DNA from: Nitrospirales bacterium
Lineage (GTDB): Bacteria > Nitrospirota > Nitrospiria > Nitrospirales > UBA8639
Length of the DNA stretch: 64,000 nt
NCBI GenBank assembly: GCA_963555755.3
Contig: OY820905.2
Location: 160,001-224,000 of the forward strand
Direction of reading: 5' to 3'
Part shown: one piece after another, positions 1 through 64,000 of the stretch
How positions within the stretch are numbered: the first letter of the stretch is position 1
How the letters are laid out: every line of letters starts with the position of its first letter
Translations under genes and position numbers: made by a program
Notes under the pieces: model-generated
Told to the model about the DNA's origin: nothing
The model's input: the letters and a program-made list of their open reading frames with translations, nothing else
Database searches by the model: none

Positions 1-91
1 CATCCTGAGGGAGCCGTCGCCAGGCCGGATCGACCTTATGGTAGCTAAAATTGACGAATTGCCTTTTGGCTGGCTCTTTCCCTTCAGCCAT
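1..91 (-). CDS. 5' end of chlorite dismutase/HemQ-like protein (runs off window)
   Basis: Hand translation MAEGKEPAKRQFVNFSYHKVDPAWRRLPQD after a GAGGGAGG RBS; F..KVDPAWRRLP resembles Cld/HemQ-family N-termini. Only 30 codons visible. Confidence 0.6.
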   Translation of the reverse strand, partial: MAEGKEPAKRQFVNFSYHKVDPAWRRLPQD

Positions 92-191
92 GAGATCCCC
101 TCCCTCGCAACATAAGAATAATGCAATAGACCGACCGTCGTATCTATCAATTTCCACCCAACATTGTCAACGAATTGAGGGAATATTCCTG

Positions 192-3100
192 TTAGGCCGA
201 AACGGCGGAGATGGGTTGGGTTTGAATCGGAACGCCGTTTTGGAAGATCACCTGTTGGGAGGGATGGGCCGGGATTCGATCGCCGGGGAGAATGATCCCG
301 ATAAGATTGAGCGGATCCGAACCAGAGAGCCGAATTTCTTGGGCTCCGGCTTGTGGGTCTTTTCGGACGGCACGGAGGGCTTCTACGGCTTCAGGCAATC
401 CAAATTGTTCACCTGTGAATCCCGAGACAAAGCGTCCTCCACGAATTTCCCCGCGTAATTCTAGTCGACGATAGATCATCAGTAAATCGCGCCACGCGAT
501 GCTGAGTGATTCGCGTTTCAGTAAATCTCGAAACACAATGCCGTACCGTTTGAGTAATTGACGTGCCCAGGCTTCGATCGGGTTGGGTGTTGGATGATCA
601 TGCCCTTCGGTTTCATTCGTGTGGGGTGTGAGTAACGACCATCGACCAATAGTGTGTCGTGGGCGTTGTTTCTGGTGTCGGCCTATTCCTCGGCGGCGTT
701 TTGGATCGAGCAGTGCACGCAGATTGTCAAACCCATCCGCCGTGACAAGTCCCACACTCGCCAATTCCCATAACCCCTGTTCGACTTCTGCTTGGAGTTG
801 TCCTGTCCCTCGAGTGATATCGATGAAAAAACTCGCTCCTCGTTGCGAGAGGTACTGATACACGGCTTGCGCGACCGCACTGAGTTTTTCTGGAAGTAGC
901 GCTTGGGTTGCCTTTGGTCCTTTCCGGGATAGGGTGAGGAGCCATTCTGCGTCGTCTCGCGGGAACACGTTTATTGGGGCGAGGCTAGTTGGGATGATAC
1001 GCTTTCTGTGTTTGGCATTGATAAGGTCGTTGTCAAAGTTTGGTGGGGTGAGGCGCCCCCATGTGATAGTTCCGCGGAGGCAGAGATAATCTAGTGTGTC
1101 CGGAGTGTAGCTGGCTATGCGGCTTCCAATGAGATGGGGTTCCCATGCCGACGCCGCGGCTTCAAAGCCGGAGAGTTGTTCCAGGATTACGCGCAATCCG
1201 TTTTCCCCATGTAGCCTAGCGGTGGGGGTGACATGCTGCCATCGGAATAGGAATCGCATGAAGTCGGAGGCCGAGACTGCCTCAATTTCTTTCCGAAGGG
1301 TCGTGACGGTTCGCCGATGAATGCGCGCTAAGAGTCGGCGATCACACCATTCTACTTCAGGTGTGGCTCCCTGTCCCCTGCCTCTGCCAATGCCTCTAAA
1401 TATCCCTTGCAGCACTTGGCCTTGGGCTTCAAGTTGTTGGAGGGCTGTCTGCATCGTCTGAATAGGTAATCGAAGTTTCGTGGCTAATTCCGTGGCCGTC
1501 GTTGGGCCAATGACCTCCATCCAACTTCGAACAATTGCTGTTTGTGCTTCCTGTTGGTCTCCGGAGTAGGCGGTTGTCGAATCAGCTTCGGTTGGCTGGA
1601 GGTCTTGAGGTAAGGCGAGATCCGGATAGGCGATGGCTAGGGCAGAGAGATGTTCAGACACGGTCCATATTTGGGTTGGCCCCTGTGACTCACGTGGTGA
1701 ATCGCGATGGGAAAACATAAGAGCTCGGCCTGACTCGATCAAGGCCGGAAGAAACTCTTTCCATTCAGTGGCGAAGTCTTCCGGGACCCACATCAAAAGA
1801 TGAAGGGCTTCTTGCAGTTCGTCTGCATCGCGGACTAGGGGCCAGGCTTCTTGGCAGACCGACGCAATGGCTTCTGGACCAAGGGCTCCGATTGTGGCCG
1901 CTTCATCCGGTGACAACATCTGTCGCATGTTGACAGCTCGCGAACGTCGTTCTTCGAGTGGCGCATCATCGAGAAAGGCATAGGGGTTCGCATGTAAAAT
2001 TTCATGGGAGAACGGGGAGGGCGCTGGGGTTTCGATGGCGAGACATTGTATCTCACCGTTTTCAATTCTTTTGAGTATGGTGGTGAGACCATTGATATCC
2101 ATGGCTTCTTCCAAACAGTCTCGAATGGTTTCTTGCACGAGTGGGTGATCAGGTACCTCAATATTGCCCGGAGGCCGATTGTCTTGGCAGGCAGTCGCCA
2201 TCGGAAAAATCGCGGTGAGCAAGTCCTCTGCTCGCATACGTTGCAGGTAAAGGGGGACTCGTTTGCCGTTTCGAAAACGCAAAAGTGCCAGCGCGCGTGA
2301 GGCATTCCATCGCCATCGTGCCAGAAACATGGGGGCCTGTAACACGGCTTGCGTGAGCACGTCCCGCACGGTGTTGGCATGAAGCAGGGACCACACGGTT
2401 TCCAAGGGAAAGCTGTGCTTTTCGCCTAATGACAGCACGAGGCCTTCGTCCGTGGCCGCGGCCTGGAGTTCAAAGTCAAAACTTACGCAGAATCGTTTTC
2501 GTAAGGCCAAGCCCCAGGCACGATTGATTCGTCCGCCGAAGGGGGAGTGTATGACGAGTTGCATCCCTCCAGCTTCATCAAAGAATCGTTCGGTGATTAA
2601 GGTCTGTTGCGTGGGAACTGCGCCCAGTACCTGAAGCCCGGATTGTTGATAGGCGATGAGTTGCTCGGCTGCGCGCTGATCGAGCCCACATTCGGTGTTC
2701 AGCCAGGTGAGCGTGTTGTCGTCCGGGTTGGTTTCCAGAGAATCAGGTGATCCTGAACTATTCTGCGTGAGATGTTGAACAACGGCTTGTCGTAAGTCTG
2801 CGACTTCCTGCGAGAGCTCAAAGGTTCGTGAAGGGGCTTCACCGCGCCAAAAGGGAATGGTGGGGGGCGCTCCGTGAGCATCTTCCACTCGCATTACCCC
2901 GGTTCCCACGCCACGAATACGCCATGAAGTGTTGCCAAGCAGAATGATATCGCCGGCCATACTTTCCACGGCAAAATCTTCATCCACCGACCCCACGGTA
3001 ATTCCTTGTGGCTCTGCTACTACCGCATAGGTTGCGGTATCGGGAATGGCACCGCCGGAGGTAATGGCGGCGAGTCGTGCCCCTCTTCGAGGGCGTAATT

Positions 3101-4604
3101 GTTTGTGGACTCGGTCGTGAAAGAGGAACGCGTGTTGCCTGCCGCGATTCGGGATAAAGCCATGTGCCAGCATGCTGACAATTTCTTGAAAATCATTTTT
3201 GGTGAGGTTGCGATAGGAATATGCGCGAGTGCACAGCTCGTAGAGTGCTTCGTCAGACCATTCTTGCGCCGCCACTTCTGCGACAAGTTGTTGTGCCAAA
3301 ATGTCTTTGGGGTGTTGCGGAATGATAATCTGATCCAGGTTAAAGCGATGAATAGCTCGAATGAGGGCGGCACATTCCACGAGTTCATCACGGGTCGTAC
3401 AAAATAATCGACCTTTGGGTGTGGCGCCCACCCAGTGGCCTGCTCGGCCAATTCGTTGCAGGCCGGTCGCAATGGCTCGGGGCGATCCCACTTGGCACAC
3501 GAGATCGACAAAGCCGATATCGATCCCGAGTTCTAATGACGCCGTCGCAACGACGACACGGGTCTGCCCGTTCTTCAATCGTTCTTCCGCCGACAACCGC
3601 ACTGTACGCGACAGGCTTCCATGATGCGTGGCGACAAGATCTTCGCCTAAACGATCGGTTAAATGATGGGAAATGCGTTCGGCTAATCGTCGCGTATTCA
3701 CAAATACCAATGTGGATCGGTGCTCTTGGACCAGCTCCGTCAGTCGATCATAGATGTCCGCCCAAATGGCGTTGGTGGCGATAGCGCCCAATTCATCTTT
3801 TGGCGTTTCAATGGCCAGGTCCAATTCTCGTCGCTGTCCCATATTGACAATATGGCAGGGGTTGGGGGTCCACGTTGGGTGTTCATCCTTGGAGGTGCTC
3901 CTTGTGCCTCCCGCCAAGAATTGCGCGATGTCTTCTAAGGGTTTTTGAGTAGCCGAAAGCCCAATACGATTGGGCTTCGTTTGCGTGAGGGCATCAAGCC
4001 GTTCCAAAGACAGGGCGAGATGTGAACCCCGCTTGTTTCCAGCGAGGGCATGTATTTCATCGATGATCACCGTGCGGACCGTTTTGAGAATTTCTCGGCT
4101 TTTGCGAGCCGTGAGTAACAGAAAGAGTGATTCGGGCGTGGTGATCAAAATATGGGGAGGGCGTCGGAGAATTGCTTGACGTGTTTTTGTGGAGGTATCA
4201 CCCGTTCTGACTTCCACTCGGATTTCTGGAAGGAGGAACCCCGCCTCTAACGCTCTCGCCGAGATCTCGGTTAACGGCTGCCGGAGATTTTTTTGTACAT
4301 CGTTGCTGAGAGCTTTAAGCGGCGAGACATAGAGGATCTGCGTTTGATCGGTGAGATCTTTACAAACGGCCTGGTGGAATAAAGAATCGATCGAAGCCAG
4401 AAATGCAGCTAAGGTTTTCCCCGAACCGGTAGGGGCTGCAATGAGGGCATGTTCTCCTGAACGAATGATCGGCCAACTAGCGGTCTGCACATCGGTGGGC
4501 CTGCCAATTTGCTCGATGAACCAATTGGCAATAATGGGGTGGAAGTCTACAAGGGGCGGCTCTGGTTCTAATGGAATCTGCTTTGTAGCCATTGCTTCGC
4601 TCAA
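192..4604 (-). CDS. lhr: Long Lhr-type DEAD/DEAH-box helicase
   Basis: APTGSGKT, YVSPLKALSND, DEIH, SLELGIDIG, QRIGRAGH motifs; 1470 aa with C-terminal RGGRFVSGFTGEQF region typical of long Lhr. Confidence 0.93.
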   Translation of the reverse strand: MSEAMATKQIPLEPEPPLVDFHPIIANWFIEQIGRPTDVQTASWPIIRSGEHALIAAPTGSGKTLAAFLASIDSLFHQAVCKDLTDQTQILYVSPLKALSNDVQKNLRQPLTEISARALEAGFLLPEIRVEVRTGDTSTKTRQAILRRPPHILITTPESLFLLLTARKSREILKTVRTVIIDEIHALAGNKRGSHLALSLERLDALTQTKPNRIGLSATQKPLEDIAQFLAGGTRSTSKDEHPTWTPNPCHIVNMGQRRELDLAIETPKDELGAIATNAIWADIYDRLTELVQEHRSTLVFVNTRRLAERISHHLTDRLGEDLVATHHGSLSRTVRLSAEERLKNGQTRVVVATASLELGIDIGFVDLVCQVGSPRAIATGLQRIGRAGHWVGATPKGRLFCTTRDELVECAALIRAIHRFNLDQIIIPQHPKDILAQQLVAEVAAQEWSDEALYELCTRAYSYRNLTKNDFQEIVSMLAHGFIPNRGRQHAFLFHDRVHKQLRPRRGARLAAITSGGAIPDTATYAVVAEPQGITVGSVDEDFAVESMAGDIILLGNTSWRIRGVGTGVMRVEDAHGAPPTIPFWRGEAPSRTFELSQEVADLRQAVVQHLTQNSSGSPDSLETNPDDNTLTWLNTECGLDQRAAEQLIAYQQSGLQVLGAVPTQQTLITERFFDEAGGMQLVIHSPFGGRINRAWGLALRKRFCVSFDFELQAAATDEGLVLSLGEKHSFPLETVWSLLHANTVRDVLTQAVLQAPMFLARWRWNASRALALLRFRNGKRVPLYLQRMRAEDLLTAIFPMATACQDNRPPGNIEVPDHPLVQETIRDCLEEAMDINGLTTILKRIENGEIQCLAIETPAPSPFSHEILHANPYAFLDDAPLEERRSRAVNMRQMLSPDEAATIGALGPEAIASVCQEAWPLVRDADELQEALHLLMWVPEDFATEWKEFLPALIESGRALMFSHRDSPRESQGPTQIWTVSEHLSALAIAYPDLALPQDLQPTEADSTTAYSGDQQEAQTAIVRSWMEVIGPTTATELATKLRLPIQTMQTALQQLEAQGQVLQGIFRGIGRGRGQGATPEVEWCDRRLLARIHRRTVTTLRKEIEAVSASDFMRFLFRWQHVTPTARLHGENGLRVILEQLSGFEAAASAWEPHLIGSRIASYTPDTLDYLCLRGTITWGRLTPPNFDNDLINAKHRKRIIPTSLAPINVFPRDDAEWLLTLSRKGPKATQALLPEKLSAVAQAVYQYLSQRGASFFIDITRGTGQLQAEVEQGLWELASVGLVTADGFDNLRALLDPKRRRGIGRHQKQRPRHTIGRWSLLTPHTNETEGHDHPTPNPIEAWARQLLKRYGIVFRDLLKRESLSIAWRDLLMIYRRLELRGEIRGGRFVSGFTGEQFGLPEAVEALRAVRKDPQAGAQEIRLSGSDPLNLIGIILPGDRIPAHPSQQVIFQNGVPIQTQPISAVSA

Positions 4605-4622
4605 CTCAAATGGGCTTTGCCC

Positions 4623-5342
4623 TCACTGGTCAAGGTTCTCTGGGAAGACCGTATTCGCCGAGCGAAGCGACTCAATTTTTCGATCGACGACTGTAGCCTC
4701 TTCCTCCCGATTGGCTTGTCGAAGCAAGGAGCCATAACGCGTATACAGTGAGATGAGTCGCGGATGCGCAGGATTCAGTGAATGCTCCGTGATGCGAATG
4801 GCACGGATGTAAAAAGTTTCTGCCTGATCAAATTTTCTTTGAATGTGGGTGACGATTCCTAATGTGACGAGCGGTTGAACTAAATGTGGGTGTTTGTCTC
4901 CTAAGATGCGTTCGCTAATCCCCAAGGCTCTTTGCCAGAGCGGTTCGGCTTTTTTAAACAATTGTTGTGAAAAGTACAATGAGGCGAGGTTATTCAACCC
5001 CATTGCGATATCCGGATGATGAGGACCCTGAATTGTTTCTATGACCGCCAGGGAATTTCTGTACCGTAATTCTGCTTGGTCAAATTCACCAAGGCGCTCA
5101 TGGACGGCGCCGAGGTTATTGAGGGTTGTGGCGGCATGGGGATCCGGTTGCTCGCCTTGTTCGAGGGTTTCCAGTGCGCGCTCGAAGAGGTCTTTGGCCG
5201 TCATGAAATCTTTTTTCTGATAGGCCAGCATCCCCGCCGTATTGAGTGTGTCCCAATTCTCAGTTTCGGCGAGGCCAGTGGCATAACTGCATACCACCAG
5301 AATGAACGAGATGAAACTTAATCGAAGGGGGAGTGAAATCAT
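4623..5342 (-). CDS. Exported tetratricopeptide repeat protein
   Basis: Signal peptide then kinesin-light-chain-type TPRs (ATTLNNLG, GPHHPDIAMGLNNLA); ATG at 5342 preferred. Confidence 0.85.
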   Translation of the reverse strand: MISLPLRLSFISFILVVCSYATGLAETENWDTLNTAGMLAYQKKDFMTAKDLFERALETLEQGEQPDPHAATTLNNLGAVHERLGEFDQAELRYRNSLAVIETIQGPHHPDIAMGLNNLASLYFSQQLFKKAEPLWQRALGISERILGDKHPHLVQPLVTLGIVTHIQRKFDQAETFYIRAIRITEHSLNPAHPRLISLYTRYGSLLRQANREEEATVVDRKIESLRSANTVFPENLDQ

Positions 5343-5800
5343 ACTGGTCGGTTTTCTTGTTTGGGAATGACCCACGAGGAGTCAGAGCTGACTTGGATAA
5401 AACCGGTGATTTCCAAAACATGGGTTCCCTGTTTCCACAACAAAGAAAGTGTAACAGATATCATGAGCAATCCAAAGGATCTGGAGCCAATTTGGCGAAC
5501 GAGTGTGTTAATACAAATCCAGATGGAGATCGAATGGCTAGGCTTCGGGATCCTGCAAAAAAATGTCATGAACACTCGTACAGGTCTTTCCTTTTTTTTT
5601 CTTGTTTCTTCTTGTCCCGGTCTTGTTCTTGGCATTGCTAGCAACTCCGCTCCAGGCCTGAGATGGAAAATGATTAAGGGTTTTTTGAATTTCTCCGACA
5701 AAGGAACAATGAGCCGTGATAGGTCTTGTCTCGGGTGTTGAATCGATAACGAACGAAATGACCATGGATCAATGGCAACGAAACTTACGGTGTTGGTGAA

Positions 5801-5979
5801 GGGTTCGCGCAACAATAACTTCCTATGTTTGGGTGTTGAGGCGCCTATCTGGCAAGGCGCGAGGACTGCGCATACTCCTCGTATGGAAAGGACGAGCAAC
5901 GCCGCCAAACGGGATGGATCGACGCCCAAACATAGCCCAAACATAGCCCAAACATAGGATATTATTGTTGCGCGTACCC
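5801..5979. mobile_element. MITE family A copy (reverse orientation) with internal 11-bp triplication
   Basis: TIR GGGTTCGCGCAACAATAA / TTATTGTTGCGCGTACCC; homologous to 25042-25199 and 35974-36130; GCCCAAACATA x3 at 5924-5956. Confidence 0.85.
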
Positions 5980-6011
5980 TACAAGGAGGAAATCACCTCT
6001 ATCCCTTAATA

Positions 6012-6112
6012 CACAGGTGACAACGGCAAACTACTTGAGAGGGTAGGGCGCAAAGCCAAGAGACCTGAGTGTGGATGATAGCCATCCAAGGGTTCGTCTG
6101 GTTACCGAACTG
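6012..6112 (+). ncRNA. Cyclic di-GMP-I (GEMM) riboswitch
   Basis: GGCAAAC-stem-GAGA tetraloop-GGGCGCAAAGCC...GGTTACCGAA matches the class I aptamer core; 5' of a sigma28 gene. Confidence 0.88.
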
Positions 6113-6139
6113 GAACTGTCTCAATTTGGTTTTGCAGTG

Positions 6140-6174
6140 TGCCCATTCTTGTTCGAGAAGTGGGCATTTTTTTT
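6140..6174 (+). terminator. Intrinsic terminator (riboswitch expression platform)
   Basis: TGCCCATTCT...AGAAGTGGGCA hairpin followed by T8, between aptamer and start codon. Confidence 0.8.
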
Positions 6175-6194
6175 ATTAAACAAGGAAATAACGG

Positions 6195-7040
6195 ATGTAT
6201 CGACATCGAGTGGGTGGGCCTAAATTGAAAGGCAAGCGGGTTGGACGGCCAGTTCAACCGGTGTCGACCAATGGGAATCATGACAAGGCCGTACGGAAGA
6301 TTGATCCGGCCTTTGCCGGGAAAGACGCCGATCAGATCGTCCGTGCTTTTCTTCCCATCGTTCGTCGAATAGCTATCGAACTTGTTCTTCGCAACCCGGC
6401 AGCGCTTGACGTTGAAGATTTGACCAGTGCAGGGGTGATGGGGCTGTTGTCGGCGATGACGCGTTACGATCCTTCCCGTGAGATCAAGTTTCGGACTTTT
6501 GCCGAATACCGTATTCGGGGAGCCATGCTCGATGAGATTCGTTCCATGGATTGGGTTCCGCGATCCGTTCGCGCCAGAATTGAAAAATTCCAACAGGTCT
6601 CCGCGGAATTTGTGCGAACGGTTGGACGACCTCCCACTCAAGATGAAATCGCGGAACTGTTAGGTATTCCCCTCGACGATATAGGGGCTTCCCTCATGAA
6701 GGAAGCCACGGTGTTAAGTCTTGACGAATGGGTTGGGGACGAGGATGAAGTCTGCACCCTCAAAGATATATTGCCAGCCATAAACCAATTGGACCCGTTG
6801 GCCGCATGTATTTCTAATCAAGTGGGTGATGTGCTCCAAAGCGCTATGGCACGACTGCCGCAACGCCAACAATCAGTCATTCGTCAGTACTATTTTTCAG
6901 GCATGACCATGAAAGCGATTGGTGAAACGCAAGGGCTGACCGAATCTGGGATTTGCCGGGTCCATGCGGATGCCTTAAACCGGTTACGGGAAGAATTGCT
7001 CACCATTGGAGCTGATATCCAGGATACGGAAAAGTCTTAA
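6195..7040 (+). CDS. fliA: FliA/WhiG-family (sigma28) RNA polymerase sigma factor
   Basis: EDLTSAGVMGL, RYDPSREIKFRTFAEYRIRGAMLDEIRSMDWVPRS, C-terminal HTH. Confidence 0.9.
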   Translation: MYRHRVGGPKLKGKRVGRPVQPVSTNGNHDKAVRKIDPAFAGKDADQIVRAFLPIVRRIAIELVLRNPAALDVEDLTSAGVMGLLSAMTRYDPSREIKFRTFAEYRIRGAMLDEIRSMDWVPRSVRARIEKFQQVSAEFVRTVGRPPTQDEIAELLGIPLDDIGASLMKEATVLSLDEWVGDEDEVCTLKDILPAINQLDPLAACISNQVGDVLQSAMARLPQRQQSVIRQYYFSGMTMKAIGETQGLTESGICRVHADALNRLREELLTIGADIQDTEKS

Positions 7041-7254
7041 GGGAATGTTGAAAAAAGCCGCCAGGGGCGTTCTCGCCCTTTTGTCGTGCTCACGTACTAT
7101 GAGTACGCTCCGCGCGTCAAAAGGGCTGCGGCCTTGCTGGATAGACCCTTCGGAAAGACTCAGGGCATGCTTTTTTGAACATTCCCTCCCACTGATGCAA
7201 GCAGGCTTACCTGGAGCATCTATGGGTCATGAACCTGAAATATTCAACAGACCC
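7041..7254. mobile_element. MITE family B copy (core 7041-7186 plus tail ending in a second TIR)
   Basis: GGGAATGTTGAAAAA...TTTTTGAACATTCCC then ~68 bp to TTCAACAGACCC; homologous to 7595, 29260, 60367. Confidence 0.8.
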
Positions 7255-7337
7255 AACTTCCCGTGTCTAAATCCTGGTGGAAGGTGTCAGAGGGCAGTAA
7301 CCCTACGGCCTCTCACATCATGATTAAACGGTGATAT

Positions 7338-7589
7338 ATGGAGTGGGACCAAAAATCCCGGTGTGTGTGTCCGAGTTGCGGTTTCGTTGGTCTGCCTCAA
7401 CGCGGGTTATTCTGGAACGTTGTGTTCAGAATGAAGTCTTTCCGAAAGACTTTATCCGGTCATTCCTTAACAAATCGTCAGTGTCCCGCCTGCAACAAGT
7501 CTCAACTGATTCCGTTAAAACCACCCTTTGGAAAAACGGTCGATTTTCTCTTTGCCGAACCTCCCAGGAGTAGTCGTTCTTCCTCCTGA
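7338..7589 (+). CDS. Small zinc-ribbon protein
   Basis: 83 aa with CPSC and CPAC pairs; lies between two MITE-B copies. Confidence 0.6.
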   Translation: MEWDQKSRCVCPSCGFVGLPQRGLFWNVVFRMKSFRKTLSGHSLTNRQCPACNKSQLIPLKPPFGKTVDFLFAEPPRSSRSSS

Positions 7590-7594
7590 CTCCC

Positions 7595-7793
7595 AGGAAT
7601 GTTGAAAAAGGTCGTCAGCGGCGTTCTCGGCTCTTTGTCGTGCTCACGTACTCACCCGTACGCTCCGCGCGCCAAAGCGCCTGCGGCCTTGCTGAGCGCA
7701 CCTTTTTGAACATCCCCTACGGCTCGTGGAGGTTTATGAGATAAATCACATGCGGACGGCATAAGGGAAATTTTTCAATTATTTAACAGGCCC
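7595..7793. mobile_element. MITE family B copy
   Basis: AGGAATGTTGAAAAA...TTTTTGAACATCCCC plus tail ending TTTAACAGGCCC; core closely matches 29260. Confidence 0.8.
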
Positions 7794-7888
7794 TGAATAG
7801 TCCGGACGACCCGGGTTGGGCTGAGAAATTCAGAGGCAGACGTTGATTGTTCTTGATGAGAAAGTGACGGATTGGTTTGGGGAGCCCC

Positions 7889-8473
7889 CTAGGTTTGGTG
7901 ACGGTGAGGAACGTAAAACTCATGTCCTCCGATCGTCGCCACTTTCTGTCCTACTTGGGCCCATCGGGGAGTTCGAGCGATACGAGGATTATAAAACAGC
8001 ACGGCTCCATCAACCACCTTTCGTCCATCCTGTACCAGTCGCCAAGCCAGGAGGCTATCCTTCATTCGCCGTTTGTTGAAATTGGCGAGAACTTGGTGCG
8101 GCTGTTGGCGATTCCAAGGTTGGAATTGTTTACGTTTGAGGACGGTGCCTTTGACTGTTCCATCGCTTTGATATTTCATGGCCATTCGATTTCGAATAAC
8201 TGCTGCTACAGCCATTTTTCCTGCAAAACTTTCCCCTCGGGCTTCCAGATAAATGGTCAGAGCCGCGAGATCTTCCGGTGAGGGATAGGGCTGTCGTACA
8301 TCTTCTTTTCCCACAAGGGTGGCTAGCGCGGGCCGAGGGTTTGCATCAGCCAAGAGCCCCCTGGCTTTGACCCCCGGTGCTACAGTGGAAGGTGTAACGC
8401 TAAGAATTAATACTCCAAGGGTGGCGCTGGCTATGATCGTTTTAGTTTGGCGTATGATTATAGAAGTATTCAT
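7889..8473 (-). CDS. Cell wall hydrolase (SleB/CwlJ, Hydrolase_2)
   Basis: LAALTIYLEARGESFAGKMAVAAVIRNR, QFQPWN, IGGHEFY motifs; signal peptide. Confidence 0.9.
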   Translation of the reverse strand: MNTSIIIRQTKTIIASATLGVLILSVTPSTVAPGVKARGLLADANPRPALATLVGKEDVRQPYPSPEDLAALTIYLEARGESFAGKMAVAAVIRNRMAMKYQSDGTVKGTVLKRKQFQPWNRQQPHQVLANFNKRRMKDSLLAWRLVQDGRKVVDGAVLFYNPRIARTPRWAQVGQKVATIGGHEFYVPHRHQT

Positions 8474-8841
8474 TTGAGGTGTTCCCACTATTATATAGAT
8501 GTATTAGTGTCGTTGTCACTCCCCGTTGTAAAAACTTCCAGTAGTACGCCAAGGTATTCCATTCAAGCCTTGATAGCTAGGTATAGAGCAATGGTTGTGC
8601 CAACCGTGTTGGTTAAGGCTTTGAGGTGCCCGAACCTTTTGTTTTCACGCAAGATTTCCCAATTTACCATCTTGATGATGGAAGGGACTCGTATCCAAGG
8701 CCAGACTCAAAAATGGAAAATTTTCTGACAGGAAGGGGCAGGATCTGACAGGCAATCCTTTGATTCTTTCAAAAAAATCAAAGACTTTTGATGTAAAACG
8801 GTGGTTGATAAAACTCTCGACACCTCTTAAAGAAGGTTGAA

Positions 8842-9004
8842 CCTAGAAACGGCAGTTGGGCGCAAAAAAGACGTGCAAGATATTGGTGTGCATGGTGAAA
8901 TACAAAAAGTCGTGGTCACCTCGGTGGTGATGAGACATTTTTGTATTTTGCCAGGTGCGCCAAGAGCTTGCGCGGACTTTTGTGATCCAACTGCCGATTC
9001 TAGG
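8842..9004. mobile_element. MITE family C (163 bp, IS1380-like ends), intact copy
   Basis: TIR CCTAGAAACGGCAGTTGG / CCAACTGCCGATTCTAGG; 5-bp TSD TTGAA at 8837-8841 and 9005-9009. Confidence 0.92.
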
Positions 9005-9139
9005 TTGAAGGGTCTGTCCGAGTCTACATAAAAATCTTGGAGAAGTTTGGCTGGGTTTGGTGTACTTTCTTGTAATTGCGAGATGGTAATCTAGTGTAAA
9101 ATATCCTGACATGTTGCATCGCTCACGGAAGGAGGACCG

Positions 9140-9691
9140 ATGAATAGTTTCAAACATACAAAGTACTTTTTGGTTGGGGCAGGCTTTTTCTGGTTTATGC
9201 TGAGCTGGTTTTTCCTTGAAGAAGGCATGTCTCTGGCTGCGGGTGTTCAGGGGGGAGCCAATAATCATTTGCATCGGGCAAAGATCTATTTGGCTGCTGG
9301 GGATTACCGAAGGGCAGTTGAAGCCTGTCAACGCAATGTTGATGAAACTCCGTCCGTGGAAAGTTACGTCTACCTCATTTATGTGTACCATGCGATTGAT
9401 GGATACCAGGAGTGGCTTGCCCAACAGGATAAATGGGGCGATGTGGGACGGTTAGCGCAGTCGATGGTGAATCGTGGGGCGATGGAGTTAGTCGATCCCC
9501 CGAGTACGCTATCTCGGATGGCCAAAGAAATCTTGCATGAAGGCCTGCGGGTACAGTTTGATATTGTCGCCGGCATGGCGAATCGTCTGGATAAAGCCCG
9601 AGTGGATGAATTGTGGCTGGAGCGAAAGGCTTGGGAAGAGGCGCATCCTGAAACTTGGTGGGCAGGTGTTCCTGAGTCCTGGAATTGGTAA
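9140..9691 (+). CDS. Exported hypothetical protein
   Basis: GGAGGA RBS, signal peptide, TPR-like helix pair (AKIYLAAGDYRRAVEAC). Confidence 0.75.
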   Translation: MNSFKHTKYFLVGAGFFWFMLSWFFLEEGMSLAAGVQGGANNHLHRAKIYLAAGDYRRAVEACQRNVDETPSVESYVYLIYVYHAIDGYQEWLAQQDKWGDVGRLAQSMVNRGAMELVDPPSTLSRMAKEILHEGLRVQFDIVAGMANRLDKARVDELWLERKAWEEAHPETWWAGVPESWNW

Positions 9692-9705
9692 CCACTGAAG
9701 AGCGT

Positions 9706-10260
9706 CTAGCGAATGTGAAAGGGGGGGGTAAACACTTCCTGTAAATTGATGATGCTTTTCCCGGGTCGCAGTTTAATGGGGTTGGTGAAATTGACTTTTT
9801 CACATGATCCCGAGGCGTTGTGTCGGGATTGAGGATAAAAGATCAGGGAGAGGTCATCGTCGTCTACCACATACACTGTTTGGCCTGGTGACCCAATGAG
9901 CGCGGTGGGCAGCATTCCCTCCCCTTCTTGAATCTGTGAGTATTGGAAATGCGGTTCACCCGCACATTTCTGTGACAAGTAATACGCCTCGACTCCTTCA
10001 GGACCTTTGAGACGGTTTTTCGTCACTCTCAGGGCCACGAGATGTCCCTCGATGGTAAAGGCAACCCATAAGGGACTGGCCTTGTCATTGAACATTCCCA
10101 AGACATTTCCCACCTTCGTATCGTTGGAATCGAAAACCGATAACTGGGTTCTCGGGAATAAGGTTTGGGCGTGACTCAGGCTTCCTGAACTCAGAATGAG
10201 GCAGGATCCCACGAACACACTTTTCAACCAAAAAGACATATTTCGTTGCATAGAAGGCAC
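9706..10260 (-). CDS. Exported hypothetical protein
   Basis: Signal peptide ending SHA; fills the gap convergent with the previous gene; start uncertain. Confidence 0.7.
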   Translation of the reverse strand: MPSMQRNMSFWLKSVFVGSCLILSSGSLSHAQTLFPRTQLSVFDSNDTKVGNVLGMFNDKASPLWVAFTIEGHLVALRVTKNRLKGPEGVEAYYLSQKCAGEPHFQYSQIQEGEGMLPTALIGSPGQTVYVVDDDDLSLIFYPQSRHNASGSCEKVNFTNPIKLRPGKSIINLQEVFTPPFHIR

Positions 10261-10529
10261 CTGTCTTTTTACTCCACATATTATAAAGGCTCAATTCAGC
10301 AGTCAGCAAGCCTATCCCCTTTATTATCTCGGCAATCGTGGGCAGACTTGAGACCAACATTCGATGAGGCTGGCGATCTTTTGGAAACAAGGTTTTGGCA
10401 ACGGAACATTTCAATGGATATAGGGGGGTGTTGTTGATCGTTGATTGAGTTGGGCGTGAAGTTGACACCCTGTGAAGGGGACGGTAGGATGCCGGTCTAG
10501 GATTTTTTCTCCAATCGTTATTAAAGAAG

Positions 10530-10892
10530 ATGAAGGAGGATGCTGTGTCGGATTTTGTTGCGCAAGCTGATGATGGAAACTGGGAGAGTGAAGTCCTCAA
10601 ATCTTCTGACCTGGTGATGGTTGATTTTTGGGCAGTCTGGTGTGGTCCGTGCCAGATGGTTGCTCCCGTTGTGGAGGAGCTTGCGAAGGAATATGAGGGC
10701 AAGTTGAAAGTCATGAAACTCAATACGGATGAAGCCCCAGAAGTGGCGGGCCGATATCAGATTATGAGTATTCCAAGTATTCTCTTCTTTAAGAATGGCG
10801 AGCAAGTTGAAAAAATGGTTGGGGCCAGATCCAAACCGCAGTTTAAACAAATCATTGATTCCCTTCTCTCGCAACACTCGACTACGGTATAG
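10530..10892 (+). CDS. trxA: Thioredoxin
   Basis: DFWAVWCGPC active site. Confidence 0.95.
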   Translation: MKEDAVSDFVAQADDGNWESEVLKSSDLVMVDFWAVWCGPCQMVAPVVEELAKEYEGKLKVMKLNTDEAPEVAGRYQIMSIPSILFFKNGEQVEKMVGARSKPQFKQIIDSLLSQHSTTV

Positions 10893-10920
10893 CGTGTTGT
10901 TCCTACTGATGTGATGTGCC

Positions 10921-12600
10921 ATGCTCCTTGAGCTGCGCATTTCCAATTTTGCCCTGTTTGATCAATCCCACCTCGAATTTGTCCCAGGCTTCATTGTGCT
11001 CACCGGAGAGACGGGTGCCGGAAAATCTCTTCTGGTAGATGCATTGGCGTTGCTGCTTGGAGGCCGGGCCGTCGGAGATCAGATTCGAACTGGGGCTGAA
11101 GAATCCAGTCTCGAAGCGATTTTCTCAGTGTCGTCCATTCAGGCAGTGCAGGATTGGTTACAAGATTCCGATCTTGCGACTCACGACTCTGAGGAACTGC
11201 TGATCCGGCGAGTGCTTTCCCGGTCCGGGCGCAATCGGGCCTATGTCAATGGAACTGCCACCCCTCTGCATCAACTCCAGGAGCTTGGCCGACTGCTACT
11301 TGATATTCATGGTCAGCATGATCAACAGTCGTTGCTCTCTTCGCGTGTACAGTTGGAGTTGGTCGATGCCTTTGGTGGGTTGGCTCCTCTCAGAACTGAG
11401 TTTGAATCGAATTTTGAGCGCTGGCACACACAGCAACGAGAATGGGATCGACTTCGTGAACAGTCAAAGGATCGGATTATCCGCGAAGAGTTTCTTCAAC
11501 ATGAATATGATGAATTGACCAACGCTCAACTCGAAACGGGCGAAGAGGAGTCCTTGCTGCTCGAGTATCGGCGTCTTCAAAATAGTGGAAAGTTGTCTGA
11601 GCTTTCGAATCAGGCATATGATCTCCTGTATGAACAAGAATCGTCGATTCTTTCCCACCTGCAAAGTCTCAATCGTGTAGTCCAAGATCTGGGAACCATT
11701 GATCCTGCCACAAAGGCGTGGAGCGACATGGTCGAGGGAGCCAGTGCTCAATTGGAAGAACTCTCTCATGCCTGCCGCGATTATCGTGATGGACTGGATC
11801 ACGACCCTGATCGGCTGGGGCAGATTGATGAACGATTGGCTTTTCTCCAACGTCTCAGGAAAAAATATCACGACAGTCTGGATGGGTTGATTGCGAGACG
11901 GGATACGATCCAACACGAATTATCGGAGTTGTCTGACTTGGATCATCGGCTCCAGGTCTTAGAGGACGCTGTCACGCGTGCCTACCAGGAGGCCCACAAT
12001 AAGGCCCAAGCCTTGTCCCAATCTCGCCAAAAGATTGCGCAACATCTCCAGCAGCGAGTGATGGCAGAATTGGCTGACTTGAAAATGGAGCAGACCAGGT
12101 TTCAGGTACAGTTTGGGGAACTGTCTGGGGAAAAGGCTATGGGCTCAACCGGGATGGATCGCGTGGAGTATCTATTTTGTGCGAACCCGGGAGAATCCCT
12201 CCAACCTCTTGGTCGTGTCGCGTCGGGAGGAGAACTTTCGCGGTTGATGTTAGCGATTAAAACCGTGTTGGCGGATGTCGATCAGATTCCGGTTTTGGTG
12301 TTCGATGAAATTGATACCGGTGTAGGTGGAGAAGTGGCTGCGGTGATGGGCCAGCGTCTTCGAGCCCTTGGCCAATCCCACCAGGTGTTTTGCTTGACCC
12401 ATCTTCCGCAAATTGCGTCACAAGGTACACAACACTTTGTTGTGGAAAAGGTCATGGATCAGAACCGAACGACGACCAAGATCGCGCATCTGGGAAAATC
12501 TGAGCGAAAGAATGAAATCGCTCGTATGCTGGGTGGGGAACAACCCACCTCGACTGTTCGAAAAGTTGCAGCAGAGATGCTGGATATCCCCAACAATTAG
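10921..12600 (+). CDS. recN: DNA repair protein RecN
   Basis: GETGAGKS Walker A, ASGGELSR signature, FDEIDTG, 559 aa. Confidence 0.96.
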   Translation: MLLELRISNFALFDQSHLEFVPGFIVLTGETGAGKSLLVDALALLLGGRAVGDQIRTGAEESSLEAIFSVSSIQAVQDWLQDSDLATHDSEELLIRRVLSRSGRNRAYVNGTATPLHQLQELGRLLLDIHGQHDQQSLLSSRVQLELVDAFGGLAPLRTEFESNFERWHTQQREWDRLREQSKDRIIREEFLQHEYDELTNAQLETGEEESLLLEYRRLQNSGKLSELSNQAYDLLYEQESSILSHLQSLNRVVQDLGTIDPATKAWSDMVEGASAQLEELSHACRDYRDGLDHDPDRLGQIDERLAFLQRLRKKYHDSLDGLIARRDTIQHELSELSDLDHRLQVLEDAVTRAYQEAHNKAQALSQSRQKIAQHLQQRVMAELADLKMEQTRFQVQFGELSGEKAMGSTGMDRVEYLFCANPGESLQPLGRVASGGELSRLMLAIKTVLADVDQIPVLVFDEIDTGVGGEVAAVMGQRLRALGQSHQVFCLTHLPQIASQGTQHFVVEKVMDQNRTTTKIAHLGKSERKNEIARMLGGEQPTSTVRKVAAEMLDIPNN

Positions 12601-12650
12601 CCTTGCAACATGTTGGAATTAATACATTCTCCGATCATTGTCTGACATGT

Positions 12651-13328
12651 TTATACTTTCCAAAAGAACACTGCGGCCATCCGTTTAGAGGCTATCTCGT
12701 GTCCCCAGCCAAAGTATGAACTCGCCGAATGAATCAAATCTGACTTATACGCCAGCAATCGATTGAAGACATACGACACTTCCAACATTTCCTCGAACAT
12801 CGTTGGGTCCATCTGTGAGGGGAGCCCGGGAACTTGGCTCAAGCTTTCATATTGACGTGGGCAGGCATTGCCTCCAGGCTCTTCGCCCGGGAGGTGCAGG
12901 CGATAAAATGAGGTGCCGCAATGTGGGGTTGGCGGGCTCGGATGCAAATACAGGACAGCCGCATAATCGCAGATGCTTGCGGAATCGACATGGGGACGAG
13001 CAACGCCTTCCGCACCACCACAGATTTGAATGTGATTATGTCCTGAGATACCCATGTCGGAATCACTTTGGGGTTTCAGGGATTCAATGCCTAGTCCTTT
13101 TTTCACGCAGGCTTCAATGTGGCTCAATTCGTCATCTGTTAAGGCGTGAGGTGCTCGCATCCCTGGCCAGGGTTCGGGTCTCCAGGGGGAACCTAAGGTC
13201 CAGGTGCTGTTGGCGATGCAGCGTTGTGCGACCTCCAGGGCGTTGGGCAAGACATTGTCTTCCACCCAATAATCTTTCCCGAGTTGTGGCTCACGAAAGG
13301 TCAGGTCCACTGCCATCATGTCCTCCAT
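12651..13328 (-). CDS. 2OG-Fe(II) oxygenase-like protein (DUF6445-like)
   Basis: PHVD...AAVLYL...GTSFY...FNRLLAY..DLIHS...R pattern. Confidence 0.75.
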   Translation of the reverse strand: MEDMMAVDLTFREPQLGKDYWVEDNVLPNALEVAQRCIANSTWTLGSPWRPEPWPGMRAPHALTDDELSHIEACVKKGLGIESLKPQSDSDMGISGHNHIQICGGAEGVARPHVDSASICDYAAVLYLHPSPPTPHCGTSFYRLHLPGEEPGGNACPRQYESLSQVPGLPSQMDPTMFEEMLEVSYVFNRLLAYKSDLIHSASSYFGWGHEIASKRMAAVFFWKV

Positions 13329-13538
13329 TGCTGGCCGAGCTGTGGGAAAAAGATTTGCCTGTTTAGTCGTGACTTGTCAGAATGGCAGGATAATCAGGGG
13401 CTTCTCATTGGGTCAAGGATTGGCCTAATCGTGGTGTGAATTGGGACTCTTGATGTTCTCGTGTCGCACAGGGTAGATCAGCGAGCAAACCCGACATAGA
13501 CGATTTACCGCTTAAGCCAAAGGGCAAGAAGGGGGATC

Positions 13539-14279
13539 ATGCAAGAAGGGGTTCTGGACAGCGTTTCACAGGAATTGAACAATGCCATTGCTCGGTATCC
13601 CGATGAATCGATAGTCAAGACCTACCTTGACCAAGGTGAGTTTTTTTCAATTGATCAGTTCTTGCCGCAAGAGGTCATCGACCAATTCATGATCGAAGTC
13701 GAAACTGTCCGCCCCCGGCTAAACCGCAACTACGTCCCGACTCATAAAAAGGGGGGCAGTGTCAGTCATTATCTGCTACGCCAATCAGCACCATCCATTT
13801 TAGCGTTCTACCGCTCTCCAGCGTTCATCGAGTGGTTAAGCCGAATCTCAGGAGAGCCATTACAAATCTGTCCCGACGATGATCCCCATGCCTGCGCCCT
13901 GTATTTTTATACCGAAGCGGGCGATCATATTGGCTGGCACTACGATACCTCCTATTACAACGGCGCCCGATATACCGTGCTGCTCGGTCTGGTGGATCGA
14001 TCCACTAGTCGGTTAAAATGCCGCCTGCACACCAAAGAACCAGGTCGTGAAGTGCAGGAATTAAGCCTCTCAACCGATCCAGGCCTGTTGATTTTTTTCA
14101 ACGGCGACAAACTCCACCACGCGGTCACACCATCGGGTGAGGGAGAAGAACGCATCGTGCTCACGCTGGAATACGTGACAGACCCCACCATGAGTCCTGC
14201 TAAGCGTTGGTATTCCAATTTAAAAGATGCCTTTGGCTACTTCGGTCTGCCAGCTCTTCTTCGCCAATCAGGAAAATAA
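13539..14279 (+). CDS. 2OG-Fe(II) oxygenase
   Basis: GWHYD...HHAVT...ERIV facial triad and 2OG-binding Arg. Confidence 0.8.
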   Translation: MQEGVLDSVSQELNNAIARYPDESIVKTYLDQGEFFSIDQFLPQEVIDQFMIEVETVRPRLNRNYVPTHKKGGSVSHYLLRQSAPSILAFYRSPAFIEWLSRISGEPLQICPDDDPHACALYFYTEAGDHIGWHYDTSYYNGARYTVLLGLVDRSTSRLKCRLHTKEPGREVQELSLSTDPGLLIFFNGDKLHHAVTPSGEGEERIVLTLEYVTDPTMSPAKRWYSNLKDAFGYFGLPALLRQSGK

Positions 14280-14374
14280 AATTCGACAGCGGTTCCTTGG
14301 TACGGCCAACCGTATTGAAACTATGACTTTCTGGTTCATTCGAATCTGACAATTTTTCTTAAAATTTTTTAACG

Positions 14375-14568
14375 ATGAACTGTCCTCTTTGTGGAAATGA
14401 AGGGAATCTTTGTGAGTCGCATGTTGTTCCCGAGTTCTTATTCAAACCAGCCTACGACACAAGTCATCGTCTAAAATTCTTCAATAGGGGCAGCTCCGGT
14501 TCGCGGATTTTTCAGAAGGGATTTCATTCCAAGTTGCTCTGTCTTTCTTGTGAAAAATTTTGTTGGGG
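14375..14568 (+). pseudogene. Truncated HNH-type endonuclease gene
   Basis: CPLC..ESHVVPE...LLCLSCE zinc/HNH pattern; stops at the intron insertion site with no continuation found after 16541 or 18050. Confidence 0.6.
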
Positions 14569-16541
14569 GTAGAGTAGAGCACTGGTGCTCATCCTGGAGC
14601 TGCTCTCGAACGTTTCGGCGCACGCGCCTACTCCGGGCCAGAGCAGTCAGAAATAACCAGCGCTCCCTCATCAAACCGTGCATGCGGTTTTCTCGCACAC
14701 GGCTTTCCGATGTTCTTCAGGCCAAGGCATGCGCCGAGCGCCAGCCCGGTCCCACAGGAACCTTGTACAGCCCGTAACGCCCGTAAAGATCAGCATGCGG
14801 GAAGCGGCCTAGGCCGCTTCGTCGATCCTTCACCTTATGGCGTTTCATCAAGTGAGTTCGCAGCCGGGCTTCCGCATGGTTTCTGACCTTGTTCATCGCC
14901 AGACTTGAGTTACGATAGTGGAAATAGTTCGCCCACCCTTTCAGGCTGCGATTGACCGTTCCCACGATAGCACTCAAGGGAATGGCAGTCAGTTCCCGTT
15001 GTGTTAGTGCCGTCAGCCTCGCCTTGATTTTCTTCAGCGATGGCTCCGACGGACGAACATTCGGGTACGGTTTCCCAGAACGTCCCCCTCGACTCAGCTG
15101 AATCGTAAAACCCAGGAAGTCGAAGCTCGCTTGGGTGGCGTCCACGATAGTCGTCTTGGTCTCGTTGAGCGTGAGGCCCAATCGTGCCAGTACGGCTCGC
15201 ACCACCTTCAGCGGTTCCACGACATCTTTTCGGCACAGCACGACAAAGTCGTCTGCGTAGCGCACGAGGTGCGCTTGCAGCTTGTCTTTGAGGTGCCGCC
15301 GTTGCCATAGCCGATCCAACTGGTGTAGGTAGCAGTTGGCCAATAGCGGTGAGAGCACCCCGCCTTGCGGCGTGCCTTTGCTGTTGGCATTCCCGCCACC
15401 CACACCCCGCTTCACGCCGTTGTCGTCTTCACCAATGACCGGGGCTTTGAGCCACAGCTTGATGAGGTGCAAGATGCCACCGTCAACAATGCGCTCAGCG
15501 ACCATGGCCAGCAGCTTGGCATGCGGGATACTGTCGAAGTAGTTCGACAGGTCGGCGTCTATGACGTGGGTGTAGCCTGCCCAGAGCGTATGGGCAATGT
15601 CGTTCACCGCATCATGGGCCGATCGCTTGGGCCGGAATCCGTACGAATTCGCACAGAAGTCGGCTTCAAAGATCGGCTCGATGATGAGCTTGACTGCCAT
15701 TTGCGCCACTCGGTCTCGGATCGTCGGGATCCCTAGCGGACGCAGACTGCCGTCCGCTTTGCGTATCATGACGCGCCGCACCGGTTGGGCTCGGTAGGTC
15801 TTGGCTTTCAGATCACGGGCCAATTCCCGCAGAAACGTGTCTACCCCGATTCCACTCTCTATGGCCTTGAAGCTGATCCCATCACTACCGGGGCTGCCTC
15901 GATTGGCTCGGACAAGCCGCCAGGCATGATTGAGGATATCCTCCTGGCTGATCTTGTCGTAGAGTGCGTAAAAGCGATAGGCCGGTTCTTGCTTGGCCTT
16001 GGCATACAGCTTCCTCTGCAGCGTCCTGATCGTCTCCGGGGTGGTTAGCGCCATGGCAATCCCCTGATCCTCCGCTCTTCGGTTGCATGAACAAAGCAGG
16101 GTTCCTTCCCTCGACCGGGGTTGTGTTGTCCCTCGGCCTCAAGCGGTACTATGAACCCCTCCGACTCCCGTTCCGGGCCGCTGTGATTTCGTGGCCTTAT
16201 ACACATTGGTCGGTGTCCTCCCCACCCCCAAAACGGGTCTCCAGCACTGGGCTATACGTCTTCCAGAACATGCCGTCCTTGCTACCCCGGGAGTCGATGG
16301 GTGTCACTTCCGTTATTCCAGCACCCTTCCAGCGGCCTTCCCCTTCTGACCACAGGGTCGGCGTCTCCACTTTGTTTACGAGGCTACTCATAGGTTCACT
16401 TGCGTTACGGCCTGCTCTTTTGCTGTGTGGAAACTTACGACCCCGCGTTACCACGACGCCGCTTCCTCATGCTACCAAGGTGTACGGACAATTCCTTGGA
16501 CGGGACTTTAACCCGCTAGACATACTGCTGTTACTGCGAAC
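14569..16541 (-). mobile_element. Group II intron (1973 nt)
   Basis: 5' end GTTCG, domain V AAGCCGTGTGCGAGAAAACCGCATGCACGGTTT (~14673-14705), 3' end CTACTCTAC; removal restores an exact 20-bp repeat of the neighbouring sequence; EBS1 GGUCAG at 16346-16351. Confidence 0.92.
14717..16054 (-). CDS. ltrA: Group II intron reverse transcriptase/maturase, no En domain
   Basis: RPLGIPTIRDR, GTPQGGVLSPLLAN, RYADDF, thumb/X region GWANYF; 445 aa. Confidence 0.95.
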   Translation of the reverse strand: MALTTPETIRTLQRKLYAKAKQEPAYRFYALYDKISQEDILNHAWRLVRANRGSPGSDGISFKAIESGIGVDTFLRELARDLKAKTYRAQPVRRVMIRKADGSLRPLGIPTIRDRVAQMAVKLIIEPIFEADFCANSYGFRPKRSAHDAVNDIAHTLWAGYTHVIDADLSNYFDSIPHAKLLAMVAERIVDGGILHLIKLWLKAPVIGEDDNGVKRGVGGGNANSKGTPQGGVLSPLLANCYLHQLDRLWQRRHLKDKLQAHLVRYADDFVVLCRKDVVEPLKVVRAVLARLGLTLNETKTTIVDATQASFDFLGFTIQLSRGGRSGKPYPNVRPSEPSLKKIKARLTALTQRELTAIPLSAIVGTVNRSLKGWANYFHYRNSSLAMNKVRNHAEARLRTHLMKRHKVKDRRSGLGRFPHADLYGRYGLYKVPVGPGWRSAHALA

Positions 16542-16571
16542 GGTCAGGTCTTGTGTTGGGGGGTCAGGTCT

Positions 16572-18040
16572 CAATACTGTTCACTTAGATGAAAATCTGT
16601 TATACTTCGCCTCCACACGTAATCTGGGAGGAGGCAACATGGCAAGAAAGAAAGTCGGCTTGGGGGCGGGGGCTCGATTGGCGGATTATTTGAGCACGGG
16701 ATTACTGGCTCGTGCCTTTCCGGTGGCCATCATCAACGAAGAACTTGACGCACATCATTGTAACAGTGAACGTGTCCGCACCTTTCCCGCTTCTGCCGTG
16801 GTGTACTACACCATGGCGTTGAGCTTATACAGCGAGGCCGCGTACGAAGCGGTGTTTGCCGCTGTGGCCCAAGGGCTGGCATGGAAAGACCACAAACCCG
16901 TTGCTCCCGTGACCGTTGTCAAATCAGCCATCAGCAAAGCCCGCTCACGGCTGACGTGGAAGGCGCTGAAAGCCATTGGACAGCGCTGCTTGCGCCCGTT
17001 GGCTCGTCCAGAGCATGCCCACGCCTTTTTTGCAGGCTACCGACTCGTCGCGATAGATGGCTCCAACTTTGAGGTCCCGGATGAGGAAGCCAATGTGCAA
17101 GTCTTTGGGTACCCAGGGAGCCGAACCGGGCAGGCCGGCTACCCCCAAGCCCAGTGCGCCATTTTGACGGAATGTGCCAGTCACGCCATTTTGGATGCCG
17201 AACTAGGGGCCTATAAGCAGGCCGAATGGGAGGTGGCCGCGCCCTTGGTGCGTCGCCTCACGCCCGACATGCTCTGCATGGCCGATCGCGGCTTTGTCGG
17301 GTACGCCCATTGGCAGGCCGGCCTTCAGACCGGAGCGCAACTACTCTGGCGCATGCCGAAGAGCTTGATCCTTCCAGTTGACAAGCTGTTGGACGATGGC
17401 TCGTACCTGAGCCATCTGTATCCCAGTGAACGCGCCAGAAGAAAGCGAATTGATGGGATCGCCATCAGGGTGATTGAGTATGTCTTACCGCAGGGGCCCA
17501 ATAGCGAACCGCTGTACCGTCTCGTCACCACGCTGCTGGATGACCAAGGCGCACCCGCCCAGGACCTGGCTCAACTGTATCACGAGCGCTGGGAGGTGGA
17601 ATTGGTGTTTGATGAGCTGAAGACGCACCTGAGGCAACGTCGTCGCGTCCTGCGCAGTAAAACGCCAGAGTTGGTGCGTCAAGAGTTCTACGGATGGGTG
17701 ATGGCCCACTACGCCGTGCGCTGGTTGATGTATCAAGGGGCCACCCAGGCAGACATCCCTGACCGCACGGTATCTTTTACGGCCACGGTGCAGTTAGTGC
17801 GTCGAACCCTGCCCCAATCTGGGGCCCTTCCCCCCTGAGCGCCAAAAAACATGGTATCGGCTGCTGTTTGAGGCGACGGCGAAACTGTTGTGTGAATCCA
17901 GTCGTGGAAAAATCAAGCCGAGGATGGTGAAACGCCGAAACTCTCCATACGCACCGTACAAACGTCCGAGACCGCCCGTTGCGCAAATTGACTGGACACC
18001 ATCCATCAAACCACCGAAGATATCTAAGTGAACAGTATTG
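16572..18040 (+). mobile_element. IS4-family insertion sequence (1469 bp)
   Basis: Perfect 19-bp TIR CAATACTGTTCACTTAGAT; 10-bp TSD GGTCAGGTCT at 16562-16571 and 18041-18050. Confidence 0.95.
16639..17838 (+). CDS. IS4-family DDE transposase (probable -1 frameshift extension to 18031)
   Basis: GGAGGAGG RBS before ATG 16639; AIDGS, ADRGF, YHERWEVELVFDELK (YREK motif). Confidence 0.93.
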   Translation: MARKKVGLGAGARLADYLSTGLLARAFPVAIINEELDAHHCNSERVRTFPASAVVYYTMALSLYSEAAYEAVFAAVAQGLAWKDHKPVAPVTVVKSAISKARSRLTWKALKAIGQRCLRPLARPEHAHAFFAGYRLVAIDGSNFEVPDEEANVQVFGYPGSRTGQAGYPQAQCAILTECASHAILDAELGAYKQAEWEVAAPLVRRLTPDMLCMADRGFVGYAHWQAGLQTGAQLLWRMPKSLILPVDKLLDDGSYLSHLYPSERARRKRIDGIAIRVIEYVLPQGPNSEPLYRLVTTLLDDQGAPAQDLAQLYHERWEVELVFDELKTHLRQRRRVLRSKTPELVRQEFYGWVMAHYAVRWLMYQGATQADIPDRTVSFTATVQLVRRTLPQSGALPP

Positions 18041-18155
18041 GGTCAGGTCTTGCAATGCAACATCAAAACGACTTTGCGGGGTAGACATGAATATTGAGTT
18101 ATTAATTCAGGTGGAAAAGGAGTCATCCTGAAGCGGTCCCTTTTTTCCGTTGCCA

Positions 18156-18575
18156 TCATGAAGGAAGGTTCTTGGGACCGAACACCACTAGTTGGGGGAA
18201 ATACGTCTGGTATTGCTGCCTATCGCGGGTGAGAAGGGGAAGACCCTCCACGGAGGCATGGGCTCCAATATAAAAATCTGGCAGAGGTGACCGTTTGGCC
18301 CCCTTTCGTTTTCTGTATTGAAGAAACACTTTTCCAGCTAAAAACAAAGCTTCTTTGGGGATGGGTCGCATGGTCAAACCTCCCTCCATCAGGGCGTGTT
18401 CTAAATCTTCAATTCGGGCAAATCCTATAGAGATTTCCGAGTAAATAATGGGGTTAATGTACAAGTCATAAGAGGCCTCATGGGAGGTTAATTGTTTTTC
18501 CGACCACGTTCCCCATTGCGGATCATCGACAAATACATCCAGAAGAATATTGGAATCCACCAATAATCCGTTCAC
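18156..18575 (-). CDS. vapC: VapC/PIN-domain toxin
   Basis: LVDSNILLD, PDFYIGAHA, LLTRD. Confidence 0.9.
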   Translation of the reverse strand: MNGLLVDSNILLDVFVDDPQWGTWSEKQLTSHEASYDLYINPIIYSEISIGFARIEDLEHALMEGGLTMRPIPKEALFLAGKVFLQYRKRKGAKRSPLPDFYIGAHASVEGLPLLTRDRQQYQTYFPQLVVFGPKNLPS

Positions 18576-18796
18576 CGATTCCCCCGCGTTAATCGTAAAA
18601 TCTCATCGGTGGTCATTCGCACTTTTCCTATCCCTCGCAGGTTTCGAAATCGTGTAGTGGCTTTCTCTGTTTCCCCTTTTTTTACAATCACACGCCCCTT
18701 TTCTTCCACAAACTCCACTTCCGAGTGACTGGATAATCCAAGTTTCTTTCGGATATGGAGAGGAATGGTTACCTGTCCCTTGCTTGTTAACCGCAT
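18572..18796 (-). CDS. AbrB/MazE-type antitoxin
   Basis: MRLTSKGQVTIPLHIRKKLG; 4-nt overlap with the toxin. Confidence 0.92.
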   Translation of the reverse strand: MRLTSKGQVTIPLHIRKKLGLSSHSEVEFVEEKGRVIVKKGETEKATTRFRNLRGIGKVRMTTDEILRLTRGNR

Positions 18797-18813
18797 AGCC
18801 CACCTCCTGTTGA

Positions 18814-18847
18814 GTAAAAGTAATACTTAACATTGTAATACTCTTAC
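18814..18847. promoter_or_regulatory. Probable TA autoregulatory operator
   Basis: Inverted repeat GTAAAAGTAATAC / GTAATACTCTTAC just upstream of the antitoxin RBS. Confidence 0.6.
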
Positions 18848-19002
18848 TTCGTGAATTCAAGAATATTGAAGGCGGCAAAAAAACCAGGCACGATGTTTAG
18901 AATCACTTGCCTGTCGTTTAAACTTTTCGGGGCGCATGGAGAAAAATAGGGTTAGATGCGAGATTATCTTGTTTGAAGTGGGCAATGTCATCGAGCCCTT
19001 GC

Positions 19003-19773
19003 TCAAATTTCTTGTGCCTGAATGAGAAGTACTGTGGTGTTGTCTTTCCCCCCGAGGCGGTTGGCTTCGTCAATGAGCGATTGGCATTTTTCTTGGCCCG
19101 TTTGGGCGGGGCTCTTCTGTAAGACCTCGAGAATTTGATCGTCGTTCATCATTTTGTTGAGGCCGTCGCTGGATAGGAGGATTTCATCTGTTGGTTGAAA
19201 TATGTGCTGTGCTATTTCGGGTTCCACTGTTGATTCCACCCCAACCCCTCGGGTGAGCACATGTCCTAATTGATGACTTGACGGCGTCGATCTTGGGAGC
19301 AAACCCACCTGGATGCGTTCTTCGAGTAACGTGTGATCTCTGGTCAACGCGGTAATTTTTTTATCGCGGATGAGATAGGCGCGGCTATCGCCTACGTGGG
19401 CGATGAACGCGCTTTCGTCGTTGGTGTTGGGCATGAAAACCAACACGACCGTTGTGCCCATACCCTTTAATGCTGGCTCAGCTTTGGCGCGTTTGCGGAG
19501 CGTGGCATGGGCATGGACCACGGCGGATTGTATTATGGCCGTGCAATCCACTGCTTCGCTTTGGTCTATAGAGGGGACATGCTCTGCAATGTATTGGTGA
19601 ATGGTTTCGACGGCGAGTTGGCTGGCGACGTCGCCGCCGGCGTGACCGCCCATGCCATCGGCTACGATCCAGAGGCCGATTTCATCATCGATGCGCAACG
19701 TGTCTTGATTAGTTTGGCGGATCCGGCCAATGTCTGTGAGGCCGAAGCCCTTCCACTGTCTTGTTATCGCCAT
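19003..19773 (-). CDS. PP2C-family Ser/Thr phosphatase
   Basis: TDIGRIRQTNQD, VADGMGGH, AHVGDSR, SDGL, GGKDN; ATG at 19773. Confidence 0.93.
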   Translation of the reverse strand: MAITRQWKGFGLTDIGRIRQTNQDTLRIDDEIGLWIVADGMGGHAGGDVASQLAVETIHQYIAEHVPSIDQSEAVDCTAIIQSAVVHAHATLRKRAKAEPALKGMGTTVVLVFMPNTNDESAFIAHVGDSRAYLIRDKKITALTRDHTLLEERIQVGLLPRSTPSSHQLGHVLTRGVGVESTVEPEIAQHIFQPTDEILLSSDGLNKMMNDDQILEVLQKSPAQTGQEKCQSLIDEANRLGGKDNTTVLLIQAQEI

Positions 19774-20537
19774 GCTGCCACGCTCACAGGTCCGTATCGT
19801 TGGGAGAACTTGGAATAGATGTGGTCCGCGAGGGGTTCTAAGTTTCGGACATCCGCTTCGTTGTAGTGACACAGTTTCACACCCGCGTCTTCATCACCGG
19901 CTTGCCAGGCATACCAAAGGCGTACGGCGTCCCATCCATCCAAGCCCTGAATGTCTGGTTCACGCGCGAAACCTAACTCACGTTCAATGTGTTTCAAGCC
20001 TCCGCGAAGGCCGAGTCGTCTGGAAGCGAAGCATAAGTCGAAATGGGCATGATTGAGTGTCAGATTTGGATACGTCGTCCGAAGATAAGGCAGGTCAAAG
20101 CCTGTTCCAAAAAATGTGACGAGCAGATCATACTTGGCCAATTCCTTTTCCAATCTTTCCTGTGTTAAGGAATCCCCTTTGACTAAGATCGTGGGCGTTC
20201 CGTTGGCGAATAATCCCACGATGGTAATGTCTCCGTAGTCTGCTGGTTCGCCGGTGGTCTCAATATCGAGAAAGGCCGTCCGGGATCGGAAGGCTTCGAG
20301 GAATCGCCAATGTTCCTTGGATTTAAATCGCCTGGCGAGCGTTCTCCAATTTCCCAGCGCGAATTCCCTGGAGATGTCTTCAACCTCACGGTCATACAAG
20401 ATTTTTCTGGATGGAGAAATTCCAGGAAGGTCGGTGGATTGTAAAAAATGATCCCAATGCGTAATGCCCTGTTCCCAGAGTTGTTTTTCCGTGGTTTCGC
20501 CGATGCCATTGAGGAATATGAAGGAGGATTCGAGCAT
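19764..20537 (-). CDS. YprB-like RNase H-fold exonuclease
   Basis: FLDIETTG, FDLPYL, GGLKHIE, YNEADV. Confidence 0.88.
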   Translation of the reverse strand: MLESSFIFLNGIGETTEKQLWEQGITHWDHFLQSTDLPGISPSRKILYDREVEDISREFALGNWRTLARRFKSKEHWRFLEAFRSRTAFLDIETTGEPADYGDITIVGLFANGTPTILVKGDSLTQERLEKELAKYDLLVTFFGTGFDLPYLRTTYPNLTLNHAHFDLCFASRRLGLRGGLKHIERELGFAREPDIQGLDGWDAVRLWYAWQAGDEDAGVKLCHYNEADVRNLEPLADHIYSKFSQRYGPVSVAAWR

Positions 20538-20660
20538 GAGTGACGTTTGGGAAGTCGTGGTGAATTCTTGATTTGACGTGAGTGAACAAGCTACAGTCAA
20601 ACCATGAATTTATCAAGACAACTGGGGTTTCATTTTCGGAAATGAGGAGCTGTTTGTACC

Positions 20661-21047
20661 ATGGAAGAAGAGAAAAAACGGATTAAAATTTCGATTGGCG
20701 GCATTACGGTTCAAGCGGAGCTCAAGCCAACACGGACGGCGAATGGCATCTACGATGCGCTTCCGGTCGAGGCGGCGGTGAATCAATGGGGGGAAGAGTT
20801 TTACTGCAATATCCCTGGGGTCAAGGATCACCGTGAGACCGCGACCACGAACGTGAAAGTTGGCGATGTGGCGTTTTGGGGACTCGGCAGCATGTTGGCT
20901 GTCTTTTTTGGGCCGACGCCCATGAGCACTGGCCAGGATCCGGTTCCGGCTGATCGCGTGAATGTGATTGGTCGTTTGCTTGATGATCCACAAGTGTTAC
21001 GCCAGGCTGTTGGCGCGACCATGATGAAAGTGGAAAAGGCTTCGTGA
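20661..21047 (+). CDS. Cyclophilin-like fold protein
   Basis: WGEEFY, GDVAFW, VFFGPTP motifs. Confidence 0.8.
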   Translation: MEEEKKRIKISIGGITVQAELKPTRTANGIYDALPVEAAVNQWGEEFYCNIPGVKDHRETATTNVKVGDVAFWGLGSMLAVFFGPTPMSTGQDPVPADRVNVIGRLLDDPQVLRQAVGATMMKVEKAS

Positions 21048-21054
21048 GTTCATA

Positions 21055-21336
21055 ATGCGAATGACGAAAGAACGCATACGGCATGTCTCTTCCGCTGTAC
21101 TTGAGCGGCTGAAGAGTCAGCAATTGTTTGATGTGACTGGATCCAAGGAAAAGCTTATTGATGCATTGGAAAAATCCATCACTGATGAGTTGTCGGTTGA
21201 AGATCGGCTGAATGCTGAAGTGCGGAAAATGCTGAAACAATATGACGGGGAATTCGACAGCGGCCGGGCCGATTATCAAAAAATGTTTGTGATGGTGAAA
21301 AGTAAACTCGTGAAAGAGCGGAGCATTGTCCTGTAA
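21055..21336 (+). CDS. DUF507-family protein
   Basis: EDRLNAEVRKML...DYQKMFVMVKSKLVKER. Confidence 0.8.
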   Translation: MRMTKERIRHVSSAVLERLKSQQLFDVTGSKEKLIDALEKSITDELSVEDRLNAEVRKMLKQYDGEFDSGRADYQKMFVMVKSKLVKERSIVL

Positions 21337-21381
21337 CGGCTGACGGTGTGTTGGTCTCAGTCGTATGGGAGTGGAGGGCAA

Positions 21382-21666
21382 ATGAGTGGTGTTCTGTCTG
21401 ACGAGAAGCAAATGCATCTGTCCCATGTCATTTTGCAGTCTTTGGAGGGAACGACTGAGGGGCGTTTCGTGGGGTCCTCCACGCTCGCACTACGGGAGAT
21501 CAAGCTGGTACTGGCCGAGCATATGGCATTGGAGAAGGATATCGATAGGATTGTTCGTTCTCGGCTTCAGTCGTATTCCCGAAAGATTCCCGAAGGGACT
21601 TCGGAATGGGATGTGATGTATCAAAAGACCTATGAGGAAGAACTCCGAAAACGTCAACTGGGTTGA
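21382..21666 (+). CDS. DUF507-family protein (second)
   Basis: IPEGTSEWDVMYQKTYEEEL; GGAGG RBS before ATG 21382. Confidence 0.8.
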   Translation: MSGVLSDEKQMHLSHVILQSLEGTTEGRFVGSSTLALREIKLVLAEHMALEKDIDRIVRSRLQSYSRKIPEGTSEWDVMYQKTYEEELRKRQLG

Positions 21667-21774
21667 TAGTTTTTTAGAAGGTTTTGGAGTTCACTTTTTT
21701 TTGAATAACTCAGGTTCAGGGTTCATAGGTTTTGCGGATCACGGGTTAAGGAAAGAGGAAGATTAAACCGTCTA

Positions 21775-22719
21775 ATGATATTGAAGTGTGGCAAAGGGAT
21801 TATGCAGAACGGAAAGTGGCCAACCCTGAACAGTGAACCCGGCAACCTGAGAAGTGACTTCCATTCTTACTGCTGGTTTGTCGGGGCCACCCTGTGTATG
21901 TTGTTGAGTCTGGGTACTTCCTCACTTCTTTTTGCCGCAGATGAAAAGACGACAGGGCGATTGATTGTTGAGGATGTGCTGGCTCGGCCGGGAAAACCAG
22001 CGATGCTCAAGGCTCGGCTCGTCCAGGATGGTCTTCTGGGGGTGACGGGATTGGGTGGGGAAACGATACGGTTTGTGGTGATGGGGCAACATGTTGGAAC
22101 GACGTTAACGGGCGGGGATGGTCGTGCCTTTCTCGAGTACAAAACTCAAATGCGGGGGAACCATCCCATCGTCGGGGAAGTTGAGTCGAGCCCGCGAGTC
22201 AATGCCGTCACCGGTTTTGGGAATTATGCTTCATGGGAGCGGCGCAAACCGATTCTCTTCGTGGATGTCGTGACACTCTTCAAAGCCGGAGATGGAGGTG
22301 CACTCTTGCTTCCTGCTCTACCCATGTTTATCGCCGCGAAGTGGGGTGAGCCTGATGAAGACGCGCCACGAGAGCTCACGAAACTCGGGAAGTTTTATTA
22401 TAACATCGTTTACCTATTGCGTGGCGACAAGGGAAATTTGGAGACCCTTCGTGCTTGGTTGAAAACCTCTGAGTTTCCTCCTGGGATTGCCCGTGTGATT
22501 CAACCCGGGTCAGCCAAATTGCTTGCATTCATTGAACAACTCAAGGAAGGCGGTTGGGACCACATTGAAGCAGGCATTGGCCAGACAAAAGAGTTTGCCG
22601 ATACCCTGGTGAAAAACAGGATCAAGGCCGTGATTTTTCCTGACCCTTCAAAAAAAGAAAAGTTTCCCCGTCGGGCCAAAATTATTTCGACGTGGAAAGA
22701 GGTTCGGAAGCATTTGTAA
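21775..22719 (+). CDS. Exported hypothetical protein
   Basis: Long ORF with a hydrophobic signal-like segment; start uncertain. Confidence 0.7.
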   Translation: MILKCGKGIMQNGKWPTLNSEPGNLRSDFHSYCWFVGATLCMLLSLGTSSLLFAADEKTTGRLIVEDVLARPGKPAMLKARLVQDGLLGVTGLGGETIRFVVMGQHVGTTLTGGDGRAFLEYKTQMRGNHPIVGEVESSPRVNAVTGFGNYASWERRKPILFVDVVTLFKAGDGGALLLPALPMFIAAKWGEPDEDAPRELTKLGKFYYNIVYLLRGDKGNLETLRAWLKTSEFPPGIARVIQPGSAKLLAFIEQLKEGGWDHIEAGIGQTKEFADTLVKNRIKAVIFPDPSKKEKFPRRAKIISTWKEVRKHL

Positions 22720-22812
22720 CCCGTAGTAAATCCGTCTAATCTTGGACAGCCTCCTAGGCCTACTGATTACCCCGGGCCATAATCGGAAACGATTTCGGGT
22801 CAGTCGCTTGCC

Positions 22813-24192
22813 ATGAAAGCTCCAAAATCCAAAACTATTTTCATCTGCCAGGAATGTGGGTTTCAAACACCACGCTGGGCCGGTCGGTGTCCGGATTGTT
22901 CCCAGTGGAATTCGTTGAAGGAAGAGGTGACGAGCGGGAGAAGTTCAACCGGTATTCAAAAGGTCCTTCAAGGGGCTGCTGACAAACCTACGCCCATTAC
23001 CGAAATTGCTATTGATCCCGAGCCTCGACTGTCCACGCAACTAAGGGAATTGGATCGGGTGCTTGGCGGCGGGGTGGTCCCGGGGTCGGTGATCCTGGTC
23101 GGCGGGGATCCAGGCATTGGAAAAACCACCTTACTCTTTCAGATGTTGCAGGGGCTGGGGCAAGGCGGCCAATCGTTGCTGTATGTGTCAGGGGAAGAAT
23201 CGCCTCGGCAACTTAAGATGCGTGGGGACCGGCTGGGGATTTCGAGTTCGTCTCTCTATATTTTGGCGGAAACGTCCCTTGAAACTATTTTGAAAACCAC
23301 GCATGCGATGCAGCCGGCGGCGTTGGTCGTGGATTCCATTCAAACGGTCTATACCGACCAAATCGCGTCGGCGCCCGGAAGCGTGAGCCAGGTGCAGGAA
23401 GTGGCGTGTCAGTTGATGTGGTATGCCAAGCGAAGCTCGGTACCGGTGTTTATCATTGGGCACGTGACGAAGGATGGGATGATTGCCGGGCCGAAACTCT
23501 TGGAACACATTGTGGATACGGTGCTCTACTTTGAAGGCGATAAAGGCCATACCTACCGCATTCTGCGGGCCGTCAAAAATCGATTTGGTCCAACCAATGA
23601 AATTGGCGTATTCGAGATGAAGGACTCCGGGTTGGAAGAAGTGGCCAATCCGTCAGAGTTGTTTCTGGCAGGCCGTCCTGAACAGAGTCCGGGGTCTGTG
23701 GTGGTTTCGACTCTCGAAGGCACCCGGCCCATCCTGGTCGAATTGCAAGCCTTGGTGACGTCTACGGGGTATGCCATGCCCAAGCGCATGGCCAACGGGG
23801 TCGAAGTGAATCGGGTTTCCTTGTTACTGGCGGTGATGGAAAAACGGCTCGGTCTGCATCTGTCCGGGCAGGATGTGTATTTCAATGTCGTGGGCGGCCT
23901 TCGTATTGATGAACCTGCCATCGACTTGGGGATTGTGGCCGCAGTGGTGTCCAGCTTTCGAGATCAGGTGATTGATGCCCATACCTTATTTTTGGGAGAA
24001 GTGGGTCTTGGTGGAGAAATTCGTCCGGTGACTCAAGTAGATATCCGAGCGCGGGAAGCGATGAAATTGGGATTTCAACGATGTGTGTTGCCTGAGGGTA
24101 ATCTCGCGAAATGGGCAGGGGTACCCGGACTGGAAGTCATTGGTGTTCGGGAAATTGGTGATGTGTTGGATCAGGTCATGGCTCGTGCGTAA
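22813..24192 (+). CDS. radA: DNA repair protein RadA/Sms
   Basis: C4 zinc finger, GDPGIGKTT, KNRFG motif, Lon-like C-terminus. Confidence 0.97.
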   Translation: MKAPKSKTIFICQECGFQTPRWAGRCPDCSQWNSLKEEVTSGRSSTGIQKVLQGAADKPTPITEIAIDPEPRLSTQLRELDRVLGGGVVPGSVILVGGDPGIGKTTLLFQMLQGLGQGGQSLLYVSGEESPRQLKMRGDRLGISSSSLYILAETSLETILKTTHAMQPAALVVDSIQTVYTDQIASAPGSVSQVQEVACQLMWYAKRSSVPVFIIGHVTKDGMIAGPKLLEHIVDTVLYFEGDKGHTYRILRAVKNRFGPTNEIGVFEMKDSGLEEVANPSELFLAGRPEQSPGSVVVSTLEGTRPILVELQALVTSTGYAMPKRMANGVEVNRVSLLLAVMEKRLGLHLSGQDVYFNVVGGLRIDEPAIDLGIVAAVVSSFRDQVIDAHTLFLGEVGLGGEIRPVTQVDIRAREAMKLGFQRCVLPEGNLAKWAGVPGLEVIGVREIGDVLDQVMARA

Positions 24193-24199
24193 CTCTCAA

Positions 24200-25042
24200 A
24201 TGGCCTCGACCGATGATTTGGCCCAACCTGCCTGCCCTCACCGATTTGTCGGCATCGTATGTTGGGGGCTCTTCCTCGTGATGTTGTCTAGCTGTACCAC
24301 TGTTCCGGTCCCTCAAACTTCCCCAGTTTCCTCGGAGACATCTGCAAAGATCATTGAAACATTGCAAGCGCGAGAGGCGAATGTGGTCAGCCTCAAAGGC
24401 CTCTTTGAAGCAGAGCTTGATGGGAAGGGCATGGCTTTTGCGCCCTCTCTTCAGGGCACGATTCTCTACCAACGTCCGGATCAATTTCGTATCAAAGGCT
24501 TTACCCGGTTTGGGGGGTTGGTGTTTGATTTTGTCCTGTCTCATGGTTTGTATGCGCTTCGCGTGAAGAATCAGCCAAGGCCAATTGTTGGCGGAAGTGA
24601 TGATTTTCAGAGGTTGGGAGAATTGCGTCTGCCTGTGCTTTTGAGTTTGCGAGCGATCGAGGTTCTATTAGGAAAATTGCCATTGGTCGCTGAAAATTCT
24701 CTCGCGGTGCAGCAGGGGGATGAGACGTATCAATTTGATATTCCATCCGATTCAAGGACGAATCCGTCAACCCTTTCCCAACGCATTGTGATCGATCAGC
24801 GTTCCTTGCATGTTCGACAATTGGATTATGTGAATTCCGAAGGAGAGTCTGTCGTGTCCATTCGTACATCGGATTTCCGCCTTGTTCGTGATGGATCACA
24901 GGTTGAGTCCGGTACCATTCTGTTGCCATTTGGTGTCCAAGCCGAAGATCATGTGGAAGCCGGAAGTGTGGTGTTGGAATTTATGGAAATCATTGTCAAT
25001 GAACCTCTCGATAAACAGGTGTTTACCCTCGCGGCTTTTTAG
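24200..25042 (+). CDS. Lipoprotein, LolA/LolB-like fold
   Basis: Lipobox LSSC; beta-rich sequence; fold assignment is inference. Confidence 0.65.
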   Translation: MASTDDLAQPACPHRFVGIVCWGLFLVMLSSCTTVPVPQTSPVSSETSAKIIETLQAREANVVSLKGLFEAELDGKGMAFAPSLQGTILYQRPDQFRIKGFTRFGGLVFDFVLSHGLYALRVKNQPRPIVGGSDDFQRLGELRLPVLLSLRAIEVLLGKLPLVAENSLAVQQGDETYQFDIPSDSRTNPSTLSQRIVIDQRSLHVRQLDYVNSEGESVVSIRTSDFRLVRDGSQVESGTILLPFGVQAEDHVEAGSVVLEFMEIIVNEPLDKQVFTLAAF

Positions 25043-25199
25043 GGCTCGCACAAGAATAACTTCCCCTGTTTGGGCGTCGATCCATCCCGTCTGGCGGCGT
25101 TGCTCGTCCTTTCCCTACCGAGGAGTATGCGCAGTCCTCGCGCCTTGCCAGACAGGTGTTTCAGCACCCAAACAGGGGAGTTTATTCTTGTGCGAACCC
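25042..25199. mobile_element. MITE family A (158 bp)
   Basis: TIR GGG(C/T)TCGCACAAGAATAA; TTA duplicated at 25039-25041 and 25200-25202. Confidence 0.9.
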
Positions 25200-25233
25200 T
25201 TAGCCGTGTGCACAATCGGAGAAACGGTTGGAC

Positions 25234-25923
25234 ATGAAAATTCTGGCTGTTGAAACGGCGACACGTTGTCACAGTGTGGCCATTGTTGATGATCATCAGG
25301 TGCTGGCCGAAGAAACGGATCCCGATTGTGCTTCGCATGCGAGTGTCTTGGTTCCCACCATTGATCGTCTTCTGCAATCCCTTGGCCTGGTGGTCAACCA
25401 ACTTGATGGCTTAGCCGTTTCTTTGGGACCGGGATCGTTTACCGGTTTGCGCGTTGGGCTTTCCACAATGATGGGATTTCGTGTTGCCACGCAGCTTCCT
25501 CTAGTGACCGTCCCGACGTTGGAGGGGATGGCGTGGAATATGAGGGGGGAGAATAAACCCGTCTGCCCCATCTTAAAAGCAAGTCGAGGTGATGTGTATT
25601 GGGCCTTATTTCAGTGGAAAGGCGACCAGCTTGAACGCGTGAGCGAGGATCGCCATGGACCATTATTGCAACTTATTGATTCTATTGAAAATGCAACCAT
25701 TCTATTTGGTGAGGGCTGGTTGGCGCACGCTTCTGATTTACATAAATTGCTAGGTGGAAAAGCCATCTCAGGGCCGGATGAGGCCATGCAGCCCTCGGCA
25801 ATTAGTGTGGCATTTTCCAGCTTGTCATCCTTCCGTTCAAGGCAGTATGCTGGGGGGCAACTCTCCCCTCGGTATATTCAACGTGCTGAAGCCGAAGTGC
25901 AATGGGAGGCTAAGGGCCTGTGA
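25234..25923 (+). CDS. tsaB: tRNA t6A biosynthesis protein TsaB
   Basis: MKILAVETAT, GPGSFTGLRVG, PRYIQ; precedes rimI. Confidence 0.93.
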   Translation: MKILAVETATRCHSVAIVDDHQVLAEETDPDCASHASVLVPTIDRLLQSLGLVVNQLDGLAVSLGPGSFTGLRVGLSTMMGFRVATQLPLVTVPTLEGMAWNMRGENKPVCPILKASRGDVYWALFQWKGDQLERVSEDRHGPLLQLIDSIENATILFGEGWLAHASDLHKLLGGKAISGPDEAMQPSAISVAFSSLSSFRSRQYAGGQLSPRYIQRAEAEVQWEAKGL

Positions 25924-26093
25924 AAAAATTACTTGGACAACATCGCGCCCAGATTTGGGTCAGATTTGGACGTAACGATTGAGAAAAAACCGAGCCATAG
26001 CATGCCTATGTTGAGGTTTTTTTGATTGAGGCACGTTTAAAGATGGCCCGAAGATGGGATGCGATGTTGTCCAAGTAATTTTTTCACCGGCCC
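25914..26093. mobile_element. MITE family D (180 bp) in the tsaB 3' end
   Basis: Long TIR GGGCC(T/G)GTGAAAAAATTACTTGGACAACATCGC; TAA TSD at 25911-25913 and 26094-26096. Confidence 0.9.
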
Positions 26094-26132
26094 TAAAGCC
26101 CGTAAAGCATCTATTTCAAATTCAAACTGATT

Positions 26133-26648
26133 ATGCTCAACATGGATGTGGAACCTTCGTCGAATTTGTGCCTACGTATCAACCCTGTTGAATCCTCTCA
26201 CCTTGATCAAATTGTGGACATTGAGCAGGAGGCATTTTCTGCTCCATGGACTCGCGTGATGTTTGAGGCCGAGTTGGTGGGAAACCCATTTAGCCGGTTG
26301 TATGTGGCGACTCCCATCGATGATCAGGGTCAGCCTGAAGATATTGCTGGGTATCTTTGCTATTGGATCGTGTTTGAAGAATTACGAATACTCAATTTGG
26401 CCGTGTGTCAACCGTGGAGACGTCAGGGGATTGCGCGTCGATTCGTGCAGTTTGCGCTGTATGATGCCAAAACTCAGGGTGTGGAACGGGCATTATTGGA
26501 GGTTCGGGCTTCGAATATCGCCGCTCAATCCTTGTATGACGGCTTCGGATTTCGCGAATATGGGAGTCGAGCTGCCTACTATACCGACCCTGCTGAGGAT
26601 GCTATTCTGATGCGGCTTGATCCCATAGAGTTTGATGACCCATTTTAG
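26133..26648 (+). CDS. rimI: Ribosomal protein alanine N-acetyltransferase
   Basis: NLAV..PWRRQGIA, LEVRASN..AQSLY..FGF, YY..PAEDAILM. Confidence 0.92.
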   Translation: MLNMDVEPSSNLCLRINPVESSHLDQIVDIEQEAFSAPWTRVMFEAELVGNPFSRLYVATPIDDQGQPEDIAGYLCYWIVFEELRILNLAVCQPWRRQGIARRFVQFALYDAKTQGVERALLEVRASNIAAQSLYDGFGFREYGSRAAYYTDPAEDAILMRLDPIEFDDPF

Positions 26649-26804
26649 CAGGATGTTGAAAAAGCATGCCCTGAGTCTTTCCGAAGGGTCCGCTAGCTGG
26701 GTTCCCTGCCTCTGCCGAAACGGCTTCGCGTTTGCGCGCTGTAGCCGCTACAACGCGCAAGCGTGCAGGCAGGTCAGCTTTGACGGGTTTTTTTGCACAT
26801 CCTG
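26649..26804. mobile_element. MITE with family-B-like ends but a different interior
   Basis: CAGGATGTTGAAAAA...TTTTTGCACATCCTG; shares the 25-bp module at 26664-26688. Confidence 0.65.
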
Positions 26805-26862
26805 TTTTGCAAGTGGTATTGGGATATTCGCTATCATAATTTGATGACCGTATTCTAACCCA

Positions 26863-27041
26863 GGACCTGAGGGAAAATAACTTGGACATCTCGTATCCAA
26901 TCTTCGGGCCATCGTTGAACGGGCCTCAATCGAAACACCCTCAACATAGCTGTGCTATGCCTCGGGTCTTTCTCAATCGTTCCGTCCACATCTGCCCCCA
27001 ATCTTGGCGCGATATGGTCCAAGTTATTTTCTCTCAGGTCC
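26863..27041. mobile_element. MITE family D
   Basis: GGACCTGAGGGAAAATAACTTGGAC...GTCCAAGTTATTTTCTCTCAGGTCC. Confidence 0.9.
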
Positions 27042-27078
27042 TCACGCCCTCAGGTAGGGCACAGAAGGGAGGATTCGT

Positions 27079-27318
27079 ATGATGAGTGACGAACAAATTG
27101 TAGAGCACCTCCGTTCATCGAATGCAGATTATCGAGAGATGGAGGAATCGCATCATCGTCTCGATGCTGAACTGGAAACGTTATTGCAAAACCACACCCT
27201 CACACCTCAAGAAGAGTTACTGAAAAAACAAATTCAAAAAGAGAAACTTGGCAAGAAGGATCGTATGGCGGGAATGATCCGAGAGTACCGGGTGAGTCAA
27301 GGCCAGCCTACGGGTTGA
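27079..27318 (+). CDS. DUF465/YdcH-family small protein
   Basis: HHRLD..L..L...LT..EEL....QKEKL.KKD; GGAGG RBS. Confidence 0.8.
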   Translation: MMSDEQIVEHLRSSNADYREMEESHHRLDAELETLLQNHTLTPQEELLKKQIQKEKLGKKDRMAGMIREYRVSQGQPTG

Positions 27319-27379
27319 AGTTTTCCCCGGGTGCTGTAGAAGTCTCGAGTTCGCGTTTTACACAAGGCCAATTTTTTTT

Positions 27380-28159
27380 ATGATATCGATTGCAAATCCT
27401 CTTTCTCGTCATATTGGTAATATCAAGCGCCGGCTGCTGATTATTGGCGCGACGATTTTGGTGGCGTTCGTCATCATGTTCTCTGTGTCATCGGATTTGA
27501 TTGAGTGGTTTAAGCGACCGTTTGCTGATGATTTGATATTTTATGGGCCGGCCGAAGCCCTCTTTGCTTCAATAAAAATCTCCTTCCTCGCGGCGATTGT
27601 AGTCAGCCTGCCGGTCATTCTTCACCAATGTTGGAAGTTTATCCAGCCGGCGCTGTTGCCCGGTGAGCAACGGTGGGGCATTCCGTTGTTTGTATTGGCC
27701 TCCGGGTTTTTTGCTCTCGGTTTGGTTTTTTGCAACTTAGTGATTCTTCCCCTTGTCATAAACTTCTTTGTGTCCTTCGGATTAGAGCGAGAATTAAAGC
27801 CGGAATTAGCGGTGGGGATGTATGTCGATTTCAACGTGAAATTTCTTTTAGCGTTTGGCTTTGCGTTTGAATTGCCGCTGACGTTAACGCTGCTGTCCCG
27901 AGTCGGCTTGGTTACGCCGGAACAACTCATCAAGTTCCGCCGCCATGCTGCGATGATTGCCTTGATTGTCTCCGCCGTCATTACTCCCGATGCGACGCTC
28001 TTTACCATGATGCTGATGGCGGTTCCCCTGATTGTGCTCTATGAAGCGGGAATTTGGGGGGCAAAGTGGTTTGGTCAGCGGAAACCTGCTGTCTCTGATG
28101 AGTCAGAGGACGCTGATAGCGAATCTCTTTCCGAGGATGAAGCCACTCCACCTTCTTAA
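27380..28159 (+). CDS. tatC: Twin-arginine translocase subunit TatC (copy 1)
   Basis: WKFIQPAL, FELP, AVITPDA, LYE; six hydrophobic segments. Confidence 0.9.
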   Translation: MISIANPLSRHIGNIKRRLLIIGATILVAFVIMFSVSSDLIEWFKRPFADDLIFYGPAEALFASIKISFLAAIVVSLPVILHQCWKFIQPALLPGEQRWGIPLFVLASGFFALGLVFCNLVILPLVINFFVSFGLERELKPELAVGMYVDFNVKFLLAFGFAFELPLTLTLLSRVGLVTPEQLIKFRRHAAMIALIVSAVITPDATLFTMMLMAVPLIVLYEAGIWGAKWFGQRKPAVSDESEDADSESLSEDEATPPS

Positions 28160-28181
28160 GAGTGTGTGACCTTTTCTCAGT

Positions 28182-29258
28182 ATGAGCCGTTATAAAAAAC
28201 AACCCCTTTCCCAAATACAGCTCTTGGGCATTTTTCTTACCCCGGTGATCCTGATCGCCTCGTGGAGTGGCGGGGCTTTGGCTGCATCGGAACGTCATTC
28301 CAATCCGTTTGGGCATGAGGGTGCTTTTGCTCCAAGCATTCAAGCCTTAGCTACGACGAGTGAAGGAACGGTCTATGCGGGATCTTTTGGCTTAGGTGTG
28401 TTTGTAAGCCATGATCATGGTGATACGTGGAAGACCATCAATGTAGGGCTCGGTGATCGATTCATTCTCTCCCTCGCTGTTGATCAAAAAGGGATTGTGT
28501 ATGCCGGAACCGTCCGTGGTGGTATTTTTCGAACCAAGGAAGATGGGATGTCCTGGGAAGCCATTTCTCAAGGCCTCAAGCGAGTGGAAGTCAAATCGCT
28601 TCTGGCTCATTCCCGAGGGATCTATGCAGGCACAGGGCGTGGGGTGTATCAATGGCATGAGCCTGATCAGACCTGGGTGGTGGTGGCCGATGGCTTAGAT
28701 CAAATATTGGTCTCCAGTTTGGTCATGATGGATAATCAGCGTTTGTTCGCGGGGACAGCGGGAAAAGGCGTACTGTGGCTCGACACGACGAAGCCTGGGA
28801 CGGCCACATGGCAACGGGTCAAGAGTCAGTTCGTCGATGCTAAGGAACGCCTCCGGCATAATCACATTCGGATCCTCGCGAAGAATCGAGACAATACATT
28901 ATTCGTGGGGACGCAGGACGGCGGCATTTATCACAGCGTTGATCGTGGAAAATCTTGGCAAGCCTTTGGTCGATCATTGCCCAATGATTCTATTCGAGGA
29001 ATTGTGCCAACGAATGCTGGGGTATTTGTGGCAACCGGACGGGGTATTTATACAACAGCCTTGCCCAAGGCAAAATGGACTTCCGTAAACACCGGTCTCA
29101 CTGAACGCGCGGTTCAGGTCATGGTCGTGACCCCGGAAGGTGATTTCTTTGTTGGGACCAGTGCCGGAGCCTTTCGAAGCCAGGACCGTGGCCAACATTG
29201 GGTGAATGTGAGCGAAGGGTTGGGTACACAGTTTTCCATGCCGCGCCCCTATTTTTAA
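28182..29258 (+). CDS. Exported BNR/Asp-box beta-propeller protein
   Basis: Repeated S.D.G.TW Asp boxes and YAGT..G motifs. Confidence 0.8.
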   Translation: MSRYKKQPLSQIQLLGIFLTPVILIASWSGGALAASERHSNPFGHEGAFAPSIQALATTSEGTVYAGSFGLGVFVSHDHGDTWKTINVGLGDRFILSLAVDQKGIVYAGTVRGGIFRTKEDGMSWEAISQGLKRVEVKSLLAHSRGIYAGTGRGVYQWHEPDQTWVVVADGLDQILVSSLVMMDNQRLFAGTAGKGVLWLDTTKPGTATWQRVKSQFVDAKERLRHNHIRILAKNRDNTLFVGTQDGGIYHSVDRGKSWQAFGRSLPNDSIRGIVPTNAGVFVATGRGIYTTALPKAKWTSVNTGLTERAVQVMVVTPEGDFFVGTSAGAFRSQDRGQHWVNVSEGLGTQFSMPRPYF

Positions 29259-29259
29259 T

Positions 29260-29480
29260 GGGAATGTTGAAAAAGGGCGTCAGCGGCGTTCTCGGCCCTT
29301 TATCGTGCTCACGTACTATGAGTACGCTCCGCGCGCCAAAGCGCCTGCGGCCTTGCTGAGCGCACCCCCCGCCTCCGCGAGGGCATGCTTTTTGAACATC
29401 CCCTGTCGCTCTTGTAATTTCCTGAGATGTATCACCTATGAACCGTATTATGAGAATTTCTCTGGTTCTTCAACAGTCCC
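29260..29480. mobile_element. MITE family B copy
   Basis: Core 29260-29403 plus tail ending TTCAACAGTCCC. Confidence 0.8.
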
Positions 29481-29513
29481 ATTAACTTTTTTAGATTTTA
29501 GAAGGAGTGTGTT

Positions 29514-30017
29514 ATGAGTGACGCGAGTCAACACAAAGCGACAATCACCGTTTCGTCACAAGGTGAAACGTGGGGAAAGATTGTCTTACAATTTTATCCG
29601 GAAGTTGCGCCAAATCATGTGAATAATTTTTGCAAATTGGCTCAGGATAAATTTTATGATGGCGCCACGTTTCATCGCGTCATTCCGGGGTTTATGATTC
29701 AAGGCGGCGATCCCAATAGCAAAAACCCCGATCGTTCAACGCATGGTTCGGGGGGGCCTGGTTACCACGTGAACGCCGAGTTTAACGATAAACTTCATAC
29801 GCGTGGAGTGCTGTCCATGGCCCGCGCACAAGACCCGAATAGCGCGGGATCGCAGTTCTTTATTTGTGTGGCCGATGCCGCGTTTTTAAATGGGCAATAC
29901 ACCGCGTTTGGGGAAGTGGAAAGTGGAATGGATGTTGTCGATCGTGTAGTTGGCGTCAAGCGAGATGGAAACGATAATCCACTTGACCGTATCGAAATGA
30001 AGGTGACAGTCAGCTAA
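29514..30017 (+). CDS. Cyclophilin-type peptidyl-prolyl isomerase
   Basis: FHRVIPGFMIQGGD, SMARA, SAGSQFFI. Confidence 0.95.
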   Translation: MSDASQHKATITVSSQGETWGKIVLQFYPEVAPNHVNNFCKLAQDKFYDGATFHRVIPGFMIQGGDPNSKNPDRSTHGSGGPGYHVNAEFNDKLHTRGVLSMARAQDPNSAGSQFFICVADAAFLNGQYTAFGEVESGMDVVDRVVGVKRDGNDNPLDRIEMKVTVS

Positions 30018-30411
30018 GTTGAGGTCTTGGGTGATGGTTGAAGCCGGGTCTGGGATATTCAATATTGGCGTTTGATCATGAGGCCATGTCTGCAACCGTT
30101 GAGAGCATGTTGAAAAAGTTTTCGACTATCACAATCTTTCTTTCTCGTTGAAAAAGTAGCTCTTCCTTTCAGAAAAAACTTCCGTACTCTTTTCTTTCTC
30201 TTATCCCGTTTCCGGGTTGGGGCTTGGTGTGTGATCAAGCGAAGCCAAATTTCAATAAGACGCCATAACGTCATTTCCTGAGAGGAAAACCGTACGCAGC
30301 ATGGCGGATTTACCCTAAGGGTTGATGGCTGTATTCTTCAATCATGTCAACAGAATAGAGATGCGTTGGTTACACCAAGTAAAATCGCGAGCAGCAAAGG
30401 AGAAAACCAAA

Positions 30412-30756
30412 ATGAGGCAAAGAAAAGTTTTGGTAGGTCTCATGATCGCGTGTTTTTTTCTTGTCGGAACGAGTTCGGCTATGGCGGCTTTGTGGGACCG
30501 ACATTGTCAAGTCGCGATCGAAGATTTGCAAAGATTGCAGCAAGAGATTGCGGTTAAAAAACAGGAAATTGATGCAGTGCGAGTGGTAAAAGCGATTCCT
30601 TCAAATTTCGTGTCTGGTCAATTGCAGGAGTCAATCGATACCTATAATGATGGGTCTCAAGCGGTGAATGAGCTGAAATTCCTTTTTCAGAATGTAGAAT
30701 TTGCCGTTGCTGAGTTTTCACGATCCTGCCTCAAGAGTCATAGGGTTTCCCAATGA
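30412..30756 (+). CDS. Exported hypothetical protein
   Basis: AAGGAG RBS, signal peptide ending AMA, two Cys. Confidence 0.65.
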   Translation: MRQRKVLVGLMIACFFLVGTSSAMAALWDRHCQVAIEDLQRLQQEIAVKKQEIDAVRVVKAIPSNFVSGQLQESIDTYNDGSQAVNELKFLFQNVEFAVAEFSRSCLKSHRVSQ

Positions 30757-30820
30757 CGGCAACAATCAAAAGATATTTTCACCCCATGATTCCTTCAATC
30801 ATGGAAATGAGGGTCAGGAA

Positions 30821-31063
30821 ATGAATCATCTCCGCGTTCATGCTATGGTCGAGGAAATGGTCAAGTCGATCCTGAATTCCCAGCACGGCTTTGTGCATGT
30901 GGGGAATGTATGGATGGAATGGGATGGGGAAAGGCTAACGTGGGACACCCCATTGTCTGAGTGGAATGTTAATGCGGTTTGGCAGTCGCTTATGCAACGT
31001 GCCACACAGCACCCTGATGTTGAACGTATTGCGAGTTGTGCCCATAACCTTGCAAATTTATAA
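30821..31063 (+). CDS. Small hypothetical protein
   Basis: 80 aa ORF co-oriented with its neighbours. Confidence 0.5.
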   Translation: MNHLRVHAMVEEMVKSILNSQHGFVHVGNVWMEWDGERLTWDTPLSEWNVNAVWQSLMQRATQHPDVERIASCAHNLANL

Positions 31064-31165
31064 GGAATGCGCCCAGACTGGTTAGGATACCAATGGCAAA
31101 AGACCAAATAGAGATGAGAAGATCGTAGATTCTTTGGCTATTTTTCAAATGTAAGAAGTGTATTC

Positions 31166-31330
31166 ATGGTAAATGGAACTCCAAATCCAATATGTGAACG
31201 GTGCCAGGGCACGCTGGCTTCTGATCAAGAAGTCGACTTGCTGACAGGCATGACCTTAGTGGTGTATCGTTGCATTAATTGCGGGCGACGAACCCGATTA
31301 GAAAAGGAACCCCAATATGTTAGTATATAA
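31166..31330 (+). CDS. 54-aa zinc-ribbon protein (below ORF-track cutoff)
   Basis: MVNGTPNPICERCQG...YRCINCGRR: two CxxC motifs. Confidence 0.65.
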   Translation: MVNGTPNPICERCQGTLASDQEVDLLTGMTLVVYRCINCGRRTRLEKEPQYVSI

Positions 31331-31495
31331 CTCGTACAGCTCACATTGCCCTTGCCCTTGAGGGGAGATTTGCTGGTGCGCCAAGCTTATTCCTCCGAAG
31401 TGGCTACGAAGCCCGGGAGTGCTGAGGCGACGGTGTGGTGGAGGGGCTAGTTCTTAAAGGAATGGCGAAACGGCGTTCGGTGGCCGATAAACTTC

Positions 31496-31523
31496 TAAAG
31501 AATTCATGTTTTCTCACCGATAA
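31496..31523 (+). promoter_or_regulatory. Possible sigma28 promoter
   Basis: TAAA-N16-ACCGATAA upstream of the sORF at 31572. Confidence 0.4.
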
Positions 31524-31571
31524 ATAGTAGTAGAGGCTCGCTGCCCTGTAAGCCTTGAGGCGGGGAGGAAG

Positions 31572-31700
31572 ATGACTAGTAAACTCATCTTTGTTGTCGT
31601 GGTTGTGTGCATGGCTTTTGTCGTTGGAGTCCTTGCGTGCTTTGGTTGGATGCATGGCCACGCATGGTGGCGCCGCAGGGAACACTACGGCAACCCCTAA
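31572..31700 (+). CDS. 42-aa single-pass membrane peptide
   Basis: GGGGAGGA RBS; MTSKLIFVVVVVCMAFVVGVLACFGWMHGHAWWRRREHYGNP. Confidence 0.55.
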   Translation: MTSKLIFVVVVVCMAFVVGVLACFGWMHGHAWWRRREHYGNP

Positions 31701-32129
31701 TCAGATCAGTGCTCTCCCCTCGTGTGATTCGATTATCCTATCCCTCTCACACTTGTCCCTTCTGAATATTCATCCATCGCATTCAAATGACCATCGAGTA
31801 TTCCTGCCGTTCGTCGGGAATATCCGTGATGCCCGTCAACAGACCACAGGGAATGCCCTAATCTTTCCCTTATTTGAGGGTTCTTTGCCTCGTCCTTCTG
31901 GTTTATCATTTTTGTGGCGAGATTTGCGAGGATGAGTTTCTGTGGGGGGCTTGAAGGGTGAGAGACTGTTTTGCACGGCCATTTTGAGGAAAATATTCAT
32001 GGGCACCAAGATTGCCTGCGTTATTAGAGAAATATTCAAGTTTTCCTTCAGGTATTTCAATGCGGAAGAATTATTGGATAGGGAAGGCAAATCCTCAACG
32101 TAACCTAGTGTGAGTACGTGCCTGAAAAA

Positions 32130-32205
32130 TGGAGCTGGCGAGAGGAATCGAACCTCCAACCTGTGGTTTACAAAACCACTGCTCTGCCGATTGAGCTACG
32201 CCAGC
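32130..32205 (-). tRNA. tRNA-Thr(TGT)
   Basis: 76-nt cloverleaf: acceptor GCTGGCG/CGCCAGC, anticodon loop TTTGTAA, GGTTCGATTCC, encoded CCA. Confidence 0.97.
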
Positions 32206-33191
32206 CCGCTACAAAAAAAGAATCATATCATAGAGGAAAGGGCTGGTACAGTCGATGAGGAAATTCAATAATCGGATCATTCTTGAGGATTTTTTTTCTC
32301 TTTTAAGAAGGCTGGTCAATCCATGGTGATAAGAACTTTGAGCGTTCCACGTGTGGTTGCGCATTCCATGGCGTCTATTCCACGGTCGAGTGTATATCGA
32401 GCGTGGATGAGTGGTTCAACACTGACCTGGGTGTGTTGAAGGAGTTCTATGGCTTGGGGGAACAGCCCACAACGGGAACCCACCAGATTTATTTCGTGCA
32501 CCACTAAGAAGGTGAAGTCGAATGTGGTTTGCCCATGGTAGGTGGACTTCAGCACAATGGTGCCTCGTGGACGAACGAGTTGGCTGGCTAATTTGAGTCC
32601 ATCTGGGGTGCCGGTGGCTTCGATCACGGTATCCACGTCTGGTGAAATATTTGCAGCCTGGATGGTGGTGTGAATGCCTTGCTGTGTGAGCAAGGCTAAT
32701 TTTTCCGGATGGTGGCCGATGACACTGAGTTCGCATTGCGTGGGCTGTAACACTTGCGCACAGAGTAGGCCCAGCTTTCCATCGCCAATGACGACGACTC
32801 GATCAGTTGAGGCAATGGGTACTTGTGTGAGGATTTGGCAGGCTGCCGCTAGTGGCTCGATGAACACAGCCTGATCATTAGAGATCTCTTCTGGCAAGGG
32901 ATTCAGATTTTCGACGGGAAGGCACAGGTAGTCCGCGAAGGCCCCCATCCCGTCGGTCAATTCCCAGTGTGGTTCGGTTAGGACAGTGGGTGAGGCGCCC
33001 GGCCTGGCATGTTGGGCAGGTTCGGCAGGTGGCATTGATTTCTCCTACCACTCTTTTCCCCGTGAGGTGTTCATGTCCCATGGCTTGTTCAACCTAGACA
33101 TTATGTATTGACCTGCCCAATCTTCAGGCACGTGGGGTAAGCTACGGGGGAATCACCCGGAGTTTACAACCACCATGAAGGAGGACAGGGC

Positions 33192-34316
33192 ATGAACCAG
33201 TTTCACAAGTTTGTTGGGTTGGACACACACAAGGACACGATTGCGGTGGCGGTGAGTGAGGCGAATGGGGGGCCCACCCGGTACTATGGTGAAATTTCAA
33301 ACACGCCCAAGGCGCTGGCCAAGTTGGTCAAGACCCTGACCGCCCAAGGGGACGCGGTGTCATTTTGTTATGAGGCCGGCCCGTGTGGCTATGGGATCTA
33401 TCGACAACTCACGGCGTTGGGCCAGGCTTGCGCGGTGGTGGCGCCGTCCCTGATCCCCACGAAACCGGGCGACCGAGTGAAGACGGATCGGCGCGACAGT
33501 GAATCGCTGTCCCGGTTGCATCGGGCAGGCGAGCTCACAGCCGTCTGGGTGCCGGATCAGGAGCAGGAAGCGATGCGGGATCTCACGCGAGCGCGGGAAG
33601 ATATGAAAGGGCTGGAACGGATCACCAAACAACGGCTCAATGCGTTTCTGCTTCGGCATGGCCGCAACTATGATCGGGGAAAATGTCGTTGGACCCAGGC
33701 GCATAGCCGCTGGTTGGCAGGCCTGAAGTTTGAGAACACGGTGCAACAGATTGTCTTTCAAGAATATATAGAGGCGGTGAAGCAGGCCGCAGGCCGCGTG
33801 TCCGGGTTGGAACACGAGATGGCGCAAGCGCTAAAGACCTGGGAGCTGGCCCCAATGGTCGAGGCCCTGATGGCCCTGCGCGGGGTGAAGCTGATCACCG
33901 CCATGACCGTGCTGGCAGAACTGGGGGACCTCAGTCGTTTTACCTCCCCGTCGCAACTGATGGCCTATCTGGGGCTGGTGCCTCGTGAACACTCCAGTGG
34001 CCAGACCCGGCGGCGCGGCGGGATCACCAAGACGGGTAACGGCCATGTGCGGCGGGTGCTGGTCGAAGCCGCCTGGGGATACCGGTTCCCGGCTCGTAAG
34101 ACTGCGCATCTGCAACGGCGGGCCACACAGACGTCCGCAGCCGTGCAGGCCATCGCCTGGAAAGCCCAGAAGCGATTGTGCGGGCGCTATCGGCATCTGC
34201 TGGCGGCCGGGAAACTCACGGTGCAGGCTTGTACGGCTGTGGCCCGGGAGTTGGCGGGGTTTATCTGGGCGATTGCGTGTGAAGTCCTGAACCAACCGGC
34301 TGTGAACACTCGGTAA
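33192..34316 (+). CDS. IS110 DEDD recombinase/transposase
   Basis: GLDTHK, YEAG, KTDRRD (DEDD), GLVPREHSSG catalytic Ser region. Confidence 0.96.
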   Translation: MNQFHKFVGLDTHKDTIAVAVSEANGGPTRYYGEISNTPKALAKLVKTLTAQGDAVSFCYEAGPCGYGIYRQLTALGQACAVVAPSLIPTKPGDRVKTDRRDSESLSRLHRAGELTAVWVPDQEQEAMRDLTRAREDMKGLERITKQRLNAFLLRHGRNYDRGKCRWTQAHSRWLAGLKFENTVQQIVFQEYIEAVKQAAGRVSGLEHEMAQALKTWELAPMVEALMALRGVKLITAMTVLAELGDLSRFTSPSQLMAYLGLVPREHSSGQTRRRGGITKTGNGHVRRVLVEAAWGYRFPARKTAHLQRRATQTSAAVQAIAWKAQKRLCGRYRHLLAAGKLTVQACTAVARELAGFIWAIACEVLNQPAVNTR

Positions 34317-34361
34317 GACCTGAGCGAACTGACTGGTTAGCACCACCATGCACACAAGGAA

Positions 34362-34573
34362 TATCCAGCCAGTCTTTGGGCCAGGGCAGGGGCGGCCGGT
34401 GGGAGAATCCTCGGCGTTTCTATGAGGCGCTCAACAGAACTGAGACGACCCTCGATCCTAGAGAGAGGCAGCTCCACGACGAAGAGAGGTCAGGCGGTGT
34501 CGACCCGCGTATATCAGAGTGATCCACCGTCGTTGATTGCCACCCCTGCCCTGTGCCAAGGACTGGCTGGATA
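34362..34573 (+). ncRNA. Predicted bridge/seek RNA of the IS110 element
   Basis: Long closing stem (34362-34396 with 34539-34573) enclosing two stem-internal loop-stem domains whose loops match target and donor sequences. Confidence 0.85.
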
Positions 34574-34983
34574 AAGCCAGAACGGATGCGACATTGAACA
34601 CTTGATTACCAATAGTTGACAGGTCAATACATATCAGAAACGGCAGTTGGGCGCAAAAAAGCCGTGTAAGCTATTGGTGTGCATGGTGAAATAAAAAAAG
34701 TCGTAGTCACCTTCGTGGTGATGAGACATTTTTTTATTTTGCCAGGTGCGCCAATAGCTTGCGCGGACTTTTGTGATCCAACTGCCGTTTCTAGGTTCAA
34801 CTGTGCCCACGAACTCATGTCCTAACGTGCCACGAAAATCCCTGTAGCCTTTTACCAACTGAATGTCTGTGGCGCACACGCCGGCTTGGTGTACACGAAC
34901 GAGGGCCTCTCCAGGCGGAGCGTTGGGCTTGCTGTATTTGGCTTCCAATCGGAGGGATGGGTCGAGTCGTACTGCTCTCATGT

Positions 34984-35124
34984 GGGCACCTCTAAAAACC
35001 GTCCTTTTCTGTGATGGCGGCGTCAGCCGCGTGCTCAAATCCTTATGTATTCGCCCATACACTCCGGTTTTCCGCGCGCGGCTTCCTTGCCCTCACAAAA
35101 AATGCCTGGTTTTTAGAGGTGCCC
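34984..35124. mobile_element. MITE family E (141 bp), single copy here
   Basis: Perfect 17-bp TIR GGGCACCTCTAAAAACC; 4-bp TSD ATGT overlapping the ADH start codon. Confidence 0.85.
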
Positions 35125-35350
35125 ATGTTATGGAGATGTCATGTTCGCGCATGTTGTAGGGAGTTGGTGATCAATATTCCAAGCTTCGGTTCTCTGTTCA
35201 TAAAAGCAAGAGTTGGTCTGTTTTATGATCCAATGCTCACAAAAAGGCAATGCCTGTTTTCTTGTAACTCCAGGTTTTAGTTGTCGGCGTCGATATAGGA
35301 CTTAGGGGGTTTAGAAACTAAATCAGGGATTTCTACAAAGGAACGTCCTT

Positions 35351-35719
35351 ATGGTCTCCGGAATTTACAACTCAATTTACAACTCGTTGTCCGGTTTGAC
35401 TGCTGTTCAAACAAGAATTACGACGGCAGCTCATAACACGGCCAATGCCAATACCTATGGTTTTAAGAAACATCGCGCGTTGCACCAAGAGGTGCAACCT
35501 CAAGGGGGAGTGACGACCACTATTGAACAAGTGGATACTCCCGGTCCCGTCGTCTTTCGCGAAACGGAAAATGGTTTGATAGCCGTTGAACAATCCAATG
35601 TAGATTTAGGAGAGGAAGCTGTCAATCTCCTGCTTGGAAAAAGAATCTTTGAAGCCAACGCGAGAGCATTGGGAATTCAAATCAAAACGTTAGGCAATGT
35701 GTTAGATATTATTGAATAG
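35351..35719 (+). CDS. Small flagellar basal-body rod/hook-family protein
   Basis: SGL...AHNTANANTYGFK and SNVDLGEE..L....FEAN termini; weak sigma28-like CCAGGTTT-N11-GTCGATAT at 35270-35296. Confidence 0.85.
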   Translation: MVSGIYNSIYNSLSGLTAVQTRITTAAHNTANANTYGFKKHRALHQEVQPQGGVTTTIEQVDTPGPVVFRETENGLIAVEQSNVDLGEEAVNLLLGKRIFEANARALGIQIKTLGNVLDIIE

Positions 35720-35973
35720 CTTCGAGTTTCCGACACGATTTCCCTTCAATTTTTCGTGCCTCCTTATCTTCTTTTCCATTTTCCATAGCTGTTTAACCTG
35801 GCTTGAGCCTTTGAAGTCCTGAGGGTATTTCCCTCTCTCTTTCTTCTGTTTCCCGCCTTTCGCTTTACGCATCACGCTTCACGAATTTGTTTAACTCTTT
35901 TCATCTGCGGTTCCCCAAAGGACCTTGGACGCCTGTAAGCCCATACCGCTACTCGCGTGAGTGTAGATCCTTT

Positions 35974-36130
35974 GGGTTCGCGCAAGAATAACTTCCCCTG
36001 TTTGGGCGTCGATCCATCCCGTCTGGCGGCGTTGCTCGTCCTTTCCATACGAGGAGTATGCGCAGTCCTCGCGCCTTGCCAGACAGGTGTCTCCGCACCC
36101 AAACAGGGGAAGTTATTTTTGCACGAACCC
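35974..36130. mobile_element. MITE family A
   Basis: Near-identical to 25042-25199. Confidence 0.9.
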
Positions 36131-36364
36131 TTGGACTCGTGTTCTTGCCCAGGTTAGTGCAACTATGCGAAAGTCTAGGCGAAATGCTTGAATAGTGGTG
36201 AGCGGGGTTCTCTTTGAAGAGATTGAAGAATATAGTGTAGAATCCACTCAAGTTGTGTAGTGTGACGTCGGGCTTCAACAGATACGTGGACCATTTCATT
36301 TCTAATTTTCTTAGACCATCAGGACTGATCGGTCTAAGTCCCTCACTTTAAAGGATAATTTCTT

Positions 36365-37849
36365 ATGATCACGAAAACCTTTCAGGGATGTGTCAAAGGC
36401 AAATGCTTCGGCATGTTGACCGCAATCGCCATCGCAGGATGTTTTGGCAGTGTTGATTTCATCTCTCCATCCCAGGCGAGTGGAACGGTGCCGGAGGCCT
36501 TTACTCGCGGCTTTTCGGAAATTGTTGAAAGGGTCCAGCCTGCTGTGGTGAATGTGTCGGTGAGGGGTCGAGAAGCCCCAGGGCTTCGACGGTTACCACC
36601 TGGCCCATTTGGTGGCCCTCCCGGTGGTGGTCCCCCGATGCCAGGCCCTCCAGGCCGACCCCCTGGACCTCCAGGGCAGAGTGCCGGATCGGGCGTGATC
36701 ATCAGCCCTGAAGGCTATATTGTGACCAATAATCATGTGGTGGAAGATGCGAACAAGATCACGGTCACTACATTTTCCGGGAAGGAATATACCGGAAAAA
36801 TCATTGGGACTGATCCGAAAACCGATTTAGCCGTCATAAAAATTGAAGGTGACAATTTGCCCTTCGTGTCATGGAGTTCCAGTGAAACCCTCAAGGTGGG
36901 CAATTTGGTCTTGGCTGTGGGAAGTCCATTTGGGTTGAAGTCCTCGGTCACGATGGGAATCATCAGTGCCTTAGGACGTGGTAACGTCGGTATCACGGAG
37001 TATGAAGATTTTATCCAGACGGATGCCCCGATCAACCCAGGAAACTCGGGTGGTCCACTGATCAATATGAATGGTGAAATCGTTGGGATCAACACGGCGA
37101 TTTTCTCGCGAACGGGTGGGTCGGAAGGCATTGGATTCGCGATCCCCGTGGATATTGTGAAAGACATTACCAATAGTTTGATCCAAACCGGGAGTGTCGT
37201 GCGGGGTTGGATGGGAATTGCCATTCAGGAAATGACTCCGGCGTTAGCCCAATCGTTTCAACTGCCGGATGTTTATCAAGGTGGTGTGCTGATTAGCGAA
37301 GTGCATGAGAACGGTCCTTCGGCGAAAAGTGGCCTGAAGCGTGGAGACGTGATTCTTGAATATCGTGGGGAGAAACTCAAAGATGTCAATCACCTGCGCC
37401 ATATTGTGGCCCGAACGCGAGTTGGTGATGGTGTCGAAGTCAAAGTGCTGAGAGATGGGGTAGAGAAAACCTTGACGGTGCATGTGGGGGAACGCCCTTC
37501 CGATGACATCCTGGCCAGAAATGGAGGATCCACACCTCTCCCCAAAGTTGACAAATTGGATAATGTGCTCGCCGGATTAACGGTGGAAGCTCTTACCGCT
37601 GAATTGAAAAAGCAGCTTAAACTCCCAGAGGAGACGGCGGGAGTGGTGGTCAAGGACGTCCAGGCTGATAGTGCTGCGGCTGAGGCGGGATTACAGCAAG
37701 GCGATGTGATTCAGGAAATTAATCGTGACGTGATTACGAGTCTCGCGGATTATCAAAACATCGCTTCAAAAATTGAGAAGGAATCATTGGTCGTGTTGTT
37801 GTTGAGCCGGCGAGGAAATAATTTGTTTGTGGCGGTGAATCCTAAGTAA
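36365..37849 (+). CDS. degP: DegP/HtrA (Do family) serine protease
   Basis: TNNHV, TDLAV, INPGNSGGP, two PDZ domains. Confidence 0.93.
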   Translation: MITKTFQGCVKGKCFGMLTAIAIAGCFGSVDFISPSQASGTVPEAFTRGFSEIVERVQPAVVNVSVRGREAPGLRRLPPGPFGGPPGGGPPMPGPPGRPPGPPGQSAGSGVIISPEGYIVTNNHVVEDANKITVTTFSGKEYTGKIIGTDPKTDLAVIKIEGDNLPFVSWSSSETLKVGNLVLAVGSPFGLKSSVTMGIISALGRGNVGITEYEDFIQTDAPINPGNSGGPLINMNGEIVGINTAIFSRTGGSEGIGFAIPVDIVKDITNSLIQTGSVVRGWMGIAIQEMTPALAQSFQLPDVYQGGVLISEVHENGPSAKSGLKRGDVILEYRGEKLKDVNHLRHIVARTRVGDGVEVKVLRDGVEKTLTVHVGERPSDDILARNGGSTPLPKVDKLDNVLAGLTVEALTAELKKQLKLPEETAGVVVKDVQADSAAAEAGLQQGDVIQEINRDVITSLADYQNIASKIEKESLVVLLLSRRGNNLFVAVNPK

Positions 37850-37916
37850 GCAAAGTTGGGTTTTATAAGAGATCATGGCCTGTGTGTTGTGCCGTGGGCT
37901 CAAGGATTGTTGGGGT

Positions 37917-38855
37917 ATGGCTGACGTGTCCGGAATTAAGAAGTGGCTTCAAGATACGGTATTTAATCCTCTCGAGGATAAAAAAATGCCGATCATGGAG
38001 CATTTGTTCGAGTTTCAAGCTCGGCTGACCAAAGTCGTCATTGTTGTCGCGCTGTTTTTTGTCGGGACGTTTTTTTATGCCGACACCCTGGTGCAATGGC
38101 TGCGCGTTCCTTTGCAGAACATGTTTATTCCCGGAACTCTTGAATGGGTTCCCACGGACTTGCCGAAAATTCCGTTCGTGTTTTTATCTCCCGCCGAAGC
38201 CCTGTGGCAAAACCTGAAAGTCGCGGCATTATTCGCGCTGGTACTTTGCACCCCGTATCTGTTGTGGGAAACATGGTCATTTATCGTGCCAGGTCTCCAT
38301 TCTCAGGAACGGCGCTTTGTGGCGCCATTTGTGGTCATCAGTGCCCTGGCTTTTTATTTGGGGTTGTCGTTTTGTTTCTATTTTGTCCTGCCCTTTGCCC
38401 TGAATTTTTTGATTTCCTACGGCGTGGCAGCCGGCTTCATTCCTCAAATTTCCATTGCGAGTTATGTGGGTTTCTCCCTGTGGTTTTTAATGGTATTTGG
38501 CCTTATCTTTGAGGTTCCACTTGCCTTGACCCTGATGGCCAAATTAGGGTGGGTTGATGTTCCATTTCTCAAGCGTTATCGAAAGTGGGCGTTCCTTGGC
38601 TCATTCTTGTTTGCGGCTATTTTGACTCCCACTCCTGATCCGTTTAACCAATGCATCATGGCGTTGCCCATGTATTTATTCTATGAAGTCGGGATCATCA
38701 GTGCCGGGTTCTTTAAGAAACGAAAACCCGAAGGGGATGAGTCTGAGACTGAAAAGTCGGCTGATACTCCAAAAAGTGGATCGGGTGCATTGCGTCCCCA
38801 ATCAACTCCCGCTAGTACCGCAGGTGGAGACGACGACTACGTAGGCGTGCCGTAA
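37917..38855 (+). CDS. tatC: Twin-arginine translocase subunit TatC (copy 2)
   Basis: MPIMEHL.E...RL, WSFIVPGL, FEVP, AILTPTPD, FYE. Confidence 0.92.
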   Translation: MADVSGIKKWLQDTVFNPLEDKKMPIMEHLFEFQARLTKVVIVVALFFVGTFFYADTLVQWLRVPLQNMFIPGTLEWVPTDLPKIPFVFLSPAEALWQNLKVAALFALVLCTPYLLWETWSFIVPGLHSQERRFVAPFVVISALAFYLGLSFCFYFVLPFALNFLISYGVAAGFIPQISIASYVGFSLWFLMVFGLIFEVPLALTLMAKLGWVDVPFLKRYRKWAFLGSFLFAAILTPTPDPFNQCIMALPMYLFYEVGIISAGFFKKRKPEGDESETEKSADTPKSGSGALRPQSTPASTAGGDDDYVGVP

Positions 38856-38878
38856 CAGGTGCTAGGGGTTGCAACACC

Positions 38879-39364
38879 ATGATTCAAGCGGCCATCATCG
38901 TTGTGAGCAGTAAGATCCTCAGTGGGGAATCTTCAGATAAGGGCCGTGCTGATCTTGAACAGTACTTGGGTGACAATGAGATCCAGATCGTGGCGTACAA
39001 AATCGTTCCTGATGATCGGAAGGAAATCCGCGAGTGTTTATTGTCGATCTGTTCGACAGTTGCCCCTCAGGTGATTTTAACTTTAGGGGGAACGGGCGTT
39101 CGTCCTAATGATTGGGCGCCAGAAGCCACGCGTGATGTCATTGAAAAAGAGATTCCGGGGATCGCTGAAGTGATGCGCGCCGAGAGTTTGAAGAAAGTCA
39201 AAACCGCGATGTTGTCGCGCGGGACGGCTGGTATCCGGGGATCGACGATTATTGTCAATCTTCCTGGAAGTCCAAAAGGTGCGAGAGAAAATCTCATGAC
39301 CTTTTTACCCATACTCGATCATACAGTTGAAAAAGCGTCGAAGGTGACGCAGCCTATTTCATAG
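38879..39364 (+). CDS. mog: MogA/MoaB molybdopterin adenylyltransferase
   Basis: GGTGVRPND.APEAT, AMLSR, NLPGSP. Confidence 0.9.
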   Translation: MIQAAIIVVSSKILSGESSDKGRADLEQYLGDNEIQIVAYKIVPDDRKEIRECLLSICSTVAPQVILTLGGTGVRPNDWAPEATRDVIEKEIPGIAEVMRAESLKKVKTAMLSRGTAGIRGSTIIVNLPGSPKGARENLMTFLPILDHTVEKASKVTQPIS

Positions 39365-39368
39365 CTAA

Positions 39369-39548
39369 GGACCTGCGAGAAAATAACTTGATCAATATCG
39401 CGCCAAGATTTGGGTCGGATTTGGACGGAACGATTGAGAAACACCCGAGGCATAGCACAGCTATGGTGAGGGTGTTTCGATTGAGGCCCGTTCAAAGATG
39501 GCCCGAAGATTGGATGCGAGATTGATCAAGTTATTCTCTCGCAGGTCC
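39369..39548. mobile_element. MITE family D (180 bp)
   Basis: TIR GGACCTGCGAGA.AATAACTTGATCAAT; TAA TSD. Confidence 0.92.
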
Positions 39549-39606
39549 TAAGGTTCAGTTATTTGGAACGTATTCAGAATAACCCCTTATTCACTATCGG
39601 TCTTGG

Positions 39607-40590
39607 ATGTCGGAGGAGCATATGTCTGGTGATTTAAAAATGTTTCAGCCTGCCCCTGGTGGCGGGGAGGACTCGTGTACATACATGTGGGCATGCGCCA
39701 TATGCGATGAAAATGAGACCTGTCAAAAGGATAAAGAAGGTCATAGCAAATGGTTGGTGGCCAAGCGGATGGAACGGATCGATTACAAGATCCTGGTGAT
39801 GAGTAATAAAGGGGGAGTGGGCAAAAGCACGGTCTCCACGAACCTGGCCGTGAGTTTGGCGTTAAAAGGCTATGAAGTCGGCATTTGCGACATGGATATT
39901 CATGGTCCGAATATTCCAAAGATGGTGGGGGGTGAAGGGGAGCGCCTCAAAATTAGTACGGGGGGCGGAATCATTCCGTTTCAAGCGTACAACATGAAAA
40001 TTGCCTCGATGTCGTTTTTGCTTCAAAATTCTGATGATCCCATTATCTGGCGTGATGCGTATAAGTTTGAGTTTATCAATCAATTGCTTGGTGGCGTGGA
40101 ATGGCAAGATTTAAATTTTCTGATCGTGGATTTGCCGCCTGGCACGGGCAATGAATCGGTGACGACGATTGATTTAATTGGGGAAGTGACAGGTTGCGTG
40201 ATCGTGACGACTCCCCAGGAAGTCGCGCTCCTGGACGCCCGAAAATCAGTGACGTTTGCGAAGGATAGCGAGCTGCCCATTATTGGCATCGTTGAAAATA
40301 TGAGTGGTCTTGAATGCCCGCATTGCCATCAGCAAATTGAGGTGTTTCGGAAGGGTGGAGGCGAAGCCTCGGCGCATGATATGGGCGTACCATTCTTAGG
40401 AAGAATTCCGCTCGATCCCGACGTTGTTACACAAAGTGACTATGGTGAACCGTACGCCATGTTTTGCTCGGATTTACCTACCGCGGACGCCTTTCATGAA
40501 GTTGCGAATCGGGTAGATGACTTCTGTAAGAAGAAAGGTTCACTCGTGCAGATTGCAACGAAAAGCCCGTTCAAAAAAGTCACCAAATAA
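39607..40590 (+). CDS. mrp: Mrp/ApbC Fe-S cluster carrier ATPase
   Basis: KGGVGKST, DLPPGTG, VENMS..ECPHC; extra N-terminal Cys cluster. Confidence 0.92.
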   Translation: MSEEHMSGDLKMFQPAPGGGEDSCTYMWACAICDENETCQKDKEGHSKWLVAKRMERIDYKILVMSNKGGVGKSTVSTNLAVSLALKGYEVGICDMDIHGPNIPKMVGGEGERLKISTGGGIIPFQAYNMKIASMSFLLQNSDDPIIWRDAYKFEFINQLLGGVEWQDLNFLIVDLPPGTGNESVTTIDLIGEVTGCVIVTTPQEVALLDARKSVTFAKDSELPIIGIVENMSGLECPHCHQQIEVFRKGGGEASAHDMGVPFLGRIPLDPDVVTQSDYGEPYAMFCSDLPTADAFHEVANRVDDFCKKKGSLVQIATKSPFKKVTK

Positions 40591-40613
40591 TATTAGCAAG
40601 AGAAACGATTCTT

Positions 40614-41840
40614 ATGTCTGGTTTAACATTACTTCGTGACGCTCAGAACATTGTATTGGATGCAACCACCACCCTCGGCTGTGAAAAAGTGGGATTGCTG
40701 GATGCCTTAGGTCGCGTATTGGGCGAAGATATTATTGCCCCGCGTGCCAACCCGCCTTGGAATAATTCGGCTATGGATGGGTTTGCCGTCCGCTGGGAAG
40801 ACATTAAAAAGGAACATGAAATCACCAAGCCAGCGGAACTGACAATCATTGAAGATGTTCAGGCCGGACAAGTTGCGACCAAGATCGTGGGACCCGGTGA
40901 GGCCATTCGGATCATGACCGGCGCGCCGGTTCCTGATGGCGCGGATACCGTCGTGCGCGTGGAATATACGGAACCGTCTGAAAACGGTGTTCGTATTTTT
41001 CAGCCAGAACCGCAGGGAGCCAATATTCGTCTTAAGGGCGAAGACGTGATGGAAGGGGAGTGCATCATTCCCAAGGGCACGATCTTGCGGCCTGGCGAGA
41101 TTGGCATGTTGGCGATCCTGGCGAAATCGTTTGTGTTGGTGCATCAACGTCCTCGAGTTGCGATTCTGTCGACAGGGGATGAGCTGGCAGATCTCGACGA
41201 AAAATTCGACGAACATAAGATCGTCAACTCCAACAGTTACGGGATTGCAGCTGGTGTACAAGAAGCTGGTGGCATTCCCATCTTATTGGGAATTGCCAGA
41301 GACACACCGGAATCGCTCAAAGAGAAAATCTTACAAGGGCTAGGGTGCGACATTATCGTGTTATCCGGTGGCGTGTCGATGGGGGATTCTGATTTTACCA
41401 AGGTCGTCTTTGCCGAACTTGGCGCGGATATGCATTTTTGGAAATTGGCGATTCGACCGGGTCAGCCGTTGGCCTTTGGGAAGATTCAAGGAAAATTAGC
41501 GTTTGGTCTTCCAGGAAATCCGGTTTCCTCCATGGTGACCTTTGAACAGCTCGTTCGGGTGGCCATGATGAAAATGGGTGGGCATCGGAACCTTAAACGA
41601 CCGACGGTTGAAGCCGTGTTTAAAGAAAAGTTTTCTAAACAACCGGATCGGCGGCATTTCTTGCGCGGGATTCTGGCATATGAAGATGGACAACTCACGG
41701 TGAAAACTACGGGCCCTCAAGGATCCGGCATCTTGACCTCAATGGTCAAGGCCAACGGGCTCATCGATGTGGCTGAGGAAATCGAAAAGGTGAATCCCGG
41801 TGATACCGTCAAGGTCCAGGTGTTGAGTCGGATAACATAA
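40614..41840 (+). CDS. moeA: Molybdopterin molybdotransferase MoeA
   Basis: SAMDGFA, IMTGAP, STGDEL, SGGVSMGD, LPGNPVS. Confidence 0.96.
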   Translation: MSGLTLLRDAQNIVLDATTTLGCEKVGLLDALGRVLGEDIIAPRANPPWNNSAMDGFAVRWEDIKKEHEITKPAELTIIEDVQAGQVATKIVGPGEAIRIMTGAPVPDGADTVVRVEYTEPSENGVRIFQPEPQGANIRLKGEDVMEGECIIPKGTILRPGEIGMLAILAKSFVLVHQRPRVAILSTGDELADLDEKFDEHKIVNSNSYGIAAGVQEAGGIPILLGIARDTPESLKEKILQGLGCDIIVLSGGVSMGDSDFTKVVFAELGADMHFWKLAIRPGQPLAFGKIQGKLAFGLPGNPVSSMVTFEQLVRVAMMKMGGHRNLKRPTVEAVFKEKFSKQPDRRHFLRGILAYEDGQLTVKTTGPQGSGILTSMVKANGLIDVAEEIEKVNPGDTVKVQVLSRIT

Positions 41841-41924
41841 TACGCCTTGTGAATGTACCGAGAAGGTAGGCGGGCGCGATTATACCTTTCATTCATACTT
41901 TATAGTTCAAAAGAGTTTCGTATC

Positions 41925-42428
41925 ATGGCACCATCCATTCTTTGCTTTGCTGGCCGTTCGAATAGTGGAAAAACAACTCTCATCGAACGAGTGATTCCTG
42001 CATTGACCCGTGCGGGGTATCGCGTGGCGACCGTCAAACATGCGGGTCATGGTTTTGAGTTAGACACCGAAGGGAAAGATAGTTGGCGGCACAAACAGGC
42101 CGGGGCGAGCACGGTTATCGTGTTGTCAAAGGGCAGTATGGCCATGTTTGCCGATGTGTCCGAAGAAATGAAAATTGAAGAAGTACGTGATAGATTTTTG
42201 GATAGCCAAATTGACCTGATTATCGCCGAAGGGTGGAAGAGTGAAGGGTATCCCAAGATCGCAGTGGTTCGAGAAGACCTGAGTGAACTCAATACGTCGC
42301 TGGATGGGTTACTGGCAATCGTTTCGATGAAACCAATCACAGCCCCGGTTCCGTGTTTTGATCGGGACGATATTGAAGGAATTGCCGATCTGATTATACG
42401 CCACTATCCCAAACGTTCTTCTGCATAA
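41925..42428 (+). CDS. mobB: Molybdopterin-guanine dinucleotide biosynthesis protein B
   Basis: GRSNSGKTT, VKH..H.F..D..GKDSWRH..AGA. Confidence 0.93.
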   Translation: MAPSILCFAGRSNSGKTTLIERVIPALTRAGYRVATVKHAGHGFELDTEGKDSWRHKQAGASTVIVLSKGSMAMFADVSEEMKIEEVRDRFLDSQIDLIIAEGWKSEGYPKIAVVREDLSELNTSLDGLLAIVSMKPITAPVPCFDRDDIEGIADLIIRHYPKRSSA

Positions 42429-42431
42429 CAA

Positions 42432-43133
42432 ATGAGCCGCAGGACTCTAACCTTCCTGATGGTGGCAGTTGGTATCTTCGCCTTAGCTGGAACCGCAGCC
42501 ATTCCCCTGACCAACCATCCAGACTTTTGCGCCTCGTGTCATACCATCCGACCGTCCGTCGAAAGTTGGAGAACCTCATCACATAAAGACGTGACGTGTG
42601 TGGATTGCCACGTCCGACCGGGCCTTCATGGATTTATCGAAGACAAGGTTCTGGCCGGGCTTGGCGATGTTGCCATCACGGTCTTTGGTACGCCGACCGA
42701 ACCGCACAACCTGCAATCCCATGTGACCTCAGACGTGTGCATATCGTGTCATCGTGCTATCCTACGCGTGTCGGAAAAATCCCCTCGTGATTTGCCTCCG
42801 CCTGTCAAAGACGTGGGGCTGATCATGAGCCATCGAAAACACATGGATGTGTTTGCGAAACGAGGCCAAGGGGAAGGGTGCACTACGTGCCACAGTCGTG
42901 TCGTTCATGGCAAGCCAGTCAAAGGCTATCCGATTGTAATTCCTCGCGGGCATATTACGGTTGACTTGAAACCCCATTATCCGGATTATCCCGAAGGCTC
43001 CGTATTATGGAAGTCGGCCTTGGCTGATTGCGCGCGATGTCACGACGGCACATCCACGTATGCCGGGAAGGTGCTCAGCAAAAAATGCGAAACCTGTCAT
43101 CTTCCTGATAAGATTGGTGACTTCCTCTTTTAA
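42432..43133 (+). CDS. Membrane-anchored hexahaem cytochrome c (NapC/NirT-like N-terminus)
   Basis: Six CxxCH motifs: CASCH, CVDCH, CISCH, CTTCH, CARCH, CETCH. Confidence 0.88.
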   Translation: MSRRTLTFLMVAVGIFALAGTAAIPLTNHPDFCASCHTIRPSVESWRTSSHKDVTCVDCHVRPGLHGFIEDKVLAGLGDVAITVFGTPTEPHNLQSHVTSDVCISCHRAILRVSEKSPRDLPPPVKDVGLIMSHRKHMDVFAKRGQGEGCTTCHSRVVHGKPVKGYPIVIPRGHITVDLKPHYPDYPEGSVLWKSALADCARCHDGTSTYAGKVLSKKCETCHLPDKIGDFLF

Positions 43134-43153
43134 CTCAACGCGGCACACGATCC

Positions 43154-43882
43154 ATGTCCTCTCCAATAGTCGAAGTTCGACAGCTCACCAAACGCTTTGG
43201 CGATTTCACCGCCGTTGATCAAATCTCCTTTGAGATTCAACCAGGCGAGACTGTCGGACTCATCGGTCCCAATGGCGCTGGCAAAACCACGACCTTTCAA
43301 ATGCTGCTGACTGTGATGACGCCAACAGCGGGAACTATCCATATGTTTGGATTGGATCTCATGAAGCATCGGGAAACCATCCTCCGACAAGTCAATTTTT
43401 CTTCGACCTATATTTCGATGCCCTTTGCGTTAACCGTTGAAGAGAATCTCCGTGTGACGGGCAAATTATATAGCTTGCCAGATATCACTCTGCGAATCGA
43501 TGATGTCGTAAAAAAACTTGAAATGGACGACATGCGGCATAAGCTCACTCGCAAGCTGTCATCAGGCCAAATGACGCTGCTCACCTTAGCTAAAGCCGTG
43601 TTGACCGAACCGAAAATCTTATTTTTAGATGAACCCACGGCAAGCCTTGATCCTGACATTGCGCACAAGATCAAGGCCTTTCTCAAAGAATACCGAGATG
43701 CGTCTGGATTGAGCATGTTGTACACCTCACACAACATGCGAGAAATGGAAGAAATGTCCGATCGAATAATTTTTCTGCAACATGGAAAAATCGTGGCACA
43801 AGGCACGGCAAAAGAAGTGATTGACCAGTATGGGCAAGGCGACCTTGAACAGGTCTTTTTGAAAATCGCACGGGACCGATAA
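43154..43882 (+). CDS. ABC exporter ATP-binding protein
   Basis: GPNGAGKTT, LSSGQ, LDEPT. Confidence 0.93.
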   Translation: MSSPIVEVRQLTKRFGDFTAVDQISFEIQPGETVGLIGPNGAGKTTTFQMLLTVMTPTAGTIHMFGLDLMKHRETILRQVNFSSTYISMPFALTVEENLRVTGKLYSLPDITLRIDDVVKKLEMDDMRHKLTRKLSSGQMTLLTLAKAVLTEPKILFLDEPTASLDPDIAHKIKAFLKEYRDASGLSMLYTSHNMREMEEMSDRIIFLQHGKIVAQGTAKEVIDQYGQGDLEQVFLKIARDR

Positions 43883-43899
43883 AGATTCCCTACCTTGAA

Positions 43900-44062
43900 C
43901 CTAGAAACAGCAATTGGATCACAAAAGTCCGCGCAAGCTCTTGGCGCACCTGATAAAATACAAAAATGTCTTATCACCACCGAGGTGACTACGACTTTTT
44001 GTATTTCACCATGCACACCAATATCTTACACGGCTTTTTTGCGCCCAACTGCCGTTTCTAGG
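43900..44062. mobile_element. MITE family C (163 bp, reverse orientation)
   Basis: TTGAA TSD at 43895-43899 and 44063-44067. Confidence 0.92.
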
Positions 44063-44080
44063 TTGAATCATCCGCAAAAT

Positions 44081-44128
44081 TTTATCCCTCGCCCCCTTGG
44101 GGGAGAGGGTAGGGTGAGGGGATAGAAA
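44081..44128. repeat. REP-like palindrome
   Basis: TATCCCTCGCCCCCTTGGGGGAGAGGGTAGGGTGAGGGGATA, a widespread CCCTC.CCC..GGGAGAGGG type. Confidence 0.65.
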
Positions 44129-44180
44129 CGTATTTTGCCTTCATTTCAATGCTGACGAATCCACAGAAATTAAATACAAT

Positions 44181-44972
44181 ATGAATTTCAGTCGCGTCAC
44201 AGCACTCATCACCAGACATCTTTATCTGTACCGAAGGAGTTTACCAAGACTATTGGAAATCTTCTATTGGCCGTTGCTCGATTTAGTGGTGTGGGGATTC
44301 ATCACCATGTACCTTGCGCAAGGAGGAAACGAGCTGCATGGAGCCGTCACGTTTTTCTTAGGCGCGCTTATCTTTTGGGATATTCTGTTTCGCGCGCAAC
44401 AAGGGGTGACCATATCGTTCCTAGAAGAAATCTGGTCTCGAAACCTTATGAACCTTTTTGCCAGCCCGCTTACGGCCGGTGAGTTCCTCGCAGCGACAAT
44501 GGTGATGAGCGTGTTTAAAGTCGCCGCGGTCTCGGTCATCATGGCGTGTTCAGCGCTATTCTTTTATTCCTACGATGTGTTTATCATGGGACTGACTCTC
44601 ATCCCTTTTGTGTTTAATTTGATTGCCGCCGGCTGGATCATTGGCATTCTGACTATGTCCGTGATTATGCGATTTGGTCAACAAGCCGAAGTTCTGGCGT
44701 GGGGGTTAGTCTTTCTCTTCCAACCAATTTCCTGTGTCTTCTATCCAGTGTCTGTTCTTCCCAATTGGCTTCAACCAGTGGCCTTGGCGAATCCCGCGGC
44801 TCACGTTTTTGAAGGTATGCGTGATGTGTTGCTCAATCAAATAATTCCTTGGGAACATCTAGGGTGGGCGACTGGTCTGAATGGCCTGTATCTCCTTCTC
44901 ATGATTGCCATCTATCAGTATACCTTTTCCGTATGCAAAGAGAACGGCATGTTAGTTCGTGTGGGAGAGTAG
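44181..44972 (+). CDS. ABC-2 type permease
   Basis: Six TM segments, EEIWSRNL.NLF..PL, FYPVSVLP.WLQ. Confidence 0.9.
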   Translation: MNFSRVTALITRHLYLYRRSLPRLLEIFYWPLLDLVVWGFITMYLAQGGNELHGAVTFFLGALIFWDILFRAQQGVTISFLEEIWSRNLMNLFASPLTAGEFLAATMVMSVFKVAAVSVIMACSALFFYSYDVFIMGLTLIPFVFNLIAAGWIIGILTMSVIMRFGQQAEVLAWGLVFLFQPISCVFYPVSVLPNWLQPVALANPAAHVFEGMRDVLLNQIIPWEHLGWATGLNGLYLLLMIAIYQYTFSVCKENGMLVRVGE

Positions 44973-44980
44973 AATCTTAA

Positions 44981-45160
44981 GGACCTGAGAGAAAATAACT
45001 TGATCAATCTCGCATCCAATCTTCAGGCCATCTTTGAACGGGCCTTAATCGAAAAACCCTCAACATAGCTGTGCTATGCCTCGCGTTTTTCTCAATCGTT
45101 CCGTCCAAATCTAACCCAAATCTTGGCGCGAAATTGTTCAAGTTATTTTCTCTCAGGTCC
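44981..45160. mobile_element. MITE family D (180 bp) between convergent genes
   Basis: TAA TSD at 44978-44980 and 45161-45163; overlaps the ureD stop codon. Confidence 0.92.
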
Positions 45161-46071
45161 TAATAGCGGCGTAAGGTGGGAAGCGCGGTTCCCCATAGGT
45201 TCATTCGCACGACACTCCACAATTCTTCCCATACGGTATTCAATTCGGGAGCAGAGCGCGTCACGACTTTGACAACCAATCCCGGAAGGGAAGTTTCTGA
45301 TACTCCTCCTAAGACTTGACGGGAGTTTCTCTCGATCACGGTTACTAATTCTTCTTTGGTTTGGTCCCAAGTTGAAGAGGGGAACTTGTCGCTCACGATG
45401 AAAAGGGATCCGACATAGTTCCAATTCTGCTCAAACGTCAAAGAGAGTGTGTCTTGGGTTGGGGCAAGGGCATACCGTTCTTCAAGCGATTTTCCATCCG
45501 AAAGCGTGATCTTGATCTGATTCGAGAAATGGGAAAAGGCCCACCGTTCTCCTCGGGCAACTCGTCCAGCCGCCAAGGCATCCCAAAGGATAAGAGAAGC
45601 CCCTGCATCGAGCCGCACGGTTATCGTTTGGTCAAAATGCGAACTTGCAAAAGGAATCGTGAGTTCAGGCACCCATTCGAGAATGGCGTTGGGACCGACG
45701 CTCACATCAATCGATTGGACCGCCGGGCTCTGAAGAGTACGATAGATCTTTGTTGCGGAAGGTGTGGTGAAAAGAACGTGTGTATCTTCTCGCAGCTTCG
45801 CTACCAGAGAAAGATCATCTCCTCCCAGGAAACCCCCAGAGGGGTTGGTAAAGAATGTTGTGGCGCATCCCGTGTCATCGAGATACAGGGGAGGAAAGGA
45901 ATACCAAGGATGAGAAAATCGCGAATGGGTGAGGACGGTCTTGCCATCCCGCTTGGCGTATTCTAAGGAAAGTTCACTCTTTTGGCGTTGGGGGGCAATT
46001 TGATCGGGGGATGGCCATCCCTGGAATCCCTGACGAATTTTTGTAGAATTCAGAGTTTGTTGTTGAGACAT
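45160..46071 (-). CDS. ureD: Urease accessory protein UreD
   Basis: NPSGGFLGGD, TTPSATKIYR, GRVARGERW. Confidence 0.93.
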   Translation of the reverse strand: MSQQQTLNSTKIRQGFQGWPSPDQIAPQRQKSELSLEYAKRDGKTVLTHSRFSHPWYSFPPLYLDDTGCATTFFTNPSGGFLGGDDLSLVAKLREDTHVLFTTPSATKIYRTLQSPAVQSIDVSVGPNAILEWVPELTIPFASSHFDQTITVRLDAGASLILWDALAAGRVARGERWAFSHFSNQIKITLSDGKSLEERYALAPTQDTLSLTFEQNWNYVGSLFIVSDKFPSSTWDQTKEELVTVIERNSRQVLGGVSETSLPGLVVKVVTRSAPELNTVWEELWSVVRMNLWGTALPTLRRY

Positions 46072-46077
46072 AAGCTG

Positions 46078-46746
46078 TCAAATTTTTGGTCGCGGTCGCA
46101 TTTGTTGTTCCACCCATTCTGCCACCTGGTCGAGTCCTTCACCCGAAAGCAGGTTAGTAAAGATAAAGGGCCTTTCTCCCCTCATGCGCCGACTATCCCG
46201 ATCCATAATTGATAGGTCCGCACCCACATATGGGGCCAGGTCGATTTTATTAATCACGAGGAGCCCCGATCGTGTGATCGCTGGCCCACCCTTCCGCGGA
46301 ATTTTATCGCCTGCAGCGACATCAATGACATAGATGACCTCATCCACAAGTTCAGGACTAAAGGTGGCCGCTAGATTATCCCCACCGCTTTCTAAAAAGA
46401 CTAACTCCAAATTCGGTACGCGGTTAATCAGTTCCCCAATAGCGTCTTGGTTATGAGAGGCATCTTCTCGGATCGCCGTGTGAGGGCAGCCACCGGTTTC
46501 GACACCCAGAATTCGTTCAGAAGGTAACACGCCCCGTCGAGTCAGAAACTCGGCATCTTCCTTGGTGAAAATATCGTTGGTGACGACAGCGAGTTGAATG
46601 CGGGATTGAAGAGTCCGAGACAAGGCCTCGACTAAAGCCGTCTTGCCAGAACCTACAGGTCCTCCGACTCCGATAACAGTGACATTCGTGTGTTGTGTTC
46701 GTGTAACGGGCTCTCCGCCCCCGAGTAGATGTTCGACGATATGCAT
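46078..46746 (-). CDS. ureG: Urease accessory GTPase UreG
   Basis: [28 protein letters not shown]. Confidence 0.97.
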
Positions 46747-46751
46747 AGTGG

Positions 46752-47438
46752 TTATGACCTAAACATTCTAGTGGTTAATTGTGAATGCCGCATGGCATAA
46801 ATTTCTTGGATCGGAGCCCAAGACATCATGGGGGTGTGGACATCAATAGTCTGGCTAAGTTCCACCATGAGAGGTGTCCACTTTTCCAATAATCGTTGAC
46901 CTTCTCGCTGCCCAATGGGAAGGAGTTTATACGAGGCCGACACAAAGCCGACTCCGGCTTGATACAGAAATCCGGCAATGGCGTGTTGCTGACTCCATCC
47001 GATACCTTGAAACATCACTCCGAGGACCACGGCCAAATGCCCGGGTGAATGTCCTGCATCAATGGCCTCTCGAAACGCTGTAAGGATTCCTTGCGTGTCG
47101 TGTGGCTGAGCCGCATTTTGTAACAGGCTGCGTCCCATTTGGCGACTGGCCGCGCGGGTTTCCCGGCACAATTTCATGGACTCAAGTGTCTTATCCGTTT
47201 TTAGCACGCTATCAAGATTTCCTACAGTGGAGGCGTGATGGGCTTGGGCCAGTGCAACCGCCTCACATTTGCCCATTCCCCACCACAAATAATCGGCGAC
47301 ATATCGATTGAGGTCTTCTGATGTTTGGACATTTCCTTCCTGAACGGCTGTTTCCAAACCCGCGGAATAGGCAAATCCCCCCGATGGGAAAAACGTATCG
47401 ATATATCGGAAACCTTGAAGGAGGGAACACGTATCCAT
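46752..47438 (-). CDS. ureF: Urease accessory protein UreF
   Basis: [14 protein letters not shown]-terminal RH....RMFRS. Confidence 0.93.
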
Positions 47439-47455
47439 AAATCCTTGAGGAAAAA

Positions 47456-49183
47456 TTAGAAAAGAAAATAACGCTGGGCCATCGGCAAAATGGCCATGGG
47501 CTCACAGGTCAAATGTTGGCCGTCAGCCTTGACGACATAGGTTTCAGGATCTACTTCCATGTGGGGAAGTGCATCATTTAGTTTTAAATCACGTTTGCCA
47601 ATGTTTCGACAATTTTGAACGGCCACCACACGTTTTTGTAAACCCAAACTGGTGTGGATCTTCCGCTCGATCCCTGCTTGGGACAGAAAGGTTACGCTGG
47701 TGGTGAACGGGGCCCGTCCAAACGCGCCAAACATCGCGCGACTCAAAACCGGTTGAGGTGTAGGAATAGAGGCATTGGGATCGCCCATGGCCGCTTCAAC
47801 GATAAAGCCTCCCTTCATGATGAGGTCAGGCTTTACTCCAAAAAAAGCTGGGTTCCACAACACGAGGTCGGCTAATTTTCCGGCTTCCACTGATCCTACT
47901 TCATGCGCAATGCCATGGGTGATCGCCGGATTAATCGTGTATTTGGCAACGTATCGCTTTGCACGGAAATTATCATTGCTGTCTGGTGATAGCTGGATGC
48001 CTGATGGATTCAGATGCCCCCGTTGGACTTTCATCTTATGGGCGGTTTGCCAGGTTCGGGTAATCACTTCGCCAATTCGTCCCATGGCTTGCGAGTCTGA
48101 AGACATGATGCTGATCGCGCCCATGTCGTGAAGAATGTCCTCGGCGGCAATGGTTTCCCCACGAATGCGTGATTCGGCAAACGCAATGTCTTCCGGTACA
48201 CGCGGGCTTAAATGGTGACAGACCATCAACATATCCAGATGTTCGTCGATGGTATTGACGGTAAACGGCATGCTTGGGTTGGTTGAGGACGGCAAGACAT
48301 TCGACTCCCCACACACGCGAATGATATCCGGGGCATGTCCCCCTCCCGCACCCTCCGTGTGAAAGGTGTGAATGGTTCGTCCGCCAAACGCGCGAATCGT
48401 GTCCTCCACAAATCCTGCCTCATTTAAGGTGTCGGTATGAATGGCGACTTGCACATCATATTGATCAGCAACATCCAAGCAGGTTGAGATGGCTGCTGGT
48501 GTGGTGCCCCAATCTTCATGCAACTTCAGGCCAATCGCACCGGCTTCAACTTGTTCGACCAATGCTTCCGGAAGAGACGCATTGCCTTTTCCCATAAACC
48601 CAAGGTTGATAGGGAATCCATCAGCTGCTTCTAACATCCGGCCAATATTCCAAGCGCCTGGTGTACAAGTCGTGGCATTTGTTCCGGTAGCCGGGCCCGT
48701 TCCACCACCCAGCAAGGTGGTCATGCCTGAGGACAAGGCTTCGGGAACCAATTGCGGACAAATGAAATGCACGTGACTTTCCACACCGCCTGCCGTCACA
48801 ATTTTTCCTTCCCCGGCGATGACTTCAGTTCCGGGCCCGATCTCCATCCGTGGTGTGACACCATCCATCAAGTCCGGGTTCCCGGATTTCCCGATCCCCA
48901 CAATTCGCCCATCTCGAATGCCAATATCCGCTTTGACGATGCCCCAATAGTCGAGAATCACGGCATTCGTCACGACCACATCCAAGGAACCCTTGGCGCG
49001 TGTGGCGGTGGGGGATTGTCCCATCCCATCCCGAATCACCTTGCCTCCGCCGAACTTGGCCTCTTCACCTGGCGTAGTAAAATCTTGTTCGACTTCCACG
49101 ATGAGCTCGGTGTCCGCGAGGCGAATACGATCTCCAGTCGTCGGGCCATACAAGTCCACGTATTGACGGCGAGACAATTTCAT
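47456..49183 (-). CDS. ureC: Urease subunit alpha
   Basis: [35 protein letters not shown]. Confidence 0.98.
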
Positions 49184-49593
49184 GAGCCTATTCCTTCACC
49201 AATAAACCCTTGTTCAGCAGCCCGCGTGAGGGCTTGAGCCTTGACCTTGTCATCATCGAGTGACCCATTGGTCAATCCATTTATTCCATAAGCAATTCGG
49301 TTTCCTCCAAAGGCCACAAGGGAAACCCGTTTCTCTTCTCCTGGTTCAAATCTGACAGCGGTGCCTGAGGGGATTTTCAATCGAAAGCCAAAGGCCTGTT
49401 CTCGATCAAATCGCAATGAACGATTTACTTCAAAAAAATGGCAATGGGATCCGACCTGAATGGGCCGATCACCATGATTGGCCACTGTCAGCTCAACGGT
49501 AGCCCGACCTTCAAACGCCACGATGTCCTGTTCGGCCAACAGGAATTCGCCTGGAATGATAGGGGGGTGTTCATTTGGGTTTTTAGACATCAT
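49180..49593 (-). CDS. ureB: Urease subunit beta
   Basis: [23 protein letters not shown]. Confidence 0.97.
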
Positions 49594-49725
49594 TTGCTCT
49601 CCTCAACTGAAAAGTCGTCACGCGTGATCCGTGGATGAAATGTACACGACTAGACTAGATGTTATCCGTTAGCCTCTATCTTGAGACGTTTGAGTTTGGA
49701 AAGTTGAAGGGTGGCCTTTGGAGCA

Positions 49726-49829
49726 TTGTCTCGTCATTCCCGCCAGTTGTTAGCGGGAATCCATCTTGCATTTCCAACGATAGTGGGAAAAGATGGATCC
49801 CCGCTAACAACCGCGAGGATGACAGACAA
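49726..49829. repeat. REPIN-like inverted REP pair
   Basis: GTCATTCCCGC-N-GCGGGAATCCA...TGGATCCCCGC-N-GCGAGGATGAC; homolog at 54628. Confidence 0.8.
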
Positions 49830-49917
49830 AGATGGGGACCGACTTCCTTCACCATTTTTAAAAAACTAATTCACCTCTTGCCCTTCGCTTCACGCTTTAC
49901 GCATAACGCTTCACGTC

Positions 49918-50220
49918 TTACCTGATTGGTTCGTGAACAGTGACCAGCTTTGTTCCATCGGGGAAGGTCCCTTCCACTTGGATTTCTGGCAACATCTCTG
50001 GCACACCGGGCATGACATCATTCCTGGTCAAAAGCGTCGCTCCATAACTCATCAAGTCGGACACGGAGCGGCCATCTCGAATCCCTTCTAATATCGCGGC
50101 GGTGATATACGCCAAGGCTTCGGGGTGATTGAGTTTCAGCCCACGGTTTTTCCGATCATTGGCGAGTTGAGCCGCGACGTAGATGAGTAATTTTTCTTGT
50201 TCTCTCGGGCTAAGATGCAT
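49918..50220 (-). CDS. ureA: Urease subunit gamma
   Basis: [28 protein letters not shown]. Confidence 0.97.
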
Positions 50221-50224
50221 AACG

Positions 50225-50935
50225 TCACACAACCAGGTGTTGTTTAACCTGTTCCTCTGTTAATTCCGATGCAGGGCCCGATGCCACCACGCATCCCTTG
50301 GCCATCAGTACGAAGGTATCTGCTAATCGAGCGGCAAATTCAAAGTATTGTTCGACCAATAAAATGGCGAATCGTCGTTGGGATTTAAAACCTTCAATGA
50401 CTCGTTCGATTTCCATGACAATCGACGGTTGAATGCCTTCCGTAGGTTCGTCCAATAACAAAAGTCTGGGTTGAGTCAGCAGGGCGCGTCCAATCGCCAC
50501 CTGTTGCTGTTCTCCGCCGCTCAGGACCCCTCCGGGCCGGGCCAGCAGTGCGGGCAAGGCCGGGAAAAGCGTGTAAATTTCTTCATAGGCCAATTCAGCG
50601 GTTTTTTGGTCTTTCGAACCCTGGCGGGCTTCAAACCCCAATCTCAAATTTTCTTCCACACTCAGATGCGGAAATAATTCACGACCTTGGGGAACATACG
50701 CGATACCTTGTGCGACCCGTCGATCCGGTGATTGTTTGGTGGCCTCTTTGTCGTTGAGGTAAATGTGTCCAGCCTGAGGTTTGAGCAACCCCATGATGGT
50801 TTTTAATAGGGTAGTTTTCCCCACTCCATTTCGACCCATGAGGCAGACGACCTGTCCTTCCTGCACTTCCATGGAAATGTCCCGGAGGATATGGCTTTCA
50901 CCATAAAAGACATTCAGATTCTCACACCGGAGCAT
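50225..50935 (-). CDS. urtE: Urea ABC transporter ATPase UrtE
   Basis: [26 protein letters not shown]. Confidence 0.95.
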
Positions 50936-51758
50936 TGGTTTCCTTTTGCCGTCCTAGATAGATTTCTATGACGCGAGGATCATTTTGGATACTCTGCATT
51001 GGTCCTTCGCACAAGACGGTTCCCTCATGAAGCACGGTTACGGTCTTGGCAATCTGCCTGACAAATTCCATGTCATGTTCAATGACGATGACGGAATGCT
51101 TATCCGTCAACGATTGAAGGAGTTCTCCGGTTTTTTCGGTTTCCTGATCCGTCATTCCCGCGACCGGTTCATCAATGAGGAGGAGTTCGGGGTCTTGAAG
51201 AATGACCATGCCAATTTCTAACCATTGTTTTTCTCCGTGAGACAATTGACCGGCAAGGACTTGTGCTTTGTTCATCAGCCTGATGGTCTCCAAGGTCTGG
51301 GCAATTTTGTCTGATTCTTCTCGAATCGATGTGGACAACAAGGTGGCAAAAACGCCCTTGCTCTTCCGACGAAGCGAGAGGTCCAAGTTGTCCCACACGG
51401 GGAGGGTCGTATACACCGAAGGGGTTTGGAATTTTCGACCAATGCCTAACGCGGTGATTTCATTTTCCCGAAGACCAATCAGATCCGTCCCTTGTCCAAA
51501 GACGATACGACCGGATGCCGGCTGGACTTTTCCGGAGATGGCATCCAAAAGCGTACTCTTTCCCGCGCCATTAGGTCCGATCACCACTCGAAGCTCATGG
51601 TAATCCACAACCAGGTTGAGATTGTTCAGGGCCTTAAACCCATCAAAATCTACCGTGACGCCTTCGAGATACATAATTGAGCGTTGATGTCTGGACCCAA
51701 TGACTGGTTGTAAAACTTTGGCATCGGTTTTTGCTGGACTGTGTTGTTCAATTTCCAT
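50922..51758 (-). CDS. urtD: Urea ABC transporter ATPase UrtD
   Basis: GIGRKFQTP, LSHGEKQWLEIGM. Confidence 0.95.
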   Translation of the reverse strand: MEIEQHSPAKTDAKVLQPVIGSRHQRSIMYLEGVTVDFDGFKALNNLNLVVDYHELRVVIGPNGAGKSTLLDAISGKVQPASGRIVFGQGTDLIGLRENEITALGIGRKFQTPSVYTTLPVWDNLDLSLRRKSKGVFATLLSTSIREESDKIAQTLETIRLMNKAQVLAGQLSHGEKQWLEIGMVILQDPELLLIDEPVAGMTDQETEKTGELLQSLTDKHSVIVIEHDMEFVRQIAKTVTVLHEGTVLCEGPMQSIQNDPRVIEIYLGRQKETNAPV

Positions 51759-51784
51759 TATTTACTCTGATAGTTCTGGGGTAA

Positions 51785-52951
51785 TTATTCTGTGGCCTCA
51801 GCGATCTTTGGGCTCACCGATTTGGGTTTTTCCACTCGCACCATTGTCCATAGTTTGCTGAATACACCAACCACGCCTTTCGGGAAGAACATGACCACGG
51901 CGATGAAGAGCCCGCCCAGGAAGAAGGGCCAAAGCTCCGGGAAATGATTCGTGAGATAGCTCCGTGTCCAGTTCACGCCCACGGCACCCACAACGGCACC
52001 GGTCAACGTTCCGCGCCCACCCACAGCAACCCAAATAGCCATTTCAATAGAAGGCAACACCCCCATCTGATTCGGGGTGATGATCCCGACCTGAGGGACG
52101 TAGAGTGCTCCCGCTATGCCTGCTAAGCCGGCTGAGATGACAAACACAAAGAGTTTGTAATTCGCGGGGGAATACCCGGTGAAGAGTACCCTCTGTTCAC
52201 AATCACGAATCGCGACTAACACTCGTCCGGCACGAGATTGGGTAATCCATCGACAAAGTAAAAAGGCCAACCCCAAAAAGAATACGGTGAGAATATACAT
52301 GCCACGTTGGGTGTTAGGATCATTCAACGAATAACCCAAGATGTGTTTGAAATCAGTCAGCCCATTCGTGCCACCCAGATTCGTTTCATTGCGATTGAAT
52401 ACCAGCCAGGCCACCAACGCGAGCGCTTGGGTGATAATGGCAAAATACACACCACGAATGCGGCTGCGAAATACGAGGAACCCAAAGAGTGCCGCGAAGG
52501 TCATCGGGACCAGCACGACTGCTAACAAAGAAAACCCAAAACTGGAAAAAGGTTTCCAAAACCAGGGCAGCTCTTTCACCTGATTCCACACCATAAAGTC
52601 GGGGAGGTCGGTTCCATACACACCTTCTGCCCCGATTCCCAGCATTAAATGCATCCCGAGGGCATACGCGCCCAATCCAAAAAAGACGCCATGCCCCAGA
52701 CTTAAGATGCCGGTATAGCCCCAAATTAAATCGATGCCGAGTGCTAAGATGGCGAAAGCAAAAAATTTTCCAAAGAGATTCATTGTAAAGTCAGACACAT
52801 GAAACACAGAATCCTGAGGAAGGAGGTTGAGGAGGGGAATGCCCACCAACAGAACCAATCCCACGGTCCCAAATGACCGGCTTAAACCCAAACGTGATAA
52901 TCTGGTTGCCCCGTTGGCGTTTACGGGTTCCTGATCACTCTTAGGAATCAA
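51785..52951 (-). CDS. urtC: Urea ABC transporter permease UrtC
   Basis: WGYTGILSLGHG, LPDFMVW, GGTNGLTDF. Confidence 0.95.
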   Translation of the reverse strand: MIPKSDQEPVNANGATRLSRLGLSRSFGTVGLVLLVGIPLLNLLPQDSVFHVSDFTMNLFGKFFAFAILALGIDLIWGYTGILSLGHGVFFGLGAYALGMHLMLGIGAEGVYGTDLPDFMVWNQVKELPWFWKPFSSFGFSLLAVVLVPMTFAALFGFLVFRSRIRGVYFAIITQALALVAWLVFNRNETNLGGTNGLTDFKHILGYSLNDPNTQRGMYILTVFFLGLAFLLCRWITQSRAGRVLVAIRDCEQRVLFTGYSPANYKLFVFVISAGLAGIAGALYVPQVGIITPNQMGVLPSIEMAIWVAVGGRGTLTGAVVGAVGVNWTRSYLTNHFPELWPFFLGGLFIAVVMFFPKGVVGVFSKLWTMVRVEKPKSVSPKIAEATE

Positions 52952-54497
52952 GGTGACGTCCTTTCAGCGTAAAGAGTCCGGAGGGGCGATATTGGAGAAA
53001 GAGAATGATGAGGACCAGAATCATTACCTTTCCATATACGGCTCCGAAGCTTGGTTCCAGCAATTTATTGAGCGTCCCAATCCCCAAGGCAGCGACAATG
53101 GTGCCGGCCAGTTTTCCCACTCCTCCGGTCACCACCACCATAAAAGAGTCCACAATGTAATTCCGCCCAAGCTCGGGATCGACGTTGCCCACCAAGGTTA
53201 AGGCGCTGCCTGCTAAGCCTGCTAACCCCGATCCAAAAGCAAAGGTGTAGGAATCAAATTTTCTGGTCGGAATGCCAAGGCAGGCACTCATATCACGATT
53301 TTGCAACACTGCTCGGATCCGAAGGCCGATGCCTGTTCGAAACAGTAACAAGTAGATTCCTGTCACACAGAAGATGGCGAGAAGAATGATAAAGAGCCGG
53401 TTATGTGGAAGCCGTACCCCGACCATGATCTGCACGCCTCCCTTGAGCCAGCTTGGCGCTTGAACGGCGGTGAGATCTCCAAAGATGACCCGCGCACCCT
53501 GAATCAAGACGAGTCCCACGCCCCATGTTACTAAAAGCGTTTCGAGTGGTCTTCCATACAGAAAGCGAATGAGGGTTCCTTCTAAGATCCATCCCACGAA
53601 GGCCGCGACGAGAAAGGCGCAGGGGAGGGCAAAGAAGAAATAGTAATCAAAGAACTGTTCCCCGAGGTAGGCTTTAAATATTTCTTGAACGACAAACGTG
53701 GCATAGGCGCCAATCATCATCATTTCCCCATGGGCCATATTGATGACGCCCATGAGGCCGAAAACAATGGCGAGCCCCAGCGCCATGAGGAGTAGTATGG
53801 AACTGAGGCTCAACCCTTGCAGTAGGGTTTCCACCCCACCGGCGATATCGTGCCATTTTTGTATTCGGCGGCTCGCTTCGGCCGCCGCGTTGGTCAACGT
53901 CTGCTGTTCCAGGTCGTCTGCCGGTTGTTTAGCTAATTCTTCTAAATCGGGAAGGGCAAAGGCACTACGCAAGTCCCCCAGCTTCGTAATGGCCGCAAGT
54001 CGAACTTGTGGGTCTGCATGTTCTAAATTTATCAGGTTGATGGCTTCTTCCAGGTCGTATCTGACCCAACGATCGTCCTCACTAGACAAGGCATTTTTTA
54101 GTAGCGGTAATGCTTCTGGGCCCCCGCGTGTTCCAAGATCCCGAGCCGCGGCTCGGCGTGCTTCTGAGTCTTCGCTTACCAAGTTGGCCTTATTCCGAAG
54201 AAGGTTGATGACAGGCTTCATCAATCGACGAACCCGCCTGTTTACATTGGAGCGGAGTTCTTCGAGCTGAGGGAGTAGGTCAGGTTCACCATGTTCAATA
54301 AGATAGGCCACCGCGAATTTTTTTTCAGTCCATTCACCGTTGGCCAGTACACTCATGGCGTGATCAACTCCAATGATTTCAATGGGTGTTGAAGATGTCC
54401 CCGGCTCTTGAGCGACGGCAATTGCTCCAAGACCTAACGAGTAGCATGAAAAGATCAAAATGGAAATGAGAACAATACGTTTCAAGGAACCTGTCAT
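52941..54497 (-). CDS. urtB: Urea ABC transporter permease UrtB with N-terminal HEAT-like repeats
   Basis: FGLMGVINMAHGE, LYGRPLETLL, YIVDSFMVVV. Confidence 0.95.
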   Translation of the reverse strand: MTGSLKRIVLISILIFSCYSLGLGAIAVAQEPGTSSTPIEIIGVDHAMSVLANGEWTEKKFAVAYLIEHGEPDLLPQLEELRSNVNRRVRRLMKPVINLLRNKANLVSEDSEARRAAARDLGTRGGPEALPLLKNALSSEDDRWVRYDLEEAINLINLEHADPQVRLAAITKLGDLRSAFALPDLEELAKQPADDLEQQTLTNAAAEASRRIQKWHDIAGGVETLLQGLSLSSILLLMALGLAIVFGLMGVINMAHGEMMMIGAYATFVVQEIFKAYLGEQFFDYYFFFALPCAFLVAAFVGWILEGTLIRFLYGRPLETLLVTWGVGLVLIQGARVIFGDLTAVQAPSWLKGGVQIMVGVRLPHNRLFIILLAIFCVTGIYLLLFRTGIGLRIRAVLQNRDMSACLGIPTRKFDSYTFAFGSGLAGLAGSALTLVGNVDPELGRNYIVDSFMVVVTGGVGKLAGTIVAALGIGTLNKLLEPSFGAVYGKVMILVLIILFLQYRPSGLFTLKGRHLDS

Positions 54498-54627
54498 TGT
54501 CGTTCATTCAGTCGTTAGAAAAGACTGCATCTTTGTGGACCAAAATAATAAAAACTTGTATTTTTTCTTTCAGACATGGTCAGGTTAAATAGTGAAGGGA
54601 AGTGCCCACCTTCAGGTAAAAATCTCC

Positions 54628-54732
54628 GTCTGTCATCCCCGCAGTTTTTAGCGGGGATCCAGGTTTTCCGCCTACTGCAGAAAATTCGAGATGGATTCCC
54701 GCTAACTGCTGGCGGGAATGACGGGATGACGA
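54628..54732. repeat. REPIN-like inverted REP pair
   Basis: Reverse-orientation homolog of 49726-49829. Confidence 0.8.
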
Positions 54733-54858
54733 TGCACAGCCTACACCTCCAATCATCGAACCTGAATGTCACAAGACTGGGTCTGGTAGATAACGTCCAA
54801 GTTTTACATGTACAAAATGTGGATCCAACGTCGGGTACGACGTTGGATCCGTCATGCG

Positions 54859-56244
54859 TCACGCTTTTTTATAGGTCCCTTTGTGCTTGACCCAGTCACA
54901 GCCTTTATCAGGACTGCTGTATACGCTCCAAGGTTCCGCTTGAACGAGGTCGGTTTTGGAAATGATGGAGAACTGACCGTCTTTGCGAATCTCGCCGATG
55001 AGCACGGGTTTGTAGGTATGATGATTCGCTTCGTCCATTTTCTTCTTTCCGCCGGGCGCGTCGAATTCCATCCCATAGACCGCCTTTCGCACCGCATCCA
55101 CTTTCGTGGTGCCGGCTTTTTCCACGGCCTGCTTCCAGACATGGACGCCAAAATAGGCAGCTTCGATGGGATCGTCTGTGACCCGCTTGTCTCCACCAGG
55201 TAATCCTTTCTTTTTACAGTAGGTCTTGAAATCGGACACGAATTTTTTATTCCCAGGAGTATCCACACTTTGATAGTAGTTCCAAGCGGCCAAGTGACCG
55301 ACCAATGCACTCGTGTCCATACCGCGAAGTTCATCTTCGGCCACGCTAAAGGCCATGATGGGCACATCTTCGGATCGAAGTCCTTGATTGGCAAATTCTT
55401 TGTAGAAAGGCACGTTGCTATCGCCGTTAATCGTACTGATCACGGCGGCATCACCCCTGCGCGAAAATTTTCGAATTTTTCCGACAATGGTTTGATAGTC
55501 TTGATGATGGAATGGCGTATATTCTTCACCAATGTTTTTCGCTGGAACGCCTTTCGCCAGTAACATCGCTCGAAGAATTTTATTGGTGGTTCGGGGATAC
55601 ACATAGTCCGTGCCTAAGAGGTAGAACTTTTTATAGGCGCCACCTTCTTCGCTCATGAGATATTCCACAGCAGGGATAGCTTGTTGATTGACAGCTGCCC
55701 CGGTATAAAACACATTGCGTGAGCATTCTTCACCTTCGTATTGAACGGGATAAAAGAGTAAGCCGTTGTTGCCTTCGAAAACCGGGAGTACGGACTTTCG
55801 GCTGACTGATGTCCAACACCCAAACACCACCGATACCTTATCCACTAACAGAAGCTGTTTGGCTTTCTCGGCGAACAGATCCCAATTGGAAGCGGGATCG
55901 ACGATTACGGGTTGAATCTGGCGGCCGAGGAGGCCACCGGCTGCATTGATTTCTTCTACGGCCATCAACACCACATCCCGTAAGGAAACCTCGCTAATGG
56001 CCATGGTTCCACTCAGGGAATGGAGAATGCCAATTTTGATAGGTCCTTTATCCGCGGCATAGGACAAGGCCCAACCGCCTAAATTACCGAGAAGGGCTGC
56101 CATGCCAATCCCCGCGGCCGTTGTGGTCGCATCGGTTAAAAACTGTCGACGACTTTTTTCTATTCCGGGTTCCACTACTTCGGTTGTCGTATCAGTCGTA
56201 TTATTTGGCGTATTGTCTGGAAAAATATGTTCTGGCTTTTTCAT
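54859..56244 (-). CDS. urtA: Urea ABC transporter substrate-binding protein UrtA (Tat signal)
   Basis: [36 protein letters not shown]. Confidence 0.96.
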
Positions 56245-56303
56245 ATCGAGCTCCTTGAATTTTTCACAATGTAATTTTTTGTATGTTTCATCCTGGGATA
56301 ACC

Positions 56304-57527
56304 CTACAATTGCAACTGAAGCGCGAGCTTGATAGCACTGACATCCGCACCCGTGGTCGTGGGTAAATATGATCGGCCTTTGGTCGCAATGTCGCCATAT
56401 TGATAGAACAGGGAAACCTTCGCGTTATGTCCGTCTATGATATAGTTCAGCCCGACTTCGGTTTCGTCCCGGCTGGGGCTGTTGTCTGGGATGTTTTCCG
56501 TGAAACGGACGTAGGGTTGGAATCGTCCGATTCCAACTTCCTGTGGAAACAGAAACAACCCCGTCGCGGTCCACGCATCACCGTCGAAGATGCAGAAACA
56601 TGCTGCTCCAGCAGCCAGGGCTGTAGCATTGAGGTCGGTTTCAAAGACCTTATACTCGCCCTCTAATGTGAGGACGCCATTATTTGAGAAAACCCGTTCA
56701 TAGAGGGCATCAGCACTGAAACCAGTGAAATCGGAAGGATTTGCAGCGGTGCCCGCTCCACCGGATTGATGCTGGATGGCGAAGGCCACAGTCAAGATAT
56801 CGCCTCCGTTGCCGTAATAAGTGCTGCTCGTGTAATAGGCGGGGTTTTGTTCGACATTTAAAAAGTTAAAGGTAAAGCGTCCGGCCCACAGAGGGCTGTC
56901 TCCTGTATTTCCAAATCCATCCAATCCATCAAAGACGCCCACGACATAGGTCAAACGTTTATCCTCTAGAAATGCGCCCCAGATATTGATCCCATCATCG
57001 CGGCCAAATCGCCCGGCTGCAGCTCCGATCCCGGCCGTAGGACTGCCAAGCCCTGCCCCAGGATTACCGAAGTCCTGTGGATAAAATGGGGTCTTATTAA
57101 ATTCATAGGTGTTTTGATAATAGGGACCATCGAGTTCTGCCCGGTCCGAAGGGGCTAATAACCGACCTGCCCATACATTGAAATATTGATTGAACTCAAA
57201 TTTGCCAATGGCATCGAGGACGATCATCGTTCCGCTAGAATTGGTGCCAAAGCAATTCGTACAATCCGTGTTAAATTCCATTTTGATGTATTTGTGAAGC
57301 TGGCCATTCACATACAACCGCATATTGTCCATTGCAAAGTTGGTGCTCCAATCATTGGCATTAGGCGCAGCATCTTCGACAGTGGCATAACTGGCACGAA
57401 CGCCCATGCCAATACTGATCCACTTGGTCTTGTCAATTTGAATCTTCCCTCCGGCGTAAACCGGGGTTGCAAAAAAGGTCATGCCAATTAAAAAAACACT
57501 GAATAGGGGACACGTAATTTTTTTCAT
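56304..57527 (-). CDS. Outer-membrane porin (probable urea/amide uptake)
   Basis: Signal peptide, amphipathic beta strands, C-terminal LQLQL; AGGAGG 9 nt before ATG 57527; first gene of the urt operon. Confidence 0.8.
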
Positions 57528-57585
57528 GAAAAACATCCTCCTGGTCGGAGCCTTCACTCCGGGGTTGCTTCTTGAATGAATAGAT

Positions 57586-57794
57586 CCCAAGGAGGCATGA
57601 GTGGCAGACGAGGCCAGAGGAAGGTCTGCACGGCGAAATTGGGTGGCCTTCACTAACCGGCCAAATGTAACGAATCACTTCTTAAATTGGTCGGAATCTT
57701 CATTCCGATGTTTCTACGAATGTGTTGGCAATGACCCCAAAGAGGCGAGAGCGGCAGACGAGGCGTAACGCGAGGTCTACGTGGCGAGGTTGGG
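57586..57794 (-). ncRNA. Two copies of an unrecognised ~58-nt structured leader motif
   Basis: 57586-57643 and 57736-57794: CCCAA-..CGCC..-GYAGAC-loop..GCCTC-GTCTGC-..GCCTC.-TTGGG. Confidence 0.55.
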
Positions 57795-57817
57795 TAAGGC
57801 GATGTTCTTAGTCGGTT

Positions 57818-57961
57818 TTATCGCAAAAGTGTGTCTTGTACTTTTTCTTCCTTTTCCTTTTTCTCCTCCATCTCTTGCAGCCAAGTCTCCCAAGCCGAAA
57901 TGATACCTTTCATAAGCCGAATGACTTGGCGATGGAAAGTCTTGGTTGGTTCATCCATCAT
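57818..57961 (-). CDS. 47-aa leader-region small protein
   Basis: AAGGA RBS; MMDEPTKTFHRQVIRLMKGIISAWETWLQEMEEKKEKEEKVQDTLLR. Confidence 0.6.
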   Translation of the reverse strand: MMDEPTKTFHRQVIRLMKGIISAWETWLQEMEEKKEKEEKVQDTLLR

Positions 57962-58214
57962 GAGTTTCCTTCTACAACAAAAACCATGGTGTTAAAGAGT
58001 TGGATTGCTGTAAATTTTCATAGCGTTAAGGTAAAAAAAATCCTTTTGATTCCACTATTTGAACCAAAAGGACATCATTGTCCGGACCTGATTTTCGGAA
58101 CCCTGGAAAACTTCCTCGTCTCCCCTCCGAAATACTACAATGCCATTTTTCCAATCACCTGTGCGTCAGTCCTGGGACTAATCGACCCAGAAGATCTTCC
58201 ACAAGGTGCTGAGC

Positions 58215-58309
58215 AAAAAAAACGCCCTCTTGGTTGAAGCTACAAACCAAAAGGACGTCACTGTCCTTGCTCATCTTTTTCTGGGCACATAAAGAGAACA
58301 CCCTCGTTC
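58215..58309 (-). promoter_or_regulatory. ANTAR-type dual-hairpin attenuator
   Basis: GAAC-GAGGGU-GUUC and GGAC-AGUGAC-GUCC hexaloop hairpins; the second overlaps a terminator (58223-58257) followed by U8. Confidence 0.7.
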
Positions 58310-58311
58310 CC

Positions 58312-60215
58312 CAGGGCTATTTCATATTAAAGTGTAACTTTATAGATAATAAGGAATAATCGATTTAGGCTGGCTTTTTCTTTTCGTTTACGGCATACTC
58401 TTTTGCATGCCAGACGAATCGCCAAGCGGACAGCCGGACATTGATCTGAGGCAAGTCGTGGTTCGCCCAATTGTCCGAGACGAAAAGGACGCCTTCAAGA
58501 CCCTTCTCGACAGACACCACTACCTCGGTCATGCCCCGCTGATTGGCCAATCGATACAATATCTCGCCTGTGTGCAGGATCGCTGGCTGGCCTTGCTGGT
58601 GTTTGCGGCGGCGGCCCTCAAATCGAGACCGCGAGACCACTGGATCGGCTGGCCCCCCTGTTTTCAATGGCAACGACTCCATTTACTGGCCAACAACACC
58701 TGGTTTCTCATGCTGCCGGGCTGTTCGCAAAAGAACCTCGCCTCGAAAGTCCTGTCGCTCTGCGCGAAACGGATCTCGGCCGATTGGCAACTGTACCACG
58801 GCTACCCCTTGCTCCTCTTAGAGACCTTCGTCGATCCTGCCCGCTTCACCGGGACCTGCTATCGGGCCGCCGGGTGGCACGAGCTCGGTCTGACACGAGG
58901 GTTTCGCAAGTCGAACACGTGTTATGTTCAGCATGAGAGACCGAAGCGCATCCTAGTCGTGCGGCTGCATCCCCAAGCCCGAGAGATCCTTGCACGCCCG
59001 ATGCTTGATCAGCCCTATCAGAAAGGAGAAGCGCCTCAGATGAGATTGAATACAAAACAGACGGACTCCCTCTTTACGTATGTGGTGCAGCTGACCGATC
59101 CCCGCCATTTGCAAGGGCAACGGCACACCCGACGCGCCCTCACGGCGATCATGTTCTGTGCCACCTTGTGCGGCGCGCGCGGCTATGAAGCGATCTCGGA
59201 CTGGGCCCAGCAGTTATCGCAGCCGATGCGCAAGCGGCTAGGCTGTACTCAGCGAGGGGGGCGCTACCTCGTCCCGAGCCGCAGCACTCTTTACCGCTTT
59301 ATCACGGCCGTCGACCCCTGTGAAGTCGATACCCTGCTCGGCCGGTGGCTGGACACCTTCGGCGGGGAGGATCAGGGCATTGCCATTGATGGGAAGACCA
59401 TGCGGGGGACGTCGAAGGTCCCAAGCGAACAGACCCACGTCCTCAGCGCCGTCACCCATCAAGCCGGGCGCCACCTCACCCAAAAAAAGTTCACTCCAAG
59501 ACCAATGAGATCCCCTGCGTGCGGCCCCTGTTAGATGCGCTCGAGATCGCAGGGAAGGTGATCACGGCGGATGCGCTCCTCACCCAGAAAGAGATTGCCG
59601 AGTACCTGGTGCACGAACGCGGCGCCGACTTCGTCTTCACCGTCAAGGGAAACCAGCCCACCTTGAAGCACGACATTGAGGCCTTAGCGTTGCGAGCACG
59701 CCGGTGCGATTATGCCACCACCGAGAAAGGCCATGGGCAGATCACGACCCGCAGGATCTGGTGCGATGACTCCCTGAATGCCTATGTCAACTTTCCTCAT
59801 GTCCAGCAAGTCTTCTGCATTGAGAGGGAAGTGACGCATCTCAAGCAGGGCCTCACGACCGTCGAAGCGGTCTGCGGTGTCACGAGTCAGTCCAAAGACA
59901 AGGCGGGGCCGAAGACCATCCTCTCGCAAAACCGAAAGCATTGGAGTGTGGAGAATAAGCAGCATTATGTGTTGGACGTCACCTTTGATGAAGACAGGAG
60001 TCAGATACGAAGTCTCAATGGCCCAATGGTCATGACCTGTCTGAGACGCTATGCCATCAGTCTCTTACGCCTGAAAGGCTACACCAATATCGCGCAGGCG
60101 TGTAGACTGCTCTGGGGCAAGCCCCATTTAGCCATCCGCATGGCCCTGCCCTGAAAAAGAGCGCACAAAAAACCTCATGGAATCCCTTGCTTATAAAAAG
60201 AATGAAATGGCCCTG
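58312..60215 (+). mobile_element. ISAs1-family insertion sequence (1904 bp)
   Basis: TIR CAGGGC(T/C)ATTTCAT; 9-bp TSD CTCGTTCCC at 58303-58311 and 60216-60224. Confidence 0.93.
58407..60154 (+). CDS. DUF4338-fused ISAs1 transposase, two frames joined at a -1 slip site
   Basis: ORF 58407-59534 (HHYLG, ETFVD, DPR..G.RH, AIDGKT) plus second frame (KTNEIP, TADALLTQ, VKGNQ, HWSVEN); A7G at 59482-59489. Confidence 0.88.
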
Positions 60216-60237
60216 CTCGTTCCCTTCACAGATTTGA

Positions 60238-60266
60238 CTTATATCGAATTACATTCTAGGTGTCAA
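60238..60266 (-). promoter_or_regulatory. Sigma70 promoter facing the urea operon leader
   Basis: TTGACA-N17-TATAAG on the minus strand. Confidence 0.75.
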
Positions 60267-60366
60267 GAGTTCTATGGAACGGCAAAAAATTCTTAAAATG
60301 GTATTTTTAAGGAAAGTCGAATGATTTACCTATTTGTAACCTTCGTATATCTTCTGTACGTTGAAA

Positions 60367-60604
60367 AGGGCTGTTGAATAATTCACGTCAATAGCCAATA
60401 AACGCCTCAGATGAGCTCCACATCGTCAGTGGGAGGGAATGTTCAAAAAAGCATGCCCTGAGTCTTTCCGAAGGGTCTATCCAGTCCTGTCCTGAGCAGA
60501 GTCGAAGGAAAGGCCGCAGCCCTTTTGACGCGCGGAGCGTACTCATAGTACGTGAGCACGGCAAAAGGGCGAGAACGCCGCTGGCGGCTTTTTTCAACAT
60601 TCCC
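60367..60604. mobile_element. MITE family B copy (reverse) with an extra nested REP
   Basis: Homologous to 7041-7254 including the tail; insertion CCTGTCCTGAGCAGAGTCGAAGGA near 60486-60509. Confidence 0.8.
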
Positions 60605-60676
60605 TGAAAAGGTTGGTAGGAAGGTATTGCAGGTAGACCAGGTGGTATAATTTTATAATTGTCAGCGGATAAAAAC

Positions 60677-61339
60677 ATGAAAAATCGATTTCGTGTCATA
60701 GCGTCAGGAATTTTGTTTTCACTAGTATTCTGTCAATTATTAACTGGATGTCTTGGTTCTTCAGGAATCCGAACCATGATTCATGAAGATCCACAAATCC
60801 AAGTATATCTTGAATGGGTTCCGAAAGAATCGTTTCGTGCCTCGCACCCAAAATATTTTTCGCCAATCCTTATTAAACATATTTTAAGTGGAGTGATGGT
60901 TCAACCACCTCCTGGGATCATCGAAGGTCTCTTACGCGAGGACACCAAACCCTCTCCTATATTTTCCAACGATGATGTGGAATTCTTGGTTCCGCACTTG
61001 GTATCTGCTTTGTCGCAAGTGACCCCAGAGGAACAGGTGGTCTTTCAACGAACCTATTCCCAGGAATCCCAAACCACGAAAACGGCAGGAACAATTCATG
61101 TCAAAGAGGGACTCCTGTATTTGACTATTACGGATTTGGGACGGACGAAGAATAGTCCTACCGTAACCTTCTACAAAGGGAATCGAGATGTACCCGATTC
61201 GTCTGGGCTTAGAGATGTGCAAATCTCCTTTGCCCCAGAAACAGCGTGGCGGCAGGATATGGCACAGCATTCTGTGACAAAGGGACAGTCTTCCCTGAAT
61301 TTACTTGTACTGGACTATAAAGTGTTAGCAAGTCTTTAA
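60677..61339 (+). CDS. Lipoprotein, hypothetical
   Basis: Lipobox LTGC. Confidence 0.7.
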   Translation: MKNRFRVIASGILFSLVFCQLLTGCLGSSGIRTMIHEDPQIQVYLEWVPKESFRASHPKYFSPILIKHILSGVMVQPPPGIIEGLLREDTKPSPIFSNDDVEFLVPHLVSALSQVTPEEQVVFQRTYSQESQTTKTAGTIHVKEGLLYLTITDLGRTKNSPTVTFYKGNRDVPDSSGLRDVQISFAPETAWRQDMAQHSVTKGQSSLNLLVLDYKVLASL

Positions 61340-61727
61340 ACTAGCCAAACGGACTCATGCTCCGCTGTTGATTCTTCCTCAGTAGCCTCTAACGTAGTAA
61401 AACCTAAGGTCTTTCTTAAATCCTACCCAGAAGAATCCTTCAAATCTCTCATCAAGACTTCTGATTCTCAATCAAAATCTCGTTTTGTAGGTACAAGTAT
61501 ATTCTTGACGAAAGATACATTTACCGCTAATAGAAACGACTGTCTTACATTGTTAGATTCATTTTCCTCATGAACAAACAGACCTCATCCATATCTCAAG
61601 GAGCATACATCATGCTACAGCCATTGCCCCTTTCTTTTTTCCGACTCGGGTTCCTGACACTCTCAGCTATCGCAAGCCAAAGCTCAAAGGCAAGAGCTAA
61701 GCCATTGTGGGGAAGCATCCTTTGGGC

Positions 61728-61948
61728 AAATGCGTTGGGAGCGGCGGAGCCGCAGCCCCGAATCGACTTTTCGGCGAGGGCTGTTTGAGTCCTTCGACAA
61801 GACTCAGGATAGACTCCGCGAGTTTCCTCGCCATCTTATTCGGGGCGGAGGCGGAGGAACCCGTAGGGCCGAACACGGGCAGAAATGGTTTTGGGCACTT
61901 TTGCCGAAACAAATGGACCTCGTCGCGCGGGGGCGACACCCCGCATTT
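61728..61948. repeat. GC-rich structured intergenic element with nested REP
   Basis: AAATGCG...CGCATTT ends, internal hairpins (GGGGCGACACCCC), CCTTCGACAAGACTCAGG at 61791; single copy here. Confidence 0.5.
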
Positions 61949-62158
61949 AAAGAAAAACGTTCTGTTTTAATCGATTAGTCGTAACGAAATTGGGTCAGAA
62001 GTAGGGTCAAGCCCTTTTTACTAATATACTACTTTGTGGACGATTCTAACATTCCCTCCGAAAAATGAGACGCGACCTTTCATTTTTTCTATACACCAAA
62101 TTGGATTGCTCCATACACCTCATTGTGCTACTGTCAGTGCTACGAAAGGAGGGTGAGC

Positions 62159-62359
62159 ATGGCACGAACTAATATCGAATTGGAAGACAAACTTGTCAAA
62201 GAAGGGATGAAGGTTTTTCAGTGCAAAACCAAAAAGGAATTAGTGCATCTGGCGCTTCAAGAGTTGTTGAAGAAAGAAAAGCGAAAAGAAATTCTGCAAC
62301 TTCGAGGCAAAGTGAAGTGGGAAGGTAATCTTGATATCATACGAAGGTCACGCCTGTGA
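62159..62359 (+). CDS. vapB: VapB-type antitoxin (RHH, DUF2191-like)
   Basis: RTNIELEDKL..TKKELVHLAL..LRGKVKWEGNL. Confidence 0.9.
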   Translation: MARTNIELEDKLVKEGMKVFQCKTKKELVHLALQELLKKEKRKEILQLRGKVKWEGNLDIIRRSRL

Positions 62360-62763
62360 TTGTTGTTGATACGACCGTCTGGATAGATTTTTTTAATGGA
62401 GTGGGGACTCCGGAAGACCACCATCTTCAAAAACTTATTTCGGAAGACCGGTCAATTGCGCTGACCGATCTCATTTTCTGTGAAATCCTTCAGGGAATAC
62501 CAAACGACAAAGAATACGAGCGCACACGAAATCTTCTTTTGCAGTATCCCATCTTTCTCATGGATGGTCTTCCTATCTTTGAACACGCTGCGATGATCTA
62601 TCGCGCCTGTCGAAAGCGCGGGCTCACCATACGGAAAACCATCGATTGTTTGATAGCATCCGTTTGTATTGCCAATGATCTAGCCTTGTTTCAAAAAGAT
62701 TCGGACTTTGATTACATTGCCCAGGTCACACCATTAAAAGTCCATCACCCCGTTCCAAGGTAA
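62356..62763 (+). CDS. vapC: VapC/PIN-domain toxin
   Basis: MIVVDTTVWIDFF, EILQG, IDCLIA, DSDF. Confidence 0.92.
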   Translation: MIVVDTTVWIDFFNGVGTPEDHHLQKLISEDRSIALTDLIFCEILQGIPNDKEYERTRNLLLQYPIFLMDGLPIFEHAAMIYRACRKRGLTIRKTIDCLIASVCIANDLALFQKDSDFDYIAQVTPLKVHHPVPR

Positions 62764-63189
62764 TTCAGAAAAGGGGTCAATCTTAAGAAAAGGGGTCAAT
62801 CCTATTTAATAATGTAATAGGGGGTTGTGGTCCATTCTCACATTCCTACCTTTCCTGCTATTCCGAACCCTAAAACAGGTGGGTAGAGTACTTGAAATAA
62901 TTCACAGATGTATCAAGAACTCTGATCCCTTGATCCTGGGAAGGTAGCCATCTGGCTTTCTGAGGAAATTTCTCTCTTAGGACACGACTGAGTCTTTAAG
63001 GCGGTCCAGACGGGCTTGGTCTATATAGACCCAGGTGGTTTTTTCTTGTGTGACGTTGACAGAGCCAGTTGGGGGTCTGGTCTTGCACTGCCCCATTGAA
63101 CGGGTTTGTTGAGTGATGCCCACCCTACAACATTGAAGTCAGCGATATTGCCTTATTTTTTTACAATTTTTTTTAATGGAGACTTAAAC

Positions 63190-63957
63190 ATGTTCAGAGC
63201 GTATCCACTATTTATTTTTTGTTCTTTGTTCGTTTTGATGGTGGGGTGCACAACTGCTCCTCCGACTCATATTCCTGTGCCTTCCCAAGTGCCTCCGGCT
63301 CTTTCCTCTTCTGAAGCGATCATTGTTGCCTCACAAAATGAGATTCTTGCCGATGTGGAGAAATCCAATGTTACAATGTACACCGGTGGAGGACTAATTC
63401 CGGCCCTTATTGACGTTGCGATCGAAAGTTCTCGTTCCGACACCACTGAAGAAATGATTGTTCCGATTCGGGAAGCCCTTGCGGATTACGATGTTGGTGC
63501 CCGCATGAAACAGGCTCTTGCTCCTGGGTTACAGACAATTTCCTGGCTACACGTAAAACATGTCGATACGCATTATGATAAACATCCAGATGTAGCGGCC
63601 CATCTTTTGCCACAAGGTTCAACTGATGCGTTGATTCTCATCAATACCTCCTATAAATTGACTTCGGACTTTTCTGCCCTTTCGACAAATGCCGAAATTA
63701 ACGTCTACCCCCGCTCCAATGAATTAAAAAGGTTAACTCCTCCTCAGGAAGGTATGGAGGATTCCCTTGTGCCTTTTTATAAGAATACGGTGTCACGGTG
63801 GTATCCCTTGCCCTCAAATCCTAGTGACCAGGACCTCGCCGTGGGGAAATGGACTCGCGATCAGGGGAAGTTGATTAAGGAAGCCATGGATCAGAATATT
63901 GAGGGGATCTGCAAGGAGCTTCTTGCTGGACTTCGCAACTCCTATACGGAAAGATGA
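63190..63957 (+). CDS. Lipoprotein, hypothetical
   Basis: GGAG RBS, lipobox MVGC, GGGLIPALID segment. Confidence 0.75.
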   Translation: MFRAYPLFIFCSLFVLMVGCTTAPPTHIPVPSQVPPALSSSEAIIVASQNEILADVEKSNVTMYTGGGLIPALIDVAIESSRSDTTEEMIVPIREALADYDVGARMKQALAPGLQTISWLHVKHVDTHYDKHPDVAAHLLPQGSTDALILINTSYKLTSDFSALSTNAEINVYPRSNELKRLTPPQEGMEDSLVPFYKNTVSRWYPLPSNPSDQDLAVGKWTRDQGKLIKEAMDQNIEGICKELLAGLRNSYTER

Positions 63958-64000
63958 ATTTTGTCGGGAAGCTGGTGGGGGTCCTGCCTATCAATCTAAA

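Follow-up and report, generated by a model that had tools for sequence, protein, structure and literature searches.

A putative RNA-guided IS110-family element inserted at the end of a multicopy MITE in a Nitrospirales genome

Examination of the window, a 64,000-nucleotide stretch of a Nitrospirales genome assembly, reveals a nested set of insertions in a zinc alcohol-dehydrogenase-like gene encoded on the minus strand. The 5' part of this gene (34801-34981, minus strand, matching ADH_N) and its 3' part (32316-33087, minus strand, matching ADH_zinc_N) are separated by a MITE (miniature inverted-repeat transposable element) that interrupts the gene, and the dehydrogenase frame continues across the MITE-free site. 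The 3' part carries a further frameshift near 32942-32946, where the translations lie in different frames, and the host gene is already broken at this locus. The MITE is flanked by its 5-bp duplication TTCAA (33088-33092 and 34796-34800, both plus strand), the left copy of which also supplies target positions -5 and -4. It is in turn split by an insertion sequence (IS): comparison with empty ends shows that CCT, the first 3 bp of its terminal repeat, lies at 33093-33095 (plus strand), severed from the remainder at 34636-34795 (plus strand; 163 bp in all). The IS proper spans 33096-34635 on the plus strand (1,540 bp, the AG core being assigned to its left end). The interval 33088-34800 given in the preliminary description additionally includes the duplications and the host MITE and is thus wider than the IS proper; all of its coordinates that were checked hold.

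The IS encodes a 374-residue DEDD recombinase/transposase (33192-34316, plus strand) with matches to Pfam PF01548 and PF02371 and to NCBIfam NF033542 (273 bits against a cut-off of 140). Its catalytic residues D11, E61, D99, D102 and S269 are intact, align to those of IS621 and ISCro4 and are invariant in 19 homologs, and the protein is presumably active in catalysis. Both the RuvC-like DEDD domain and a C-terminal Transposase_20 domain carrying the serine of the active site are present, which places the element in the IS110 family in the broad ISfinder sense. The nearest named proteins are those of ISSfr2 (57% identity), ISEc45 (51%) and ISSso6 (48%), and in a tree containing one core IS1111 protein the recombinase groups with these three (support 99/99). 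Identity to IS4321/IS5075 is about 25% over 77% of the length, with IS4321 forming a long branch outside the ISSfr2/ISEc45/ISSso6 clade. The strict IS1111 group is defined by proteins of 330-350 residues with a full-length relationship to IS1111/IS4321, and at 374 residues and about 25% identity the present protein falls outside it.

Other features are nevertheless those of the IS1111 group. The element possesses perfect 13-bp subterminal inverted repeats (33103-33115 and 34620-34632, plus strand), the left one lying 7 bp from the IS end and conserved in homologs, with extensions of 7 bp on the left and 3 bp on the right. A 7+3-bp extension rule and subterminal repeats of 11-13 bp are described for the IS1111 group (PMC11187229). 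Furthermore, 319 bp of non-coding sequence lie downstream of the gene versus 96 bp upstream. Hence the element is IS1111-like in architecture but lies outside the core IS1111 cluster.

Three copies of the IS, 100% identical and with different flanks, are present in the genome, and all three are inserted at the same site and in the same orientation, 3 bp inside one MITE end (end A). They share the insertion features of the IS110 family, namely a 2-nt core, site and orientation specificity and lack of a true target duplication (3/3 copies). The insertion at a MITE end proposed earlier is thereby upheld, while the AGA noted at both junctions is not the core: homolog junctions share only AG (98 of 100 distinct junctions, a count partly required by the parse) and the third base follows the guide, and a 3-nt core was rejected. 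Likewise, in the target read earlier as AACCT-AGA|AACGGC the leading AA belongs to the duplication: TTCAA, present at 33088-33092 and again at 34796-34800, is what the MITE duplicated on insertion (5 bp), so that the MITE itself begins at CCTAG. An eroded right-end fragment of the IS also occurs at C1:2801318, outside any MITE end.

The MITE family itself comprises non-coding elements of 162-163 bp with terminal inverted repeats, accounting for 347 ends in the genome, and a perfect 5-bp duplication, mostly TTNAA, flanks 44 of 65 full-size copies. It thus displays the features by which MITEs are recognized (short, non-coding, multicopy, with terminal inverted repeats and target-site duplication), and it occurs in 11 of 40 related genomes. 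Within the window, empty copies with both end targets unoccupied are found at 8842-9004 (plus strand) and 43900-44062 (minus strand). The three empty targets listed in the preliminary description correspond to exact CCTAGAAACG matches at 8842 (plus strand), 34786-34795 (minus strand, the far end of the host MITE) and 44053-44062 (minus strand), and MITE ends with one mismatch lie at 8995-9004 and 43900-43909. Genome-wide, 154 of 158 exact matches to the predicted 10-mer target are in MITE ends; when one mismatch is tolerated, 96 sites fall outside them. With all three IS copies at a single base of a MITE end, and 347 such ends versus 61,786 TAG sites in the genome, this placement is not due to chance.

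The identity of the three IS copies and their uniform position at end A might suggest that the MITE transposase multiplied a single insertion in the form of an IS-MITE composite, or that the copies reflect assembly collapse or duplication. The host MITEs, however, do not share their internal sequence, their length or their flanks, being three variants of 163 bp, 429 bp and a truncated form, which largely refutes this idea, and the outer end retains just 6 bp resembling the terminal repeat. Moreover, of the 154 exact sites that MITE ends hold, 106 belong to end A, so that three of three copies at A need no special cause, and the left IS junction is reproduced in contigs of runs X1 and X3. We therefore regard such an origin as very improbable. 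A preference for end A beyond sequence was also considered and discarded in view of this distribution of exact sites and of the homolog L010, which uses end B.

The 3' non-coding region contains a predicted bridge/seek RNA (34362-34573, plus strand), supported by folding and by a covariance model, built with this sequence included, that matches 34388-34542. As previously described, it is enclosed by a long closing stem (34362-34396/34539-34573; 35 nt, 89%) that contains two domains, and the fold has a z-score of -6.05 for 34355-34580. The two-loop structure was recovered blind by RNAalifold, and 12 of its 25 base pairs change on both sides among homologs versus 6.5±1.2 in shuffles. The open loops come from this comparative folding: on the single sequence the open two-loop form has an energy of -29.3 kcal/mol, versus -39.9 kcal/mol for the minimum-energy fold in which the two target guides pair with each other. 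The model recovers ISSfr2 (89.8 bits), ISSso6 (71.8) and ISEc45 (27.8) and has no match in IS4321; a search of Rfam recovered no relevant family, with one chance miRNA match. Contigs from RNA libraries, which belong to one study and carry no strand information, span the IS 3' end.

The target-binding domain (34402-34475, plus strand), delineated by covariation both within the structure and between guides and flanks, contains guide 1 (34413-34421, plus strand), the reverse complement of the core and right flank, and guide 2 (34455-34461, plus strand), which has the same sense as the left flank and core. The guide segments originally reported, CGTTTCTA at 34415-34422 and ATCCTAGA at 34455-34462 (7/8 match to the left flank), were found as claimed. 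The order of the guides, with the complement of the top strand preceding the match to the bottom strand, is that seen in the IS1111-type seekRNAs (PMC11187229). Across 63 distinct homolog guides, guide 1 matches the right flank from +3 to +7 at 266 of 315 positions, versus 88.5±8.5 in shuffled controls (maximum 122; the observed level was reached in 0 of 10,000). Guide 2 matches the left flank at -2 in 35 of 40 cases (11.5 expected) and at -3 in 21 of 40 (10.3 expected). In this comparison, which leaves out 9 of 113 rows whose register was off, matches at the core and -1 are partly built in by the core-like letters that the parse requires; one core change, at locus L151, is compensated. Pairing past +7 or past -3 is at chance level among these homologs, such that the covarying target spans about 10 bp, from -3 to +7. 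Additional loci agree qualitatively (guides match flanks in L231, L254, L235/L250 and L237/L251/L255), while the guide of L249 lacks a flank match and many loci could not be parsed.

An imaginable alternative is that the protein, or the hairpin structure of the MITE, selects the target, the match in the loop being a relic or by-product of this; the MITE is a long imperfect palindrome, and folded structures (attC, REP) serve as targets for some IS1111 elements. That 63 different guides track 63 different flanks, and that the homolog L007 matches its guide at a site that is not a MITE, makes this explanation hardly credible. The target loop instead has the hallmark of bridge/seek RNAs: its segments are complementary to the two strands of the target and change together with them. 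The earlier proposal that the RNA is programmed against the MITE end is borne out by the loop matches, the shared site of the copies and the covariation of homolog guides; insertion of other copies at unrelated sites and lack of covariation, the outcomes set against it, were not what we observed. Together these observations make it highly probable that this is an intact IS110-family IS, whose 3' two-loop RNA guides the recombinase to the MITE end via about 10 bp around AG.

The donor-binding domain (34476-34533, plus strand) combines a weak 5' strand with a strong 3' strand. In the former, the bases GTC (34489-34491) pair with positions +2 to +4 of the left end; in the latter, ATATCAG at 34511-34517 equals the right end plus core. 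The donor segments proposed previously were both recovered, ATATCAGA at 34511-34518 as claimed and GAGGTCAG at 34486-34493 as a weak 5/8 match. Donor ends vary little among homologs: the right-end guide is nearly invariant, with one compensatory case (L108), and the left-end guide of 3-4 nt shows one compensatory (L109) and one discordant case (L111). The weak 5' donor guide is a family-wide trait. Homologs with a changed subterminal repeat keep AAGTCA, and the idea that the 5' donor strand copies this repeat was accordingly dropped. Handshake pairing of the donor loop with position 7 of the target appeared in excess (23 of 71 versus 13.8 expected); because a shifted control was also raised (33 versus 21.6), the comparison is confounded by kinship within clades, which can account for the excess.

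When the ends are joined in silico, a predicted junction promoter emerges, TTGACA-17 nt-CATTAT, with the -35 hexamer at 34616-34621 (plus strand); no promoter-like site was found in the linear element. Contigs of runs X1, X3, X10 and X17 contain neither a circle junction nor an empty-site joint, though contigs cannot show absence. By analogy with IS621 and ISEc11, we propose that the IS ends may join into a circle, whose junction promoter would drive both recombinase and RNA. The target loop would then pair with both strands of CCT-AG-AAACG and the donor loop would read mainly the right end (ATATC-AG) along with 3-4 left-end bases, the subterminal repeats probably being read by the protein. 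Recombination at AG would yield insertion without duplication, and the MITE would supply about 150 exact and 300 near-exact sites, mostly intergenic. As insertion separates the terminal 3 bp from the MITE body, that MITE copy is probably immobilised.

Comparable insertions have been described before. In Coxiella burnetii (Wachter et al. 2018, PMC5896051), IS1111 lies near one end of QMITE2 in 20 of 21 copies, with 10-20 bp of MITE on its 5' side. That IS110/IS1111-family element too sits near one end of a resident MITE; however, the authors characterise its target as a GTAG REP palindrome that forms part of the MITE, and they map no guide RNA in the part of that report considered here, whereas the present element lies 3 bp into a terminal repeat bordered by a 5-bp duplication, and covariation backs its guide match. 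The novelty accorded to our locus in the preliminary description was thus overrated. IS621 likewise has two internal loops, for target and donor (Durrant 2024, PMC11208160; Hiraizumi 2024, PMC11208158; PDB 8WT6), and the same bottom-strand layout of a long first guide ending in core CT and a short second guide, a first donor guide that stops at C before an A linker, and a multicopy target (REP). It differs in carrying its RNA in the left end, in lacking long subterminal repeats and in pairing 8 nt of the left donor guide versus 3-5 here; the two proteins are weakly similar (E 5e-7). The seekRNAs of ISEc11, ISKpn4 and ISPa11 share the downstream RNA, the top-strand complement first, the 7+3-bp extensions, a junction promoter (here predicted) and natural reprogramming among relatives, while their proteins, of 330-350 residues, belong to the core IS1111 cluster and ours, of 374, to another branch (Siddiquee 2024, PMC11187229).

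The three closest named elements, ISSfr2, ISEc45 and ISSso6, are of the same clade and carry the same 3' RNA with different guides and targets; the subterminal repeat of ISSso6 measures 14 bp, and by eye ISSfr2 and ISSso6 each carry guides that match their own flanks. A literature search recovered no mechanistic study of this branch. IS4321 and IS5075 reportedly insert into the terminal repeats of Tn21-family transposons (attributed to Partridge and Hall, 2003). They resemble our element in their subterminal inverted repeats, 3' non-coding region and use of a mobile element's terminal repeat, but differ in protein (about 25% identity), in the lack of an RNA-model match in IS4321 and in having an autonomous transposon as target. 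The concept that RNA-guided IS110/IS1111 elements land in REPs, transposon ends and a MITE is thus already established, and the present locus offers a further example and a candidate tool rather than a new principle. Among natural cases in which an RNA-guided recombinase is directed at a multicopy repeat, this one is unusually easy to read: the positions that are read, about -3 to +7, can be defined from the 63 guide-target pairs occurring in nature, and these pairs point to a scaffold that is compact and programmable and whose left donor guide is weak.

Relatives from other samples, L014 (92% amino-acid identity), L010 (87%), L017 (86%) and L009 (75%), are likewise inserted in this MITE family, and at that very base, whereas L007, with a guide identical to that of L009, occupies the non-MITE site mentioned above. 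More generally, relatives often, though not always, sit on the tips of other IS or MITEs: a terminal-repeat partner is found at 13 of 64 homolog flanks (controls 1/64 and 6/57), and right-flank ORFs encode transposases by Pfam in 3 of 43 cases, a count that has no left-flank counterpart. These data bear on a reading that shares the RNA mechanism and disputes only adaptation to the MITE, namely that the guide reads short CCTAGAAAC-like words and that the link with the MITE reflects abundance and survival bias. Covariation limited to about 10 bp, the site of L007, the 96 near-sites beyond MITE ends and the low count of terminal-repeat partners fit this view, as does the scarcity of CTAG, which occurs less often in this genome than any other 4-mer and has 303 of its 4,712 copies in MITE ends. 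Against it, the relatives of 86-92% identity keep the same guide and are all in this MITE family, and other relatives, among them L088, L124, L130 and L144, have different guides that match the ends of other elements. We give this reading somewhat less than an even chance.

The preliminary description had viewed the MITE as a renewable safe harbour for the element, an interpretation that is plausible. Empty MITE sites fall in an open frame in 17 of 88 cases versus 543 of 1000 random sites, so that MITE sites are mostly intergenic, and at this locus the interrupted gene was broken beforehand. Both points fit the harbour idea in part; selection for safety does not follow from these figures, and any selective benefit would be an additional supposition. 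A bolder scenario, which we advance as doubtful, is that the ISSso6/ISSfr2 branch comprises tip-chasing parasites with a fixed (C/T)T-AG core, in which a 5-7-nt guide is repeatedly rewritten toward IS/MITE families expanded in the host (IS1380-, IS701- and IS1182/IS5-type ends, MITEs and REP-like palindromes) and landing disables the end, the left donor guide being near-vestigial and the donor read largely by the protein via the subterminal repeats. If true, these elements would record, naturally and in datable form, how guides evolve, and would exemplify a simpler design of bridge recombinase.

The renewable part of the safe-harbour interpretation is unsupported here, as an autonomous MITE partner was not found in this genome, where the ends of IS1380-type copies and of other DDE elements are unlike those of the MITE. 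An IS1380-type partner, which the 5-bp duplication had suggested, was specifically rejected, the seven intact copies having different ends, and elements of 0.9-4 kb with MITE-like ends and a duplication showed no apparent cognate DDE transposase in the subset translated. The search for a partner also gave 18 matches in viral contigs.

The insertion sequence studied here (window 33096-34635), a member of the IS110 family, lies within a MITE. It is preceded by the left 5-bp duplication of this host MITE (TTCAA, 33088-33092) and by three bases of the MITE end (33093-33095), and is followed by the other 160 bp of that MITE (34636-34795), after which the duplication recurs (34796-34800). Its recombinase gene (33192-34316) codes for a 374-aa product with the PF01548 and PF02371 domains (NCBIfam NF033542, 273 bits), in which D11, E61, D99, D102 and S269 show no variation among 19 homologs and correspond in alignment to the catalytic residues of IS621 and ISCro4 (roles from PMC11208158). 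The subterminal inverted repeats, a perfect 13-bp pair, leave 7 bp outside them on the left and 3 bp on the right, as PMC11187229 states for IS1111-type elements. Joining the ends in silico into a circle generates TTGACA-17 nt-CATTAT; a search of the linear element found no promoter-like site.

The 4.62-Mb genome contains three copies that are 100% identical across the full query, which suggests that the element moved recently. The preliminary description had proposed, from this single locus, an RNA programmed against the MITE terminal repeat, and the genomic copies agree with it: 3/3 sit at one MITE-end site, in one common orientation, with the junctions AACCT-AG at the left and ATATC-AGAAACGGC at the right. 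They are separate insertions, and their host MITEs are unlike (one measures 163 bp, another is a composite of 429 bp, and the third is truncated, its far end missing from the adjoining ~5 kb). A solitary, eroded 36-bp right-end fragment (C1:2801318-2801352 in host genome coordinates), followed by GGAAAC and outside any MITE end, may represent either an old insertion away from a MITE or the remnant of a relative.

Across homologs the guides covary with the flanks of the insertions. At 165 parsed loci, guide 1 (34413-34421 in the window), which reads the core and right flank, was available with its right flank for 113; removal of 9/113 that were out of register left 95 distinct pairs with 63 distinct guides. 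Matches at target positions +3 to +7 number 266/315, against 88.5±8.5 (maximum 122) in 10,000 shuffles, an effect of about 20 standard deviations in counts that include non-independent kin. The match rates from +3 to +9 are 0.91, 0.95, 0.93, 0.85, 0.48, 0.32 and 0.13, with +8 and +9 at chance level. Guide 2 (34455-34461; 93 rows, 40 distinct guides), which reads the left flank and core, matches at -2 in 35/40 (11.5 expected) and at -3 in 21/40 (10.3 expected), and falls to chance level from -4 outward. The parse demanded core-like letters, so that matches at the core and -1 are no independent evidence; AG forms the core (CT in the complementary strand), and locus L151 alters core and guide alike. 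The guide matches of 8 nt and 7/8 noted earlier are thus real, but the covariation indicates that probably only ~10 bp of the target are read. We consider it very probable that the element is RNA-guided. The guide order, in which the top-strand complement leads, is shared with IS1111-type seekRNAs, and its bottom-strand reading gives the IS621 layout.

For the 3' strand of the donor loop (ATATC-AG), agreement with the right end is 0.89-1.0 at each position (65 rows; partly forced by the parse); in L108 strand and end have changed together, and several homologs differ by one base mismatch. Matches between the 5' strand and the left end (72 rows) are confined to +2 to +4 (0.83-0.88) and +6 (0.79), with almost none at +1, and left-end changes are compensatory in L109 and not in L111. 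Hence the weak partner donor guide remarked upon in the preliminary description is a family trait. The left donor guide of IS621 likewise stops at the C preceding an A. Handshake pairing of the donor loop with target position 7 gave 23/71 matches (13.8 expected), but a shifted control was elevated too (33 vs 21.6), so that kinship accounts for the excess.

The target repeat is a true MITE. With up to 3 mismatches, and with the 3 occupied ends counted in, its 18-bp end motif occurs 347 times (158 type A, 142 type B, 47 unclassified); a perfect 5-bp duplication, mostly TTNAA, accompanies 44/65 full-size pairs, nested, larger forms are also present, and the MITE is found in 11/40 related genomes too. 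Given this flanking duplication, the AACCT earlier assigned to the target is indeed the sequence there, but only CCT belongs to the MITE, AA being duplication bases. The covarying positions predict a 10-mer target, CCTAGAAACG, for which there are 158 sites, 154 of them in MITE ends (106 exact sites in A ends and 34 in B); with one mismatch there are 294 inside MITE ends and 96 outside. Open frames contain 17/88 empty MITE sites versus 543/1000 random sites, and that MITE sites act as a 'safe harbour' is plausible; that this harbour is 'renewable' is unsupported, since no autonomous partner for the MITE was found in the host genome. Seven near-identical intact IS1380-type elements (C1:706533 and six more) have 5-bp duplications and ends that differ from those of the MITE. 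The nested composites (322-328, 429, 488, 589, 612-617, 772, 882 and 934-937 bp; for example C1 812392-812820, 841698-842469 and 1992438-1993026) arise by uptake of other small repeats at fixed internal sites, and probably moved as units because many retain a perfect 5-bp duplication. One composite (C1:3598950-3601057), with matching outer duplication, contains a different IS110-family transposase gene (~407 aa).

The 3' end of the element folds stably, as had been described (z = -6.05, most of it contributed by the closing stem), but open guide loops are invisible in the single-sequence fold because in the target domain folded alone the two guides pair with each other (-39.9 vs -29.3 kcal/mol). 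RNAalifold, applied to 36 diverged homologs (those without long insertions among 60 non-redundant ones), returned the two-loop form. In this form 96.1% of cells pair, slid controls dropping to 35-47%, and both sides change in 12/25 pairs, against 6.5±1.2 in shuffles (0/500). RNA-run contigs from one study, which are without strand or level and may include DNA, cover 33814-34592 (run X10) and 34230-34604 (X17). Contigs of the sequencing runs X1, X3, X10 and X17 showed no circle joint. At 34494, contigs of these four runs share the donor hairpin and have a different RNA upstream, which is absent from the host genome; they come from a related element that these samples also contain.

The closest named proteins are ISSfr2 (57%), ISEc45 (51%) and ISSso6 (48%), which group with the element in the tree (99/99) and are matched by the RNA model. 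IS4321 and IS5075, which reportedly insert in Tn21 ends, are only ~25% identical; IS4321 lies outside on a long branch and gave no match to the RNA model. The element is IS1111-like by architecture and outside the core IS1111 protein cluster, and such exceptions are mentioned in PMC11187229. In the host genome the RNA model finds the three copies, one weak match beside a related transposase (C1:386069) and nothing else. IS110-type matches there total 23, including a ~11-copy family (~324 aa) and two related elements (C1:70884 and C1:386069). Close homologs are rare in related genomes (2/60 relatives; 18/400 in the phylum at looser identity) and common in metagenomes.

Among five close relatives (>=75% identity, AAAC-type guide, right flank visible), four (L014, L010, L017 and L009) are inserted at the identical base of this MITE family, the exception being L007; L002 shares only the left junction, and L018 has a changed guide. 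More widely, 13/64 right flanks, this locus counted, are followed downstream by an inverted partner of 15/20 or better, compared with 1/64 in a shifted window and 6/57 left flanks; by eye, mirrored CTAG or TTAG closes 11/13 of the partnered flanks. DDE transposase ORFs occur in 3/43 right flanks (L124, DUF772; L130, IS1380-type; L144, DDE_5), a count without left-flank control. Together these point to the tips of other elements as a common, not universal, target, with a minority of the flanks classified; a family-wide pursuit of such tips is possible, though less likely than not. The ends of a 1.67-kb DDE element (C1 near 2920691 and 1336163) match the target of L006, L008, L086, L088 and L139, and the RNA model found no IS110 with their guide in the host genome. 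In a sub-branch (L117, L122, L100, L095, L091, L232, L233) the guide is shifted by one base, and the insertions sit in a short REP-like palindrome, at A-AG instead of T-AG.

According to PMC5896051, to which the review PMC10969869 points, 20/21 IS1111 copies in Coxiella have inserted into the MITE QMITE2, at a depth of 10-20 bp. That IS621 and other elements target REPs is described in PMC3184786 and PMC12288879, and the RNA mechanism in PMC11208160, PMC11208158 and PMC11187229. Our literature search, which covered supplements in part, found no guide mapped onto a MITE terminal repeat and no study of the ISSfr2/ISEc45/ISSso6 branch; the word 'MITE' is absent from the preprint 10.64898/2026.08.14.744561. 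RNA predictions for ISSfr2, ISEc45 and ISSso6 may already exist in Durrant's Supplementary Table 5.

At this locus the MITE has entered a zinc alcohol-dehydrogenase-like gene (window 32316-34981, reverse strand) and supplies an in-frame stop. The gene is also frameshifted at a short homopolymer near 32942-32946, a change shared by X1 and X3 contigs, and thus bears three lesions, namely the MITE with its stop, the IS within it and the frameshift. The window also contains other short inverted-repeat elements, which make up three or more additional families: one at 25909-26096, 39364-39551 and 44976-45161, another at 5797-5983, 25039-25210 and 35971-36141, and a third at 7041-7139, 29260-29358 and 60510-60608.

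Follow-up and report, generated by a model that had tools for sequence, protein, structure and literature searches.

We found that the leader of the urea transport and urease gene cluster in the window (the whole 64,000-nt stretch of Nitrospirales DNA that was analysed) carries two copies of a structured RNA motif between a 47-aa open reading frame (ORF) and the first gene of the cluster. This arrangement is likely to be a peptide-triggered translational activator that resembles the Com system of phage Mu, is built from a new protein and a new RNA, and was taken over from a phage. Somewhat less firmly, we favour a wider reading in which a helical peptide and an RNA with twin CUC/CUC loops form a widespread phage device that switches on translation of capsid and tube proteins, and in which the Nitrospirales use it as a regulon for envelope proteins, in the present case placed behind ANTAR control.

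The predicted target gene (56304..57527, minus strand, as are the leader features below) encodes a 407-aa putative outer-membrane protein with a signal-peptide-like N-terminus and is the first gene of the urea transport/urease cluster; the protein, called a porin in an earlier note on this DNA, matched no Pfam family. Downstream of this gene lie a periplasmic binding protein (PF13433), ABC transporter genes and urease genes, and the urt and ure gene names used for the window are our reading of the translations. The Shine-Dalgarno (SD) sequence AGGAGG (57537..57542) is located 9 nt before the ATG at 57527 and has a predicted pairing probability of 0.98 in the free RNA. The 47-aa ORF (57818..57961; 46 aa from its second ATG) encodes a conserved helix of about 30 aa with a charged tail, which we propose to be an RNA-binding activator. 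One run, guessed to be RNA, yielded a 163-nt contig over this ORF and a second run yielded three short related pieces, and neither run demonstrates transcription.

Both units described in the earlier note were found on the minus strand, 150-151 nt apart. Unit A, the upstream copy (57736..57794), consists of an outer helix (P1), a CUC/CUC loop, a 2-bp GC helix, a second helix (P2), another CUC/CUC loop and a capping hairpin; unit B, the downstream copy (57586..57643), has the same fold, and its 3' block GCCUCCU (57596-57590) is complementary to the Shine-Dalgarno sequence of the target gene. The outer stem CCCAA/UUGGG pairs 57794-57790 with 57740-57736 in unit A and 57643-57639 with 57590-57586 in unit B, the inner stem GYAGAC/GUCUGC with its C-G versus U-G variation is present in both, and the pyrimidine-rich segments that had been noticed recur in both as YUCGC/GCCUC blocks. 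The repeat itself extends beyond the 58-59 nt first assigned to it: the two copies can be aligned over about 110 nt, at 70% (E 1.7e-5 in a blastn search of the whole genome), and this length includes a third hairpin, CGGAR-loop-YUCCG, which lies in the spacer after unit A (57692..57707) and again after unit B (57546..57561). The second of these spacer hairpins puts the anti-SD block beside the SD in the predicted OFF fold, and its orthologue in the congener G006, in which both units recur, keeps the stem and has a different loop. Unit A scored 49.9 bits with the covariance model described below, yet unit A is a training sequence of that model. Its spacer is followed by no Shine-Dalgarno sequence that it could control, and the unit may be an additional site for binding or a remnant of the duplication. 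From 57433 to 57678 on the minus strand, a frame of 81 codons stays open across unit B and into the target gene; G006 has an open frame in the same register, and the frame is possibly a by-product of RNA conservation.

Dispersed repeats of the MITE/REP type were ruled out, as the earlier note had held for the window, by the copy number: no further copies were found in the 4.6-Mb genome, where the next nhmmer match had an E-value of 4, and the covariance model run over the genome returned two matches, the two units themselves (150 of 1,143 candidates scored). Likewise, the statement that the units fit no recognised riboswitch consensus agreed with the Rfam search, which placed no family over the unit coordinates at its gathering score or at E<=10. 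Across the phage and ORF loci, no Rfam family reached its gathering score in 20 loci and none lay over the motif in 8 loci at E<=1. Elsewhere in the window, Rfam matched a c-di-GMP-I riboswitch (6015-6109), group II intron domains (14569-16509), a tRNA (32133-32205) and 5_ureB_sRNA (48738-49036), the last of these antisense within the urease alpha-subunit ORF.

Since each unit alone folds only modestly (z-scores of -2.0 and -0.7), folding energy gives no support to the structure, and the support is comparative. In the common anatomy, P1 is followed by a CUC/CUC internal loop and then by two G-C pairs; next come P2, which has a bulge on its 3' side, another CUC/CUC loop and the capping hairpin. 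Some phage copies are branched or have a single loop. The conserved unpaired positions are the C-U/A-C triplets of the internal loops, in which C is kept at both outer positions. A covariance model was seeded with 29 rows, and because these rows were picked with a pairing filter, pairing counts within the seed lean in favour of the fold. The model matched 68 of 89 ORF loci at E<=0.05, 21 of the 68 being training loci. In the model-fitted alignment 90% of 947 cells were paired and two-sided changes occurred in 14 of 14 pairs; none of 500 shuffles reached this level, and slid controls gave 31-41%. When helices were anchored by sequence only, with no pairing filter, P1 was paired in 79% of cases compared to 51% after permutation (77 of 133 loci anchored), and P2 in 79% compared to 48% (33 loci). 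Judged from these alignments, each unit is a covarying RNA fold.

The strand was less clearly marked by the pairs. Wobble counts do not settle it, with 28 G-U against 31 A-C over all pairs, 25 against 12 for the inner pairs, and 17 against 18 in the sequence-anchored unfiltered set, all of it weak strand evidence; the strand assignment rests mostly on the position of the motif at the ribosome-binding site (RBS). This weakness is what favours a DNA-level element, in which the small protein would be a transcription factor that binds repeated CCTCG boxes, or in which single-stranded DNA would form a hairpin. We give this explanation a very small probability, since the variable stems covary, the spacing of the blocks varies widely, one of the pairs that close the loops is U-G in 9 of the 59 rows that have no more than one mismatch, and the element both adjoins the RBS and is complementary to it.

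The ORF next to the motif belongs to a family whose members share a single helix of about 30 residues. A profile search (E<=0.001) yielded 144 representatives at 50% identity, one of which, of 1,116 aa, is a chance match. The predicted structure of the peptide is one helix (pLDDT 95). Six residues (T5, R14, G18, A22, E24 and W26) are near-invariant, being kept in at least 90% of 88 sequences, and the family has no conserved cysteines. Searches with the small ORF against Pfam, NCBIfam, PHROG and PDB gave sub-threshold matches only, and in the ESM Atlas the top score was 0.84, to unnamed clusters and under its recognition level. Six proteins (P0024, P0028, P0061, P0075, P0079 and P0080) align as natural tandem fusions of the helix, and one such fusion is predicted as a helical hairpin, for which Foldseek returned no match at E<=0.001, only generic helical hairpins. 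Such a predicted hairpin fits a dimer that would sit on a two-fold symmetric loop. Neither tblastn with two family members (none at E<=10, a weak test at 34-35 aa) nor blastn with the L283 locus found a match in 50,697 phage records. No description of the small-ORF family or of the RNA motif was found in the literature, searched mostly outside subscription papers, and we conclude that both are new.

Viral, metagenome and genome collections were scanned and yielded 187 distinct ORF loci; clustering at 80%, with removal of two broken ORFs and of loci that had less than 100 nt downstream, left 133. The block pattern was present within 110 nt after the ORF stop in 82 of the 133. In the controls, 5 of 131 loci had it upstream, 10 of 132 had it further downstream and 3 of 133 had it on the reverse strand, and shuffles gave a mean of 14.9 (maximum 24). 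The motif usually starts within about 50 nt of the ORF stop. The other 51 loci are without the block pattern in the first 110 nt, and some of them carry it further on. The gene after the ORF was called for 127 loci and scanned for 113 of them (9 Nitrospirales loci and 5 near-duplicate or miscalled ones were left out), with two starts corrected by hand and a threshold of 1e-12. These 113 next genes comprised 17 major head genes, 34 major tail genes, 23 genes of phrog_290, 5 terminase subunits, 8 others and 26 with no match at that threshold. The phrog_290 family is labelled minor tail, and all three members tested matched Pfam Phage_tube_2; major capsid or major tail/tube genes thus make up 74 of the 113.

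The association is not uniform among phage loci. Several ORFs stand before capsid, terminase or anti-repressor genes with no motif, and of five whole contigs with the ORF, three had no model match, two of these being 96-100% complete. The ORF at L266, L277, L285, L149 and L227 immediately precedes a major head gene of phrog_1005, and no motif was recognised there; these loci may use another site or another mode. Model matches before terminase large-subunit genes were seen at L147, L222 and L240, and one near a late transcriptional activator gene at L236, while L239 has the ORF without the motif before an anti-repressor gene. A joint absence of ORF and motif, which speaks for the link between the two, was seen in the cultured Pseudomonas phages MR13, Aurca01 and PSA-2T: they have the tail terminator/tube pair in common with L269, and they showed no ORF match anywhere and no motif at this pair, where MR13 and Aurca01 have a plain hairpin and an SD in place of the motif. 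Model matches in two cultured phages were weak (17 and 15.6 bits).

The position of the motif at the RBS suggests how it would act. Its last block (GCCUCC with the 3' strand of P1) is complementary to the Shine-Dalgarno sequence or start region of the next gene, and since the conserved fold and the SD-blocking helix both use this block and strand, the two are mutually exclusive. Of 71 loci chosen for a duplex test, 5 were dropped for want of a 3' block. In the remaining 66, in some of which the block was mis-picked, the duplex of the 3' block with its own RBS averaged -11.4 kcal/mol compared to -8.5 +/- 0.28 after permutation. The own duplex was better than GC-matched partners in 50 of the 66 loci, the own RBS was in the top tenth in 18, and it was the single best partner in 6. 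Blocking the 3' block raised predicted SD accessibility from 0.30 to 0.46, whereas blocking other windows, which were farther from the SD than the 3' block, left it at 0.30. For the window, the minimum-energy fold is the OFF state (-35.9 kcal/mol), with GCCUCCU paired to AGGAGG, and the conserved fold, the ON state (-33.0 kcal/mol), is 2.9 kcal/mol costlier. With P1 forced, the SD in the window is still predicted to be 60% paired through other helices; in G006 the predicted SD pairing is 0.98 when free and 0.30 with P1 forced. Because the conserved fold excludes the SD helix, whatever binds that fold should activate translation.

An alternative that we regard as unlikely keeps the protein-RNA pair and gives it another output, as a repressor, antiterminator or mRNA stabiliser that acts without freeing the SD. 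In its favour, the spacer at L058, L066, L069, L244 and other loci is a GC-rich hairpin followed by U's and looks like a terminator, and neither unit A nor some of the motif copies upstream of the ORF in genus g11 is directly followed by an annotated gene. However, U-tracts are missing behind the spacer hairpin at many loci, that of the window among them, and the fold that covaries is the one that excludes the SD helix, so that stabilising it frees the SD. SD release remains our preferred output.

Motif and ORF are not always adjacent. At L269-L280 the motif lies directly before the tail-tube gene while the ORF is 0.2-0.3 kb upstream, and larger distances, with the motif at the tail-tube RBS, were found at L114 (0.8 kb), L139 (1.4 kb), G137 (5.4 kb) and G134 (7.7 kb). 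In G127, two extra motif sites occur in 3-kb loci without the ORF, of which the genome has two copies elsewhere. That the motif stays at the RBS of its target 0.2-8 kb from the ORF argues for a partner that diffuses, and from these arrangements the partner is probably the peptide and probably diffusible. The earlier note had listed the peptide of the small ORF among candidate ligands, and the co-occurrence of RNA and ORF supports it as the predicted partner. The same loci bear on translational coupling without binding, in which ribosomes ending the small ORF would melt the SD-blocking helix and the peptide would be a by-product or a minor part of the virion. The usual spacing, with the motif starting about 50 nt or less past the ORF stop, is what such coupling would look like. 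Nonetheless, it is highly improbable in our judgement, given that the motif is found at the target RBS even with the ORF kilobases away, that the peptide residues are conserved also in bacterial chromosomes with no virion genes nearby, and that coupling has no need of the conserved loop sequences.

Among relatives labelled Nitrospirales or Nitrospiraceae, the RNA follows the ORF. The 407-aa first gene has matches in 15 of 41 related genomes, and in these leaders the units, and likewise the small ORF, are present only in G000 and G006; the covariance model matched none of 11 porin-orthologue loci lacking the ORF (one, L011, cut short upstream). Since the motif is missing wherever such a locus lacks the small ORF, and since it was also absent from the amt and ANTAR-gene regions of this genome, an element specific to urea genes was rejected. 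In 115 genomes of the family, the small ORF was found in 20 and the RNA model in 20, with 19 in common; these genomes are related, 17-18 of the positives being one genus and three being in the training set of the model, and the co-occurrence counts are therefore not independent tests. The exceptions are G104, which has an ORF with an internal stop and a degenerate motif, and G013, where the model match is probably due to chance, as it lies inside a long ORF on the other strand that we take to resemble purH. In a sample of 151 genomes of the phylum, the ORF was found in three, all with an adjacent motif, and the motif in four, the fourth match (G204) being weak, inside an ORF and judged to be chance.

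In the family genomes, related blocks occur after, and often before, the small ORF, and the genes that follow the motif in other Nitrospirales encode FecR/TPR, DUF7948 or unassigned proteins. Loci of genus g11 (L020, L022, L031, L036 and L038) have a motif copy 100-250 nt ahead of the small ORF and, behind this copy, an SD-like site and an upstream ORF of 20-52 codons, which at L020, L031, L036 and L038 ends at or just before the start of the small ORF; this layout suggests positive autoregulation of the small ORF. A prophage in the Nitrospirales genome G248 has the ORF, the motif and a major tail gene in order, and prophages of this type are a plausible route into Nitrospirales chromosomes. 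Judged from this distribution, the module in this genome was probably taken over from a phage.

Two further units, missing from the earlier note, lie 240-520 nt further upstream than the RNA motif. Each of these ANTAR-type units (unit 1, 58215..58309; unit 2, 58033..58122; both on the minus strand) has two hairpins with hexaloops whose fourth position is G, and an intrinsic terminator overlaps the second hairpin. In PMC3369931, ANTAR targets are described as two hexaloop hairpins of which the second overlaps a terminator, with A at the first loop position important for NasR; the upstream units share the dual hexaloops, the G at position 4 and the terminator overlap, and they differ in that the first loop begins with G. 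Units A and B, in contrast, have neither a hexaloop pair nor a terminator. A strict twin-hairpin scan was passed by 6 of 17 porin loci, four of them without the RNA motif; it also gave 14 sites, 10 of which are copies of one dispersed repeat and one of which is unrelated; as most sites are dispersed-repeat copies, the pattern alone is not specific. One ANTAR gene (GAF-GAF-ANTAR) is present in the genome, and ANTAR genes occur in 30 of 41 relatives. A twin unit also lies before a porin-ammonium transporter pair, and a single hairpin with a terminator before the NAD synthetase gene beside the ANTAR gene (G000 C1, about 618200 and 1745575; L297 and L296, respectively). Read from sequence, the urea cluster and the ammonium transporter and NAD synthetase-uridylyltransferase genes are a probable ANTAR-type nitrogen regulon. 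A sigma-70-like promoter, a consensus match only (TTGACA, 17 nt, TATAAG; 60238..60266, minus strand), stands directly before ANTAR-type unit 1 in G006. In the window the two are separated by a multicopy insertion sequence (58312..60215; two ORFs with DruA-like and DDE_Tnp_1_assoc domains, a 9-bp target duplication and 50 megablast rows in the genome) that is absent from G006 and may cut or alter transcription of the urea operon in this strain.

These units bear on the nitrogen or urea control that had been proposed for the motif itself. The earlier reading is supported as to a structured cis-regulatory RNA and is not supported as to nitrogen or urea control by the motif. A metabolite riboswitch or nitrogen-responsive element, with tandem units that bind urea, glutamine or a similar compound and free the SD, would account for the tandem layout in a urea-operon leader, kept in G006, and its architecture would resemble the predicted ON/OFF arrangement, which is like that of a translational riboswitch. 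We consider it very improbable because outside the present leader the motif is not linked to nitrogen genes (none of the 11 other porin loci has it, nor do the amt and ANTAR-gene regions of this genome), its targets are virion genes, its distribution follows the small ORF, and the ANTAR-type units supply a separate nitrogen layer, for which they appear the likelier candidate. The motif showed no consistent association with the pathway genes of any one metabolite.

Among known systems, Com of phage Mu comes closest to the proposed activator. According to PMC6483171, Com, a zinc-finger protein (CCCC) of 62 aa, recognises CC(N)2-3GAG in a hairpin loop and regulates the DNA-modification gene mom. 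Both systems have a small phage protein encoded just upstream and an RNA structure beside the start of the next gene whose start signals become exposed (PMC6483171; predicted here), and the start signals of the next gene are predicted to be sequestered in an alternative structure in our loci as well. Unlike in the Com system, the present protein has one helix with no conserved cysteines and no zinc finger, the proposed site is a set of paired CUC/CUC internal loops with no CC(N)2-3GAG hairpin loop, and the targets are capsid, tail-tube and, in Nitrospirales, putative envelope genes. The CcaF1 (DUF1127)/CcsR locus of Rhodobacter has a similar order, with the gene of a small RNA-binding protein followed by repeated C/U-rich structured RNAs that bear an anti-SD-like sequence (PMC8034643). 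No DUF1127 match was obtained for the small ORF (Pfam, E<=1). The CcsR RNAs are reportedly processed, trans-acting sRNAs with the CCUCCUCCC motif in terminal loops, whereas our motif has its blocks as internal loops and remains in cis, at a single RBS. The absent DUF1127 and the internal-loop blocks rule out a DUF1127/CcsR identity. Five candidate structured RNAs have been placed upstream of a major capsid family in phages (PMC10690425), and these and Rfam GP20-a/b are, like our motif, cis structured RNAs upstream of phage structural genes. Unlike for the present motif, the available part of PMC10690425 makes no mention of a small-protein partner or of tail genes, and four short motif strings were absent from six of its supplementary files; an unnamed model of the same RNA may nonetheless stand elsewhere in its supplements.

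Taken together, we propose that the free RNA would be OFF by default, with the SD paired, and that the small protein, probably as a dimer or higher oligomer, would bind the two-fold symmetric CUC/CUC loops. The bound protein would hold P1 closed and so free the SD, at a predicted cost of about 3 kcal/mol in the window, and it could diffuse to sites as far as 8 kb away. Phages would thereby selectively make more of the high-copy capsid and tail-tube proteins from the long late transcript. In the Nitrospirales genome, the phage module would have been placed between the ANTAR-controlled terminators and the first urea gene; with this placement, transcription would depend on nitrogen status, and the peptide would exert a further, translational control over the putative porin.

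The surplus of capsid and tube proteins made from one late transcript of tailed phages is usually ascribed to fixed RBS strength. If the proposed mechanism is true, the stoichiometry of virion proteins is set by an active, protein-triggered switch, the small protein is among the smallest RNA-binding regulators known and comes with a new RNA motif, and the pair would offer a compact orthogonal ON-switch for synthetic biology. For the Nitrospirales, the analysis flags an ANTAR-type nitrogen regulon of urea, ammonium transporter and NAD synthetase-uridylyltransferase genes, and the module would be a concrete case of a phage regulatory device adopted by the chromosomes of nitrifiers.

Follow-up and report, generated by a model that had tools for sequence, protein, structure and literature searches.

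The window analysed here comprises 64,000 nucleotides, positions 160001-224000 of contig C1, in a near-complete genome of 4.6 Mb (G000). Near its right end, a vapBC toxin-antitoxin pair and the beginning of a lipoprotein operon are set among short repeats headed by GGGTCA or a similar hexamer; further repeats of this kind hold insertions close to another toxin-antitoxin pair (Table 1). The first-pass annotation had read the genes at the right end as cassettes bounded by co-oriented sites and captured by a possible non-integron system. The composite repeats that it described on both sides of vapBC are real. They consist of GGGTCAA, a spacer of 23 or 25 nt and a 22-mer (62004-62055 and 62793-62846), and the two 22-mers agree at 19 of 22 positions, while a partner of such similarity within 1.5 kb was found for 38 of 3000 random genomic 22-mers. 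The local duplication of GGGTCA at both sites (61992/62004 and 62774/62793) is equally real; the repeated unit, called a stutter below, is made of a leader, GGGTCA and a variable stretch of TIR. Of the two GGGGGTC motifs said to bracket the first lipoprotein gene, both exist, but only the one at 63071 is a TIR, while the one at 63977 encodes V-G-V within the lipoprotein ORF that follows. The bare motif GGGGTCA is hardly enriched, with 810 occurrences against a Markov expectation of 674 (1.2-fold).

Table 1. Features at the vapBC locus and at the insertion sites upstream of it (window positions; a dot marks a feature without strand)
Position	Strand	Feature	Details
14569..16541	-	Group II intron with unusual 5' ends	At TGACC^CC of a stuttered TIR copy
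16572..18039	+	IS4-family element, 1468 bp	PF01609 and PF13006; inside one TIR
18156..18796	-	MazE-type antitoxin and PIN toxin pair	Beside, not between, repeats
61986..62025	+	Decayed solo TIR with 12-nt stutter (leader and GGGTCA twice)	14/22 to the 62793 TIR
62034..62055	+	22-mer of the left composite repeat, a strongly decayed TIR of a second family (GGGTCAGTTCTCACATTCCTAC type)	15-16/26 to intact TIRs
62159..62359	+	vapB antitoxin	PF09957, E 2.9e-17
62356..62763	+	vapC PIN toxin	PF01850, E 1.1e-13
62768..62814	+	Leader junction, 19-nt stutter and TIR-A	Homology to the vapBC paralog stops 6 nt before GGGTCA
62825..62850	+	TIR-B, decayed	19-20/26 to intact TIRs
62881..62929	.	Mini hairpin: two short TIR-like sequences facing inwards	
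62978..63066	-	3'-terminal part of a conserved, putatively NFACT-like gene, duplicated	
63067..63095	+	Solo TIR (GGGTCTGGTCTTGCA type) with its leader junction	Paralog homology stops 6 nt before GGGTCT
63190..63957	+	Predicted lipoprotein, first gene of a three-gene operon	No Pfam match
63954..64000	+	Second lipoprotein gene, start	GGGGGTC at 63977 is coding

The TIR at 61986..62025 has its family in common with a site at C1 2068011, and the block shared by both genomic copies of vapBC begins at the 22-mer behind it, with homology from 62033. On the other side of vapBC, TIR-A, TIR-B and the mini hairpin form a composite module with six further copies, full or partial, in the genome. It is followed by the 3' end of a conserved gene, putatively NFACT-like by its sequence. 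With the first lipoprotein as a query, homologues were found in two of 60 family genomes (G033 and G070), in neither case with TIRs close by. The next true TIR site lies outside the window at C1 226542, 3.5 kb on, after the lipoprotein operon. Inside the operon there is an IS1595-like element (L022:3002-4021), which we consider a recent, strain-specific insertion because it is missing from the contigs of three other runs. The third ORF of the operon runs into a seven-copy 13-nt TIR stutter (L022:5031-5131), which suggests that it was cut off at a leader junction.

An Rfam scan gave no match at the repeat sites; elsewhere in the window, it detected a c-di-GMP-I riboswitch and a 5' ureB small RNA (6015-6109 and 48738-49036). 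Contigs of an RNA run (X8) span parts of the region and are uninformative on expression. To the left of the locus lie a dispersed repeat of ~215 bp (61732-61946; 111 loci, no strand bias), a second dispersed family (60368-60605; ~316 loci, also present in relatives and not enriched near toxin genes) and a multi-copy transposase in two frames (58407-60154), in which an N-terminal DruA domain (PF14236) is fused to DDE_Tnp_1_assoc.

TIRtron ends in the genome and at the locus

GGGTCA-headed repeats form many families in this genome, and several of these flank, as inverted pairs, genes of Y1-HUH transposases with a Bac_DnaA_C tail. Such elements are known as TIRtrons, with the TIR consensus GGGGWSAS (Di Nocera, 2013, PMC3733652). 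Their enzyme, TIRYT, corresponds to TnpAY1 subclass 2.1.2 (Quentin, 2018, PMC6006769), and probably to RAYT Group 1 (Bertels, 2017, PMC5581495); subclass 2.1 is reported from about 15% of surveyed strains (PMC6006769). We found six TIR-paired Y1+HTH genes (C1 490075, 761652, 1147606, 2166750, 2173414, and 2923675), three of which are nearly identical yet stand at unrelated flanks, and a further Y1-HTH gene at C1 115762 with a single clear TIR end. Both PF01797 and PF08299 were detected in five of six scanned candidate enzymes. H60, H62, and Y119 are invariant in the candidates, and their HUH and Y motifs are those of subclass 2.1.2. A profile search of the PDB with the enzyme returned DnaA domain IV only, with no match to TnpAREP. 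One intact TIRtron (C1 2922734-2923728, L016), whose enzyme has a DnaA-domain-IV-like tail, is located ~6 kb from oriC/dnaA. Among homologous loci from many phyla, 57 of 79 have a TIR pair.

The repeats around vapBC match stray or solo, partly decayed TIRs of TIRtrons, that is, of elements with a Y1-HUH transposase and a DnaA-like HTH. Their agreement with the terminal motif GGGG[AT][CG]A[CG] is loose: GGGGTCAA at 62773 and 62792 and GGGGTCTG at 63072 fit at seven of eight positions, and GGGGTCAA is the commonest terminal form in homologous elements (60/114 ends). The enzyme-linked TIR nearest to TIR-A is that of the gene at C1 115762 (19/22), and the TIR-B family precedes truncated Y1 genes at C1 1886328, 1019793, and 4384588. 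For the TIR family at 63073, no enzyme gene was found in the genome, nor was an intact enzyme with paired TIRs exactly matching the sites here. The locus is not a whole TIRtron, as it has no inverted TIR pair around a TIRYT gene; it is a stack of co-oriented TIR ends around vapBC, without an enzyme. The first-pass annotation had placed the recombinase, possibly RAYT-like, outside the window, and the sites indeed match TIR families of Y1-HUH genes elsewhere in the genome.

The repeats could also be integron cassettes (CALIN) or chance matches. The genome does encode an integron integrase (C1 318997), and vapBC is typical integron cassette cargo. But this integrase, the sole match over the cut-off, lies 95 kb beyond the window, so that there is no adjacent IntI, and a pattern test found the attC core pair RYYYAAC...GTTRRRY after none of three genes, in line with the non-integron reading of the first-pass annotation. 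The match of the repeats to TIR families speaks against both integrons and chance. This explanation is largely refuted and, in our opinion, very improbable. In the region of the integrase (C1 318997-332660), the true integrase gene is followed by two further integrase fragments downstream.

Stutters, junctions and insertions at TIR ends

Genome-wide, 120 adjacent GGGTCA pairs have at least four identical upstream bases, whereas nine control hexamers yielded 0-4 such pairs apiece. All but one of the 59 informative perfect stutter units (58) are compatible with a leader 5 or 6 nt long (in the exact cases, 5 nt eleven times and 6 nt seven times). In ten paired elements inspected (three TIRtrons, four MITEs, and three other MITEs), near-identical elements at unrelated flanks have the same five leader bases while base -6 varies; therefore, the element ends at about -5 and the leader moves with it. 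No short target duplication was seen in these ten elements. Stutters occur at 16 of the 57 TIR-paired homologous loci, compared to 27 of 11400 random positions (0.24%). In other genomes, a leader of 5-6 nt fits only four of nine perfect units, the remaining ones requiring 8-14 nt. The repeated units may be much longer than a TIR: one TIRtron end carries a unit of 434 bp, and a tandem copy of ~3.4-4.3 kb (C1 2476820-2469028) begins at a leader and has a PIN gene in each copy, although the middles of the copies differ.

An explanation that retains TIR remnants and requires no new enzyme cuts is that the stutters and junctions are passive, resulting from slippage at purine-rich tips, TIR-TIR recombination, and IS-driven deletions. 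It agrees with the A/G-rich leaders, the many other mobile elements of the island and the decayed state of the sites here. Slippage, however, does not predict an outer boundary that stays fixed while the inner one varies, leaders that differ by locus, nested ladders, or units of 434 bp and of kilobases starting at an identical offset, and the near absence of stutters at control hexamers is also at odds with it. We consider a passive origin unlikely.

If gain or loss happens at the sites, as the first-pass annotation had supposed, its breakpoints should fall on them, and this is what we observed: paralog homology ends there, and a relative has an empty site. We started from 181 outermost TIR sites, having dropped IS-internal matches and the right-hand duplications of IS4. 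For 37 of them, there is a paralog with homology ending nearby, and in 15 of the 37 it ends exactly at -5/-6, compared to three of 107 control hexamer sites. Both junctions at the locus, 62767/62768 and 63066/63067, are among the 15. The second copy of vapBC (C1 1430223-1429486) is 95.8% identical over window positions 62033-62767; the copies have their left TIR remnants in common and diverge at -6 of the right site. The block 62858-63066 is 97.6% identical to C1 246278-246484, 23 kb on, where the copy stands behind a TIR-A homologue and an IS200 and includes the 3' end of the conserved gene; a few bases of possible microhomology are found at the 63066 junction. The intact NFACT-like gene closes the island at C1 246396. 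In the relative G004, this gene adjoins the orthologue of window positions 60677-61339, and therefore ~25 kb has accreted at the island.

In close-strain synteny, none of the relatives carries the vapBC block. A clean empty-site continuation was found at none of 28 junctions, so joining seems to involve a single end at each event. Among 41 loci of homologous elements, no long repeats were present at both ends; four repeats were found, none of them at both tips. In this genome, in turn, C1 4098342-4108415 (L019:3343-13416) contains a 2025-bp direct repeat of 100% identity around a MITE-cargo-MITE unit; both junctions coincide with leaders, and each truncates one gene. The unit comprises a PepSY-like gene, a P450-like fragment, a transposase and a toxin-antitoxin pair of the Gp49/RelE type, and the repeat looks like a giant target duplication.

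TIRs also receive other mobile elements. The first-pass annotation had seen the same motif-plus-duplication signature at 16554-18060, beside the second toxin-antitoxin pair. This turned out to be the 11-bp target duplication GGGTCAGGTCT (16561-16571 and 18040-18050) of the IS4 element, and the toxin-antitoxin pair lies outside it. GGGTCAGGTCT-like TIR targets hold 20 of 21 near-identical IS4 copies (judged by eye, at most two mismatches). Relatives of this IS4 at E<=1e-80 were absent from 150 genomes of the phylum, and plasmid matches were at most 46% identical. The lineage of the group II intron comprises two related groups, in which TGACC precedes all 17 5' ends and all 17 copies are inserted at TGACC^CC of TIRs. 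For related introns elsewhere, we collected 81 loci; the 5' end could be aligned at 33 of them, and YGWCC closes 21 of the 31 distinct exons; this count alone is no proof of TIR targeting, as related introns share EBS1.

Orientation and origin of the island

In G000, with oriC placed at dnaA (C1 2.917 Mb), GGGTCA reads in the fork direction at 77 of 96 solo TIRs, the motif strand being the lagging-strand template. With the origin at the skew minimum and looser seeds, the count is 80 of 105, and clustering by 20 kb gives 37 clusters with the fork versus eight against it, with six ties. The controls are lower (50-60% for background hexamers and 58/104 for a control repeat), and the bias is present in all four arrangements of flanking genes. 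The bias did not recur in 15 other genomes: with local GC skew standing in for fork direction, a proxy of 87% accuracy in G000, 29 of the 50 solo sites follow the fork, against a background of 53%; these sites are older, include some chance matches and had visibly paired ones excluded beforehand. Our data show co-orientation with replication polarity in this genome only. Stutters at paired ends have no fork bias (17/33 versus 13/33).

A rival reading is a dedicated non-integron cassette system, with a leader-TIR-cargo unit leaving as a single-stranded circle between co-oriented nicks, re-entering at another TIR nick and so building arrays. At every island junction checked, cargo is followed by leader and TIR, 21 of the 22 TIR-like matches listed for the island have the same orientation, and vapBC is present twice with identical upstream TIR remnants. 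In addition, 12 of 81 toxin genes lie within 500 bp of a TIR, ~4-fold above the 3.5% at random (81 of 85 matches were used, after removal of three PIN proteins that were long or doubtful and of one match on contig 2). But toxin genes are as enriched near the unrelated repeat of 61732-61946 (18/81 versus 3.3% at random), and co-oriented TIRs bracket only two of the 81. The right ends of the two vapBC copies do not coincide, and therefore there is no fixed unit; neighbouring TIR loci are mostly inverted (27, versus 17 co-oriented). No vapBC circle or deletion joint was seen in the contigs of four runs, and although contigs drop rare variants, strain variation was detectable in these runs, three of which lack the IS1595-like element. 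The vapB homologue of G002 and the lipoprotein homologues of G033 and G070 are likewise without TIR stacks. We consider such cassettes quite improbable, and the locus does not support an ordered cassette system. The G002 homologue (L159, G002:C107) stands beside a tRNA, fused to a higB remnant; a mini-element nearby has GGGGTCGGGAGTC-type ends and shows the same kind of stutter.

The feature is real and belongs to a known element class with new mechanistic footprints. We think it likely that the sites are solo ends of TIRtrons and of miniature elements derived from them, which have piled up in an accretion island where vapBC is a passenger between scars. The nick made by TIRYT likely lies 5-6 nt outside GGGTCA, and the enzyme likely rejoins the end to newly copied or foreign DNA. 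In this model, the HTH would bind the TIR and the HUH domain would nick the GGGTCA-bearing strand, keeping the 5' end on the tyrosine; a host polymerase would then extend the free 3'-OH across the TIR. The new 3'-OH would attack the tyrosine-held end, yielding a tandem copy of leader, TIR and zero to several thousand downstream bases; given the unbiased paired-end stutters, this step is probably not fork-bound. Sometimes the held end would be joined to an unrelated 3'-OH, which could produce one-ended junctions, deletions, and long flanking duplications. As new ends are mostly fork-directed in this genome, neighbours would become co-oriented and resemble cassettes. IS4 and group II introns would land in the TIRs afterwards. 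We infer all chemical steps of this TIRYT model from sequence.

A bolder version, which we put forward tentatively and think doubtful as a whole, is that TIRtron ends act as fork-oriented one-ended copying origins. The Y1-HUH enzyme would nick at the 5-nt leader, copy downstream genes, including toxin-antitoxin modules, up to several kb, and dock the copy at another end or a nascent 3'-OH. Integron-free, co-oriented accretion islands with kb-long flanking duplications might be built in this way and serve as landing pads for IS4 and an intron lineage.

Comparison with known systems

The elements of this genome share with described TIRtrons the GGGGWSAS-like termini, the Y1 core with NH[YF]H and Y[IV]HLNP and the C-terminal Bac_DnaA_C (PMC3733652; PMC6006769), and their TIRs are likewise dispersed as single, dimeric or grouped repeats (PMC3733652). 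The vapBC locus differs: its ends are all solo, co-oriented and decayed, and no enzyme gene accompanies them. The TIRtron literature, in the text searched, is silent on a cut site, on leaders and stutters, on copying at the kb scale, on strand polarity and on IS4 or introns that use TIRs as targets, though its supplements and figures may bear on these; our literature searches found the term TIRYT in two works only, and the texts searched give no mechanism. New here are the controlled breakpoint test, kb-scale copying with a toxin-antitoxin passenger, the giant flanking duplication, the polarity in this genome, the IS4 targeting of TIRs and the negative cassette test. From this genome come a predicted cut site, located 5-6 nt outside GGGTCA, a leader that moves with the element and products from 5 nt to kilobases, so short oligonucleotides allow a direct test of the enzyme chemistry. 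Should the enzyme drive the kb-scale copying, genes would be duplicated and islands would grow by a route overlooked so far, and the resulting islands would mimic cassette arrays and may mislead annotation.

Among related systems, the TnpAREP model for BIME amplification involves a nick, extension of the 3'-OH and its attack on Tyr-5'P (Ton-Hoang, 2012, PMC3333891, Fig. 7B), and predicts an identical tandem product. Unlike REPs, GGGTCA sites have no GTAG-footed hairpin and fold weakly (-2.9 kcal/mol at the left site), and unlike BIMEs, TIR units vary in length, are not one BIME, and whole TIRtrons move. With the IS200/IS605 family (IS608, ISDra2), TIRtrons share Y1-HUH catalysis without target duplication, and the active strand of that family is the lagging-strand template, as is the polarity in G000 (PMC6006769; PMC3333891). 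TIRtrons have symmetric inverted ends and an HTH domain, whereas IS200/IS605 ends are asymmetric hairpins, and the junctions here are one-sided rather than clean insertions. The one-ended rolling-circle transduction of IS91 and ISCR, with a fixed start, a variable end, and adjacent genes co-copied, is like the TIRtron products; however, it depends on another enzyme class, and capture here is downstream of the TIR and mostly local. Finally, the IS4 copies, nearly all in one dispersed repeat, resemble the REP-targeting ISRm22 of the same family (Tobes and Pareja, 2006, PMC1525189), but the IS4 described here targets the TIRtron end, with an 11-bp duplication.
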